DNA from: Octopus vulgaris
Taxonomy: Eukaryota
Direction of reading: 5' to 3'
DNA: 64,000 nucleotides
NCBI GenBank assembly: GCA_951406725.2
Contig: OX597831.1
Coordinates: 73,532,001 to 73,596,000 of the forward strand
Shown here: positions 1-64,000 of the stretch, in pieces
How positions within the stretch are numbered: position 1 is the first letter of the stretch
How the letters are laid out: each line of letters starts with the position of its first letter
Program-made: the position numbers and the translations under genes
The notes under the pieces: model-generated
What the model was told of the DNA's origin: nothing
The model's database searches: none
What the model saw: the letters and a program-made list of their open reading frames with translations, nothing else

Positions 1-12
1 CTGTGGTAAGAG

Positions 13-651
13 TAGTTGCTACATGCATAGCTATAACGACATGTGGCACAACAAGGCTAAATACATAGTTGTACATGCATAGCTACAATGACATGTGGCA
101 CGATATGGCTAAATACATAGTTGCTACATGCATAGCTACAATGACATGTGGCACATCATGGCTAAATACATAGTTGCTACATGCATAGCTACAATGACAT
201 GTGGCACGATATGGCTAAATACATAGTTGCTACATGCATAGCTATAACGACATGTGGCACAACAAGGCTAAATACATAGTTGTTACATGCATAGCTACAA
301 TGACATGTGGCACGACATGGCTAAATACAGGTGACCATGCATAGCTACAATGACATGTGGCACGATATGGCTAAATACATAGTTGCTACATGCATAGCTA
401 CAATGACATGTGGCACGATATGGCTAAATACATAGTTGCTACATGCATAGCTACAATGACATGTGGCACATCATGGCTAAATACATAGTTGCTACATGCA
501 TAGCTACAATGACATGTGGCACGATATGGCTAAATACATAGTTGCTACATGCATAGCTACAATGACATGTGGCACATCATGGCTAAATACATAGTTGCTA
601 CATGCATAGCTACAATGACATGTGGCACGATATGGCTAAATACAGGTGACC
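13..651. repeat. 53-bp minisatellite, about 12 copies
   Basis: Unit TAGTTGCTACATGCATAGCTACAATGACATGTGGCACgatatGGCTAAATACA recurs at 13, 66, 118, 171, 224, 277, 380, 433, 486, 539 and 592, plus a variant near 330; only a short segment varies. Confidence 0.97.
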
Positions 652-667
652 AGGGAGATTGTTTGGA

Positions 668-894
668 CTTTTAGCATTCAGATTACTCGGCCAAATGTAA
701 TACTTATCTATTCACAATGCTTTTAATTAATCATGCATTATCTGGTAGCTTTGAGACTTCGAATGATGGGATTATATATTTTTTTGAATGGCATTGCAGG
801 GCAGGTGTGAGAGGAAAGATCTTGCTAGTGTGAACATAAAACAGCTAGAATAATCAGGCTGGATATGGCTGGTTTAAACGCTAAAAGGGGTTAA
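668..894. mobile_element. Degenerate TTAA-type (piggyBac-like) MITE, family B
   Basis: TTTAGCATTCAGATT...AAACGCTAAAAGGGG|TTAA; similar to copies at about 27810, 48922 and 61322. Confidence 0.65.
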
Positions 895-904
895 ACTGAC
901 CATC

Positions 905-1059
905 TCTGGCATCTCACACCTGCCCTACAATGCCATTCAAAAATTAAACAATCACATCATTGAAATTTCAAAGCTACAAAATGATGTATGATTAATTCAA
1001 AACAATAGGAATAAATACATGTTACAGTCGACAGAGTAATCTGAACGTGAAAGGGTTAA
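905..1059. mobile_element. Partial inverted copy of MITE family B
   Basis: CTCACACCTGCCCTACAATGCCATTCAAAAA is the near reverse complement of 781-811; ends GAAAGGG|TTAA. Confidence 0.6.
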
Positions 1060-1210
1060 GCTACATGTGGTACGAAAAATATAGAACAACCAGCTGTCAC
1101 TCTTGCTTCTGCTAATCGTTTCAGGTGTAGACAGAGACTGCCCCACATCTCTCGGGTGTTCCAGTATTGATCCAGCAAAACATTGAAGATGTGAATTGCT
1201 GGAGAGCGAG

Positions 1211-1263
<53 letters not shown>

Positions 1264-1449
1264 TACCAGCATCTGCTTCCCAGCTGATATCACTCACGCT
1301 CAGGAACACAACATGTTATTGAGTCCATGAACTGAACTGACAACCTTATAATCACATGCTGAACACACTGACCATTTAGGCCATGTGCCTTCACCAACAT
1401 GTGCCAGGCTGTGATTAAATACACATGACCAAAACTATCCTATTGTATA

Positions 1450-1870
1450 GGTGCAGGAGTGGCTGTGTGGTAAGTAGCTTGCTAACCAGCTAGATGGTTC
1501 TGGGTTCAGTCCCACTGCGTGGCATCTTGGGCAAGTGTCTTCTGCTATAGCCCTGGGCCGACCAATGCCTTGTGAGTGGATTTCGTAGACAGAAACTGAA
1601 AGAATCCCGTCGTATATATGTATATATATATATATATATATATGCATGCGTGTATGTGTTTGTGTGTCTGTGTTTGTCTCCCTAGCATTGCTTGACAACC
1701 GATGCTGGTATGTTTACGTCCCCGTCACTTAGCGGTTCGGCAAAAAGAGACCGATAGAATAAGTACTGGGCTTACAAAGAATAAGTCCCGAGGTCGATTT
1801 GCTTGACTAAAGGCGGTGCTCCAGCATGGCCGCAGTCAAATGACTGAAACAAGTAAAAGAGTAAAGAGAG
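1450..1870 (+). mobile_element. tRNA-derived SINE, family 1, full length
   Basis: Pol III A-box TGGCTGTGTGG, B-box GGTTCAGTCCC, internal (TA)n/(TG)n tract, 3' tail GGCGGTGCTCCAGCATGGCCGCAGTCAAATGACTGAAACAAGTAAAAGA; more than 15 copies in the window. Confidence 0.92.
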
Positions 1871-2608
1871 TATGGCTACATGTGCCAGGCTGTGATTAAA
1901 TACACATGACCAAAACTATCCTATCGTATGGCTACATGTGAGAGGTGATGTGGCAAATAACCAAGACAGTCACCAACAGCCTGTTGATACTTAATTAGAA
2001 ACAAATATGGAAAATGTGTGAATAATGATGAAGAGATTTGTAATACAAGGGCAAAGTGCTAAGAAGCAACGAGAAGATGAGTGTTAATTAATTGCTAATT
2101 AGCAAAACATCATTACACTGAAAGCAAGGTGAAATCATTTAGTTAAGAATTCACACGAAGATGGCTTAGTGTGACAAATATCCTGCCAAGGAGTAACACC
2201 GAGATTACTTAATTCCCTCCAGTTGGATGGTGTTTATAGAAAACAATGTGTTTAGATTTAATCCCCTCCTCGTCCCACCACACACACATATTGCTCCACA
2301 TACACACACACACACACACACATGTATATATTATTGGCATCATCAAGCAGAGCAAAATCACAGACATGGTAGATACTAGTGCCACACAAATTGGCACCTG
2401 TGCCGGTGGCGCATAAAAGCGCTCCGGTCTCACGCAAATGGCACCTGTACCAGTGGCACATAAAAGCCACCCATTACACTCACGGAGTGGTTGGCATTAG
2501 GAAGGGCATCCAGCCATAGAAAGCCATGCTAAATCAGACTGGAATCTGGTGCAGCCTTCTACCATGCCAGTCCAGTCAAACCGTCCAACCCATGCCAGCA
2601 TCGACAAC

Positions 2609-3023
2609 AGCCGTCCAAGAATTTGGACCTGGAGATCTCCATTTCCAGTGACTTCGAGGGCCACCTCCCAGTGGTGTCGGGTGTCAACGAAGAGCCCTCG
2701 ACTACAACAAGACGACCAAAGTTTTTTTTTTTCCCAAGGTCTGGGGTCTCCCGCCCCTAAGCCCTAGACCAGTGCTTTTCAAACTTTTTGCTGGAGCGGA
2801 ACCCCAAGGAAACATTCCACTGGCTCGAGGAACCCCTGTGCAATAATTTAATAGTCTTATGCACACATATTTGCATAGGAGAATTAAAAATTACTGCCGA
2901 TTTTAGCAGTTTTGTAACTTCTTGCGGAACCCCTGGACTGTACTGGCGGAACCCTGGTTGAAAATCACTGTCCTAGACCATCACCTAATCACCCTTACCC
3001 GTCTTGTTGCTTAACAACAACAA
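2609..3023 (+). mobile_element. Truncated non-LTR retroelement with (AAC)n tail
   Basis: Flanked by a 13-bp TSD, CAGCATCGACAAC (2596-2608) and CAGCGTCGACAAC (3024-3036); ends in (AAC)4. Confidence 0.75.
2770..2970. mobile_element. hAT (Charlie-like) MITE
   Basis: TIRs CAGTGCTTTTCAAAC / GTTGAAAATCACTG; 8-bp TSD CCCTAGAC / TCCTAGAC. Confidence 0.9.
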
Positions 3024-3358
3024 CAGCGTCGACAACGGACGTTAAATGATGATGATGATGATCATTTTCTTTTAACTGTTACATTTATTCAATGTTTATA
3101 TGGATCAAATCATTCACAAAGGTTGTACAACAAGAAAATGTGAAGCCCCTCACATGTGTTATGGTGTGTGTGTGTAAAAAATGTTGTGATAGTCAACTTA
3201 AGGCAATATTTTGAAATCATTTAGTGTATATGTTTCAAGTGTGTTTAATATAAAATAGGAAATGGAACCTTTCCTGCTTAAAACATTTCAAAATATGAAG
3301 AAATTGATATATACAGGGTTGGCCAGAAGTCAGCTGACAGTAAATCAAAACCATTTAA

Positions 3359-3579
3359 CCCTTTTGTTACCAACCCGGCCAAAACCGGCTCTGGCTCTGT
3401 AGTACAAATGTCTTGTTTTCATAAGTTTTGCATTAGAATATACCACCAAACCTTAGTCACAATTTATATTCCTAACACTAGTTTAATGATAACAAAGTTA
3501 TTTTACTAAATTCTTTGTTATATCTAAAGTAATTAAAAGAAACACAGAGCATCTCAAAATAAATACAGTAACGAAAGGG
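3359..3579. mobile_element. piggyBac-type MITE, family A (about 221 bp)
   Basis: TTAA TSD on both sides; TIRs CCCTTTTGTTAC / GTAACGAAAGGG. Confidence 0.92.
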
Positions 3580-5210
3580 TTAATTCCAAGAACAACTGAA
3601 TGAATTTAATAAAAGCATCTAAATATGAAACACCATGAAAATTGTCCACACTGAAGTCCTTCTTGAACGACACATTTTTTTCCATTCCGGTCAATACAGA
3701 ATTAAAGATAGCATTTATGGAATTTTGATTTACTGCTGGGTGACTTCTGGGCAACACTGGATATGTATATATGAAGGATTTCTGTCTACCAAATCCACTG
3801 ATAAACCTCTATGTAGCATGGGGAAGCAATAGAAGACACTTGCTCAAGGTGACACACAGTGAGACTGAACCCAGAACCATGTGGTTGGGAAGCAAATTCC
3901 TTAACCACACACACACACACACAAAACAGCAAAATACACACAATTACGATATTAATAATAAAATGTTCAATTTATTGATTAAAAGCAAACAAAAAAAAGG
4001 GGTATAATTTACTGTATTGGTATCAGCAGAGAGATAGCTTTTAACTTCTCTACCAAAATAAATAGCAGCACAACCAACGCCATGACCACCACCACCCATG
4101 CCTTCTCCTTGGATGAACACTGTACCCCCCTCTACAACCACCACTCATGACTGCCATCCCCCACCAGCAAGCTTTTAATTGGGTTAACATTATACCCTAA
4201 CCACTAACACCATCCCCACCTTACAAAGTGTAATTTAGATAAAGAAAAACTTGGGGGGGGGGCAGGGAGTAGGAATGAGGGGTGGGCTGATATTGTGTGT
4301 GGTATAGTGGTGGGTGGTGTGATGGTAGTGGTGGTGATGTGTGTGTGTTAAGAAGAAAAAGGGCCAACTGAACAATTAATGAGAGGGGTGGTGGTGATGG
4401 TTGTGGTATAAAGATGAAAGTCATTCTGATTGGTTATTGCAGTTGTGGTGGTCACTAGTTTGTGATGATGGTGATAATGATGGTGATGTGCAAGTTAGAA
4501 ACAGTGGGGCGGGGGGGGGGGGGGTAGCCAGGGAGGACAACTTAATGGATTACATCCTCATTTCTGGTCCCTTTTCTGTCTCCCTCCTGTTTTAAAGGTC
4601 ATAGTTAACAAAAAAATAAATAAAATAAAGAGTTATTTTACAACAAAGTTGCCCTGGGAAGAAATTTGAACAGAGTCCATCAACATACTATCTATCTATC
4701 GTTATATCTATTTGTCTATTACTATATCCGTCCGTCCATCAATCCATTCATCTATCTATTTAGCTATCTGTCTGTCTATCTATCTATTGTTATATCTATC
4801 TATCTTATCCATTCATATTTTTCTCTATCTATCCATCTTCCTGTCAATCCATCCATAGCCAGACCTATTTATCTATGTATATCTATTTATCAGTCACATG
4901 TTCTAACAATCTCTCACAGAATCTGTCTATCAATCCCTCCCTCTCTCCCCTCTTTCATAAAGAGTTCCTTTCTCTCTTTCTCTCAAAATTATGCCGCATT
5001 CTCACATGGGTCCAATGGATGAAGATCAAGAATTTTGAACATTTGCAAGACTTAAATATCTAAGGATTTGTTAATTATTCTTAATTTTATGGAATTACTA
5101 AATTAACCCCGTCTTTAAAATGGCATTTTTATAGACAACATTTATATATCAACATTGTTTTATTTATCTTTTTTCTAGATTGTATATATATAGATATATA
5201 TATATATACA

Positions 5211-5545
5211 CTTGCGTGGCATCTTGGGCAAGTGTCTTCTACTATAGCCTCGGGCCGACCAAAGCCTTGTGAGTGGATTTGGTAGACGGAAACTGAAAGA
5301 AGCCCGTCGTATATATGTATGTATATATATATATATATGCGTGTGTGTGTTTGTCCCCCTAGCATTGCTTGACAACCGATGCTGGTGTGTTTATGTCCCC
5401 GTTACTTAGCGGTTCGGCAAAAGAGACTGATAGAATAAGTACTGGGCTTACAAAAGAATAAGTCCCGGGGTCGAGTTGCTCGATTAAAGGTGGTGCTCCA
5501 GCATGGCCGCAGTCAAATGACTGAAACAAGTAAAAGAGAAAAAGA
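5211..5545 (+). mobile_element. SINE family 1, 5'-truncated
   Basis: Matches family 1 body and tail; head missing. Confidence 0.88.
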
Positions 5546-5559
5546 TATATATATATATA

Positions 5560-5758
5560 TATAATCAAAATAAGCAATAGGGATATCCAAGGTAGTGTAG
5601 TACAATCATTTCAATTGTACTACACTACCTTTGGATATCCTTGTTGCTTGTTTTGATTATAATCACCCCATTTGATTTATATGGATAACACCATACCAAA
5701 TTCTGGTGTCTTTAACTTAAGTACCATATTCATCTGAATCTAAATTTTGCCAAAATTT
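5560..5758. mobile_element. Head-to-head inverted repeat with one-sided tail, in (TA)n
   Basis: Arms 5560-5606 and 5614-5661 with a 7-nt loop; right arm continues about 100 bp; (TA)n on both flanks. Confidence 0.7.
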
Positions 5759-6064
5759 ATATATATATATATATATGAGCACTGCAGACAGTGCCACATA
5801 AAAAGCATCCAGTACATTCTGTCAAGTGGTTGGCATTAGGAAGAGCATAGAAGTCATAGTAACCAAACCAAAAGACCATGGAGCTTAGTGTGACCTCTGG
5901 CCTTGCCAGTTTCCATCAAGCTGTCTAACCCATGCTAGTATGGAAAACTAACATTAAATGTTGATCTACACATACGCAGTTGTCTAAGAATCCATAAGTT
6001 AGAAGAAATATGCACTCACGTTGATAGAGGGGGGGGGGTAGGTTAATCAAAGTTTTCTACATTA

Positions 6065-6457
6065 GGCGCAGGAGTGGCTGTGTGGTAAGTAATTTGCTTA
6101 CCAACCACGTGATTCCAGGTTCAGTCCCAGTGCGTGGCACCTTGGGCAACTGTCTTCTACTATAGCCTCGGGCTGACCAAAGCCCTGTGAGTGGATTTGG
6201 TAGATGGAAACTGAAAGCAGCCCATCGTGTGTGTGTATATATATATGTGTGTGTGTGTGTGTGTCTGTGTTTGTCCCCCCAACATCGCTTGACAACTAAT
6301 GCTGGTGTGTTTACGTCCCTGTCACTTAGTGGTTCAGCAAGAGAGACAGATAGAATAAGTACTAGTCTTACAAAGAATAAGTCCTGGGGTCGATTTGCTT
6401 GACTAAAGGTGGTGCTCCAGCATGGCCGCAGTCAAATGACTGAAACAAATAAAAGAA
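6065..6457 (+). mobile_element. SINE family 1, full length
   Basis: Head GGCGCAGGAGTGGCTGTGTGG through the GACTGAAACAAATAAAAGA tail. Confidence 0.9.
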
Positions 6458-7099
6458 TTACAGATCCATTTCAGTTGATCTTCCCAGTTGGTTTTGCACT
6501 GGATGTTAGATTACCAGATTTTTCCATGCCTGCCATCTCTGAAGAGCGCATGGTGCTACTTAATTGTACTGTTATCTAATGTCTGGTTATCTAATACCCC
6601 ATGTGAAACTAATTGGTAAGATCAGCTGAAATTGATTATCTCCAATACTGTATACTTTGATATTATGTCTTAAAGGAAGCACAAACACTTTCACACACAC
6701 GTATACACATGACAGAACTTCTGCCAACCAAATTCACTCACAAAGCTTCAGCCAATAATGGAAGAAACTTGCCCAAGGTGTCAAACAGTGGGACTGAACC
6801 TGGAACCATGTGGTTGAGCAGCAAGTTTCCTAACCACACAGCCATAGGCCCAGATTTAGATTGGGATAAGGAGACTTCTTCACTTCTAAATAATGACTTA
6901 ATGGGGCAAACTTCATTAAGAAATATAAAATCTTTGAATTCGATTAAGCTGATGTCCAGGAATTGGACAACTGATAGTGCCTAGAGATGAAATTGATCGA
7001 AAGAGATGTAAATGTACACAGGCTCCATAATTAAACCACTATAGCAGAATGCCATCCCCTCCACCATTGCAGGTGTCGACTTACCAATAGCAAAAATAA

Positions 7100-8040
7100 T
7101 AATAATAATCCTTTCTACTATAGGCATGAGGCCTGAAAATTGGGGTCGGGATTCTGGTTGATTACATCGACCCCAGTACTCAACTGGTACTAAATTTATC
7201 AATCCTGAAAGGATGGTAGGCAAAGTTGACCTTGGTGGAATTTGAACTCAAAATGTAGTGGCAGACGAAATACCATTTAGCCCAGTATGCTAACGATTCT
7301 GCCAGCTCAACACTTTATAACCAATAATGATAATAATAATGGTTTAAAATTTTGGCACAAGGCCAGCAAGTTCGAGAAAGTCAATTAACACTAACCCCTA
7401 GTACACAACTGGTACTTAGTTTATTGACCCAGAAAAGATAAAAGGCAAAGTCAACCTTGGTGGGATTTGAACTGAGAATGCAAAACCAGAAGAAATGCTG
7501 AGAAGCATTTTATCAAGCATGCTAATGATTCCCCCAACTTGTTGCCATGGTAATGATCCTTTTTACTAAAGGTACAGGGCTTTAAATTTTGGGAGGGGAC
7601 TTGTCGACTACATCTCCCCCAGTGTGTAACAGGTACTTATTTCATCAACTCTGAAAGGATGAAAGGCAAAGTCGACCTCAACAGAATTTGAACTCAGAAT
7701 GTGAAGACAGACAAGATATTGCTATGCATTTCACCCGGTGTGCTAATGATTCTGGCAGCTCACCGCCTTAAATAATAATAATCCTTTCTACTAAAGGCAC
7801 AAGGCCTGAAATTTTGGAGGGCGGAGACTAGTTGATTACATCAACCCCAGTGTATCACTGGTTCTTAATTTATCAATCCTGAAAGGATAAAAGGCAAAGT
7901 TGACCGATACGAGGCCAGCACTTTCAGGGGGAAGCATAAGTCAATTATATCAGCCCCAGTATTTGAAATGGTACTTTATCGACCCCAAAATGATGAAAGG
8001 CAAACTTGACCTCAGGGGGATTTGAACTCAGAACATAAAG
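7100..8040 (-). mobile_element. Cluster of about 5 same-orientation SINE family 2 copies
   Basis: Repeated reverse complement of GAGTTCAAATTCC...GACTTTGCCTTTCATCCTTTCGGGGTCGATAAA...GTACCAG with (ATT)n tails. Confidence 0.85.
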
Positions 8041-8329
8041 AACCAACAACAACAACATGAGATTGATGATGACAATTTTCTAATAAAGTCACAAAACCCG
8101 TACAATTTGTGAAGATATATATCTGATTAGAATGAGCCTAATTAACTGACCCTCTCCCCACCCCTTTAGAAATGGATGTTTGGCTAAGATGATGCTTGTG
8201 GGATTTGAATCACCATCATTATTATTAGTTTGGAGATTTTTTATGGGATAGAAGCAAAAAGTTATGTGAAAATAAATGGCAAGAAAATAAATTGATGTCT
8301 TGGAGATTTTCTGGTAATTTCTCTGAATA

Positions 8330-8515
8330 GAGAATAAGCCATGTTGAAGAAATAGAGACATTCTACAAAGGATTTCTGTTTAATCCTTTTGGTACAATAT
8401 TTCTGCTGAAATGAATTCATTTTGAAAATAATGAAGAAAGAATATATATGAAAACGCGACATTTGTACTACAGAACCACAGCCGGTTTCAGCCAGGTTGG
8501 TAACGAAAGGGTTAA
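8330..8515. mobile_element. Degenerate piggyBac MITE family A fragment
   Basis: Ends GCCGGTTTCAGCCAGGTTGGTAACGAAAGGG|TTAA like family A. Confidence 0.65.
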
Positions 8516-10118
8516 GCAAGGCAGGCAAATACCCTTCAACAACCACCAGAAAAATACCCTTGTTAGATTAAAACATCATTATATTCCACTTCTCCATTGG
8601 AGTGGCCATGTAACGACACACTATCTGCTTCTTCTTTTTTGTCTTCCTGACAAAGAGCCATGCTCAAAACATCATTTCTATTTCTATTTTCCCAATTAAT
8701 AATCATCATTGAATGTCAATCTGATACATACATTCACTATATACAACTAATTGACTTTTGTTGTTTTTTTTTTTACTGCTTTGATTTGCGGATTATCTTC
8801 ACATACCTGGATTATGTTACATCTTTGAATTCTCTCAGAGTACATTGATTCTGTACACTAGTGTAGCTGAAGGGAGCGGCAGCGATAGGGGTGGTCCACC
8901 CCAGGCAGAGGTACTCTTTTTGGGTCTGCTGTAGGCAATATGTGTTTTTTTTGTGGGGTCTGGGGCTGCAAATAGAAGGGCTGCATGGGTGGCACTCTAG
9001 CTGGTGATCCTGTACCTTTGATTAGTCTGACAGACTGGGTGGAAATTGCTCTCAGAAAGACAAAAAATCTTCTGGAAATGTAGGGTGCCACGGGATAGAC
9101 ATAGGGATAGGCTAGGGTAATGTAGGAGAATTATAGGGAAAATATGATTGGAACAGAGGCAAAAAAGTGGGGCAATGGAGACAATTACAGAGAATAAATA
9201 TGACTGGAATTGTTACCAAAAGTAAAGTAAGAGAAATACAGGGAAAAAATGACAGGAATAATGGTTGAGATTCATAAGGAAGATAGAACTGGAAGAGAAG
9301 CAGGGAAGAAATGAAGTAACAAAGAAGAAATACAAAGAAGATATTGGATTTGTGGTTAAAACTGGGGTAACAGAGAGAGAGAGTTGTAGGGAATGAAGAA
9401 TATATGACAGGAGTGGCAATGAAAAGTGGGGTAACAAAGGAAAATTACAGGGTTTTATTTGATAGAGTGGTGGTTAAAAGAAAAAAAAAAAAACTGAAGA
9501 GAAAGGAGGAAAGGTGGTGGTGGTGGTGGGGAAGAAGAGTAATACAAGGATATAGTGAGGTGTGATGGTGAGGATGAGGATGAGGAGAGAGAGACAAAGG
9601 TGGATTAATAGACAAGTTGAATGATGAGGGATGGTGAGAGGAAACCTGTAGAGTATAGTAACGAAAGGAGGTGGGGGAGGGATAATGGTAGTGGGAGGAA
9701 ACATGTTGAAAAGGGGAATAGTCGGAGGGGTGGGGGGTGAGAAGAAGTAAGAGGAAGAATAGGGTTAGGGTAGGAGAGAACAACAAAGGAGGCAGGTGAG
9801 AGAACAGGGTGGAAGAGAGAGAGAGAGAGAGAGAGGAGAGTGACAGGGGTGGTGGGTGGAGTAAATGCAAGTGACTGTATGTGTATGAGACACGGGGTGG
9901 GTAGGTAACATAGCAGGAAACTTCCAGAAGTCAGAGAGATGTGGAGGGGGTGAAGTGGGGGTGGGGGTGCAGCAGTATTCACTGCAAACCTACCATCAGC
10001 CCCCCCCCCCCCACCCCAGACGCACAATCTTTTACAGGGGTTTCTTATTTAAATCTGTCTTTGACAAGTTTTTGACAGCCATCTTAACAACTGTTTTTAG
10101 CTGAACAATAGGCTTATC

Positions 10119-10190
10119 TCACCCACCATCCACCTCCTCCACCCACCATCCACCTCCTCCACCCACCATCCACCTCCTCCACCCACCACC
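10119..10190. repeat. 20-bp tandem repeat, about 3.5 copies
   Basis: CACCCACCATCCACCTCCTC repeated. Confidence 0.95.
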
Positions 10191-10279
10191 AGTACCATTA
10201 TTGCTGTTGCCATCATTGCTGCCAAAGCCAAAGGCACACAGACAAGGAAAATACACACAACTGCACATATTCACACATG

Positions 10280-10360
10280 CATCAGCTTATGCATATACAC
10301 ACACACACATGTATATTTATCTATATTTATACACCTATAATGCAACTTACATATTTTTTA

Positions 10361-10397
<37 letters not shown>

Positions 10398-10643
10398 GCT
10401 CATGTTGACTTGCTGTGTGTGTGTGTGCACACATTTGCATAAAATATTCTATATCCACACATTGCTAGAATCATATACAACCAGTCAATGCAAATGCAAA
10501 CACATACACACACACACATATATACATACACGCACGCACATACATACACACACGCACACACATATATACATACACACACGCACACACACATATATACACA
10601 CACACACATATATACACACACACACACACACACATACACACAT

Positions 10644-10680
<37 letters not shown>

Positions 10681-10722
10681 AACACATACATATATATATG
10701 TATACCCATGCATACACATACA
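10280..10722. repeat. Compound (CA)n/(TA)n microsatellite
   Basis: Dinucleotide arrays; they explain the HT/YI/CV ORFs. Confidence 0.95.
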
Positions 10723-11079
10723 ACAGTTTAATAAATCATGTGAATGTTAAAATTAGATTTGAAACAAATTTCATTTTAATTTTTTGTGTTGGCATAAATT
10801 GTGGTGGTGGTGGTGGCGAGGTGGTAATGGCAGAGAAGCGTATTGGTTGTAGCGGTTGATGTTATGGTATCAGTGGTGGGACAGACATGAAGATAATAGG
10901 GTGGCTGTGGGGGCAGAGGTTGTGTTGTAGTACGAGGTGGTGGTGGTGGTGGTGGTAGACATCTCTGTAGTGTATGGGCAATATTTAGAAATATTTGGAA
11001 GAAATCATGGATTTGAAGAATAAATTATGCAGAGTCTGGAATCTGAGAATAATGGAGCAACTTGGAGTGATGACAAATA

Positions 11080-11281
11080 TTGGTTTCAAACTTTGGCCAA
11101 AGGCCAGCTATTTCAGGGCAGAGTGTATAAGTCGATTACATGGACCCCAGTATTAAACTGGTACTTATTTCATTCACCCTGAAAGGATGAAAGGCAAAGT
11201 TGAACCTTGCAGTATTTGAACGTAGAACATAATGCCAGATGAAAGGCTAAGCTTGGTATCGATTCTGCTAGCTTGGCACTG
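11080..11281 (-). mobile_element. SINE family 2, diverged, with TSD
   Basis: Family 2 core; 13-bp TSD GTGATGACAAATA at 11067 and 11282. Confidence 0.8.
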
Positions 11282-11508
11282 GTGATGACAAATAGTGGTA
11301 CCTACTTGGAGTACTATATGTTGTGATGACAAATAGTGGTACCTACTTGGGGTACTTCATGATATGCTGTGATGACAAATAGTGGTACCTACTTGGAGTA
11401 CTATATGTTGTGATGACAAATAGTGGTACCTACTTGGGGTACTTCATGATATGCTGTGATGACAAATAGTGGTACCTACTTGGGATACTATATGCTATGA
11501 TGACAAAT
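11282..11508. repeat. Minisatellite with alternating 41/46-bp units (87-bp higher-order period)
   Basis: GTGATGACAAATAGTGGTACCTACTTGG starts at 11282, 11323, 11369, 11410 and 11456; partial unit at 11497. Confidence 0.95.
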
Positions 11509-11639
11509 CTCAAAGACCAGCAATCATTTCTAGATTCTGACTCATTAGATAGATGTGAGATATCACTCCGTAACTCCTCCTGGATAATAATTATCACTGG
11601 CATTCCACAGCTCATGATCCAACAGACAAATGGCTCTTC

Positions 11640-12012
11640 TCTTACTTGTTTCAGTCATTAGACTGTGGCCATGCTGGAGCACTGTCCTGAAGAATTTTTA
11701 GTCAGATGACTCGACACCAAGACCCATTATTCTGTAAGCTTGGTACTTATTCTATTGCTGAATCACTAAATTATGGGGATGTAAACAAACCAACACCAGT
11801 TGTCCAGCAGTGTGTGTGTGTGTGTGTGTAGGGAGAAGGAACAAACACACACACACACACACACAATGGGCTTCTTTTCAGTTTCTGTTTACCAAATCCC
11901 CTCACAAGGTCAGCCTGAGACTATAGTAGAATACACTTGCCCAAGGCGCCACACCATGGAACTGAACTTGGAACCATTTGGCTGGAAAGCAAACTTCTTA
12001 CCACACAGCCAC
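11640..12012 (-). mobile_element. SINE family 1, older subfamily
   Basis: Reverse-complement tail CTTGTTTCAGTCATTAGACTGTGGCCATGCTGGAGCAC and head ACCACACAGCCAC. Confidence 0.8.
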
Positions 12013-12444
12013 ACTTACGGCTATATGACCAGAGATGATGATGTTTAACAGGAGGTCAACCTCGAGCCAATTTATTATCCAGGATGGGAGCTCAGCCCTA
12101 GGTCAGCCTCTAGTCCAGCGTAAAGATTTCCCAGTAAGTGGTGATCTGAATGAAATTTGGCTGCTATTTCTAGCAGATCAATATGATGACAGATATGATG
12201 GTGGTGATGTGGATGACCATCCACTTTGATGTGCATTCCAAATGAGAAACCTTTCCAGTTGCATCCATCAGGCCACTCCAGCACGCCGAGACTGCAGACT
12301 CCAATAAACAGACAACAATGTTGTTTACATCTGGTGCAGCTTGCATCAGCCTCCCCCCCATGCGCCACCCACCCCTGCTGCACTCCGCCCCCTTCGGTAT
12401 TTCCTGGTTTGGTTTGCTTTTGTTGCTTTTGTGCTGTAGCCATT

Positions 12445-12960
12445 GGAGAGAGAGAGAGAGAGAGAGAGCGAGGGTGAAGAGAGAGCAAAAGAGAAATAGA
12501 TATAAATAGAGAGAGATAGTGATAGCTAGAGAGGGAAGTTGAGAGAGATAGAGTGAAGAGAGGGAGTGAGAAAGGGAAAGAAAACAAAGAGAGAACAGAG
12601 GAAATTAGAGAGAAAGTGATGGAGAGAGAGAGAGAAAGAAAAAGAGAGAGAGAGGGGGGAAGAGAGAGCAAAAGAGAAATAGATATAAATAGAGAAATAG
12701 TGATAGCTAGAGAGAGAATTTGAGAGAGATAGAGTGAAGAGAGGGAGTAAGAAAACAAAGAAAGAACAGAAAGTTAGAAAGAGAGAAAGAGAAAGTGATG
12801 GAGAGAGAGAGAGAGAGAGGGGGAAGAGAGAGCAAAATTATAATAGATATAGAGAGATAGTGGTAACTGGAGAATTTAAGAGAGACAGAGCTGAAGAGAG
12901 AGAGAGTAAGGGAGGGAGAGAAAGGAGAGAAAGGAGAGAGAGAGAGAACTAGAGAGAATG
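12445..12960. repeat. Purine-rich (GA) tract with ~180-bp internal triplication
   Basis: GAAGAGAGAGCAAAA...AGATAT...TAGTG block recurs near 12476, 12660 and 12823. Confidence 0.8.
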
Positions 12961-13513
12961 AAAGAATTATGGAGTGCCAGCAGCCATATTTGATGAGTCA
13001 GTGATTGGTGAGGAGAGATGGACGAAGATGAGGATGCTGACGCCGGTGCCGGCTGGTTTTTGTGGCTGACAGAATGGTTTTAGCAAAAAAAACAAAAAAA
13101 AAACAAAAAAAAAAAAAACACAATGATTGCAAAACTCCTTAGCAGACATCTTGTAAATAATTGATAAAAACAATTTTAAGACATTGGGTGGATAATACAG
13201 GACTGCTGCCATCATCATCATCATCATCATCATCACCACCGCCACTGCCGCCACCACCATGATGGTGATGACAATGGCAACCACCATCACCACTGCTCAT
13301 TGTTTCTACTATTACCATCATTAGAAACTACAAATGATAATGGAAAACTAACAGCACCACTTCCATCCAGTCCCACCACCATCTATTTCAAGACAAACAG
13401 CAGGACCTCCCCTCCCTCACTTCTGGTTTGCCATTTTTCCAGGGTCATTTCTCAAGACTTGTAGAATTAAAAAACGACGAGAAAAACAAAACAAAACAAA
13501 AGAAAAGTTTAAG

Positions 13514-13930
13514 GGTGCAGGACTGGCCGTGTGGTTCAGAAGCTTGCTTTGCAATCCCATGATTTCAGGTTCAATACCACTGTGCTGCACCTTGGGCAAA
13601 TGTCTTCTACTGTGGCCTTGGGTTGACCAACGTCTTGTGAGCGACTTTGGCTGATGGAACCTGTGTGGAAGCTGATCACATATATGACAAGCTTTCACAC
13701 ACCTACGTATGTAAATGAATGCATCTGTGGGTTTTTGTGTACATGTTTGTCCCCCTTTACCACTTTGCAACAGGTGTTAGTTTGTTTACATCCACATAAC
13801 AGTTTGGCAAAAAAACCCCCCAAAAAACTGAGAATGAGTAGTAGATCTTTAAAAAATCCCAAAAGTATTGGGGTTGATTTGTTGAGCTAAAACCCTTCAA
13901 AGCAATGCCCCAACATGGGCACTGTTCTAT
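13514..13930 (+). mobile_element. SINE family 1, diverged
   Basis: GGTGCAGGACTGGCCGTGTGG...CTTGGGCAAATGTCTTCTAC...GCCCCAACATGG. Confidence 0.75.
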
Positions 13931-14054
13931 GGCGAACAGAACACACACACACACACACCTGAGAGTTCCATATGAAAATGCCTTGAGTGCTATGGGCAAG
14001 ATGGCACCCAGTGCAACTTGTTGCATGGTTGGGTTGGTGGTGACTAAACCAGCA

Positions 14055-14287
14055 ATACCTATCTATTTCTTTATTACCCACAAGGGGCTAAACATAGAGG
14101 GGACAAACAAAGACAGACATAGGTATTAAGTCGATTACATCGACCCCAGTGCGTAACTGGTGCTTAATTTATCGACCCCGAAAGGATGAAAGGCAAAGTC
14201 GACCTTGGCGGAATTTGAACTCACAACGTAACGGCAGATGAAATACCGCAAAGCATTTCGCCCGGCGTGCTGACGCTTCTGCCAGCA
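14055..14287 (-). mobile_element. SINE family 2
   Basis: Near-consensus family 2: tRNA-like head, B-box GAGTTCAAATTCC, GCCTTTCATCCTTTCGGGGTCGATAAA core. Confidence 0.9.
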
Positions 14288-15822
14288 ATACCATCAATCT
14301 GCTTGGGTGGCTTTTGGACACCCTGGGCGATAAAAAAGAAAAACCATGAAAGGGGTGGTGAACTCAGAGGTATCAACATCCACCCAATCCGGATTTATAT
14401 ATAAAAGTATGTGTGAAGAGTTAGAAATGTCTGGTTTGGTACCCAGATATGTATTTAGCCAATTAGATTAGATTGGGGAAAGCAACTAACCCAAGAAATG
14501 AAGAACTCTAATAAAAAAACCCTGAGGTATGTTGTTCATTGAGTTTGCCGCAAAACAACTACACCAATTTTCTGCTATCAGCACTTCCTAAATATGAGCC
14601 TGGTTCCAAACAGGCCATCACTACTGAAAATAAAATCATCTTAGTAGGTAATCTAATAGCTAGGTTGTTGGACTTTCATGCATTGAAACTGATGGGAGAA
14701 TCTGATTTATAATATAAATATATATCATTTAATAAATGCAGTATCTAAGGTGGCAAGCTAGCAGAATCGTTAGCATTCTGAGCAAAATACTTAGTTCTGA
14801 GTTCAAAGTCTGCTGAGGTGGACTTTGCCTTTCATCTTTTCAGGGTTGATAAAATAAGCACCATTGGCCCCCATCCCTTGAAGTTGCTGGCCTTGTGCCA
14901 AAATTTGAAACCAATATACATAGTGTTTAAATATGAGCTTTTAATAGTTTCAGGCTGTGGAGACAGAATAATTTGGCAGATTAATACATCATGCCTTGTG
15001 TCTCCAAGCAAACCTTCTGGCTTGAATGTGCAATGTGGCTGGCTTTATTTTAAGAAATGAGAAAAGATGCCAGTCTATGAGAAAACATGAGAAAAAACGA
15101 GAGAAAGATGAATGCTTGCTTTTCCTTGTGTTTGCTCATAGACTAGCCATGTTGTATATTTGAGCCTGAAGAATTGCTTGGAGACACAAGGCATGGCATA
15201 AATCTGCCGAATTATCAGGTTTCCACAGCATGAAACTATTAATAGTTCATATTTAAATCCTGTGCCTATTAAATGGTATTAATCGTTCAGTGAATGGAGC
15301 ATCTTTTTTGTTGATTCTAGTCATAACAGACATCATCATTTAACTCATATTCCATGCTGGCATGGGTTGGACAATTTGATGGGTCCAAAGACTGCATCAG
15401 GCTCCACCAGCATCTATTTAGCCATGGCTTCCATGACTAGATGCCCTTCCTAATGCCGATCGCTTTGCACCATGTACTAGGTGCCTTTTTCATGGCACCA
15501 GCATTAGAGAGGTTGCCATGCCGCTTGTAGTATAAAAAAAATAGAAAAACGAACCCTTTCTCACCCAATACCTAAACCTATGAGTTTCGGAGCTGATGCG
15601 ATCCTGCAGATTTTCTGTAAACCAAGTTCTGTCCACAAGCTATTGGTCTGTTTGAAGTTACAGTAGATGACCCATACTCAAGGTATCATGCCCTGGGATC
15701 AAACCTAGAATCATTGGGTTGTGGAGCAGACCTCCTTACCACACAGCCAGGATCAGGCTTGGGTCAGTGGTTTTTAAAAGCAAAGTGCAACTTAAACATA
15801 TGCACACATCTGTGTGAGTGTG

Positions 15823-15882
<60 letters not shown>

Positions 15883-15883
15883 C

Positions 15884-16041
15884 CATACCGTTGGCGATTT
15901 TTTTTCCTCTGTCTTCCCTTCTCCTATGTTTCCGACGAAGAGCTCTGCTCGAAACGTTAAACCCTCCTTCTTTCCTGAGCGTCCAATAATACTATATTTG
16001 TTCTACGTCCTCACGTTTTTTTTGTGCTTTCTTGTTTGGAT

Positions 16042-16047
<6 letters not shown>
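15884..16047 (+). mobile_element. Short hammerhead-bearing element between (TA)n tracts (family H1)
   Basis: (TA)n on both sides, T-rich 3' part, contains an HHR-like motif; related copies at 52042-52170 (-) and 57145-57300 (+). Confidence 0.7.
15928..15962 (+). ncRNA. Minimal type I hammerhead-ribozyme-like motif
   Basis: GTTT-CCGACGA-a-GAGC(TCT)GCTC-GAAA-CG-TT-AAAC: stem I, CUGANGA-like core, stem II, GAAA, palindromic stem III, UH. Confidence 0.7.
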
Positions 16048-16080
<33 letters not shown>

Positions 16081-16609
16081 CAACCCATGCTAGCATGGAA
16101 AACGGATGCTAAACGACGACGATGATGATGATGATATATATATATACATACACACACACATACAGACATACATACATACATACATACACATACCCACACA
16201 TTGGACTGATAAATCAATGGAGAGAAAAGAGAGCACAAAATATAAAATATCAAAAAAAAAAAATAAATGATTGAAAAGAAGCAATTTTCCATGGTTTACT
16301 GATAAAACATTGACATTTTAGAGTTGGTCAACAGCGAGAGTGGCGGTGGCGGCGCCTGTGATGGAAATGGTGCAGATGGTGGTGCAGCAATGCATGAAGC
16401 ACTAAATTGCCGATGTTTATCTGTGGATATAGCTTATTAACTCTACACACACATACACACAGCTGGCTGCGATAGACATCTTGCATTTCTCCTCTGCACA
16501 CTGCTACACTGCAAAAGATCAGAAACTGTGAAATGCAAACAGAATTATACACACAGGAACACACAAACAACATAAGACACAAACGATACACTATGATGCA
16601 CATGCCTGA

Positions 16610-16669
16610 GTATGTGTGTGTGTGTGTATGTATATATACATATATATATGTATATATATATATACACAT

Positions 16670-16704
<35 letters not shown>

Positions 16705-16772
16705 CACACACACACGTATATATATATATATACACACACACGTATATATATATATATACACACACACGTATA

Positions 16773-16816
<44 letters not shown>

Positions 16817-16824
16817 TTATACAC

Positions 16825-16861
<37 letters not shown>

Positions 16862-16879
16862 TACATATATATAATACAC

Positions 16880-16928
<49 letters not shown>

Positions 16929-16965
16929 TATATATATACACACACACACACATACATATATATAT

Positions 16966-17016
<51 letters not shown>

Positions 17017-17022
17017 TACATA

Positions 17023-17089
<67 letters not shown>

Positions 17090-17090
17090 C
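16610..17090. repeat. Compound (TA)n(CA)n microsatellite
   Basis: Alternating TA and CA blocks. Confidence 0.96.
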
Positions 17091-17167
17091 ATCATCATCG
17101 TTTAACGTCCGCTTTCCATGCTAGCATGGGTTGGAGTATATATATATATATATATATATTGTATATG

Positions 17168-17508
17168 CTGAAACCCCCTTCAGTCATGACTGACCATGGG
17201 ATTGCACTTAGGAAGTTACACTCCCAGGCACAAGTCTAGGCAAGGTTGTTTATGGAAGACCAGCAGTCGCCCATTCATACCGGCCTCCCCTCTCCACGCC
17301 ACCAGTGTTATCCGAGGGAAAGGCAAAGGGGCCGATACAGCTTGGCACCTGTGACACTGCAACTCATTTCTATAGCTGAGTGAACTGGAGCAACGTGAAA
17401 TAAAGTGTCTTGCTCAAGAACACAACATGCAGCCCAGTCCGGGATTCGAACTCACAACCTCACAATCGTAAGCTTGACGCTCTAACTACTGAGCCATGCA
17501 CCTTCGCA
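17168..17508 (-). mobile_element. tRNA-derived SINE with CORE-like domain, family 3
   Basis: Reverse strand: TGGCTCAGTAGTTAGAGCG...GAGTTCGAATCCC, then TGTGTTCTTGAGCAAGACACTTTATTTCAC...CTCAGCT, resembling the CORE domain; second copy at 25225-25458. Confidence 0.8.
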
Positions 17509-17574
17509 TATATTGTATATATATATATATAGGTGTGTATGTATGTATGTATACATACAACATACATACACAGT

Positions 17575-17943
17575 ATTCTTATCTTGTTTCAGTCATTAGA
17601 TTGTGGCCATGCTGGGGCACTGTCCTGAAGAATTTTTAGTCAAATGAATTAATCCCAAGACTTATTATTTTAAGCCTGCTATTTATTCTGTTGGTCTCTT
17701 GTGGAACAATTAAGTTACAGGGACATAAACCAACCAACACCAGTTCTCATGTAGTGGTGGTCAACACAGACACATTCACACACAACAGGCTTCTTTCAGT
17801 TTCTTCCTATCAATTCCTCTCGCAAGGCTTTGGTCAGCCTGAGGCTATAGAAGACACTTGGCCAAAGTGCCACAAAGTGTGATTGAACCTAGAACCATGT
17901 AGTTGGGAAACAAACTTCTTACCACATAATTATGTCTTCACCT
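17575..17943 (-). mobile_element. SINE family 1, older subfamily
   Basis: Reverse-complement tail and head of family 1. Confidence 0.78.
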
Positions 17944-18096
17944 ATGTGTATGTGTGTGTGTATATATATTTGTAACTAATGTAGGATAAAATCTTTTCTG
18001 AGAAAAAATTTTAATCAATGGCCAGCATATCAAAAAATACCTTTAAAGGTTAAATTTATAAATAATTTACAAAATAAGGGCAAAAGAAAAATTCTA

Positions 18097-18285
18097 ATGC
18101 CAAATATGCCGAAAAAAAAGACAAAATTGTCAATAACCATTATAATTTATGCGTCTCGAAACAAACCGATAGAAATTTCTAAAAAATCCGTTATTACCGT
18201 ATTGGTCCCAATTTCCCGAAATTCCAGACGCATAAATTAGAATGGTTATTGAAAAGTTTTGTCTTTTTTTCGGCATATTTGGCAT
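18097..18285. repeat. Inverted repeat, 60-bp arms, ~70-nt spacer
   Basis: 18097-18156 versus 18226-18285, few mismatches; adjacent to (TA)n. Confidence 0.9.
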
Positions 18286-18287
18286 GT

Positions 18288-18319
<32 letters not shown>

Positions 18320-18522
18320 CAAAATGAGAAAATGGAGAAATATATCTTAATCAATCATCAACTATCAGATAATACCGAATCATATACTTTATTAAAACAC
18401 TACACAATATATATATATATATATACATACATACATATAAATCCATTCATTGGTTAAATAAAATGAGACAACAAAGCCAAGGTAGTGTGAAATTTCTAGG
18501 CTATTTTATAGAGAGAAGAGTA

Positions 18523-18570
18523 ATCTTACAGCTGTTTCAGGGATAGGAGGGATAACCCATCACCAGAGAT
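18523..18570 (-). ncRNA. Degenerate hammerhead-like motif (family H2)
   Basis: Reverse strand: ATCT-CTGGTGA-(tGGGTTATCCCTCCTATCCCt)-GAAA-CAGCTG-TA-AGAT. Confidence 0.55.
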
Positions 18571-18662
18571 GGTATGAGCAGGTTAAATAGGAGGAAGACA
18601 TAGAGTTCAATACAAGAAGTTATATACACACATATTTAATGGCATTATTTTATACATCTTAA

Positions 18663-18876
18663 CCCTTTTGTTACTGTATTTATTTTGAGATGCTCTGTTT
18701 CTTTCAATTAATTTTAAATATAACAAAGAATTTAGTGAAATAACTTGGTTATCATTAAGCTGGTGTTAGGAACATAAATTGTGACTAAGGTTTGGTGGAA
18801 GATTTTAATTCAGAACTTATGAAAACAAGACATTTGTACTACAGAGGCAGTCCCAGCCAATTTGTTATCAAAAGGG
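18663..18876. mobile_element. piggyBac-type MITE family A
   Basis: TTAA|CCCTTTTGTTAC...AAAGGG|TTAA. Confidence 0.88.
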
Positions 18877-18900
18877 TTAAAAATATCATGGTGACTTTAA

Positions 18901-19125
18901 CCCTTTTGTTACCATATTTCTGTTGAGATGTTCTGTGTTTCTTTCATTTAATTTTAAATATAACAAAGAATTTAGTAAAATAACTTAATTTATCATTAAG
19001 CTAGTGTTAGGAACATAAATTGTGACTAAGGTTTGGTGGAAGATTTTAATTCAAAACTTATTGAAAAGCAAGACATTTGTACTACAGAGCCAGAGCCGGT
19101 TTCAGTCGGGTTGGTAACGAAAGGG
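18901..19125. mobile_element. piggyBac-type MITE family A, adjacent second copy
   Basis: TTAA|CCCTTTTGTTAC...GTAACGAAAGGG|TTAA. Confidence 0.92.
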
Positions 19126-19469
19126 TTAACTGAGGTATATTCGCTCACACAACTGTATAAACATGAATGGTATATAAACCATTTATATACAGACGTGCAC
19201 ACGTAACACCATTAATGCTTATACAACTATACACACACCGTTTGACAGTTGCAGCTTTATTAGCCTGTATACAAAAGCAACTTAGAAAAATATTAGATGT
19301 GACTGGTGTATATATATATGTATGTGTGTGTGTGTGTAGACAAAACAGTCTCGTTAAATACTAAATCTTCAGGTGTTAAGTAGACTATGGAGGAATGACG
19401 CTAATTAAATACACATTTAGAAGAAGTGGCAAGATAGGGTGTGTGTGGTGGTGGAGGGGAATAACGAAC

Positions 19470-19586
19470 ACACACAATCATATGTGTGTATACATATACG
19501 CATAAGCAAACATTTTCACACATGCACACACACACACACATATATATATGCACACACAAGCATACATACATGCACACAGATGTATA

Positions 19587-19637
<51 letters not shown>

Positions 19638-19870
19638 GCATACATATATACAAACACAGATATATACATATATATATGTACATACACAGATATAAACATA
19701 CAAATATATACTCACACACACACATGTATGTGTGTATGTGCACATATTTGTACGTATATATCTGTGTGTGTACATATATCTATGTATATATCTGTGTGTG
19801 CATATATGTATATGTATGTGTGTGTGTGTGAATATATATGAATGTATGCATATGTGTGTGCGTGTGTGTA
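19470..19870. repeat. Degenerate (CA)/(TA)/(TG) microsatellite
   Basis: Dinucleotide low-complexity tract. Confidence 0.9.
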
Positions 19871-20279
19871 AATGCATCTCGAAAATTTCTATTCATGAGT
19901 GTTTAGTTATTTGATCAACTGGCCTACCACTTGTCTCACTGAATTATCGAAAAAATAGTTGAGTATTCCACAGACATATACATCCTCAATATAATCCTTG
20001 AGCAGAATCAGTATAACACGAGTGTGTAAAAACTGGGCCTTGGAATTATGGGGGAAAAATACAAACAAAAAGTGCCATGGAGTGGGATTGAACCTAGGAT
20101 CTCTTTATTAAGAAGAAAAAACTTCATAACCATTCAGTTGTACTGTATCTACACACACACACACACACTATTCGTCTAGTGTGTGTGTGTGTGTGTGTGC
20201 ATGTATGCTTATGTTGTATCTGTTTATGTCCCTTGACAGTGCAGTTCAACAAACAGAGATCAATGAAATAAGCCTTGGG

Positions 20280-20790
20280 AAGGCGGCAAGCTGGCAGAAA
20301 CGTTAGCACGCAGGGCGAAATGCTTAGCGGTATTTCGTCTGCCGCTACGTTCTGAGTTCAAATTTCGCCGAGGTCGACTTTGCCTTTCATCCTTTCGGGG
20401 TCGATTAAATAAGTACCAGTTATGCACTGGGGTCAATGTAATCGACTTAATCCGTTTGTCTGTCCTTGTTTGTCCTCTCTGTGTATAGCCCCTTATGGGT
20501 AGTAACGAAATAAGTATTTCGTCTGCCGTTACGTTCTGAGTTCAAATTCCGCCGAGGTCGACTTTGCCTTTCATCCTTTTGGGTTTGATAAATTAAGTAC
20601 CAGTTATGCACTTGTGGGTAGTAAAGAAATAGGTATGTCTGCCGTTATGTTCTGAGTTCAATTTCCGCTGAAGTCAACTTTACTTTTCATCCCAGTTATG
20701 CACTGGGGTCGATGTAATCGACTTAATCTCTTTGTTTGTCCTTGTTTGTTCCCTCTATGTTTAGCCCCCTGTGGGCAATAAATAAATAAA
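20280..20790 (+). mobile_element. SINE family 2, internally trimerised
   Basis: One head (AGGCGGCAAGCTGGCAGAAACG) followed by three body units starting GTATTTCGTCTGCC or a variant at 20330, 20514 and about 20633. Confidence 0.9.
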
Positions 20791-21264
20791 TAATAATAAT
20801 GGCAATGAGTTCAAGCTTAGGGCCACAGGGACAGGCATTTGCCAGTGAAGGTGGGTAGACTTAAAAAGCTGAACCTAGTGTATGACTGGTATTAACTTTA
20901 CCAACACCCTAAACGATGTCAAAATGCAAGATTTGAAGTCAGAACAGTTACTGTGAAAGCTCATTGCTCATATGTAAATCTGCATTATTTTTAATAATTA
21001 ATTAATTTGTTGTTAATTAGTACAATCTAAATTGGAAAAACCTTTCAGTTATTTGAAGAAACTTTTTGAAATTGTGTTTGTTCACTCATAATTTTCTAAT
21101 GTTTTTAGGAATGATTGTATGTGTGTGTATGTGCATATTTTTATTTGTGTGTGTGCATGTGTGTGTGTATGTTAGTGTGTGCATATGTGCACACACAGAC
21201 TTTTACTGTGGCCTTGCTGAGACACAGCCGATCAAACTGACACCCACCCACCCACTCCAAGGCT

Positions 21265-21682
21265 TATTTCTATTTCTTTACTACCCACAAGGGGCTAAAC
21301 ACAGAGAAGACAAACAAGGACAGACAAACGGATTAAGTCGATTACATCGACCCCAATGCATAACTGGTACTTAATTTATCAAACCCAAAAGGATGAAAGG
21401 CAAAGTCGACCTCGGCGGAATTTGAACTCAGAACGTAACGGCAGATGAAATACCTATTTCTTTACTACCCAGAAGGGGCTAAACATAGAGAGGACAAACA
21501 AGGACAGACAAACGGATTAAGTCGATTATATTGACTCCAGTGCATAACTGGTACTTAATTTATCGACCCTGAAAAGATGAAAGGCAAAGTCGACCTTGGC
21601 GGAATTTAAACTCAGAACGTAACAGCAGACGAAATGCCAAAAAGCATTTCGCCTGGTGCTAACGATTCTGACAGCTCGCCTT
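21265..21682 (-). mobile_element. SINE family 2, internally dimerised
   Basis: One head and two bodies, period 184 bp (21271 and 21455). Confidence 0.9.
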
Positions 21683-22047
21683 ATTATTATTATTATTATT
21701 ATTATTATTGTTATAAACAGTTCTCTAGAATGCAGGAATAGATTGCAGAGTTCCATAGAGTTGAACAAGTCAAAGAATCACATCTTTCTCTGATGTCTTA
21801 GCTTTGGCATGGTTTCTCTGGCTGGATGTTCTTCCTGATGCCAGCCATTTCACAGAGTGTACTGGATTTTTTTTCGATGAGGCACCAGCACCAAATAGTG
21901 TGTGTGTGTGTGTGTGTGGGTAAGAAGTATGCAGCTCAATCATGTGGCTTCATGTTCAATCCCAATGCATGGACAAGTGTCTTATACTATAGTCCTTGGT
22001 CAGCCTATGCTTTGTCAGGTAATTTGGTAGATGGAAACTGAAAGAAG

Positions 22048-22092
<45 letters not shown>

Positions 22093-22289
22093 AACTCGTG
22101 AAGTTTGTTGACTTTTTCTGTCAACAAAATTGTTATCTCTGTGCATTTGAAATCCTTTGCAATAAAAATCCTTTCTTTGGAAACCAAGCAAGGGTTGGTG
22201 ACAGAAAGAGCACCCTGTTATAAAAAAATTCTAACTCAGAATTTCATTCTCATCCAATCAATGCCACCATGGAAACCAGACATTATAGA

Positions 22290-22538
22290 AGAGAGAGAGA
22301 GGGAGAGAGAAAGAGAGGGGAATGGGGAGAGGGAGAGAGAAAGAGAGAGGGGAATGGGGAGAGGGAGAGAGAAAGAGAGAGGGGAATGGGGAGAGGGAGA
22401 GAGAGGGGGAGAGAAAGAGAGAGGGGAATGGGGAGAGGGAGAGAAAGAGAGAGAGGGAGAGAGAAAGAGAGAGGGCAATGGGGAGAGGGGGAGAGAAAGA
22501 GAGAGGGGAATGGGGGAGAGGGAGAGAGAGAGAGAATG
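22290..22538. repeat. GA-rich ~30-bp minisatellite
   Basis: GAGGGAGAGAGAAAGAGAGAGGGGAATGGGGA repeated about 6 times. Confidence 0.9.
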
Positions 22539-23436
22539 GAATGCTGTGACATTGTTGGCTGTCAGTGAAACAAAGGAATATTTCTCTGAAACTGAAACCA
22601 TGTTGAAGACTGGTCATTGGGATTGAAGTGGACTTTATCAAAGACTATGACCAGAACTGAGCTAGACTTTGTGTTATAAAGTGTGATCCTCGTCCACTTG
22701 TATGTTATTGTTGGCACTGTAATATTCTTGTTGCCACGTCTTATAATCCTTGACTCTTCTATCCCTGCTATCACTGAAAGCTCCACTAGACAATGACTTT
22801 GAAACATCTACCTTGATGGCACCTCAAACTCATATAAAGCATGTAACTGACACTGACTCCAGCTGAGAACTCGGACAATGACTCTACCACTACTGAGTTC
22901 TACAGTGAACGACTATCTGACTTTATAGTGGCTGTGTCATACCACTTTGTCACGTGGGTTGGTAGGGAGTACCATTTTCACTACAACACTTTGGTAGAAA
23001 CTTACCAGGCTTTAGCAGAGACCTAACACTCTTTAGATACACAGAAACATTATCACTAATATTATTTTTTTTTGTAATATTCAATATTAATACATATCTT
23101 GTTTCAGTTATATCAAACAAATCAACTCCAGAGCTTATTTTTTATATTTCAGTTGGGTACTTATTCTATTGGTCTCTTTGGCTGAACTGCTAAGTTACAA
23201 AAATGTAAAGAAGTCAACACAAGTTGTCAAGTAACGAAGCCACAAACACACAAATAGGCTTCTATACAGTTTCTGCCTACCAAATTCACTTACAAGACAC
23301 TTGCCTCAAGTACTGGACATTAGGAACTGAACCCAAAACCACATGATTGCAAAGCAAGCTCCCTAACCACACATCCATGATGCAACTCCCTATGTCTCTA
23401 TCTATATTCATATATATTTAAATTTTCATTATTTTC

Positions 23437-23615
23437 TTCAGTGGATTCTTTTTGATATAAAGCTATTTTCTTCTTGCTTATTTCTTCATCTCATATTTAT
23501 GACATTAATGCCATCCTGGGTCAATACAAAAAAAAAAAAACCCCAAAAAACCACTCAATCAGTGTCAAAGAAATGTCAAGAGAAAATAGCTTTATATCAA
23601 AAAGAATCCACTGAA
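23437..23615. repeat. Perfect 35-bp inverted repeat, possibly a MITE
   Basis: TTCAGTGGATTCTTTTTGATATAAAGCTATTTTCT at 23437-23471 and its exact reverse complement at 23581-23615. Confidence 0.88.
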
Positions 23616-23814
23616 TTTCTAAATTTGGTTATAATAGTTATTTCATGTAGGTGAAAAACTCAGTTAATCGTTAAAACCGATTATGATTAATTTTATTCAC
23701 AACATCCCAGAATACAGATTAGTTTTGGTAGGATATTTTAATCATTAAACATGCTTTCTCTTCCAGAACTGTTGAATTGACTTGGTTAGAACAGAGTAGG
23801 ATCAATAATATATA

Positions 23815-24028
23815 TTCTTTTACTTGTTTCAGTCATTTGACTGTGGCCATGCTGGAGCACCGCCTTTAGTCGAGTAAATTGACCCCAGGACTTATTCTTT
23901 GTAAGTCTAGTACTTATTCTATCAGTGTCTTTTGCCGAACTGCTAAGTTACAGGATGTAAACACCAGCATCAGTTGTCAAACAATGACGGGGAGAAAAAC
24001 AGACACATAAACATATACACATACATAT

Positions 24029-24059
<31 letters not shown>

Positions 24060-24232
24060 CACATATACACGATGGGCTTCTTTCAGTTTCCATCTACCAA
24101 ATCCACTCACAAGGCTTTGGTCAGCCCAAGGTTATAGAAGAAGACACTTGCCCAAGGTGCCATGCAGTGGGACCGAACCTGGAACCATGTGGTTGGTAAG
24201 CAAGGTACTTACCACACAGCCACTCCTGTGCC
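23815..24232 (-). mobile_element. SINE family 1, full length
   Basis: Reverse complement of the family 1 consensus. Confidence 0.9.
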
Positions 24233-24721
24233 TCTATATCAACATTATTTTAACATCAGGAGGCTGACTGATGAAGGTCATAACCTTTACCTTCTGACTG
24301 AAGAACAAATAAATAGAATAGTTTAAAAGAAGGTTTGGGGGAGGGGGAAATCCCAACATAATCTGAGATATGACTTCAGTATTTCTCGCGCCTTCTCAAA
24401 CCCAGCAGTATTCCACTCATCTCTCTACTTTCTTACAATTCTCTACGCCTGACTGTGTCTTACAGTCAACAGGTAACACTCAACTTATCTCTCTCCAGGG
24501 CCACACTCAACTCATCTCTCTGCAAGGCTGCATTCAGTCTCTCTCAAAAGTCACACTCAATTTATTCTCCCCTTCAGAAATGGAGAATTTATCAGAAAAG
24601 GCTTTAGAAATTTTAAAGAATTTCTTTGAATTCTCAGATTCTCCAGCTAAAGCAAACCTCCATGAAGATGCCCAGAAGGAGGATTTAGGTTAAGATACAT
24701 GAGTTTATTAAGAGTCAAATA

Positions 24722-24888
24722 TATTTCTTTATTACCCACAAGGGGCTAGACGTAGAGGGGACAAACAAGGACAGACAAAGGTATTAAGTCGATTACATCG
24801 ATCCCAGTTTGTAACTGGTACTTAATTTATCGACCCTGAAATGATGAGAGGCAAAGTTGACCTTAGTGGAATTTGAACTCAGAACATA
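24722..24888 (-). mobile_element. SINE family 2, head-truncated
   Basis: Family 2 body and tail. Confidence 0.82.
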
Positions 24889-25224
24889 GAGTCTCAAACA
24901 ACACTGAATCAGCAAAGCTTGAGTTTAAAGAAGGCAAGTAAAAAGAAATCTAGCATTTAATTGGGACACATCTCACGTATGGTTAACGAAGGCTACAATA
25001 ATTAATGCCTTAACTGTTGATTTGTTTATTGGTATATGTTTTTATCACCAGCATTCAATGAACAATGGATCACTCACTGGTTTGTAGTATTTACCATGGT
25101 GAGAATAAGAGAGTGTGGGATAGTGTGCAACATGGGCAGAATAAATACCACAAGGTATTTTTACTTGAAAGAACTGGTATCTGAGTGGACGATACTCACA
25201 CAAGTTATTACTTTGCATCCAATG

Positions 25225-25458
25225 AAGTTGTTTGTGGAAGACTAGCAGTCACCCATGCATACCAGCCTCTCCTCTTATCCAAGGGAAAGGCAAAGGGGTC
25301 GATACAGCTTGGCACCTGTGATGTTGCGACTCATTTTTACAGCTGAGTGAACTGGAGCAACGTGAAATAGAGTGTCTTGCTCAAGAACACAACACAGCCC
25401 AGGAATCAAACTCACTACATCACGATTGTAAGCCCAACACTCTAACCCCTGAGCCACC
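25225..25458 (-). mobile_element. SINE family 3 (CORE-like), partial
   Basis: Homologous to 17245-17495. Confidence 0.78.
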
Positions 25459-25612
25459 ATTGTAGGGATTGATAATATTTGAATTTTGTTCGAGTCAGTC
25501 TCTTGCTCTTCTGAGTTTTGTGTGGGTGCAAAAAGGGGTTATAACTTGGCTGGAAGTCCTTTGTACCCTGGGGGGGGGGGGAGACTCAAAGTAGCAAGAG
25601 ACCAACTCCATA

Positions 25613-25880
25613 CGATCAACAGAACAACCTGCTCATGAAATTAACGTGCAAGTGGCTGAGTACTCCACAGACACGTGTACCCTTAATGTAGTTCTCGGGG
25701 AGTTCAGCATGACACAGAGTGTTACAAGGCTGGCCCCTTTTGAATGACAGGTACAAATCGTCTTTTGGCAGCTGAGTGGAACAACATGGAATAAAGTGTC
25801 TTGCCCAAGGATGCAGTGTACCACCAGGAATCAAACTCACAACCTTACGATCATGAGCCAAATACGCAAGCCACTAAGTC
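25613..25880 (-). mobile_element. SINE with family-3-type head/CORE and family-4-type tail
   Basis: Tail matches 46414-46550; head has CTTGGGCAAGACACTTTATTCC as in family 3. Confidence 0.7.
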
Positions 25881-26737
25881 ACACACACACACACACACAC
25901 ACGCACACACACGCACACACACACGAGTAAAGCTGTTGATAGTAAAGAAAACTGCCAATGTTCCTGTGATGCGAGTATGGCAACTGACAGGGACGTAGGT
26001 GCTCCCATCTAGTTTACTGTGAGTCAGGTTACTATTTTTAATTCTTAACCAGAACCATGAAACCCTCACCCACTTCAAGAATTAAAAAAAAAACCCAAAA
26101 CACACACACACACACACCTTCAGGTTGTGTTGAAAGATCTATTTCGAAACCAATGAGGAGGAGGTTGGCAGACAGCTGCAACACATGTTCTGATCTTCGC
26201 GTTTAAACTAACCTACATCCCTTTACAGATGGCGGACTTGGATGAAGTTGACTGAGAGCGAGAGAGAGAGAGGGAGGGAGAGAAAGAGAGAGAGGGAGAG
26301 ATAGAGACGGAGAGAGAGAGAGAGGGGGGGGAGAGAGAAAAGCAGAGCAAGCAAATGGACCCACCATCCTTAAATATAGCAACGGAGGAGGGTGTGTGTA
26401 CTAGTGTCAGTCCCTCGACTCCCTGCTCCCTTCCATGCAGCATTCCAGTAATGCAGACTCTGCAGGATTCTCTCCTACATCCAAGTGAAACTGGTACCTT
26501 GAATGGGAGGTGGCGGTGGTGGTGGTGGTGGCAGCGAGCGAGCGTTAAAATGGTAACTGCTGGGAACAGATTAATTCTTTGGTCCAGTGAAGTGAGAAAA
26601 GACAGACTGGAATGAACGCAGCAGTTTGGCTACTGGAATGAGTCTCACTTTAAGCATGGATTACTTGCGTAGAAGCTATTTATATACAGAATGTATAGAG
26701 GGGCATGTCGAGCTTTTATATATATATATATATACTC

Positions 26738-27141
26738 TTTTCTCTCTTTTATTTGTTTCAGTCATTTGACTGCGGCCATGCTGGAGCACCGCCTTTAGTC
26801 GAGCAAATCGACCCCGGGACTTATTCTTTGTAAGCCCAGTACTTATTCTATCGGTCTCTTTTGCCGAACTGCTAAGTGACGGGGACGTAAACACACCAGC
26901 ATCGGTTGTCAAGCAATGCTAGGGGACAAACACAGACACACAATCACACACACACACACACATATATATATACATATATACGACAGGCTTCTTTCAGTTT
27001 CCATCTACCAAATTCACTCACAAGGCATTGGTCAGCCCGGGGCTATAGCAGAAGACACTTGCCCAAGATGCCACGCAGTGGGACTGAACCCGCAACCATG
27101 TGGTTGGTTAGCAAGCTACTTACCACACAGCCACTCCTACA

Positions 27142-27143
<2 letters not shown>
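26738..27143 (-). mobile_element. SINE family 1, full length, young
   Basis: Near-consensus, flanked by (TA)n. Confidence 0.92.
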
Positions 27144-27187
<44 letters not shown>

Positions 27188-27204
27188 CACACCGTATATA
27201 TATA

Positions 27205-27425
27205 ATCTTTTTTACTCTAGGTACAAAGCCTGAAATTTTGGGGAGGGACCAGTCAATTAGATCAATCCCAGTACACCACTGATAATTTATCGACCCCGAA
27301 AGGATGAGAGGCAAAGGCAACCTTAGCAGAATTTGAACTCAGAACATAAAGACAGATGAAATACTTCTAAGCACTTCACTCAGCGTGCTAACATTTCTGC
27401 TAGCTTGCCGCCTTTATATACTGTA

Positions 27426-27483
<58 letters not shown>

Positions 27484-27722
27484 TATTCCTATTTCTTTAC
27501 TACCCACAAGGGGCTAAACACAGAGGGGACGAACAAGGACAGACAAACGGATTAAGTCGATTATATCGACCCCAGTGCGTAACTGGTACTTAATTTATCA
27601 ACCCTGAAAGGATGAAAGGCAAAGTCGACCTCGGCGGAATTTGAACTCAGAATGTAGTGGCAGACGAAATAGCACTAAGCATTTCGCCCGGCATGCTAAC
27701 GTTTCTGCCAGCTCGCCGCCTT
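27205..27722 (-). mobile_element. Two SINE family 2 copies separated by (TA)n
   Basis: Copies at about 27205-27413 (tail type B) and 27488-27722 (tail type A). Confidence 0.88.
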
Positions 27723-27809
27723 GCAAATGCATATACCAGTGTTAGCTGTGGTCTTTGAACCAACTGGATCCTGTCAAAGTGTTCAACCCATGCTAGCATC
27801 CAACATTAA

Positions 27810-28066
27810 CCATTTAGCATTTAAACTGGCCATATGTGGCACAAATATTCTACCTGTTTTAAGCTTGAACTGGTTAGATCTAACCTCTAGCACCTTACAA
27901 ATTCATTCTAAAAATAAGCAATCACATCATCAAAATATTAAAGCTACAAGAGGCAGGCTCTGTGTCCATATACGGAACAGCCCCATTCATGAAATGGTCA
28001 ACCCAAGCCCCATATGAAGAAATAAACATTGCATTTGGCAGAGTAATGTGAATGCTAAAGGGCTAA
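27810..28066. mobile_element. TTAA MITE family B, degenerate
   Basis: TTAA|CCATTTAGCATT...AATGCTAAAGGG; interrupts an R1 tail. Confidence 0.65.
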
Positions 28067-28080
28067 TGTTAAATGATGAT

Positions 28081-28480
28081 GAGGCAATGAGCTGGCAGAA
28101 CCGTTAGCACGCCAGGCGAAATGCTTAGCGGTATTTTGTCTGTCTTTACGTTCTGAGTTCAAATTCCGCCGATGTCGACTTTGCCTTTCATCCTTTCGGG
28201 GTCGATAAATTAAGTACCAGTTATGCACTGGGGTCGATGTAATTGACTTAATACCTATGTCTCTCCTTGTTTGTCCCCTCTATGTTTAGCCCCTTGTGGG
28301 TAATAAAGAAATAGGTATTTCCTCTGCCATTACGTTCTGAGTTCAAATTCCGCCGAGGTCGACTTTGCCTTTCATCCTTTTGGGGTCGATAAATTAAGTA
28401 CCAGTTGCATACTGGGGTTGATCAAATCAACTGGCCTCCTCTCCAAAAATTTCGGGCCTTGTGCCTACAGTAGAAAAGAA
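28081..28480 (+). mobile_element. SINE family 2 dimer with two different tails
   Basis: Bodies at 28131 and 28315 (period 184); first ends in tail A, second in tail B. Confidence 0.88.
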
Positions 28481-28879
28481 TGTTAAATGATGATGATGAT
28501 GATTGAGTGTCTGTGTGTACACACTAGGGTTTTAAGTGTATCATCATCATCATCATTTTGATGTCCACATTTCTTATCCCGCATGCATCAGATGGGATCC
28601 GTTGAAACAGATTCTCTACAGTTTGGTGCCCTTCTTGTCAGCAACCCCTACTTGCTACCAAAGTACTAATTACCCATGGCCAGGACATGTCTTAAAAGGA
28701 AGACTTGAAAAGAAGGATACCTCTACACTGCTTGTATGACAGTGGCACTTGCTTACAACTATCACTTGATGTCAAAATGAGACAAAAGTGCGCACACACA
28801 CACACATACACGTGGGAGAGAACCTGAAATCATGGAGCTGGGACGCAACCCCTTAACCACACAACTGTGCTCATATATA

Positions 28880-29038
28880 TAGGAGTGGCTGTGTGGTAAG
28901 TAGCTTGTTTACCAACCACATGGTTCCGGGTTCAGTCCCACTGCGTGGCATGTTGGGCAAGTGTCTTCTGCTATAGCCTCGGGCCGACCAATGCCTTGTG
29001 AGTGGATTTGGTAGATGGAAACTGAAAGAAGCCCGTCG

Positions 29039-29070
<32 letters not shown>

Positions 29071-29281
29071 TGTGTGTGTTTGTGTGTCTGTGTTTGTCAC
29101 CCTAGCATTGCTTGACAACCAATGCTGGTGTGTTTATGTCCCCGTTACTTAGCGGTTCGGCAAAAGAGACCGATAGAATAAGTACTGGGCTTACAAAAGA
29201 ATAAGTCCTGGGGTCGATTTACTCGACTAAAGGTGGTGCTCCAGCATGGCCGCAGTCAAATGACTGAAACAAGTAAAAGAG
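28880..29281 (+). mobile_element. SINE family 1, full length
   Basis: Near-consensus copy; an extra 3' fragment follows at about 29370-29518. Confidence 0.92.
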
Positions 29282-29302
29282 TATTTGTATGTATGCATAT
29301 AT

Positions 29303-29351
<49 letters not shown>

Positions 29352-30446
29352 GACAGACACACAAGTGTAATAATAGCTTGACAACTGATGTTGGTGTGTT
29401 TACATTCCTGTAACTCTGAGGTTCAGCAAAAGAGACCAATAGAATAAGTGTTCGACTAAAGGTGGTGCTCCAGCATGGCAGCAGTCAAATGACTGAAACT
29501 AGTAAAAGAATAAAAGAATATATACACCCAGGCATGAACGTGTGTGTGAGTGTTACAAGTATATAAATAGAGGGTCTCATTTCACCTTTTTTTTCCTTCT
29601 GTACCCAAGTTTTATGTAAACACCCACACAAACTGGAGCCCCAGTCTTTGAAATATCCTCCTCATCAGACACCCCTGTGGCAAATAGAAATCATCAGTTT
29701 TATTATTTTTATTTTCATCATCATCATCATTATTATTATTATTATTATTATTAGTAGTAGTAATAGTAGTAGTAGCGGTGGTAATGGTATAATCTTTCTC
29801 CACTATTTCTACTTCCCCACCACCACCGCCGCCACCATCAAAAACAGGCCTCTACCCCACCTCCACCACCCTCCACACCTAAACAGTCAGTGATAGAGGA
29901 AGAGAAGACTTTTAGCCCCTCCACCCTAGCTGAACTAAGTTAGAATCAGGTGAGGTATGCAAATACTTGGGTAGATACATGGGTATCATTTCAGAGAGAG
30001 AGAGAGAGAGAGAGAGAAAAAGAGAGCACAGGGTCCGAGGTGGTGTGGAGGGGGAAACACACATGTGTTGGGGCAGGCACAGTAGGGTGGGTAGCGGTGG
30101 TGGGAGTTGGGGGAGGGGCAGGTTCCAAGAGCGAAATAGGGTGGGGTGTGTGTGAGATAATGAGGTTAGAGGAATCAGTTCCCTAAAATAGGGCAAACAG
30201 GGAGGGAGGGAGTTGGAATCCCTCTCAACCATCTACCCCTTTCTCTAATGGAAAACAAAGCCTGCTGTATGTAGTATACATATTTATACACGTTGTATAC
30301 ACATAAATATATAGGTATATAAGGAAAAGCTGCCAGAAGATGAGAAATCTGCCTATCAATTTCTCTATCTACCTACCAACCTATATCTAATTGCCTGTCT
30401 ACTATTTTATTGATATATACATACACATGTATATATACACATGCAC

Positions 30447-30820
30447 ATCATCATCGTCATTTAACGTCCGATTTCCATGCTGGCATGGGTTGGAGGACAG
30501 TTTGACTGAGGACTGGCGAGCCAGGAGGCTGCACCAGGCTCCAGTCTGATCTGGCAAAGGTTCTACAGCTGGATGCCCTTCCTAATGTCAACCACTCCGA
30601 GAGTGTAGTGGGTGCTTTTACGTGCCACCGGCACGAGGGCCAGTCAGGCTGTACTGGCAACAAACCACGCTCACGCTCAAAAGCTGCATGGGAACCAGTC
30701 CGGCGGCACCGGCAACGACCATGCTCAAATGTTGCTGTTCATGTGCCGGTAAGGCAACGCTGGAAATGGTCATGCTTGAATGGTGCTTTTTACATGCCAC
30801 TGGCACGTGAGCCAGTCAGG
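30447..30820 (-). mobile_element. RTE LINE 3'UTR fragment (R1)
   Basis: (CAT)n-TTTAACGTCCG...GGATGCCCTTCCTAA...TTTTACGTGCCACCGGCAC. Confidence 0.85.
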
Positions 30821-32326
30821 CACACATCATAGAACAACTTGATTTTCAAAAATATTCTATCATGAGCATGTAAATACATTTCATACATACATACATACAT
30901 GCATGTATATATGTATGTATGTATGTGTGCATGTGAATATATGTATGTGTAACCATTGCTATACTCTTATTCTTTTACGGGTTCCAGTCATTGGCCAGTG
31001 GTATGCTGGGGCATTGCATTTAAGGTTTTAGTTGATTGTATCAACCTAGTATTTATTTTATTAATGTATAAATCACTATTTGACAAACTGCTAAGTCATA
31101 GGGCATACAGGGATACAATATAAACATACACACACACAGATGCTCATATAGACATGACAGGCTTCATAGAGTTTCCATCAACCAATTAACTTACAAAGCA
31201 TTGGTCAGTCTGATGCTATTTGAGAAGACTCCTGGCCAAAGAACCAGCGAGTGAGACAAAACCAGAAACTCAATGATTAAGTAACAAATTCTGGTTCCAC
31301 ACATCCAGTGATGTCTCCATCTATATCACTTCTCTATCAAATGGTTTTAGCTTCTCTCTAGGATAGTACTTCTCAACCATTCTTTGACCTGGGGACTTCC
31401 TTTCATTACTATTCTGGTGGAATCTTATAACCATTTGATGCTTATAAGCTAGTTTTATAGATACTTCTTTCAAAATTTCGATTTTGCTTTTCACACATTC
31501 ACTTGTGCAGGTTTCTATGAAGAATGTCAGAGAAAGAAACCGTTTTCTTTGCAATAAATACACCCTAAGTAACATCTTTTCAAGAACCATTGCCATTGTT
31601 GATCCTCATTGTTGAACCATGCCATTGTTGATCCTCAATTTACTATTTCGCTTGTGTGAACCCTCAAAATCTTACATGGACCTGATTAAGAACTACTGCT
31701 CTACGATGATCAATTTGTCTCTGACCCTTTTTGCCAAATTGATGTTCCTAAACCATGTCAGGCATCCTACCATGAACAATGCATGCATTTCTTTTATAGT
31801 CAACCATCCGCGTTCCCTCTGACCCAAACTCAGTTGTTTCTGTAGACTTTGTGCTTCACTTGAGTCACAATAAGTAAATCCAATTTACAGAGCCTTTGAC
31901 ATGGGCTAACGATTTCTGACACAGGCTCCCTGATGTGTAAACAAATAGTCAATAGTTGTGATTAATACAATCTAACGCCAGCTTACTAATGTGTTAGTAA
32001 ATCACTTTTGATTCATCCACCCTCTGACGTGGCTACACTCAAGAGATGAAGGCACATTTAATATATAATTATCATTAAAACAGGAAAAAAAAAGTAACAT
32101 TTTATAGATTTAAACTCATCATTTAGTTTGGACAACAGGTAGATAACTAACTTCTAGTTATGACATTCCAACTATGGCCACCACTTGTGTATGGAAAATA
32201 GATAACAATTAGTTCTGAACAACCATAATTTTCAATAAGAAAATCTTGAAAAAAAGTGTACATTATACGTAAACAATAATTGTACCATAGCTACATATAT
32301 TACTGTATATGTGTGTGTGTGTGTGA

Positions 32327-32362
<36 letters not shown>

Positions 32363-32391
32363 ATACAATATGTTACATTACTCGGTAGTCA

Positions 32392-32454
32392 AGATAAAAC
32401 TCTGAGTTTCAGATGCCGAAGTGGAAATCCACAACACCATCTCTTCGGTTATCT
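32392..32454 (-). ncRNA. Hammerhead-like motif in PLE 3' region, left arm
   Basis: Mirror image of 34555-34617. Confidence 0.65.
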
Positions 32455-32648
32455 GGCTATTTGAAAACGTTATGAAAAAATACCGTTAAAAATGAAGGGA
32501 AATTACTCTGTTATAACTCTGCTTTGCCTGCGTACTTATACATCGCTCGCATTTTTCGTCATAAAAATTATATAAAAATACATAAAAATATATAAAAATA
32601 TATAAAAATATATAAAATCTTCTTGGGACATAACACAGAAAGCATGTT

Positions 32649-33513
32649 CTATCCGTTTTCTTTAGGGGACCAAAAACGTAACAGAAATTTAGTCACATGT
32701 GGGCATGATCCGAAAAGTTCTGTCCTTGTATTTAGACATGTGGTAGGGTCTAAGCTGCTTTTCCAGATAAGCCATCTCTCCATGTCGCATAAACCGCACC
32801 TTCCGCTGCCGTTAGTATAGGGCTTACATCTGGCCAAAATCTTCCATTGTATGTTATAATCGACACCTTTATCTCTTAAAGACCAAATATGATTGGATAA
32901 TTGTGTCGCTTTTCTTTTGTTCCAGTGCCTAAAGCTCAAAGTGTGGTTATTGAACCTGGCCTTGAAATTACCCTCTGTCAGGCCCACGTATTTCTTCGTC
33001 AAAACGGTGTCTTTAGTGGTTATAGAGTTTACGGTAGCTTCATATATGATGGTCTTGGACATGCAAGCTCCATTTAGCGGGCACAATTCTTTATTCCTGC
33101 ATGAACAGCTGTTTTCTTCTTGTGTTTTTTGTATGTTATGATTGATTATGTTTTTAAAATTGGTAGTTGAACTAAAACTAATTTTTAAATTGTGTCTATT
33201 GAAGAGTTTCCTATAAGCATGGTTAACTGGAAAATGTCTATCTATCAGTGCTAGGAAATATTTACCTATATTGAAGGCCACCTCGGGTGAGTAAGGGCGT
33301 AAACCAGATGACCTTCCTATTTCTATTATTCCTTTTCCTTATTGTTGGGCTGGTGATAGGTGTATATTTTATTTTTTCGCTAAAACCACTATCTTTTAAA
33401 GCTTTATTATAAACTGGGGCAACGCTATTGAAGATGTCCTCATTAGATGAGAGGCTAGAAATCCTCTTACTAATATTTTTAACTAAATTTTTGAATACTA
33501 TAGGGGGATGGCA
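32649..33513 (-). pseudogene. Truncated PLE ORF: RT thumb plus GIY-YIG endonuclease
   Basis: Reads CHPPIVFKNLVKNISKRISSLSSNEDIFN...ALKDSGF...RKVIWFT, frameshift in a C-run near 33296, then PYSPEVAFNIGKYFLALIDRHFP...CSCRNKELCPLNGAC...IIY...YVG...R...NH...CGLC..E...LN. Confidence 0.9.
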
Positions 33514-34360
33514 TCAAAAATTTAGTTAAAAATATTAGTAAGAGGATTTCTAGCCTCTCATCTAATGAGGACATCTTCAATAGCGTTGCCCCAGTTTATA
33601 ATAAAGCTTTAAAAGATAGTGGTTTTAGCGAAAAAATAAAATATACACCTATCACCAGCCCAACAATAAGGAAAAGGAATAATAGAAATAGGAAGGTCAT
33701 CTGGTTTACGCCCCTTACTCACCCGAGGTGGCCTTCAATATAGGTAAATATTTCCTAGCACTGATAGATAGACATTTTCCAGTTAACCATGCTTATAGGA
33801 AACTCTTCAATAGACACAATTTAAAAATTAGTTTTAGTTCAACTACCAATTTTAAAAACATAATCAATCATAACATACAAAAAACACAAGAAGAAAACAG
33901 CTGTTCATGCAGGAATAAAGAATTGTGCCCGCTAAATGGAGCTTGCATGTCCAAGACCATCATATATGAAGCTACCGTAAACTCTATAACCACTAAAGAC
34001 ACCGTTTTGACGAAGAAATACGTGGGCCTGACAGAGGGTAATTTCAAGGCCAGGTTCAATAACCACACTTTGAGCTTTAGGCACTGGAACAAAAGAAAAG
34101 CGACACAATTATCCAATCATATTTGGTCTTTAAGAGATAAAGGTGTCGATTATAACATACAATGGAAGATTTTGGCCAGATGTAAGCCCTATACTAACGG
34201 CAGCGGAAGGTGCGGTTTATGCGACATGGAGAGATGGCTTATCTGGAAAAGCAGCTTAGACCCTACCACATGTCTAAATACAAGGACAGAACTTTTCGGA
34301 TCATGCCCACATGTGACTAAATTTCTGTTACGTTTTTGGTCCCCTAAAGAAAACGGATAG
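33514..34360 (+). pseudogene. Truncated PLE ORF: RT thumb plus GIY-YIG endonuclease, mirror copy
   Basis: Identical 210-aa endonuclease ORF 33728-34360; upstream frame KNLVKNISKRISSLSSN...KVIWFTP is joined by a frameshift at the C-run 33711-33714. Confidence 0.9.
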
Positions 34361-34554
34361 AACATGCTTTCTGTGTTATGTCCCAAGAAGAATTTATATA
34401 TTTTTATATATTTTTATATATTTTTATGTATTTTTATATAATTTTCATGACGAAAAATGCGAGCGATGTATAAGTACGCAGGCAAAGCAGAGTTATAACA
34501 GAGTAATTTCCCTTCATTTTTAACGGTATTTTTTCATAACGTTTTCAAATAGCC

Positions 34555-34617
34555 AGATAACCGAAGAGATGGTGTTGTGGATTTCCACTTCGGCATCTGA
34601 AACTCAGAGTTTTATCT
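34555..34617 (+). ncRNA. Type I hammerhead-like motif in PLE 3' region
   Basis: AGATAA-CCGAAGA-GATG(...GTGGAtttCCAC...)CATC-t-GAAA-CTCAGAG-TT-TTATCT; PLE pseudo-LTRs are known to carry minimal hammerheads. Confidence 0.68.
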
Positions 34618-34713
34618 TGACTACCGAGTAATGTAACATATTGTATAGATAAATTTCCTCTATTTACATAATATTGAGGTCTCTTTCTTTCTTTTGTTAT
34701 CTTACCGTTTTAT

Positions 34714-34748
<35 letters not shown>

Positions 34749-34951
34749 CACACATATCATAAACAAAGAGTTATTAACAAGGGATTGCTAATCAAAGCAA
34801 AATACTTGTTAAGCTTCCTACAGCTAGGAATACATCAGGCCAACAAAAGGTCTTGTGATCGTTTTTGTCAAATCCATCACTAATCAAGTTTGTAAATCCA
34901 TGGTCACATTACTCAGCTAATCTGCTTGGTTGGTGATTGACTTAGGATTCC

Positions 34952-34988
<37 letters not shown>

Positions 34989-35128
34989 ATGTACAAGTTA
35001 GAGGTGTTGAAACCTCCAAGGGATAGATAGATGTATCCAGAGGCACACCTGGTAATTACCTCAGTATGTATGGTCCTTGTTGTAAGGTATATGGCAGTAG
35101 GTAATTTAAAAAGTAAACTGTAGTTTAA

Positions 35129-35349
35129 CCCTTTCATTACTGTATTTATTTTGAGATGCTCTGTGTTTCTTTCAATTAATTTTAAATATAACAAAGAATT
35201 TAGTAAAATAACTTAGTTATCATTAAGCTAGTGTTAGGAACATAAATTGTGATTAAAGTCTGGTGGAAGATTTTAATTCAAAACTTGTGAAAACAAGACA
35301 TTTGTACTCAGAGTCAGAGCCGGTTTCAGCCGGGTTGGTAACGAAAGAG
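35129..35349. mobile_element. piggyBac-type MITE family A
   Basis: TTAA|CCCTTTCATTAC...GTAACGAAAGAG|TTAA. Confidence 0.9.
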
Positions 35350-35463
35350 TTAATGTATGTATAAATGATAAGAAAACGGAGAAATACATAACAATGAGAA
35401 GTGGATCTTTGGTGCTATAAAACCATTATTTAATTAGTTTAATTAAGAAAAATGAGAGAGTAA

Positions 35464-35540
35464 GTTTACAGCTGTTTCGGTACATCAGGCTGGGGTAAAT
35501 ATGTATTTACCTCGTTGCAATTGATAGACATCATCAGAAC
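35464..35540 (-). ncRNA. Hammerhead-like motif with canonical core (family H2)
   Basis: Reverse strand: GTT-CTGATGA-(long stem II)-GAAA-CAGCTG-TA-AAC, followed by a T-rich tail ending near 35360. Confidence 0.6.
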
Positions 35541-35771
35541 GAAAAAGATGAAGATAAACAAAAAGGAGAATAGAGCGAAAGAAAGTGTGAGGTAGAAACG
35601 GGGGGGGGGGATGTTCAATGATTCGTTGGTCTTACATTTCAGTTAGGTTCAAAGTTCATTAAATTCATTGTAAGGTAGATAAAGAATAGAAGTTGGTTGA
35701 GTCTAAGGTCTGTATAGTAAAATAAGGATTCACATACAATAGGGTATTTGAAAAAATATGCACCAGTTATA

Positions 35772-35941
35772 GGCACAGGAGTGGCTGTGTGGTAAGTAGC
35801 TTGCTAACCAACCACATGGTTCCGGGTTCAGTCCCACTGCATGGCATTTTGGGCAAGTGTCTTCTGCTATAGCCCCGGGCCGACCAATGCCTTGTGAGTG
35901 GATTTGGTAGACGGAAACTGAGAGAAGCCTGTCATATATAT

Positions 35942-35975
<34 letters not shown>

Positions 35976-36180
35976 CTGTGTTTGTCCCCCTAGCATTGCT
36001 TGACAACCGATGCTGGTGTGTTTACGTCCCCGTCACTTAGCGGTTCGGCAAAAGAGACCGATAAAATAAGTACTGGGCTTACAAAGAATATGTCCTGGGG
36101 TCGATTTGCTCGACTAAAGGCGGTGCTCCAGCATGGCCGCAGTCAAATGACTGAAACAAGTAAAAGAGAAAGAGAAAGAG
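35772..36180 (+). mobile_element. SINE family 1, full length
   Basis: Near-consensus copy. Confidence 0.92.
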
Positions 36181-36511
36181 GTAAGGTTGGATAAACCTAT
36201 GATTCTGGTCTATGGTTGGTAAGTATCAGATACGATATTCTGGTTGTGTACTCAGAGAAAACCAACCCTATAAGTATTTAGCACTAGGGGCCGGTCCTAA
36301 TCACGTTTTACTTTGAATAGTACTTCGTTGGTATACTCTAGGGTGTCCAACAAGTAAGTTGTAAATCCCCTTGGTGCATTATAATCAAATGATTGATGAC
36401 ATACAGTGGTCAATTATCCATCGTATGTTATTCATCAGATTATATATATATATATATATCAGAAATATTAAATTTCTAAATGTCTCAAAGATACATGAGC
36501 GGTGGTGGAGC

Positions 36512-36672
36512 GAATTACACCACCACTGTTTAGCCCTAGGAAGCATTGAACGCTTCCTGTCGGCTTTGACACATTTTCTGTGTCCTTCACAAATATAAGG
36601 ACACAGAAAATGTGTCAAAGCCGACAGGAAGCGTTCAATGCTTCCTAGGGCTAAACAGCGGTGGTGTAATTC
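36512..36672. repeat. Near-perfect palindrome, 76-bp arms, 9-nt loop
   Basis: 36512-36587 versus 36597-36672, one mismatch seen. Confidence 0.95.
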
Positions 36673-37744
36673 CCTTTACGGGACTGTCACGTTAAGTTGA
36701 CAATAGACAACCACTCTCTCTCTCTCTCTCTCTCTCTATGAATTTGTGGTAAAACATTTTACCTTTGCCCATATAATACAGTAAATGAATTAATTGCAAT
36801 GCAATTCTTAACATTTATGTATTAACTTTGTTGGGTACTTCACTAGCAGTATATTGGATATATGTTATCCCATGGAGGGTTGCATTTACAACCCCTATCT
36901 CAATTTGTATATATATATACACACACAAATTTGTATGAAGTGTTATACATTCCTTCATATTGTTTATCAAATCAGGGTGTGTGTGTGTGTGTGTGTAAAC
37001 TGGAAATTCCTTCAGATTCCTTTCTTCTCAAATATTGCAAAGGCATGTAAGACAAAAATTAAACAGCCATTCAACAAACAGAGACTGACAAAATAAAAAA
37101 AAAGTTAGGTCCAGGTGATGGTGATCCATAGAACTGAAATACCCTCCACAGTGGTGCTCCAGCATGGTTACTGTCTAATGACTGACACTAATTAAAGAAG
37201 AGGTGTGTATAGAAGCTACAGGCTAAGGTGGGAAGTGTTGGGAGTTTTTGTAAAATGTTATAGGAGGGGTCCACAGACATGGGGTGGGGTGGGACACTTA
37301 TAAGACAGTTAAGTACCTGTCTTCACAGTGACACTTACGTTGCTGGGTGAGGGTAGTGATGGTGGTGAGAAGTGGGGGAGGAGGGCAAGGTGTGGGACAG
37401 ACTGAACAGGAAATGGTAAGTAGAGAGCTAGAATGAACAGTGGTGGTGTTTGTGGTAATGGTGAGAGAAGGTGAAGAAAAAAGGGGAGGGAAACCAGCCC
37501 CTAGAGATTGAATCATAATTGAACTTCTGCCCCCCCCCCCCCCCGACACTGCTAGAGGACCTTGCTAGAAGAGAGGCAGAGAATAAAGGCCTGATGAGCA
37601 ATAAAGGGAGAAGAAAGAAAGGACTATATCCTTAATTTCTTTACCCCTGTTTCCTTCTTTTGTACACAAAACATAGACACAATAGTTTAGACAAATATAC
37701 ACTCCTTCCTAAGATATATATACATGTGTATCTATACATTTTGG

Positions 37745-38058
37745 GATTTGGTTTTCAAGATTCTTTATGTGAATTCGTGTGTTGAAGCATATTCTGTTGA
37801 GTCTGGGGAGAGTCATTCTCTTCTTTTTGTGCCTTATAATTTAACACACTCACCGGTAAAAATTCCACTTATTTCTTTTTTATTTTTCTACAATTTTCGT
37901 TGCGTCTTGCAACTTTTTCAATAATTGTTGAGAGTCAAAACTATTGAAAAGGTTGCAAGATGCAACAAAAATTTTAGACAAAAAAAACGAAATGTGGAAA
38001 TTTTACCGGTGAGTGTGTTAAATTATAAGGCACTGAAAGAGAATGACTCTCCCCAGAC
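37745..38058. mobile_element. Head-to-head inverted element with hammerhead-like motifs (family H4)
   Basis: Arms 37801-37923 and 37942-38058; left arm probably extends about 55 nt further; composite motif CTA-TTGAAAA-g-GTTGC(AAGAY)GCAAC-GAAA-AT-TT-TAG. Confidence 0.7.
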
Positions 38059-38109
38059 ACAACAATATATATAAATAAATGTGTAGATACACACACACAC
38101 ATATATATA

Positions 38110-38247
38110 TGTTAGGAAGGGCATCCAGTTGTAGAAAGCAAACCAAAACAGAGAATGGAACCTGGTGCAGCCCCTGGCCTTGCCAGCTCTTGTCAAACTG
38201 GTCAACCCATGCCAGCATGGAAAACAGACAATAGATGATGATGATGG
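38110..38247 (+). mobile_element. R1 RTE 3' tail fragment
   Basis: GTTAGGAAGGGCATCC...CAACCCATGCCAGCATGGAAA...(GAT)n. Confidence 0.78.
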
Positions 38248-38887
38248 TGACATATTATCAATAATTGGCAGAAGTTACAAGGTGACTCGATTTGTTCAAC
38301 TAAAATTCTTTAAGGCAGTGCTCTAGCATGGCCACAGTCTAATGCCAAACCATTAAAAGAATACCCATGTTTTGAATTCTGTTTCCCTGTTTGCATCCCC
38401 AAATCTAAATGCGTGTTCTTTTGTCTCAGTCATTTGACCCTTAAAGCTTGGTACAGTGGCTGGGTGGTAAGTAGCTTGCTTCCCAACCACATGGTTCTGG
38501 GTTCATTCTCACTGTGTGGCACCTTGGGTAAGTGTCTTCTACTATAGCCTTGAGCCAACCAAAGACTTGTGAGTGGATTTGGTTGACAGAAACTGAAAGA
38601 AACCTGTCATCTATATGCATGTTTATAAATGTAAAAACTTACTGCTGACAAAGGGTACGTGGCATTCAATTATTAAATAAAAATGAAAAAATACATATCA
38701 AGTACAGGACATCATCAATAAGTGAAAAATATGTAAACACACAATGAGAGACAAACAGGGACAAAGCACAAAACAGAGAATAATAAGCAGTTGACAACTG
38801 AGGAGGACTTGTCCTTCTTTTGGTATTTTGTCCCATACTTGTCTCTTGGTGATGTCCTGTACTTAATATATATTTTTTCAATTTATA

Positions 38888-38936
<49 letters not shown>

Positions 38937-39094
38937 ATCGGGTTTAGTCCCACTGCGTGGCACTTTGGGTAGGTGTCTTCCGCTATAGCCCTGAGCTGAC
39001 CGGAGCTTTGTGATTGAATTCGGTAGGTGGGAGTTACTGCCGTGTGTGTATGTGTGCGTATAGCTGCTCAGTGCCTCTCCGAAAGAGAGAGATT

Positions 39095-39380
39095 ATCATG
39101 TGCGAGTTGTTGCCAGTGCTGCCTGACTGGCAGCCCCGTGCTGAATGTGGTCGATGCCACCCCCACCTCCCGCCCCGACTGGCTCCCATGCCGGTGGCAC
39201 GTAAAAAGCACCCACTACACTCTTGGAGTGGTTGGTGTTAGGAAGGGCATCTAGCTGTAGAAACACTGCCAGATTGGATTGGGGCCTGGTGTAGCCTCCT
39301 GGCTTGCCAGTCCCCAGTCAAACCACCCAACCCATGCCAGCATGGAAAATGGACGTTAAACCATGATGATGATGATGATA
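39095..39380 (+). mobile_element. R1 RTE 3'UTR fragment
   Basis: GCCGGTGGCACGTAAAAAGCACC...GGACGTTAAA...(GAT)n. Confidence 0.82.
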
Positions 39381-40284
39381 TATATATATTTTTATTTGTA
39401 TGTATGCCTTTGTGTCTGGTTGTCACTTCCCACTGTTGCTTGGCAACCGATGTTGGTGTGTTTAGCATTTCAATAAAACTGATAAAATAAGTACAAGGCT
39501 TACAAAGAATAAGTCCTGGGATTGATTTCTTTAACTAAAACCCTTTAAGGTGGTGCTCCAGCATGGCTGCAGTTAAATGAAGCAAGTAAAAGAATGAAAG
39601 AATACTCTCAGTCTCCTTTTGCTGAGCTGCTAAGTTACAGAGATGTACACAAACCAGCATGGGTGGTTGTCAAGAGAGAAGATGCAAACCCTAAAACACA
39701 TGATGGGCTTCTGTACAGTTTCCATGAACCCCATTAACCCACAAAAGGCATTTGCTAGCACTGGGCTATGGTGGAAGATATTTCCCTCAAGTGCCACTCT
39801 GAGAGATTGAACCTAAAAATGCGACTGGAAAGCGAACTTCGTAATCACAGCCAAGCTTGTCTACACACACACACTATTTATATAGCCTGTCTTTTTGTGT
39901 GAGTGTATACAAGCAGGGCTATGTAGCTGGAAGCAATTATTGGATTATGAGAGTCTGCAGAATTGGTAAGAAAGCACTGACTTGAAATGTAAAATGTTGC
40001 ATTAAATTCTCCAATTTCACAGATTAAAATTTGAAAATAATCAAATCAGATTTAAAGGCTTTTAAGAAAGAGGAATTGGTACAAGTAATTCTGTTCTGAA
40101 GAACAAGATGTTAGCAAATTTGGGATTTGGAACTTCCATTTAACTCCTTTTCTAGAAATAAACCATCTTTAATTAAATTTGTAAAGATAACTTTGCAATA
40201 TTTTACAATGTAATTTCATTTTTGATTCTTTTCAAGGAATCCTTCAAGTTCATTTCAGTTTTATATAAACTCTGTGCATTTCTG

Positions 40285-40665
40285 TGTGGTAAGAAGCTCA
40301 CTTTGCAACTGTACCGTTCTGGGTTCAGTCCCACTGTGGGACACCTTGGGCGAGTGTCTTCTACTAAAGTCCTGGGCCGATCAAAACCTTATGAGTGAAC
40401 TTGGAAGAGAGAAATTGTATGGAAACCTGCTGTGTGTGTGTGTGTGTGTGTGTCTGTCTTTCTCCTCCCCCCCCCACACCACTTGAGAAATGGTGTTGGT
40501 TTGTTTATGTTCCCATAACTTAGCAAAAGAGATTGATAAAATAAATATCAGACTTCAAAAAAAAAACACAAAGTACTGGAGTTGATTCCTTCAAGTAAAC
40601 CCTTCAAGGTAGTGCTCCAGTTTGGCCACAGTTCAATGACAAAAACAAATAAAAAATAAAAGATA
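40285..40665 (+). mobile_element. SINE family 1, diverged
   Basis: TGTGTGGTAAG...GGTTCAGTCCC...GTGCTCCAG tail. Confidence 0.75.
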
Positions 40666-41174
40666 AACATTGATTTAATTTAAAATTGAGTTTCTTTCTT
40701 TTAAAAAAGTGGTCTTTTGTTAAGTTGCCCTGTTCCATCTTTCAGCTTTAACTTCGACGTTCTTGAAATTTTGGAATTGCTAAACAAAGATATTCCTGAT
40801 TTTCTTTTATGGTATTTTCATAGTTTATTTCTTGTGTATCATTGTAATTTGTAACTAAAAACAGCCTCTTTTAATTCTTGTCACGTTTTGTCTTTCACTC
40901 AGTTGTAAATTCATTAACCCCTTTGATGCCAATCCACCTGAGATTGCCCCTGGTTCTTTGATACAAACTCCCTGTTTTTAATGTGAACTAAATTAAAATC
41001 TTCCATCAAAATTCTGTTAATTTATATTCTAAACACTAGTTATTTCATTTAATTCTTCATTTTCTAAATTAACTGAAACAAAGGCAGTGGGTCTCAACAG
41101 AAATTATGGTAACAAAAGGATTAATAAAGAATATAGGAAAGAAAGATCGCAATGGTATAGCGGTAGCCTTTAAA

Positions 41175-41530
41175 ATCAAAAAATCAAATCAAAATCGATG
41201 AACATCAATGGAATTTGTAGTTTTGTGGTACCAGAGCCGGTGGCTGTAGCCAGTACCGCATCAACTGGTCTCCGTGCTGGTGGCACGTAACAAACACCAT
41301 CCGATCATGGCCGTTCGCCAGCCTCGTCTGGCACCTGTGTCGGTGGCACATAAAAAGCACCCACTACACTCGCGGAGTGGTTGGCGTTAGGAAGGACATC
41401 CAGCTGTAGAAACACTACCAGATCTGGACTGACCTGGTGCAGCCTTCGGGCTTCCCAGACCCCAGTTGAACCGTCCAACCCATGCTAGCATGGAAAGCGG
41501 ACGTTAAACGATGATGATGATGATGATGAT
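41175..41530 (+). mobile_element. R1 RTE 3'UTR fragment
   Basis: Homologous to 42020-42382; (GAT)n tail. Confidence 0.85.
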
Positions 41531-41536
41531 AACCAT

Positions 41537-42382
41537 GACATGCATAGGCTCGAAAGAAATGAAGCTAGCATGATCCGCTGGATGTGTAATGTCAGTGTGC
41601 ACACACGACAGAGTGTAAGCGCCCTGAGAGAAATAAGCGCCCTGAGAGAAATGCTGGACATAAGAAGCATCGGATGTGGCATGCAAGAGAGACGTTTGCG
41701 CTAGTATGGTCATGTACTATGAATAGATGAGGAGAGATGTGTGAAGAAGTGCCACTCCCAAACAGTTGAAGGAATTCGGGGTAGAGGTAGACCCAGGTGG
41801 ATGAGGTGGTCAAGCCTGACCTTTGAACATTGGGTCTCACAGAGACAATGACGAAAGACCGAGACCTCTGGAGATATGCTGTGATTGTGAAGACCTGGCA
41901 AATAAAGTGAGTTCATGGCTGTATCCTACACCAGTTTCACATAACCAGCCCCAGCCCATTCAAAGTACCTTGGATTGCAGGATGGCCTGCTGTGCTTGAG
42001 GAAACCTATTGAGTCAAGTACATCAACATCAAAATAAAAATCAAATGGAAATTGTAGTTGTGATACCCATGCCGGTGGGGTGTAAAAAGCACCATCTGAA
42101 CGTGGCCGATGCCAGCACCACCTTGACTGGCTTCCGTGCCGGTGGCATGTAAAAAGCACCAACCGATCGTGGCTGTTGCCAGCCTCCTCAGGCCCCTGTG
42201 CCGGTGGCACGTAAAAAGCACCCACTACACTTATGGAGTGGTTGGTGTTAGGAAGGGCATCCAGCTGTAGAAACACTGTCCAATCAGACTAGAGCCTGGT
42301 GCAGCTTCCTGGCTCCCCAGACCCTGGTTAAACCGTCCAACCCATGCTAACATGGAAAACAGATGTTAAACAGTGATGATGA
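41537..42382 (+). mobile_element. 5'-truncated RTE-clade LINE (R1): ORF C-terminus with stops plus 3'UTR
   Basis: Translates DMHRLERNEASMIRWMCNVS...QERRLR*YGHVL*IDEERCVKK...VEGIRGRGRPR...DRDLWR (RTE C-terminal motifs), stop near 41910, then the 3'UTR. Confidence 0.9.
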
Positions 42383-42983
42383 ATTCTGTTGAAAAACACT
42401 TCTTTTGTTTCAACCAATTTTGAAAATAATGAAGAATTTACTCAAATTAATCTGAAATTTTGGTGGAAGGTTTTAATTTAGATCACTTTAACCATTTTGT
42501 TACCATATCTCTGTTGGAATAAACTTTGTTTCAATCAATTTTGAGAATAATTAAGAATTTAGTCAAATGATTTTCACACCATTAAGCAACTGTTTGGAAC
42601 ATAAAGTAACCTGAAATCTTGATGGCAGATTTTGAGATCCACTAAATGTAGCGAAAAGCTATCATGGAACCAAAGTTGGTTTCAAGTAGGTTGATATCGA
42701 AAGGGTTAACAATTTAATCCTTCTGATGCCAACTCACCTGAGATATTGGCAAGAAAAGAGTTAACCGCTGGCACAGCCGAGACTGATAATTCCCACTGTC
42801 CAGGTGGGTTATAAATGATTACCTTAACTATAAACAGAGGAATTTGAGAGCGGTAGAATTTGAAGAAATGGAGTTAAAATCTTGCTGTACCAACTCTACA
42901 GACTTGTTTATAAGTGTGTAAGTAGTGTTCGTGTGTGTCTGCACAGATACGACTCTTTATATAATTACATGCATTCTAATATG

Positions 42984-43319
42984 ACAATTGCAGCGTGGAA
43001 GGTGTTTGTAAGCCATTTAAGAAACACACAAAAGCCGTTCGATTCACTACAACATTTAAGTTTAATTTGTCGAAATATTTTCGTCGCTTTAAGACCGCGA
43101 CCTCTTCACTGACAAAAATCCGTGCTGCATCCGTGCTGTCAGTGAACAGGTCGCGGTCTTAAAGCGACAAAAATAATTTGACAAACTTAAATGTTGTAGT
43201 GAATTGAATGGCTTTTGTGTGTTTCTTAAATGGCTTACAAACACCTTCCACGCTGCAATTGTTTTCGTTTCAGCACACGATCTCAGATCAAATCACTTGC
43301 TATGCAAGTACATCTCCGT
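42984..43319. mobile_element. Head-to-head inverted pair of hammerhead-bearing element H3
   Basis: Left copy 43131 to 42984 (-), right copy 43137-43319 (+) with about 57 nt extra tail; solo copy at 62216-62420. Confidence 0.8.
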
Positions 43320-43821
43320 CATTCTAATATATATGCTAATGTATGTACACGTGTGTGCTTGTGTGTACGTGTGTGTTTTCTACAGTCACTTTGAAATTGG
43401 TTGGAGAATAACTACAACTTCTGTAAAGATTGTCCGGTCAGGTGTCATCCAAAATACACACACACACACACTCCATATATGGAGAGCTCCCTCTTTTCAA
43501 CGTTGATACTTGTTCTGTCACCATGTGTGTGTGTGTGTGTGTGTGTGTTTACTGGGAACATCATCTTTAAGTCTGCTTCCCCATGTTGGTATGGGCTGGA
43601 TGGGACTTGTTGAAAGGATGCTTCACAGCTGGGTCCCTTTCCTGTTGCCAAACCTTTTAGTTATTGTCTTTTAGACACTGCACCTATCCTAAAAACCAAA
43701 CTACACACACACAACTTAAAGCAAGGATATAAATCCTGTGAAAAGGGGGTCAGCATCCAAGTTTCCCACTTATATCCAGCATATTTGTGAAAACCAAAGA
43801 TGCTAACTTTGCATTGATAGA

Positions 43822-44090
43822 TCATCATCATAATCATCATCATTGTTTAACGTCCGTTTTCCACGCTAGCACGGGTTGGACGGTTTGACCGGGGTCTGAG
43901 AAGCCAGGAGGCTGCACCAGGCTCCAGTCTGATCTGGCAGTGTTTCTACAGCTGGATGCTCTTCCTAACGCCAACCACTCAATGAATGTAGTGGGTGCTT
44001 TTTACGTGCCACCGGCACAGGTGCCAGGGGAGTCTGGCAGCGGCCCCGATCGGTTGGTGCTTTTAACGTGCCACTGGCACGGAAGCCAGA
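43822..44090 (-). mobile_element. R1 RTE 3'UTR fragment
   Basis: Reverse complement of the R1 tail. Confidence 0.83.
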
Positions 44091-44232
44091 CAAGGCGGCA
44101 CTTTATTATTTTTTATGTATGAGAAAAAGAAAACAGAGAAACTGACCTACAGACTACCAATCTATGAGTTTGATATTGTTCAGAATTGTTTCATGTTCTA
44201 ATAAATTGGTGTCTACAGGTCAGTTTGTCTGT

Positions 44233-44269
<37 letters not shown>

Positions 44270-44275
<6 letters not shown>

Positions 44276-45690
44276 AATAGCAGTCTGTGTGTTTGTGTCA
44301 AGTTGCCGTCTCCACCCATTAACGACTCTTCATGAGACTGCATACATGTTAAACCAACATCCAGTTTGTTACTAGGCTCATTGCAGTTTAATAAAAATCT
44401 ATAATTGGACGGATAGGGCCCCTAGAAGGGATCCTGATATAATCCATCTATTTTCCTTTAACGGCCAAGGGGAATAACCCATTCATTTTTCTTTATTTTT
44501 TCTCTTTTGTGCACTGGTCCTTTCTCCCTCCATTTATTAGACAAGCAATATCATTAGAGTGACTGGTTGCCAGTGATTACATTGTATAAATATGTGTGCA
44601 TTCTACATTACATGGACTTTCTTACAAGAAGTTGTCAGACAAGGTCAATGTTACTATCAATCTAACCCCTGTCCTACGTCAATATATAAATTTAATGACA
44701 TTTCATAAACCTACCCATGATCTTACATTTAAAGCAAATTTGGGTAAAATCCCACCATGGGTTATGGAGATATCAATGCCACAACTTATTTGCAACTTTT
44801 ACCATAAACGTACTGTTTCCATAGCAACCGTGCAAAAATTTTTCAAATTATTACATTTTATTTGGTCAGAAACGTTAGCGTGCCAGGCGAAATGCTTAGT
44901 GTTATTTTGTCTGTCGTTACGTTCTGAGTTCAAATTCCGCCAAGGTCGACTTTGCCTTTCATCCTTTTGTGGTCGATAAATAAAGTACCAGTTTCACACC
45001 GGGGTCGATGTAATCGACTTAATCCCTTTGTCTGTCTTTGTTTGTCTCCTCTATGTTTAGTCCCTTGTGGGTAGGAAAGAAATATATTTCTTAATATTTG
45101 AACTGTTACAGTTACTTTCGTGCTTTACCCAGAGCAACCCTTAAACAAGTAAATAGTATTTTCCTAAACAATAGATCCACTTATTTCGGTTAGTGACTTA
45201 TTCAAGAATATCCCATGAATGACGATGCCTTTTATGTCACTTCAGTCAATTGACAGGCACTGCATGAAGAACTTTTCAGAGTTATTTACTTTGAATTGTT
45301 ATTAACTCATATCCAATTTGCCTGTTATTATGTAACATGCTTCACGATTTCGGTATACATACCATACTGGTATTTGCTCCTAAGTTCTATATACTCTGGA
45401 AATGCATTAAAGCCCTTTTTCAGGGCTACTTTATTTGAATTGTTACTATTGGGTGACCAATTTGCATGTTATTACGTAACTGACTTCACGATTTTGGTAT
45501 TCATAACTTATTGGAATATCCTAAAATCAAGATGCTATGTAAGATGGTTTGGTATTCTCTGTAAATGCACAAAAACCATTTTAAGAACTACATACTTTGT
45601 ATTGTTGCCATTGGATTAGTAAAACACTTATGAGAACAGAACCAGGGGATAAGTCCTGCTCTTTCAAGAATTACCGGGCATGTCAGCTAG
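44270..45690 (+). mobile_element. Possible non-autonomous Helitron with nested SINE and internal ~145-160-bp repeats
   Basis: Starts ATATATAAATAGCAGTCTGTGTG, ends ACCGGGCATGTCAGCTAG|T like 62760-63139; 3' hairpin degenerate. Confidence 0.45.
44865..45082 (+). mobile_element. SINE family 2
   Basis: Family 2 body and tail A. Confidence 0.88.
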
Positions 45691-46366
45691 TATGTATGTA
45701 TATATATATATATATATATATATAAAGGTCCTGGAAGGATAAAAAGAGGGTGTTTCCAATGCACTCAACCCAAGATTAAGAGTCTTAAGTAAGACAAATT
45801 CTTCAGGTGTAGAAAATCTAGGTGCCACATCAATAAAGCCAATGTGTGGGTTGAGTAAAGGATAAAATATAATCCATGAATAGGTGTTAAAAACAGAGTT
45901 GGAACAGAAACAACTGTAATTAGTCATTAAAGGTATGATAACTTCTGTTTTTTTTTTATTAGGATTATATATAAGAGGTAAGGTTAAATACAATAAGGAA
46001 CTCCTGAATGGGACCAGGAGAGATGTATATAAAGGTGTATACTGTATTATGGAAGTACTGAAGGCTGATCTCAAGACATTGGACCTTATGAGGGAGATAA
46101 TAAAGGGCCAAAGTATTTGGCACCATGTTGTATTCAAAAAGACCCAGTCACCACAGCAGACTTGAGACCTGTACTGGTGTCATGCTGAAAGAACTGGTGC
46201 TAAGAAGGGCATCCAGCTGTAGAAACCATGCCAGACAATTGAGCCTAATGCGACCCCTGGGCTTTACCAGCTCCTCTCAAACTGTCCAACCTATGCCAGC
46301 ATGGAAAACGGACATTAAAGGACGATGATGATGATGGTTGGTGTGTGTGTGTGAGTGTATATGGGG

Positions 46367-46748
46367 ATGGAAGCACTCCATCGGTTACGACGACGAGGGT
46401 TCCGGTTGATCCGATCAACAGAACAGCCTGCTCATGAAATTAACGTGTAAGTGGCTGAGCACTCCACAGACACGTGTACCCTTAACGTAGTTTTCGGGGA
46501 TATTTAGCATGACACAGAGAGTGACAAGGCCGGCCCTTTGAAATACAGGTACAACAGAAACAGGAAGTAAGAGTGAGAGAAAGTTGTGGTGAAAGAGTAC
46601 AGCAGGGATCACCACCATCCCTGCCGGAGCCTCGTGGAGCTTTGGGTGTTTTCGCTCAATAAACACTCACAACGCCCTGGTCTGGGAATCGAAACCGCGA
46701 TCCTACGACCGCGAGTCCGCTGCCCTAACCACTGGGCCATTGCGCCTC

Positions 46749-46750
<2 letters not shown>
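46367..46750 (-). mobile_element. tRNA-derived SINE family 4, young and CpG-rich
   Basis: Reverse-strand head GGAGGCGCAATGGCCCAGTGGTTAGGGCAGCGGACTCGCGGTCGTAGGATCGCGGTTTCGATTCCC with A and B boxes; next to (TA)n. Confidence 0.85.
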
Positions 46751-46809
<59 letters not shown>

Positions 46810-47869
46810 AGCACATGTGTGAATGTGCAAAGCACTGTGTATATGTGAGAAAAGTTTAGAAAGAAAAGATGAAAAAAAAAAAGATGCAGGTAGTTAGTCA
46901 TTTAGCATGAGATGTTGGTCTGGGGTAGAAATATAATGGCAGAATAATTTAGAACAGGATTCCAGGTACTTAGAGATAACGAGGGTGGTAAATTATTCTT
47001 GAAGGAACTCTGAAAATTCCTCATTAGAAGGGGGAATGGTGGAATTGATCATGTCAAACTGATAAGGGGAAAAAATGCTACATCAAGTATTTTCATATAA
47101 TGTGTATATATGTATATATGTATGTGTATACACACACACATTCATAGAGAGAGAGAGAGAGCATGGGAAGAGGTGTGTACGTATATGTGTGTGTGTGTAT
47201 ATATATATATACATATACACACACACGCACGTGTATATGCATATACATAGACACACATGTATGTATGTGTATACACACACATGTATGTATATATACTCAC
47301 ACACACGTATGATATCTTGGAATTTTTAAAGGTTTATTCTTCAATTTTCTAAATCATCTCTTTTTCCTCTTTTTATCATGATTTTTTGTTATATTTTGTT
47401 TATAGAATTTCTCTTCAAGGATAAAACCATTTTGGTGTTTTATTTGTTCCACAATTTCCTAGTAAAACGAATGCTGAGATATTTAACCGCTTGGATACCA
47501 ATCCACCTGAGACCACCGCAGGCCCTGTGGCACAAAATGTCTTGTTTTCAAAAGTTATGAACTAAAATCTTCCATCAAAACTTAAACGATAATTTATGTT
47601 CCTAAAACCATCTTAATAATAATAATAATAAAGTTATTTTACCATCACTGCTTGGCAGCCAGTATTGGTGTGTTTACATCCCTGTAACTTAATGGTTTGG
47701 AATGGGGGAATCGATAAAGTAAATACCAAGCTTTCAAAAAGAAGCACTTGGGTCGATTTGTTTGACTAAAATTCTTCAAGGTGGTGCCCCAGTATGGTCT
47801 CGGTCTAATGACGGAAACAAGTAGAAAATAAAAGACACACACACATATAAATAGATAGGTTAGCAGGCT

Positions 47870-48205
47870 TCTGTGCCAGTGACCAGAGCGGCTGGCTGGC
47901 TTCTGTGCCGGTGGCACGTAAATGGCACTATTCAAGCGTGATTGTTACCAGCATCGCCTTACTGGCACGTGAGAAAACATTCGAGTGAGGTCGTTGCCAG
48001 TACCACCTGACTGGGCCCCACCCGTGCCGGTGGCACGTAAAAGCACCCACTACACTCTCGGACTGGTTGGTGTTAGGAAGGGCATCCAGCTGTAGAAACT
48101 CTGCCAGATCAAGATTGGAGCCTGGTACAGCCATCTGGTTCGCCAGTCCTCAGTCAAATTGTCCAACCTATGCTAGTATGGAAAGCGGGTGTTAAATGAT
48201 GATGC
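47870..48205 (+). mobile_element. R1 RTE 3'UTR fragment
   Basis: Repeated GTGGCACGT motifs followed by the R1 tail. Confidence 0.83.
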
Positions 48206-48521
48206 TGACGATGATGACATTAACAACCCATCATCGGATGGGGTTATATTTGTTGCTTCAAGTATTTCATGGTTTCTGAAGCAAAACCATTTTACCTTGC
48301 TATGCGTCACCTGGCTATTATCAGGATAGGTATCCTGATAATTGCTAGGTGGAAATGTGGCCTGAAATCAACAGGGATCCAATGGTTGGGTGCCTTTCCT
48401 AACACCAGCCACTCCACAGAGTGTACTGGGTGCTTTTTACATGGCTCTGGCATTGGTATCAGTGATACTGTGGTGGATGGGTCTTCTTGAGTACAGTAAG
48501 GTAGGGGAAGATAACAGAATT

Positions 48522-48756
48522 TAAGGCGGCGAGCTGGCAGAAATGTTAGCACGCCTGGCGAAATGCGTAGCCGTATTTTGCCTGCCGTTACGTTGTGGGT
48601 TCAAATTCCGCCGAGGTCGACTTTGCCTTTCATCCTTTCGGGATTGATAAATTAAGTGCCAATTACGCACTGGTGTCGATATAATCGACTTAATCCGTTT
48701 GTCTGTCCTTGTTTGTCCTCTCTGTGTTTAGCCCCTTGTGGGTAGTAAAGAAATAG
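48522..48756 (+). mobile_element. SINE family 2, full length
   Basis: AAGGCGGCGAGCTGGCAG...AAGAAATAG; short TSD AGAATTTAA. Confidence 0.9.
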
Positions 48757-48921
48757 AATTTAATTCTCATTGACTCAACATCAATGAGATTAGAGGTACA
48801 AAAACTGGTTTTTGTAAAGTCTGCAAAAGTATTTGAGTACAACTAAGGAACTGATTTTCTGGAAGTTGATGTTCTGGTACCATTTTCTTTAATACAGACA
48901 TGATTTTGGGACAACATTTAA

Positions 48922-49137
48922 CCCTTTAGCATTTGGATTATTCTGTCAAATGTAATCCTTATTTATCCACATTGTTTTGAATAAATCCTGCATTGTCTCA
49001 TAGCTTCCAGATTTTAATGTTAAGATTGTTTATTTTTAGGCTGACATTGTTGGGTAGGCATGAGATGCCAGATCTGGCTGGTTTGAACTTAAAACAGGTA
49101 ATCAGGCCAGATATGGCCAATTGAAATGCTAAAGTGG
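48922..49137. mobile_element. TTAA MITE family B
   Basis: TTAA|CCCTTTAGCATT...AAATGCTAAAGTG. Confidence 0.7.
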
Positions 49138-49469
49138 ACCCCTCAGTGAAATTGATAATCTAGGATTAAGGGTCTGGAACCAAGGATAGTGGGAAATTTG
49201 TTCTATACCCATGTCATAAGTGTCTGTGTGTCTTGCTTGCGAAAGGGTTAAGTTTCCTGCAACTATTATTAATAACTTTTCAGTATCCAAGCCTTCATGG
49301 CACATGTTTACTCATCAGGAATATTATGAAGGCACTTTCTTTACGCCTGACTTAAATAAACAGGAATGTGTTAATGTTTAAATCTAATACCATGAGCTAA
49401 ACCCCTAAAAACCCTCCTCAGTGAAGTTAACAGATAAGAAGACAGTATCTAACAAAAAAAGTAAATATA

Positions 49470-49872
49470 GGCGTAGGAGTGGCTGTGTGGTAAGTAGCTT
49501 GCTAACCAACCACATGGTTCCGGGTTCAGGCCCACTGCGTGACATCTTGGGCAAGTGTCTTCTACTATAGCCCCGGGCCGACCAAAGCTTTGTGAGTGGA
49601 TTTGGTAGACGGAAACTGAAAGAAGCCCGTCGTATATATGTATATATATATGCGTGGGTATGTTTGTGTATCTGTGTTTGTCCCCCTAGCATTGCTTGAC
49701 AACCGATGCTAGTGTGTTTACATCTCTGTCACTTAGCGGTTCGGCAAAAGAGATCGATAGAATAAGTACTGGGCTTACAAAAGAATAAGTCCCGGGATCG
49801 AGTTACTCGACTAAAGGCGGTGCTCCAGCATGGCCGCAGTCAAAAGACTGAAACAAGTAAAAGAGTAAAGAG
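49470..49872 (+). mobile_element. SINE family 1, full length
   Basis: Near-consensus copy. Confidence 0.92.
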
Positions 49873-50017
49873 TATGTGCCCTTCATGGTTTCAAGAGAGG
49901 GTCTAGAGGAGGTTCATTGCTTAAGGGGTTAGAACATGGCAGTAGATGGTCTTTTAAACATTTGTTGTACATTCGTCTTCTAATGAGTTGGAAGAATGTC
50001 TCCAAATTCCTGACATA

Positions 50018-50235
50018 CTCTCTTTCTCTTTTGCTTGTTTCTGTCATTTGACTGCGGCCATGCTGGAGCACCGCCTTTAGTCGAGCAACTCGACCCCGGG
50101 ACTTATTCTTTTGTAAGCCCATTACTTATTCTATCAGTCTCTTTTGCCAAACCGCTAAGTGACGAGGACGTAAACAAACCAGCATCGGTTGTCAAGCAAT
50201 GCTAGGGGACAAACACAGACACACAAACACACACA

Positions 50236-50273
<38 letters not shown>

Positions 50274-50435
50274 TACGATGGGCTTCTTTCAGTTTCCGTC
50301 TACCAAATCCACTCACAAGGCATTGGTCAGCCCGAGGCTATAGTAGAAGACACTTGCCCAAGGTACCACGCAGTGGGACTGAACCCGGAACCATGTGGTT
50401 GGTAGACAAGCTACTTACCACACAGCCACTCCTGC
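50018..50435 (-). mobile_element. SINE family 1, full length, inverted relative to 49470-49872
   Basis: Near-consensus reverse complement. Confidence 0.92.
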
Positions 50436-52124
50436 TATGTGTGTGGGTCTGTGTTTGTCCCTCCCACCATTGCTTGACAACCGATGTTGGTGTGCTTATG
50501 TCCCAGTAACTTAGTGGTTTGGCAAAAGCGACTGATAGAATAAGTACTAGGATTACAAAGAGTAAGTAATTTCTGGGATTGGTTTGTTTGACAAAGGCAG
50601 TGCTCCAGTATGGTCACAGTCAAATGGTAAAAGAATAATAAAGTGGAGGTAATCTGGTATGAATTTATTCAGAATTGCTATTTTGTGACCCCTCATTCTA
50701 GGATTAAGGGTCTGGAACCAAGGATGGGGGAAAATTCATTCCTTATTCATATTGTAAGTGTCCATGGGTTTTGTGTGTTAAATAACGACAGACTAGAACT
50801 GAAACATACACACACACACACACACACACACGCATACACAAAGTCATCAGTTTTGAAAAACAACGATGTGTGTGTGTGTGTGCATGTGTGTGTGTGTGTG
50901 TGTGTGTGTGCATGTGTGTGTGAGCAAGACACTTCATTTCATGCAGCCCCAGTCTTCTCAGCCGTTATGAGTACCACCCTTCCTCTCTCCTTCAGATTGT
51001 CATACCTTGGAGGTTCCGCTGGATCAGAAGTAGGGAGGAGGTGAGAGGGTGTAGATTTCTACTGGGAAGCCCCATGGGCACCTTAAACGGTTAACAAAAG
51101 CATGATATATACCAGCATGTCATACTGTGACTGATGGTTATGGTGCTCCTACTTGCATGTATATATGTGTGTATGTATGTATGTATAGGTGTGTGTATTA
51201 TAGGTGGTTAGTTGTGTTAATTGTAAAAAAGGAAAAAAAAGAAAGAAAATCCGTTATGCAGTTTATCTTAATTAGGAGAACCTATTTCAGTGGTGTATTG
51301 ATTAAAGATAAATACCTCCCATATAATCATAGAGCAAAATTTGAAGACACCCCAAAGCATGGATACATTTCAATGTGGAACCCCAGCATTGGCAGTACCA
51401 TTTTTATAAACCTCCCATTCCCTGTTCATTATCTTCAATGTCTAGCTACAACTGGAAGCACCATTTCTTGATTGGTCTCAACTATTTCCAGGTCTCCTGC
51501 TAGCAATGCCAATATGGAGTTAATGTTGCTGTGACGTCTAACCATTATTGGAATTGAGAACCCTTGTTAATGAAGAAACTCTTTCAAGTTTCTACAGACT
51601 CCTGGCAACATCCTGTAGTGGTGGTCACAACAACAATACCAACAACCAGCATTTCCACTAACCACTACAAACCACCACTGTTACCACCATCACCACCACC
51701 CTAACAACAACCTTAACTGTAAATACATAACACTCACAACAAACTGGCGACCATCATAAGAGTTACAACACGTATGTGTGTGTGTCAGTATGTGTGTAAA
51801 TGTGGGTGGTTTGGTGAGGGTATAGTTTGAAAGATGAAGTTGGTTTTGCAATTATGAGGTCTTAGGGTCAATCCCAAAGCAAGTATCTTCCCTCAGAGCC
51901 AACTCTTACACATAACTAAAAAAAGAAGAAAAAAATGGTATTTATATATTCCAACTTAGAAATTATAAATATTTTGGATCATTGGAATTTTTAATTAAAC
52001 ACTTCTTCAATAAGTTTAATTTATTAATTGGAAGGTTTATGAAAATAAACAAAAGACGAAGGCAGGTGGTGTACAAACAAATAAATGTATTAGTATGGCG
52101 CCCAGGAATAGAAATAAAACAAGT

Positions 52125-52160
52125 CTTTTACGTTTCGAGCCTACGCTCTTCGACAGAAAG
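52125..52160 (-). ncRNA. Hammerhead-like motif (family H1)
   Basis: Reverse strand: CTTT-CTGTCGA-a-GAGC(GTAG)GCTC-GAAA-CG-TA-AAAG. Confidence 0.6.
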
Positions 52161-52339
52161 ATACACTTCTTTAATAATCAAATTGTTTCTAATTTCAGCA
52201 CAAAGCTAGCAGTTTTGAGGGAAGGTAGTTATTCTTTCTCATTGGCAATACTTGACCACAACTTTATTCTTGGTTTGGGCATTTTTCAGTTTATATCATT
52301 TTTTGTTATCGTGATACTTTTTTATGGGATGGCTGAATA

Positions 52340-52662
52340 TGATGTCGAATAGCCAATTACACACCAAGGCTAACTTGAAACCAATAAGAGAAACTATTTA
52401 AGCAAGGAGATGGAAATGGCTGGGTTTTGCTGCTATAAACCGAACTCAGTTGTCGGGATCCCTTTGCAATGGGTTCCACAAGGTGAAAGAAGCCATGACC
52501 AACCATAGGAAATGTGGCGGAGAACAATAGCAAAAGATCTTAGAAGAAGTAGAGGGTTAACAATGGAACAAACTATCAAAGATGCTTTCAGTGTTGGAAG
52601 ATGGAATGATCTTGGTGTCACCTCGAGTGCCACAAGGCACAATGAGAACTGAGTGAATGAAT
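52340..52662 (+). mobile_element. Degraded RTE LINE 3' end (family R2)
   Basis: Translates ...ARRWKWLG...LQWVPQGERSHDQP*EMWRRTIAKDL...GLT...GRWNDL...ATRHNEN*, then a short TGAR-repeat tail. Confidence 0.75.
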
Positions 52663-52712
52663 AGATTTTCCAGTTTATGAAAAATAATTCCTGTAGAAAG
52701 CATGAAGGAATA

Positions 52713-53213
52713 CAGGGATTCCTCGACTTGCGCAAGTAACTGGGGGACACGCAAGTCGAGTACCAGATATTGTTTTCTATAAATATTTTCCGGGATAACT
52801 GCTAAATATTGTTATATTGAAGAAACACTTGGAGAAAGTATTGAATGAACTTTTTTTCTATTTGAAACCCAAAAAACTTTTATTGGTGACTGCTTTGTAC
52901 GAATACAAATTACAAAAAATAATACAAATTGTTTAATGATTATAAACAGAAAATAGAAAAATTCATAGCAAATAAGCTTACTTATTCAGTTGATCAAACA
53001 TTTTTTTTATAACAAAAAAAAATCATGTTCCAAATTTATTTGCACTCGCATACATTGGTCAGACAAGGCAATGCAGCCATGGAGAATAAATATTTTTACA
53101 ACAAGCGCAAGTTGAGAATACAACTTGTGCAACCTGAACACTCGGTATCAAAAGTTGGCTCGCGCCAGTCGAATTTCACGCAAGTTGAACTCTCGCAAGT
53201 CGGGGAATTCCTA
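52713..53213. mobile_element. Tc1/mariner (Tigger/pogo-like) MITE
   Basis: TA|CAGGGATTCCTCGACTTGCG...CGCAAGTCGGGGAATTCCTA|TA with subterminal CGCAAGT repeats. Confidence 0.8.
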
Positions 53214-53591
53214 TATTTAAAAGAGGCCACTTCCCGAAAAATGTCATCTAATTCTGGCTGTCTTTTAATGGTAGACATGGAATATTTCAACTAGTACCAT
53301 TCAATGGTAAGGGGTATCAAATTAGAGTAACATGAATTGTAGTAGAAGTGAAGGTTAGGGTTAGGGTTATAATGGTGGTGGTGGTGGTGGTGCTAGAATT
53401 AACAGTGGAGGTAGTAGTGATGGTGATGCTAGTAAAAGCTTCAATAGAGGTAATGGTTGATGGTGGTAAGAGTTTGTGCTAGAAATAGCTGTAATTGTAG
53501 TAACTATGATGGTGGTAGTAGTGTTAGTAACAGCTGTAGTCTTGGTGGTAGTTGTGATGATGGTGTTACAACTGTAGTCATAGTGATTGTG

Positions 53592-53622
<31 letters not shown>

Positions 53623-55444
53623 CAGTGATGGTTGTGGTTTTGGTGCTAGTACACAGTAAGCTGTTTTGGCATAACTAGAACAAAGAATTAATAACATCAA
53701 TCTGGCCAATTTCTTCTCTTGTTGTCATAGAACTGCAAACATTATTAAGTTCTGACAATGAAGTTAGAGAATTCTTGCAATCAAGGAAGACACCAAAAAA
53801 TGTCTCACAGGCATTACCATATTGACTGACAGCACCACACCACTAGGGAGGAGAGGGTCTGGTTTTGGAGACCACACTCCCCTCTTCACCTCTGTCCTCT
53901 CCCACATAACTGTGTTCAAGAATAACATGAAATTACCAATAATTGGTTTTACTAGGTCTAAAGAATGTCAGGGGTCCGGTCATCCCACAGAGAGATTGGA
54001 AAGGGGGGAGCCCCCTCCACTCATCTTTGGTAATTTAAATTCCATTACTGATGCTGAAAAAAAGTATTTATCTGTGGATGGCTCAGTCAATCTAGCTGTA
54101 AAATAGGTCCCAGGTGTGTGTGTGTGCGTGTGTTATTTAGTCAGCCCTGATGCAGCAGACTTTTGGTCGGAGGCTTTCCAGCCATGACCATCTTGTTTTA
54201 TATTATTATAAAGAGCATCTGGGATTACATTATCTAATGAGTCATACTCTGTCGATAAGATGGTAGAGTATGATTTGAGGCAGATTTGGCTGTTATTTCT
54301 AGTATGTGGAATGACCACATAAAAACTTCCATAGAAGTGTGTGTGTGTATAGGTGTGGTCGTCATTGGAAGTGATGGCAATTTACTGATACATATAAAGA
54401 TTGCAGGGACAAAACTAGGAAATACCAGGGTTGCCATATTGAGGGCCGGAGGGAGTCCCATCAACAGCCTCTGGCCCCCACACACTGCAATGGTATAATC
54501 TGAGCCACTAATCCAAGATATGAGATGGATTAATGCAACGGATGATTCCAAGTGCTGACTGGTCTTCTACCATCGTCACCTATGTTGGTCACCCATGTTG
54601 GCATTTTGGACTCACCCTTGTTTCTTCTTATCACTCTTAATGTCCAAATCCTCCTGGTCCCTCAACTAACCATGACACCCAGTCCTACTTCCCCTGCAAT
54701 ATTGATCCCCATCTCCCACCGGAATTTACTTTGCTGTTCATCAGTCTTTGACTGGCAATACTTTCAAGAAAGGGAATGGGATTTAAGGGCCTGTGAAGGT
54801 CAAGGGCACACAGCTCCCTTGCTACACACACAATTCAGAAATAAACCTGCCTAATACCACCCCTCTCTTACACACACACACACACTACCTAACACCACTC
54901 CTCTCTCATATTTTACACCTGACACCACACCTCTCTTACACATCATATACTCCTCCTTCTTACTCCTTCACTCTCTCAATGTATAATCCGCCCCCCCCTC
55001 GCCCATCTCTCAGATACACACATCACATTACATACTCTACTCCTAATAAATCGCTACCCCTACCAAACACATACCCTGCAAAGTGCCACACCCTCACACA
55101 TACTCTACCTAATACACCACCATCACACACACACACACACATAGATCATTTCCTCATTACCAACTTCCATACAGAGGCTCCCCCTCCACCACCACCACCA
55201 CCCTCTCACTCACCAATTTTACTTACCATCTCTGCTATATAAATAAGTGTAGGAAAAAAAGGGGGGAGCAGAGGGGGAAGGGGTAGAGGTAGAGAAGCCA
55301 AAAGCTCAGGAGAGAGAGAGAGAGAGAGAGATTGGCAAATGAGGAAGAGAGGTGGATGAAGAAAGGGGAAACATCAGTAAGAGAGTACCACACACACAAA
55401 GGAAATATGTAGAGATAGTAAAGTACTAAGAGAGTACGTGAGGA

Positions 55445-55915
<471 letters not shown>

Positions 55916-56609
55916 AGTGAGTAGGATAAAAAATGGTGTCAGGAAAGGGGATATGGGTGGGTGAAAGGAGAAAATATGGGGTGGTGGTGGTGGTGTTGAG
56001 TGAATGGTAGCAGAAAACAGATGGGGGGAGGCAGAGAGTAATTGAGGAAGTCCCTCCTACCACATTAACATTTCTTTCAGCTCAGAACCCAAATATATAT
56101 AAAAAAAAAAAAACAACAACAAAACCATACCCCCCCAAAAAAAAGAACTAAAATACAACCATATTCAGTTTAACCCTAGAATATCATAGAACAGAGAAAG
56201 TCTTGATGAAATAAGGATGGTGGTGGTGGTGGTGGTGGTGATGGTAGAGGTGTTGACATGGGCAGCGAACAAGGTGGACTTAGTCATGGTGAAACAGTTG
56301 TTGTCCCCGTATTTCTCCAATGCTCTTCTTCCCAACATAAAATGTTTGAGACCCGTGGCTGCTATTTCTGTGGTTGTCTGGAGCTGCCCTCCACCCTCAT
56401 CGCGCCTCCCCCCTGCCGAGAATGGTAGATAAGGGTGTTGTTGTTGTAGTAGTATCTGAAGTGGTAGAGATAGTGTTGTTAGGCTGCTGTTGTAGTAGTG
56501 ATTGGACTGGACTGGCCGCCGGTGGTGGTGGTGGCAGAGATAATACTAGGAGGACAATGATTTACTACTGTTCAGGTGAGAGAGAGAGAGAAAGGAGGGA
56601 GAGAAAGGG

Positions 56610-56645
<36 letters not shown>

Positions 56646-56649
56646 CAGA

Positions 56650-56925
56650 CTCTTTTCTCTTTTGTTTCAGTTATTAGACTGTGGCCATGCTGGGGCTTGA
56701 CACTAATTCTAATGTATTTTTCTTTTGCTGAACCACTAAGTCACAGGGACCTAAAAATACTAACATTGATTGTCAAGTGGTGGTGGGGGACAAACACACA
56801 TACTCTGGGCTTCTTTCAGTTTCCATCTGCCAAATCCACTTGCAAGACCTTGGGCAGCCTGAGGCTATAGTAAAAGACGCTTGCTCAAGGTGTCACACAG
56901 TGGGACTGAACCTGGAACCATGCAG
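56650..56925 (-). mobile_element. SINE family 1, partial and diverged
   Basis: Reverse-complement tail and body. Confidence 0.72.
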
Positions 56926-57168
56926 TTTGCTTTGAATATTGTTTGAAACTGTAAGCTGTATTGAAAGGACCATTACTTCATAAGGAGATAAACAAGGAGA
57001 TTTTGTGATGTTCATGCTTATCTAGAAAACACTGTCAGTGACTATAGTGAATTGAGGTTAGGTGGGAATAGAAAGAAGCTGGAAACTAAGGACCATGGGT
57101 GCCTTTATGCTAGAAATAGCAGCCAGAATCCATTCAATTATACTCTCTGTGTTTATTTTCTCGTGTTC

Positions 57169-57204
57169 CTTTCTGCTGAAGAGCGTAGGCTCGAAACGTA
57201 AAAG
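57169..57204 (+). ncRNA. Hammerhead-like motif (family H1)
   Basis: CTTT-CTGCTGA-a-GAGC(GTAG)GCTC-GAAA-CG-TA-AAAG. Confidence 0.6.
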
Positions 57205-57307
57205 ACTTTCTCATCCTCCTGAGCATCAAACTAATACACCTGATTGTTGTTTGTACACCTGTCTTTGTCTTTTGTTTTTTTTTGTAAATTCCAACTATAC
57301 TCTAAGT

Positions 57308-57642
57308 CAGTGCTATTCGAAGTGGTGGTCCGTGGACTGGTGCCTGTCCACGAACCATCAGCTGCCGGCATGTGGTGAGTTTCCACAAAGCAAAGAAACA
57401 ATAGCATAGTTCCAGTAATTTTGCCCTATACACTACAGGAAGCAACTTCTCAGCTTTTGAAATATTGTATTATTTGTTTACAAAATAAATATAAGATACA
57501 AAAAATTGTCAACTTTTATTATATTCATAACATATATTGTTTCCAGTATAAATTGATATTGCTAAGAAATATTACCGGTTCCTGGCACCATGGAAAAGAA
57601 AAACTGCCGATACCCCCACGCCAGATAATTTGAGAAGCACTG
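57308..57642. mobile_element. hAT (Charlie-like) MITE
   Basis: TIRs CAGTGCTATTCGAA / TTGAGAAGCACTG; 8-bp TSD CTCTAAGT / TTCTAAGT. Confidence 0.88.
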
Positions 57643-58429
57643 TTCTAAGTGAACCCCTCGATATATAAAATAATGACATGATCATCACTAAAATACTTTT
57701 GTCCAATACCTACCTGGGGTTAAACAATATGAACTGACTGTAGAGACAGAGTCTGATTACAATGATTGATAAGGTGGAGGTCATGTTTGGAAAGGAATTA
57801 CTGTAGGTAGCATGATGAGGGTAGAAGTGTGCGAATGTGGCTTATTCAGGATGTTACTGGAATTTCGTGGGTGTGGTTGTGGGTGGTCACTGATATATTG
57901 CCAGTGGTGTGGGTGTGGTTGTATTGACAGTGGTGTGGGTGCCCCATCGTTCTGTTGACATTGTTGTAGTAGCTGTGGGTGTGGCCATGGTTGTATTGAC
58001 AGTTGTGGTTGTTATCAACAAGGTTGTTGTTTATCTCTGGGCCAGTCGAGGACCCAGCAGTTTCATGATCAAATGTGTTCCAGTTGTGACCATCACATCT
58101 TTTTATTCAGACATATTGTATCTAGGTCAACATTAATGTGTTGTCCTTCTTGCTTGAGTGCGATTTGAAAGAGATGTGATGCTATATCTAACAAATTGAT
58201 TGACTGCATAGAGGCTCTCTCGGTGCACCAAGAGTTGTCTGTTTCAAGTTTTTAGTCTTTAGTCTAGTTGTGAGTGATGGGACTGAGAGTGATGGCATTG
58301 AGATGTGTGGTGAATTGCTATATCATCACACTCACTCATCCATCCAATCAGGTTATGATGACGAGGAGGGTCGTGGTGGTGGTATGTGTAGAACATGAGT
58401 ATCTAACATTCATTGTCATCACCATTGCT

Positions 58430-58665
58430 AATACCTATTTCTTTATTACCCACAAGATGCTAAACACAGAGAGGACAAACAAGGACAGACATAGGTATTA
58501 AGTCGATTACATCGACCCCAGTGTGTAACTGGTACTTAATTTATCGACCCCGAAAGGATGAAAGGCAAAGCCGACCTCAGCGGAATTTGAACTCACAACA
58601 TAACGCAGATGAAATACCGCTAAGCATTTCGCCCGGCGTGCTAACGTTTCTGCCAGCTCGCCATT
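58430..58665 (-). mobile_element. SINE family 2, full length
   Basis: Near-consensus; CCATTGCTAATACC duplicated on both flanks. Confidence 0.9.
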
Positions 58666-58964
58666 GCTAATACCATCATCATTAACATCGTTATCAATCA
58701 CCATCAATCAATCAATCACTATCAATCAATCATAAAAATGCCTGAGTTTCATAACTGGTCATGGGTTTGATAGGTCAACCCACCATACATCACTCGTTAT
58801 TGCTAGATGGCATCAGTGATCTTGATGTTGCACCCTGCCTCCTCCCTGGCAAGGGGAAGGGCCAGGGGTGTCTAGCAACCAAGAACCAGGACCCCCCACC
58901 ACATGTCCTCCCTTCCCCAACACAAAGCACACATTCCAATACCTAACACATGGTACCACCACAT

Positions 58965-59003
<39 letters not shown>

Positions 59004-59214
59004 CGTGCATCTACATCAGGGTCGTTATCTCACAGCCACGATAATTCAATTTGATAAAATTTAATCTAAAGACAGTCGTGTATTTTTTAATTAGACCCGG
59101 GGTATAGAGTAAGGGGAAACAGTGATGTAGATCTGGGTATAAATACAGGGTGTATATATAGTTTGGAAACGGAATAGGAGAGGAGACAAGTTTATTTTAA
59201 AAAGAAGGGGAATC

Positions 59215-59275
59215 TGTGTGTGTGTGTGTGTGTATGTGTGTGTGTGTGTGTGTGTGTATGTGTGTGTGTGTGTGT

Positions 59276-59338
<63 letters not shown>

Positions 59339-59388
59339 TGTGTGTGTATGTGTGTGTGTGTGTGTGTATGTGTGTGTGTGTATGTGTG
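59215..59388. repeat. (TG)n microsatellite
   Basis: About 170 bp TG array with TA interruptions. Confidence 0.97.
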
Positions 59389-61134
59389 TTGCCTCCTCCC
59401 ACCCCGCACCTATGCACTTGTGTTGATGTATGTGTGGGTAGGTGTGTATTTTTGGGGGGCGGTGTGTCTATAGACGGTGTGTCTATAGAGGGGGGCTGCC
59501 AGAGTTGAAGTGTAGAACTTTGCGCGCGCGTGTGTGTGTGTGTGTGTGTTTACATATTACTACCAGATGTTGGAAAGATATACCAAAATGGTGTATTGGT
59601 TCACAAAGATATGGATAGGAGAGAGAGAGGGAGAGAGGGGGGGGGATAGGTCAGTTGTGCACTGGTGCTTACCACTACAATAACAACAGCAACTGTGTGT
59701 GTGTGTGTGTTTGTGTGTGTGTGTTACACACACACACACACACACGTGATATTGATGAAAAAGTGTTGTTGATGTCAGTTTCGTTGTGTGGAAGGTGGGT
59801 CTACTGAAGTGGGGAGGGGGTTGGGGAGGGTGCAAACGAGTTGGTGGAGTGCCAACCAAGTGACTATAGGGGGAGGGTGTCCCCGAGGCAAGGACCCCCT
59901 TCATCTGAGCTGGTGAAGGCATTAACTCCAAGCCCTTCTGTTATTGAAACTACAACACGAAGGGAGGCCTCTCTACATGGCAATTTATCTGCTAAAAATA
60001 GCAGCCAAATCTCACTTCACATCCTACTGTCTAAAAGAATAAAGAATGATAAATCAGGCAATGATGTAGCTCTCAGATATACTAAGAAAAGTGTTGGGAT
60101 GGTCATGGTCAGAGAACCTAAACAACAATGTAGGATATATATTTCCCCAGTGTCATACTGATATGGCGGAAAATTGAAAAGCAGGTTGGGGTTAATGACA
60201 GGAAGAGCAACCAGCTGTAAAATAATGTTTCACTAGAATATTTATGTAACCCATGCCAGCATAGAAAAACATGTAAAAACAAGTGTGTAGACATAGCTGT
60301 GTGGTTAAGCAGTTTTCTTCCCAACCATATGGTTCCAGGTTCAGTCCCACGGTACCTTGCACAGGTGCCTTCTATGATAATCGTGGACTGACCAAAGCCT
60401 TGTGAATGGATTTGGCTGACAGAAACTAAAAGAAACCCGTTGTCAGATGGACTGCCTTGTGGTATTTGTCCAGTTTTCTGCATTCTGAGTTTATATCCCT
60501 TTGGGGATCAACATTGCCTTCCATATTTTCAGGGTCATCATCAGGGTTGCATCAAGCTCCATTTGGCAGGGTTTCTATGGCTGGATACCCTTCCTAATGT
60601 CAACCACTTTACAGAGTGTACTTTTTAGGTGGCACCAACACCAGTGCATTTTACGTGGCACCAGCACCAGTGCCATTTACGTGGCACCATCATACTGCAA
60701 AATTGTATGTAGCTGCCATAATTGTGTGGTGTATGCAGAAGAGTTGAAAAATCCTGGAAAACAGTATTTGTAGAATAATTACAGATCAAAACAGGAAATT
60801 GGAAAAATAAACAAGATAAAGTCTTCATGCATTAAGATTTCTTCAAGACTTTCTTCGTCTCCAAAAGGTTATCTTAACTGTCAACATTGATATGGCTTAC
60901 AGTTTAGATGAAGCCAATTCCAAACTACCACAATATTTAGAATGTTCTCACAGCCACAAGTTCTAATATCAACGACAAGCAGAAGTTGGCAGGTAACAGA
61001 ATCGTTGTGCTAGTTATTTAGAGTCTCTTACATTCCAGGTTCAAATCCTGACAAGGTCAACTTTACCTTTCATTTTTTTTTTAGGAATAAAATAAAATAA
61101 AGTTCCAGCTGAGTACTGTGGATGATTTAAATGA

Positions 61135-61207
61135 GCTGAAATAGCGCAGTTGGGAAAGCATTAGACTCAAAATTCAAAGGTCCTTGGTTCAATCCTGGTT
61201 TTCAGCA
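61135..61207 (+). pseudogene. tRNA-Phe pseudogene (anticodon GAA changed to CAA)
   Basis: 73 nt collinear with eukaryotic tRNA-Phe GCCGAAATAGCTCAGTTGGGAGAGCGTTAGACTGAAGATCTAAAGGTCCCTGGTTCGATCCCGGGTTTCGGCA; D, anticodon and T stems contain mismatches. Confidence 0.88.
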
Positions 61208-61321
61208 ATGTGTATGTTCACCTATATATTTTGTCCAACCCATGCCAGCATGGAAAACAGACATTAGCTGAAGATAATCTTTCTCTAAAATATATGGACA
61301 AGTAACAGTATATGGTCACTG

Positions 61322-61532
61322 ACCCCTTTAGCATACAAACTGACCACATCAGGCCCAAATGTCCTACTTGTTTGGTGTTTGCCTCTCACACCTACCCTAC
61401 AATGTCATTCTAAAAATTAACAAGCATGTCAGTGAAACCTCATGGCTACAAGATAATGCAGGATTAATTCTAAGCCATGTGAAAAAAATAAGATTTACAT
61501 TTAACAAAGAAATCTGAATGCTGACCGGGTTA
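61322..61532. mobile_element. TTAA MITE family B, degenerate
   Basis: CCCCTTTAGCAT...GAATGCTGACCGGG|TTAA. Confidence 0.62.
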
Positions 61533-61699
61533 AACACCACAGCTAGTAACAAGGTACTCCTCGCTTAAAGGAGTAACAAGGTACTCCTCGCTTAAAACAT
61601 ACTTTTCTCTAAAATGTACCAAACATTAACAAACAACACATAGCAATGATCCTTTCTGAATAAACCTTCAGAAACTATTAAAACTCCTTCAGATTTTAA

Positions 61700-61920
61700 C
61701 CCTTTCGTTACTGTATTTATTTTGAGATGCTCTGGGTTTCTTTCAATTATTTTGAATATAACAAAGAATTTAGTAAAAGAACTAAGTTGGCATTCAGCTA
61801 GTGTTGGGAACATTAATTGTGACTAAGGTTTGGTGGAAGATTTCAATTCAAAACTTATGAAAACAAGACATTTATACTATAGAGCCAGAGCCGGTTTCAG
61901 CCGGGTTGGTAACGAAAGGG
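61700..61920. mobile_element. piggyBac-type MITE family A
   Basis: TTAA|CCCTTTCGTTAC...GTAACGAAAGGG|TTAA, perfect 12-bp TIR. Confidence 0.93.
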
Positions 61921-62215
61921 TTAAACCAGCAGGTCTCAACCTGGCTCCCAGGACTGCATGCAGCCCTCAAAGGGCTTTCCTCTAGAAATATAAATTTTTA
62001 TGTAATTGATTTGTATTTTTTATTGTTTTGGTGTGCTCCCTAAAAAAAAAAGAAAAAAAAAACAGGTTTTGGAACTGGGGCCTGAATATTAAAAAGGTTG
62101 AGAATCATTACTCAAGAAGCTTCTCACAAAATATTTATTTAATTTCTCATTTTTTCCAATTCTACAAAAGCTTTTAAATTTTTTTCTTTTCTTAATCGAT
62201 TAATTTTATTTATGA

Positions 62216-62420
62216 GATGCAGCACGGATTTTTGTCAGTGAAGAGGTCGCGGTCTTAAAGCGACGAAAATATTTTGACAAATTAAACTTAAATGTTGAAG
62301 TGAATCGAACGGCTTTTGTGTGTTTCTTAAATGGCTTACAAACACCTTCCACGCTGCAATTGTTTTCGTTTCAGCACACGATCTCAGATCAAATCACTTG
62401 CTATGCAAGTACATCTCCGT
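62216..62420 (+). mobile_element. Solo copy of 205-bp hammerhead-bearing element H3
   Basis: Near-identical to 42984-43319; motif at 62231-62281 TTTGTCA-GTGAAGA-g-GTCGC(9 nt)GCGAC-GAAA-ATAT-TT-TGACAAA. Confidence 0.8.
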
Positions 62421-62759
62421 AATTTTATTCTCCCAAAAGTAAAACCTTTACAAACCACAGTATGAAAGAAAGAACACTTTAAGCCGATAATATAAAATAA
62501 ATAATGATTACTTATACATAATAGTTATAAAATATATGTAGATCGGTTATGTATATATAATGATTGTGTATTGAAAATTTATATATTTGATTAAATATGC
62601 AAGAAAATGTAAAATATTTGAACATTCTTACAATTTAGAAATGTGCCCATTCCAGTTAATTGAAAAAAATCTTCAACTATATGTATGTGAGTGTATTTTT
62701 TGTAGGATTAACAACCCACTGTGACATGGTGTGTGTGTGTGTGTGCGTGTTGATGTATA

Positions 62760-63139
62760 TCTCTCTATATATAAAACTGCAGTTGTCTGTGTATGGCAGG
62801 TTTGGTAGCCTTCAACTAACACTATCTCCTCCGATACCCTGCGGCGCAAGTTGACCAAAATTGAGAGTATGATAGAAGGCTTGCTCTTCCTTCTGTAGAA
62901 GAAAAAATTCAAATCGGACCATGTTAACACCAACAATTATTTACATCAAAAAGGTGCTTTTTTTTTCCAGGAAAATCCTTATTTTTTACAATTTTTTTAC
63001 TGCTGTGTTGCCATTTTTCAGTGTATTTCAACCAGAAAAATATTCAGAATAAGGTATATAATGCAAAATTTTTACTTTTCAAAAATTCCAATTCTAAAGG
63101 GTCGAAACAAACCTGAGCAACGCCGGGCGATACTGCTAG
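62760..63139 (+). mobile_element. Non-autonomous Helitron
   Basis: A|TC...TATATATAAAAC 5' end; subterminal GC-rich hairpin CCTGAGCAACGCCGGG; CTAG|T 3' end; no TSD. Confidence 0.8.
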
Positions 63140-63583
63140 TAATTATATGTGTAGAAGCAGTATTAGTAGTAAAAGGCAATCATGATATCCAACTCAACGT
63201 GGATGTCTTGTTAGGGACTGAATGCTGCATTATTAGCCTCAAGAGATCCTTTCATGTAGGTGTTTGGTGCATAAAAGCCCATACAAAAATGGCAGCTGAC
63301 GAGAATCCTCTGTTGTGGACACCAGAATTCCTACATCACGTGATTTCATTCTACTGGAAATCATCATATTTACTGATGTGCATATATATTTGTTTGGTCC
63401 TTCATTTTGTCTGCCCCGTCCCTGCTAGTATGAGTGGGGGGTTTCTTGACAGGGGAAATGTCAGCAAATGTCACAGTAGCTCAGTGGTTTTGTAGCACAA
63501 AGTGTGAATATTTAGGGACACACACTCATGGCAAATTTTATGAGCTCTCGTTATGAGCAAAACAAGCTGTACTTTTGCAACAT

Positions 63584-64000
63584 TCATCATCATCAGGTTC
63601 CCTTAACTGATGCAGTCAATCATCGGGGTGCCATTGTAGATGTTTTTGCAGTCAGCCATTGCCACAGGTCCCTTCTTTCTTTCTGTCATAGTTTGTAACT
63701 TATCCAGTCCTTGATGTTGCTGCAGGCCAGGATTTTTCTGTCTGTCTCTCTTCTGCCCCCATCTCAACCGTGTCCTGAGGAATGATTTTGAACAAGGAGT
63801 TGTGGTGGGATATGTGACCATATCATGCAAGCTTTCATCTTTTTAGCTGTGCAAGGAGAGTGGTTCCTACCAGCTGGTGCATTTGTTGACTTGCAGCTTT
63901 ACAAAGCTCTTCATTTTCTGTTCTGCGTATGGGATGTGCAGCAGCCTTCTGAAGCACTTGCGCTCAAATGCCTGGAATCTTAGCTCTGTGTCAGCTGCAA
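63584..64000 (-). mobile_element. Degraded RTE (BovB-like) LINE 3' end (family R3), runs off the window
   Basis: Reverse strand reads FQAFERKCFRRLLHIPYAE...EPL...KLA*YGHISHHNSLFKIIPQDTVE...NIKDW, ending AAGGGAACC(TGA)n. Confidence 0.8.

Follow-up and report, generated by a model that had tools for sequence, protein, structure and literature searches.

Pairing of short and long 3′ ends in head-to-head insertions of a Penelope-like element of Octopus vulgaris

In a stretch of 64,000 nucleotides of the Octopus vulgaris genome (assembly GCA_951406725.2, contig OX597831.1, positions 73,532,001 to 73,596,000; hereafter the window), two near-identical copies of one element lie head-to-head in a (TA)n run. 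How are the two arms of such a palindrome made? Inverted, 5′-truncated copies with a tail of 30–40 bp, often at one end only, have been published for Penelope-like elements (PLEs) (PMC8557442, PMC3846280), and the accessible parts of PMC8557442 and PMC11167929 call the formation of the inverted copy and the completion of the second strand open.

Architecture of the palindrome

The palindrome of about 2.4 kb is flanked on both sides by the (TA)n target (left part 32328–32357, right part 34718–34748, no strand assigned), as the earlier note had stated, and the repeat masks any target-site duplication. The left arm (32358–33494, reverse strand) is a 5′-truncated copy with a short 3′ end at position 2514 of the family's unit and has no tail. 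The right arm (33514–34651, forward strand) is a 5′-truncated copy from unit position 1385, followed by a tail of 66 nt (34652–34717, forward strand) up to the long 3′ end at unit position 2580. This tail, present on the right only, had been given as 65 nt, which is off by one ambiguous base. Alignment of the arms confirmed the palindrome with 1.14-kb arms: along about 1,140 aligned nt, they differ by one 1-nt indel in a C run and by two substitutions (32617/34392 and 32563/34446). The earlier count of about three differences holds; a third listed mismatch lies just beyond the arm end. The 19-nt spacer (33495–33513, reverse strand) is element sequence that extends the 5′ part of the left arm alone. 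It continues the left ORF (CHPPIVF, from residue 421 of the 708-aa protein), as already noticed, and the arms begin at unit positions 1366 and 1385, respectively. The joint, which was read from the arm alignment, shares 1 nt, and the 28-mer across it has a single match genome-wide.

The left ORF remnant (32649–33513, reverse strand) covers residues 421–708 with the thumb, the CxCx5Cx5C linker and the GIY-YIG endonuclease, and the right one (33516–34360, forward strand) covers residues 428–708. Both are devoid of the RT core, whose YKDD motif is at residue 346, and the window copy therefore cannot move by itself; it is probably inert. Both frames are broken at the C run (33295–33297, reverse strand; 33711–33714, forward strand), which has 3 C in the left and 4 C in the right arm, whereas 40 of the 43 copies in the C1 census described below have 5 C. 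The 5-C form was also seen in contigs of other sequencing runs, and the shortened runs in both arms could be homopolymer errors. In addition, each arm carries the 10-bp AT-rich minisatellite of the 3′ UTR (32561–32617, reverse strand; 34393–34445, forward strand). As predicted from the repeat, the palindrome could plausibly form a cruciform or a source of dsRNA.

Near-perfect mirror symmetry may also come from a fold-back of a read or from the assembly. No read or contig was seen across the window palindrome and no contig shows an empty site, short-read contigs break at TA runs, and the C-run lengths in both arms are of the kind that homopolymer errors could give. Against such an artefact, the mirror stops at the element ends and does not run into the flanks, and the two ends differ by a defined tail. 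Moreover, the unique flanks occur in contigs of other runs (the left flank in X1–X4, the right flank in X1 and X2), and a single rule holds for 75 insertions of this kind, whose joints are distinct. We therefore consider an artefact extremely improbable.

Elsewhere in the window, we observed an unrelated palindrome at 36509–36675 (79-nt arms, 97% complementary, 9-nt spacer) and two self-complementary, MITE-like elements of about 280 nt (37789–38070 and 42984–43262). A SINE-like interspersed repeat of about 410 nt and repeats of about 230 nt are present in many window copies that are 83–93% alike (e.g. 1446–1874, 26732–27147, 28880–29281, 35768–36180, 49462–49877 and 50014–50435). Besides the ORF of the element, no long non-repetitive ORF stood out in the 64 kb.

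A young family that fits the Hydra clade

A search with the right arm gave at least 49 matches of 99–100% identity, with 40 of 1,666 candidates scored. By exact-pattern counts, the genome contains 1,871 exact 3′ anchors of the family, 601 short ends and 1,333 long ends joined to TATA, and 152 tandem joints in which the tail runs directly into the 5′ UTR. According to the tandem arrays, the unit measures about 2,580 bp and has a single ORF of 708 aa, and the family has two fixed 3′ ends that lie 66 nt apart. Among 24 full-length ORFs in the fetched regions, seven are intact. Intact and near-identical copies indicate recent activity of the family, which is also abundant in sequencing runs labelled as three organisms. 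The proposal of a young, single head-to-head insertion is supported, and intact full-length relatives of the element exist. We conclude that the window almost certainly holds a young, 5′-truncated, non-autonomous, head-to-head insertion of a Hydra-type PLE in (TA)n.

In intact copies, the RT is followed by a C-terminal GIY-YIG endonuclease. The protein has RWK at residue 37, SDKT at 113, YKDD at 346, CxCx5Cx5C at 557–571, YVGLT at 596, CxxC at 660–663 and CxH at 691–693, and no CCHH as judged by eye. The linker and the CxxC recorded in the earlier note are therefore both present. Of 7,997 candidates scored in a protein search, 1,022 are related at E ≤ 1e-20; the 120 relatives listed are 41–52% identical, and the Cys motifs occur in 117–119 of these 120. 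Pfam gave a weak GIY-YIG match below the cut-off (E 0.02) on the fragment and no domain on the full 708-aa protein. TA is found on both sides of 66 of the 67 palindromes that pair a short with a long end.

The accessible parts of PMC8557442 define Hydra by a short unit (<3 kb), a C-terminal endonuclease, RWK, a DKG modified to DKT, CxCx5C, CxxC and CxH around conserved E and N, the absence of CCHH, a hammerhead and (TA)n targets. By its motifs and by-eye comparison, the octopus family fits this clade. Naiad, which the element had been said to resemble, is described there with an N-terminal endonuclease, a main body of 3.4–4.4 kb, CCHH and no canonical hammerhead. The octopus family shares with Naiad the (TA)n target, the inverted truncated copies and the one-sided tail, but its endonuclease lies after the RT, and this domain order rules out the assignment. 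Its unit also measures 2.58 kb and it carries a hammerhead-shaped motif; RWK, DKT, CxCx5C, CxxC and CxH all fit Hydra.

The nearest family described in these parts is Hydra-1_Obim, which likewise has a unit of <3 kb, a single RT-then-endonuclease ORF and a (TA)n target. Common to the octopus family and Hydra-1_Obim or its clade are RWK, DKT, CxCx5C, CxxC, CxH, a hammerhead-like motif in the 3′ part and an extra U before GAA. By eye, 27 of the first 44 residues are identical to those of Hydra-1_Obim, which suggests a separate family of the Hydra clade. The hammerhead sequence of Hydra-1_Obim is different, and it is listed without a pLTR, whereas the octopus family has tandem arrays and pLTRs. 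The tail of 66 nt is also longer than the 30–40 bp described in PMC8557442, which lists an inverted 5′-truncated copy for Penelope-13_HM. With partial tandems (pLTR), an inverted 5′-truncated copy and a one-ended tail, the octopus family has the insertion structure of EN+ PLEs. Recently active Penelope-like families are listed in an octopus in the accessible part of PMC13282606, where the clade is not named.

The fetched regions also contained larger arrangements. At one locus (L037/L038, G000:C1:57.21 Mb), 14 kb hold four full units head-to-head and a further unit, with one long and one short outer end, and another (L090–L094, G000:C3:37.22 Mb) is an array of three or more units. A complex insertion (L116/L150, G000:C1:74.578 Mb) has both arms starting from unit 1521 behind the same host repeat, around a further fragment. 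Seven loci (L185, L204, L210, L211, L176, L096 and L197) carry mini tandem units of about 270–330 nt, which consist of unit ~2390–2430 to 2580 and the first ~90–140 nt of the 5′ region and include the hammerhead-like motif and the tail. These are probably non-autonomous, retrozyme-like derivatives of the family.

The hammerhead-like motif

Each arm carries a putative type I hammerhead with a U4C core (left copy 32392–32454, reverse strand, mapped via the arm alignment, predicted cut between 32398 and 32397; right copy 34555–34617, forward strand, predicted cut after 34611). Compared by hand with published Hydra motifs, its layout has a 6-bp stem I, a 4-bp stem II and a palindromic stem III, and there is an extra U before GAA, as in several of these motifs. 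The fetched regions gave 237 readable cores; CCGAAGA makes up 219 of them and CCGATGA 15, three are other and none is CUGA, whereas all Hydra motifs listed in the accessible parts of PMC8557442 are CUGA. The U4C core is thus family-wide. For the U4C variant, considerably lower activity in vitro has been described, yet one sufficient in a viroid (PMC3088659, in part accessible), and hammerheads whose stem III is tiny are regarded as active in dimeric form (PMC4209133, likewise). Rfam reported no hammerhead and only sub-threshold miRNA and snoRNA matches, which are due to the hairpin and the TA repeats; the fold of the motif is not unusual (z −1.6). Of the ribozymes claimed in the earlier note, a hammerhead-shaped motif in each arm stands, although Rfam does not detect it.

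We also considered whether hammerhead cleavage sets the 5′ ends of the templates and rejected this. The loci analysed first seemed to show a cluster near unit 2475, which was gone in 81 upstream partial copies, of which one has its 5′ end at 2475; the 20-nt bins from 2420 to 2519 contain 6, 3, 4, 4 and 7 ends. The putative hammerhead thus leaves no sign of cleavage in the copy ends. This lack of a pile-up at the predicted cut is in line with the PLE of the anole, for which PMC11167929 in its accessible part describes that hammerhead cleavage is not needed for insertion. In the C1 census, unit 2386–2448, just upstream of and within the hammerhead-like motif, is a hotspot of 5′ ends of both short and long arms, and perhaps marks where transcription begins in the pLTR.

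One short and one long 3′ end in nearly every palindrome

The two arms of the window palindrome end at different fixed sites. We mapped 220 loci, merged into 181 regions, on one natural unit and defined a short end as one at unit 2500–2522 and a long end as one at unit 2569 or more. Among the 181 fetched regions were 75 complete head-to-head insertions. Of these, 67 were short+long, one was long+long, none was short+short and seven had a non-standard end; where both ends are standard, the two kinds are thus combined in 67 of 68 palindromes. As the fetched loci had been chosen partly by similarity or by a tandem joint, we added a census of the exact-pattern matches listed on C1 0–125 Mb. Here, 47 of 52 were short+long and 5 of 52 were long+other (binomial p 7e-15 against 0.5, the independent expectation most favourable). 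From coordinates alone, all eight further pairs on C1 are short+long, and no two of the 42 short ends on C2 are paired with each other. Head-to-head insertions are no rarity: they make up 52 of the 89 insertion clusters classed in the census. Single-orientation copies of the census (n = 37) end at the long site in 23 cases, at the short site in 12 and elsewhere in two, some of them with a partner arm too short to align. The short+long pairing is a well-supported regularity at the level of the family, and its near-strictness points to a single RNA as the likely template of both arms. In a literature search that mostly covered papers outside subscription, we found none stating a one-short-one-long rule or nested twin priming.

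At two loci (L055 and L058), the second arm stops within the tail, at unit 2538, which may be a minor third start site. Nine of 80 long-arm starts lie at 2501–2542, which hints that cDNAs begun at the long site may stall at the short one.

Two start sites are known from another PLE. For Poseidon PAc of Anolis carolinensis (Frangieh et al. 2024, PMC11167929), the accessible text describes reverse transcription starting at two internal sites that delimit the tail. PAc and the octopus family are alike in their two fixed 3′ ends around the tail, in their tandems and AT-rich target, and in that hammerhead cleavage shows no sign of setting copy ends. PAc belongs to another clade, its start sites lie 111–118 nt into the ORF region whereas those of the octopus family lie upstream of the 5′ UTR, and one-of-each pairing within an insertion is not reported in the part of PMC11167929 that is accessible.

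Shared haplotypes and coupled 5′ starts of the arms

If both arms come from one RNA, they are expected to share variants. The haplotype test covered 30 of 52 simple palindromes (at least 150 nt overlap, 94% identity), with the minisatellite and the ends masked. At 15 polymorphic sites, the minor allele was present in both arms 32 times and the arms disagreed 5 times, compared to 9.2 and 44.8 in shuffled pairs; the extremes over 2,000 shuffles were 19 for agreement and 25 for disagreement. Furthermore, 39 variants were common to both arms and absent from other palindromes; a single divergent copy accounts for 28 of these, and seven other insertions account for the remaining 11.

Shared alleles could also result from gene conversion between the arms, which counts against an origin from one RNA. 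Long inverted repeats are known to recombine, and arms from unrelated templates or from two steps may later have been homogenised and trimmed by gene conversion or cruciform repair. This would account for the haplotypes only, as it does not predict the short+long rule, and the 43 substitutions among 23,789 compared bases between arms argue that conversion is not continuous. We regard this origin as very unlikely. Among the same 43 substitutions, we looked for A-to-I editing of a hairpin template and dismissed it: 1 A>G and 5 T>C stand against 17 G>A and 11 C>T, which is weak evidence against editing.

The 5′ starts of the arms lie within 30 nt of each other in 22 of 52 simple palindromes, where 4.5 are expected. 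The excess is found in long palindromes (7 of 29 within 30 nt against 1.0 expected, with one of a duplicated pair dropped) and in short ones (7 of 14 within 3 nt against 2.2 expected, p 0.001, with starts that range across about 60 nt). Of the 22 near-symmetric cases, 11 have a short arm that extends further 5′, nine have a long arm that does so, and in two both are equal; the window is a near-symmetric case with the short arm further 5′. In the remaining 30 palindromes, the starts are more than 30 nt apart, with asymmetry both ways (16 and 14). The joints show 0–6 nt of microhomology or a few added bases; automated parsing gave no result for 12 of the 52 and misread some owing to variants near the joint. 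Two palindromes of 3.7 kb (L135/L221, G000:C5:72.23 Mb; L131/L222, G000:C7:74.13 Mb) have an identical joint, with the long arm from unit 698 and the short arm from 708, that occurs at these two places only; their flanks differ, and so do their arm-shared variants.

Near-identical arms and near-symmetric joints are also what fold-back self-priming would yield, in which a cDNA, or an antisense template (Arkhipova 2013), copies itself and the tail comes from an endonuclease that resolves the intermediate. Palindromic joints are so interpreted in the accessible part of PMC3846280, and a favoured snap-back site would fit the joint that recurs on C5 and C7. In such a process, the copied arm must lie within the template arm. 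In the window, the short arm extends 19 nt further at its 5′ side and the long arm 66 nt further at its 3′ side; neither arm contains the other, and simple fold-back therefore fails here. The same is true of 11 of the 22 near-symmetric cases, and, among the 37 single-orientation copies of the census, there are 12 with the short end that lack a partner arm of 20 nt or more. Overall, fold-back appears unlikely to us.

A proposed mechanism: nested twin priming on one RNA

In LINE-1 twin priming, a 5′ inversion arises when both ends of the target prime on a single RNA; the position of the second primer, further upstream, varies, and the resulting pieces are free of overlap. In the octopus family, in contrast, the two sites are fixed and nested, and the same stretch would be copied twice. 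In the model that we propose, the RT-EN protein of an intact copy would cut both strands of (TA)n. On the same RNA, cDNA synthesis would start from one DNA end at the short site and from the other DNA end at the long site, the second cDNA displacing the first. Both cDNAs would run 5′-ward and stop near the same point, at unit positions 1366 and 1385 in the window. The 3′ end of each would then cross to the other cDNA through 0–6 nt of microhomology or a few added bases and be extended as a copy of it, so that the product would be a palindrome that is tailed on one side and has a short, one-sided spacer.

The pairing rule, the shared haplotypes and the coinciding 5′ ends together favour nested priming on one RNA. 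Moreover, according to the accessible part of PMC11167929, the purified anole PLE cuts and extends both strands and is predicted to form a dimer. The same text describes no strand preference for either start site in vitro, which counts against nested priming, as do the existence of one long+long insertion and the C5/C7 joint, since an identical joint with different flanks is hard to get by de novo joining. An ectopic copy of the whole palindrome by gene conversion could explain this pair. Finally, for the 30 of 52 palindromes with starts more than 30 nt apart, nested priming needs extra trimming or stalling.

These asymmetric cases are accounted for if a protein dimer holds two RNAs that stem from the same source locus and its subunits prime at the short and the long site, the cDNAs being joined head-to-head. 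This also explains the short+long rule and the shared haplotypes, and it agrees with the dimer predicted for the anole protein (PMC11167929, in part accessible) and with the dimeric action ascribed to hammerheads that have a tiny stem III (PMC4209133, likewise). By itself, it does not account for 5′ ends that match within 3 nt (7 of 14 short palindromes) or within 30 nt (7 of 29 long ones), and we consider it a less likely, though the strongest, alternative. We therefore lean towards nested twin priming on one RNA as the origin of the window insertion. That head-to-head PLE insertions in general arise in this way, with each of the two cut ends priming at one of two fixed sites that lie 66 nt apart on a single RNA, the same stretch copied twice and the cDNAs acting as each other's second-strand templates, we give an even chance.

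Implications

The Hydra clade, inverted copies with one-sided tails and two internal RT start sites are known already, and the window insertion itself follows an ordinary, known pattern. What the family adds is the 67 of 68 pairing, the shared arm haplotypes and the 5′ ends that coincide far above chance, with either arm the longer one. Being very young, with about two thousand 3′ ends and intact ORFs, the family records PLE integration with little decay. It also contributes to the Hydra clade a populous family whose hammerhead-like motif has a non-canonical core and which probably has retrozyme-like derivatives; if the hammerhead reading is true, it works with a hammerhead whose core is weakened throughout. 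The short+long rule, the shared haplotypes and the matched 5′ ends lead to a concrete model that can be tested with the existing in vitro assay. If true, nested twin priming would unite the PLE tail, the inverted copy and second-strand synthesis in one step.

Follow-up and report, generated by a model that had tools for sequence, protein, structure and literature searches.

Within 64,000 nt of the Octopus vulgaris genome (GCA_951406725.2, contig OX597831.1, 73,532,001-73,596,000, forward strand; hereafter the window), a short sequence that we call H3 occurs as an inverted pair at 42984-43319 and again as a solo copy, in both cases with a hammerhead motif. The initial annotation regarded H3 as a discrete 205-bp unit that mirrors, at one-seventh scale, the layout of the coding Penelope-like element (PLE) in the same window, and took this as a sign of trans-mobilisation by PLE machinery. 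The locus raises the question of what H3 is, and how its short copies are made.

The H3 copies of the window

A search of the whole window found three copies only, the solo and the two arms of the inverted pair (Table 1). The 5′ start common to the solo and the left arm and the 3′ end common to the solo and the right arm, both noticed in the initial annotation, were each read at the two copies concerned, and we likewise recovered the cores it reported (GTGAAGA in the solo and the left arm, GTGAACA in the right arm) as well as its 7-bp helix I, which is found in the solo. The left arm is identical to the solo at 146 of 148 positions and the right arm in 177 of 188 aligned columns. The two arms share a private change that is carried by these two alone among 191 copies, and the first bases of the left arm may come from the short re-copied stretch at the junction. 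The target duplication of the solo measures 9-10 bp. Taken by itself, the H3 locus is an unremarkable insertion whose predicted ribozymes are damaged. Elsewhere in the window we observed a tRNA-like match at 61135-61207 (36.1 bits, above the Rfam gathering score), either a tRNA gene or the head of a SINE, and a tandem array of ~53-bp units at 19-758.

Table 1. Positions of H3 copies and related features in the window (unit positions count from the first base of H3; pLTR, pseudo-LTR)
Feature	Position	Strand	Remark
Unrelated young PLE with inverted arms and 3′ tail, not the parent of H3	32355-34720	.	
Target-site duplication of the pair, left copy, 11 bp	42972-42982	+	
Left arm, pLTR 1-148, tail absent	42984-43131	-	Stops 33 nt inside the ORF (putative first RT start site)
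Left-arm hammerhead motif, G3/G8 mismatch, helix I with one change	43066-43116	-	
Junction between arms, with a short stretch re-copied from the 5′ end of the unit	43132-43136	.	Origin putative
Right arm, pLTR 18-148 and 57-nt tail to 205, 5-nt deletion	43137-43319	+	205 is the putative second RT start site
Right-arm core GTGAACA, family-consensus G3-C8	43142-43148	+	
Right-arm G12 lost, helix III palindrome broken	43169 (G12)	+	
First 30 codons of the parent ORF within the right arm	43230-43319	+	L153 and L154 continue the same frame into the ORF
Target-site duplication of the pair, right copy, 11 bp	43320-43330	+	
Target-site duplication of the solo, left copy	62202-62210	+	Right copy at 62421-62429
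Extra G and the A where most short copies begin	62214-62215	+	Probable cap copy and transcription start
Solo pLTR and tail, unit 1-205	62216-62420	+	
Solo hammerhead motif, G3/G8 mismatch	62231-62281	+	
ORF start in the solo	62331-62420	+	

H3 is the pLTR of a coding family

The unit comprises a 115-nt leader with a minimal hammerhead, followed by the first 30 codons of an ORF (positions 116-205). The unit runs on into this ORF at four of ten loci, in frame at L153 and L154 and with small lesions at L155 and L158. On the other side, the upstream sequence common to six of the first 30 loci, whose junction with the unit is matched exactly by 463 copies, is a 3′UTR of about 1 kb behind an ORF with a terminal GIY-YIG domain and a CX3CxxC linker. 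Particularly, L154 is a classic partial tandem of 3′UTR, unit and ORF in frame, and at L084 the unit is preceded by the 3′UTR and the GIY-YIG end of the ORF. Open frames of 646-1025 aa with reverse transcriptase (RT) motifs, read by eye, are present in 8 of 10 stretches, the remaining two belonging to a sister family. The GIY-YIG domain of the parent ORF scores above the Pfam cut-off and RVT_1 under it (E 0.039); a Pfam scan of the whole ORF at E 0.01 and a PDB sequence search with the parent protein returned no match. The protein has 136 homologues, of which the named ones are called 'reverse transcriptase domain', the best of these being from Octopus vulgaris (54%). Only 10 of 74 matches to the N-terminal part of the ORF reach at least 70% identity over most of the query, so intact source copies are few.

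H3 is therefore the pLTR of an autonomous Penelope-like family encoding RT and GIY-YIG. This family has the traits of EN+ PLEs, namely a single ORF with RT and, at its C terminus, GIY-YIG, a pLTR that contains the beginning of the ORF and recurs 3′, an inverted 5′-truncated arm, and a tail on one end only. In the part of Craig et al. (2021; PMC8557442) used here, a CX2-5CxxC linker before the GIY-YIG domain defines the Neptune/Nematis type, and our translations have CX3CxxC at that place. Placed by this motif, the parent is best explained as a candidate new PLE family of the Neptune or Nematis type.

The initial reading is upheld as to a PLE-like hammerhead of the minimal type I, the solo and inverted layouts and the part of PLE machinery. 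A separate non-coding element is not supported, since the unit runs into the RT/GIY-YIG ORF of its own family. The 205 bp do have fixed ends, as described; they are not self-contained, given that other copies continue into the ORF or follow the 3′UTR. Moreover, a helper in trans is not needed for a unit that is the pLTR of its own coding family. The coding PLE of the window was rejected as parent or helper: it has no DNA match to H3, the proteins are 22% identical (E 0.15) and its linker places it in a different clade. It is a very young element, and its layout is the same as that of the H3 pair, with inverted arms of 943 and 200 nt at 100% identity and a 3′ tail of ~65 nt, and its GIY-YIG, CxCX5C linker and CxxC/CxH motifs are those given for the Hydra clade in the pertinent part of PMC8557442.

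The hammerhead motif and its core pair

The H3 motif has a 7-bp helix I, an extra G, a 5-bp helix II, a palindromic helix III and U at position 17, and the family consensus shows all traits of the minimal type I hammerhead, with G3-C8 as its 3-8 pair. The solo and the left arm lack that pair (G3/G8). The right arm has it; however, its G12 is changed to A, its helix III palindrome is broken and 5 nt are deleted after helix I, so among the three hammerheads this one has decayed furthest. The first and second of these changes rule it out as an intact ribozyme. The palindrome AATATT reported for helix III is real elsewhere, and in the right arm the sequence is AATAAT. Helices I and II are present in the minimum-energy structure of H3, the folding energy is unexceptional (z -1.2 to -1.7 against 300 shuffles), and hammerhead families are absent among the 150 of 243 Rfam matches listed for the window.

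A core pattern with positions 3 and 8 left free had 6,024 exact matches in the genome and none in its reversed control. G3-C8 accounts for 5,534 of them (92%), G3/G8 for 196, a base other than G at position 3 for 166, and A or T at position 8 for 128. These counts rule out a compensatory swap in one copy: G3-C8, annotated at first as the swapped core of a single copy, is the norm of the family, and two of the three copies in the window belong to the G3/G8 minority. C3-G8 did not occur among the first 100 listed of the 166 copies without G3.

The reverse pair is kept in the sister family, which shares 51% protein identity with the parent family of H3. Of 17 loci scanned there, 11 have a hammerhead in the same place before the start codon that combines C3-G8 with a C in position 9 (the core at L145:5392-5445 is CTGATGC). 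Covariation at positions 3 and 8, suggested as a check in the initial annotation, thus lies between families, one having C3-G8 and the other G3-C8, a double change that keeps the pair; within the family it is not seen among those 100 copies. The occurrence of a G3-C8 family beside a C3-G8/C9 sister argues that the core pair is still selected, provides ready natural substrates, and bears on why PLEs retain a hammerhead that insertion in vitro can do without. As a side observation, intact ORFs of 1312 aa with an Asn-rich insert are numerous in the sister family. The G3-C8 hammerhead is likely a weak but selected putative ribozyme, dispensable for insertion, and the G3/G8 copies and the right arm of the window are likely dead predicted ribozymes. 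Searches that require CUGA overlook families with a swapped core.

Short copies end at two places

Twenty-seven loci were sampled by the core alone (30 less three overlaps), among them two pairs of loci that look like local duplicates; they comprise 18 inverted pairs, six solos ending at 205 and three solos ending at 148. Among 203 copies that do not enter the ORF, a pooled and partly biased sample, 105 end at 199-205 and 77 at 143-152. The inverted pairs carry one arm ending at 148 and one ending at 205 inside one target duplication, and kilobase-scale pairs have the same arm ends, either arm being the longer. Divergence is 0.035 within pairs (50 comparisons) and 0.067 between loci (8,264 comparisons). 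Target duplications of 9-14 bp, tallied without a shuffled control, are clear in 18 of 52 loci and absent in 8; the other 26 are unreadable or weak, mostly in (TA)n. The sister family has homologous 3′ ends at two places about 57 nt apart. We considered and discarded the idea that arms come from two different pLTRs across the cut site, with 25 differences in 790 positions before that site and 66 in 2,402 after it. At L028:1900-1936 and its flank, an inverted arm runs from unit position 169 some 200 nt into the ORF; it shows a start that lies deeper within the ORF and is a direct sign of a template with a pLTR-ORF junction.

A precedent for two such ends is Poseidon_Ac, an element of the green anole (Frangieh et al., 2024; PMC11167929). 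In the sections of that paper considered here, cutting and extension take place on both strands of AT-rich targets, reverse transcription begins at two sites that lie within the ORF start and have the tail between them, uncut RNA is the main template, and a C3G/G8C double mutant is partly active. The ends at 148 and 205 fit these two internal sites, and we read them as probable RT starts.

A fixed start with an extra G

At the other end, the longest arm starts between -3 and +16 in 26 of the 27 loci (a sampling that demands a start at or before position 15), and the remaining locus continues into the 3′UTR. Together with 3′ ends near 148 or at 205, this bears out the fixed ends of the initial annotation. 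Random 5′ ends within a longer coding element had been named there as the mark of a plain pLTR remnant; copies do lie within a longer coding element, and their 5′ ends are fixed. Genome-wide, 1,653 copies have the exact first 14 bases, of which ~695 continue into the 3′UTR, a share counted by eye in two sets of 100 rows (25 and 74 of them), and ~960 do not. A G precedes the start in 589 of the ~960 non-parent starts, a position at which the parent has C or T, as it does at the site of the solo's extra G. A script count from which C was excluded gave 19 G among 23 non-parent starts. A second G occurs in only 6 of 100 G-starts (by eye), and upstream of the extra G the bases vary. In L1 insertions, cap copying leaves an extra G at a fixed start. 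The single start base and the extra G suggest run-off at a capped RNA start; the G could instead be a plain untemplated addition or, for some pairs, a result of fold-back copying, with which ~15 of the first 62 G rows agree.

Two other explanations of the fixed start were weighed. Short copies might be ordinary 5′ truncations that pile up through an RT pause or through pairing of their first bases with their own 3′ end, as long copies are truncated at scattered places, the first 5-6 bases of the unit are complementary to its positions 196-201, and junctions of pairs often show fold-back copying. However, truncation would have to place 26 of 27 loci within 20 nt, self-priming would add more fixed bases than the rarity of a second G allows, and the same start base is found in arms that stop at 148, where the complementary stretch is absent; we hold truncation to be quite improbable. 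Alternatively, the fixed start could be a 3′ splice site and the short copies could derive from spliced RNA, as with the intron of Drosophila virilis Penelope, which ends at helix I in the part of PMC4209133 that describes it. The base before the unit makes a good 3′ splice site, since in both parent alleles a terminal pyrimidine-AG is preceded by a run of pyrimidines and by a branch-point-like motif. Yet the AG is retained in the short copies, which show diverse bases before the extra G and no constant exon upstream, and the sister family lacks a 3′ splice acceptor at the matching place, all of which makes splicing very improbable. Assembled contigs from 8 of 22 RNA runs gave no interpretable joint of a spliced or circular kind.

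Genomic junctions at the hammerhead cut site are few, ~22 (33 matches) with a pattern that sees only flanks other than T, and 5′ ends at that site were rejected as the boundary of the unit in view of the ~960 at the fixed start. So few are expected if uncut RNA is the template.

A model for the short copies

We consider it likely that the short copies of this pLTR are cDNAs made by the RT of the family itself, primed in the ORF start and run off an uncut, capped RNA. By analogy with the anole PLE (PMC11167929), the endonuclease would cut both strands of AT-rich DNA and each cut would prime reverse transcription at one of the two internal sites; two cDNAs joined head to head would give an inverted pair, and one alone a solo. 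The fixed start would correspond to the transcription start and the extra G to the copied cap, and priming at a downstream pLTR, on a tandem or circular RNA, would lead to long copies. Such stubs would be a genomic read-out of the two RT start sites and of the probable transcription start.

Do the stubs still depend on the family, or has H3 become an independent non-autonomous element, SINE-like or retrozyme-like, with an internal promoter and copied in trans by the parent protein? Its fixed ends and thousands of short copies would suit such an element, as would head-to-tail copies in L006, L011 and L027, a 7-unit array in L028, and the haplotype of the window, found in 26 short and 3 long copies of a sample partly selected for that haplotype; moreover, animal retrozymes are reported as pLTR-derived in the part of bioRxiv 10.64898/2026.07.22.740005 used here. 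Nevertheless, the main haplotypes of short copies all occur in long copies too, no sizeable one is restricted to the short copies, and these share no frame-breaking indel in their 30 codons. In addition, 24 of the 27 sampled loci end exactly at a putative RT start or pair of starts, the anole element needed RNA past its start region (the first 172 nt of the ORF, according to the relevant section of PMC11167929), which is absent from the stubs, and the coding PLE of the window is unrelated. Tandem arrays are rare as well: the initial annotation had asked after tandem and inverted arrangements, of which inverted pairs proved common (18 of 27 loci) and tandem arrays a minority, with head-to-tail tandems carrying a hammerhead in each unit at none of the 27 core-sampled loci and, in a separate sample, four of 30 loci with arrays or direct pairs. 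Nor is the unit non-coding and separate, as in retrozymes, since the beginning of the ORF lies within it and its haplotypes recur in long copies. An independent element is thus unlikely, and the stubs are better read as by-products of RNA from the family itself, with some secondary amplification possible.

Two local arrangements deserve mention. L028:1956-3181 holds seven head-to-tail units of pLTR 2-148 with (TA)n and a short spacer between them and private changes in common, possibly a local amplification or a nascent retrozyme. L081 has three copies of unit 1-151 at a spacing of 2.6-2.7 kb, probably a local segmental repeat.

The excess of G8

G3/G8 is ~16 times commoner than the same C-to-G change at a control base (196 against 12 among the 100 listed), while C-to-T at position 8 is similar to the control. 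A G8 query retrieved 11 pairs, nine of which have G8 on one arm only. G3/G8 copies number 76 on contigs C1-C15, the other 120 of 196 lying beyond; a cluster of at least 24 occurs at G000:C16:632245-6722106, and G8 is over-represented on the smaller contigs. Run-off from a capped RNA does not explain this excess, which counts against that model. It may stem from gene conversion, from an older sub-lineage, from the use of two templates by one enzyme or from a hot spot of copying.

A further and doubtful possibility is that the genome records how the hammerhead switches the PLE cycle between two outcomes: capped RNA left uncut would give dead-end strong-stop stubs, and G3-C8 cutting and circularisation would give functional copies, the circle letting RT run on into the 3′UTR and ORF. 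If this were true, the excess of G8 on single arms would mark either that each dimeric enzyme takes two RNA templates or that copying errors concentrate at the catalytic base of the ribozyme.

Comparison with known systems

The likenesses and differences given here refer to the portions of the cited papers that treat each feature. Neptune/Nematis PLEs, endonuclease-positive elements whose linker is Zn-finger-like (PMC8557442), resemble the H3 family in RT with C-terminal GIY-YIG, CX3CxxC linker, pLTR with hammerhead, partial tandems, an inverted 5′-truncated arm, a tail on one end and (TA)n targets. The H3 family differs from them in a tail of 57 nt, not 30-40, in a 3′UTR of ~1 kb, and in stubs that outnumber long copies. 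Poseidon_Ac is alike in its two RT starts in the ORF start, its use of both strands and its AT-rich targets. In the H3 family, by contrast, the swapped pair is natural, the hammerhead lies wholly before the start codon, the probable RT start sites are at ORF +33 and +90, and knowledge comes from the genome alone. The stubs would extend the mechanism of this one lizard element to another PLE clade.

Animal non-LTR retrozymes (PMC7229834; bioRxiv 10.64898/2026.07.22.740005) share with H3 a pLTR-derived hammerhead unit, solos and occasional tandems. H3, unlike them, is not mainly tandem, has a minimal and not a canonical hammerhead, is still inside a coding element, and has ends that appear to be RT starts and a probable transcription start and not the cut site, as far as its genomic copies tell. 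The literature searched brought up no report of an extra G at solo pLTRs.

In metazoan PLEs, minimal type I hammerheads (Cervera and de la Pena, 2014; PMC4209133) share with H3 an extra base between 9 and 10.1, G10.1-C11.1, a palindromic helix III and occurrence as thousands of single motifs, some in opposite-strand pairs. The natural 3-8 variant in the corresponding parts of that paper and of Perreault 2011 (PMC3088659) is U3-A8, as against G3-C8 in the H3 family and the C at position 9 of its sister. In the literature searched, G3-C8 was found as an engineered pair only and not as a natural one. The layout, the minimal hammerhead and the tail are known PLE traits; what appears to be new is a G3-C8 core throughout a family.
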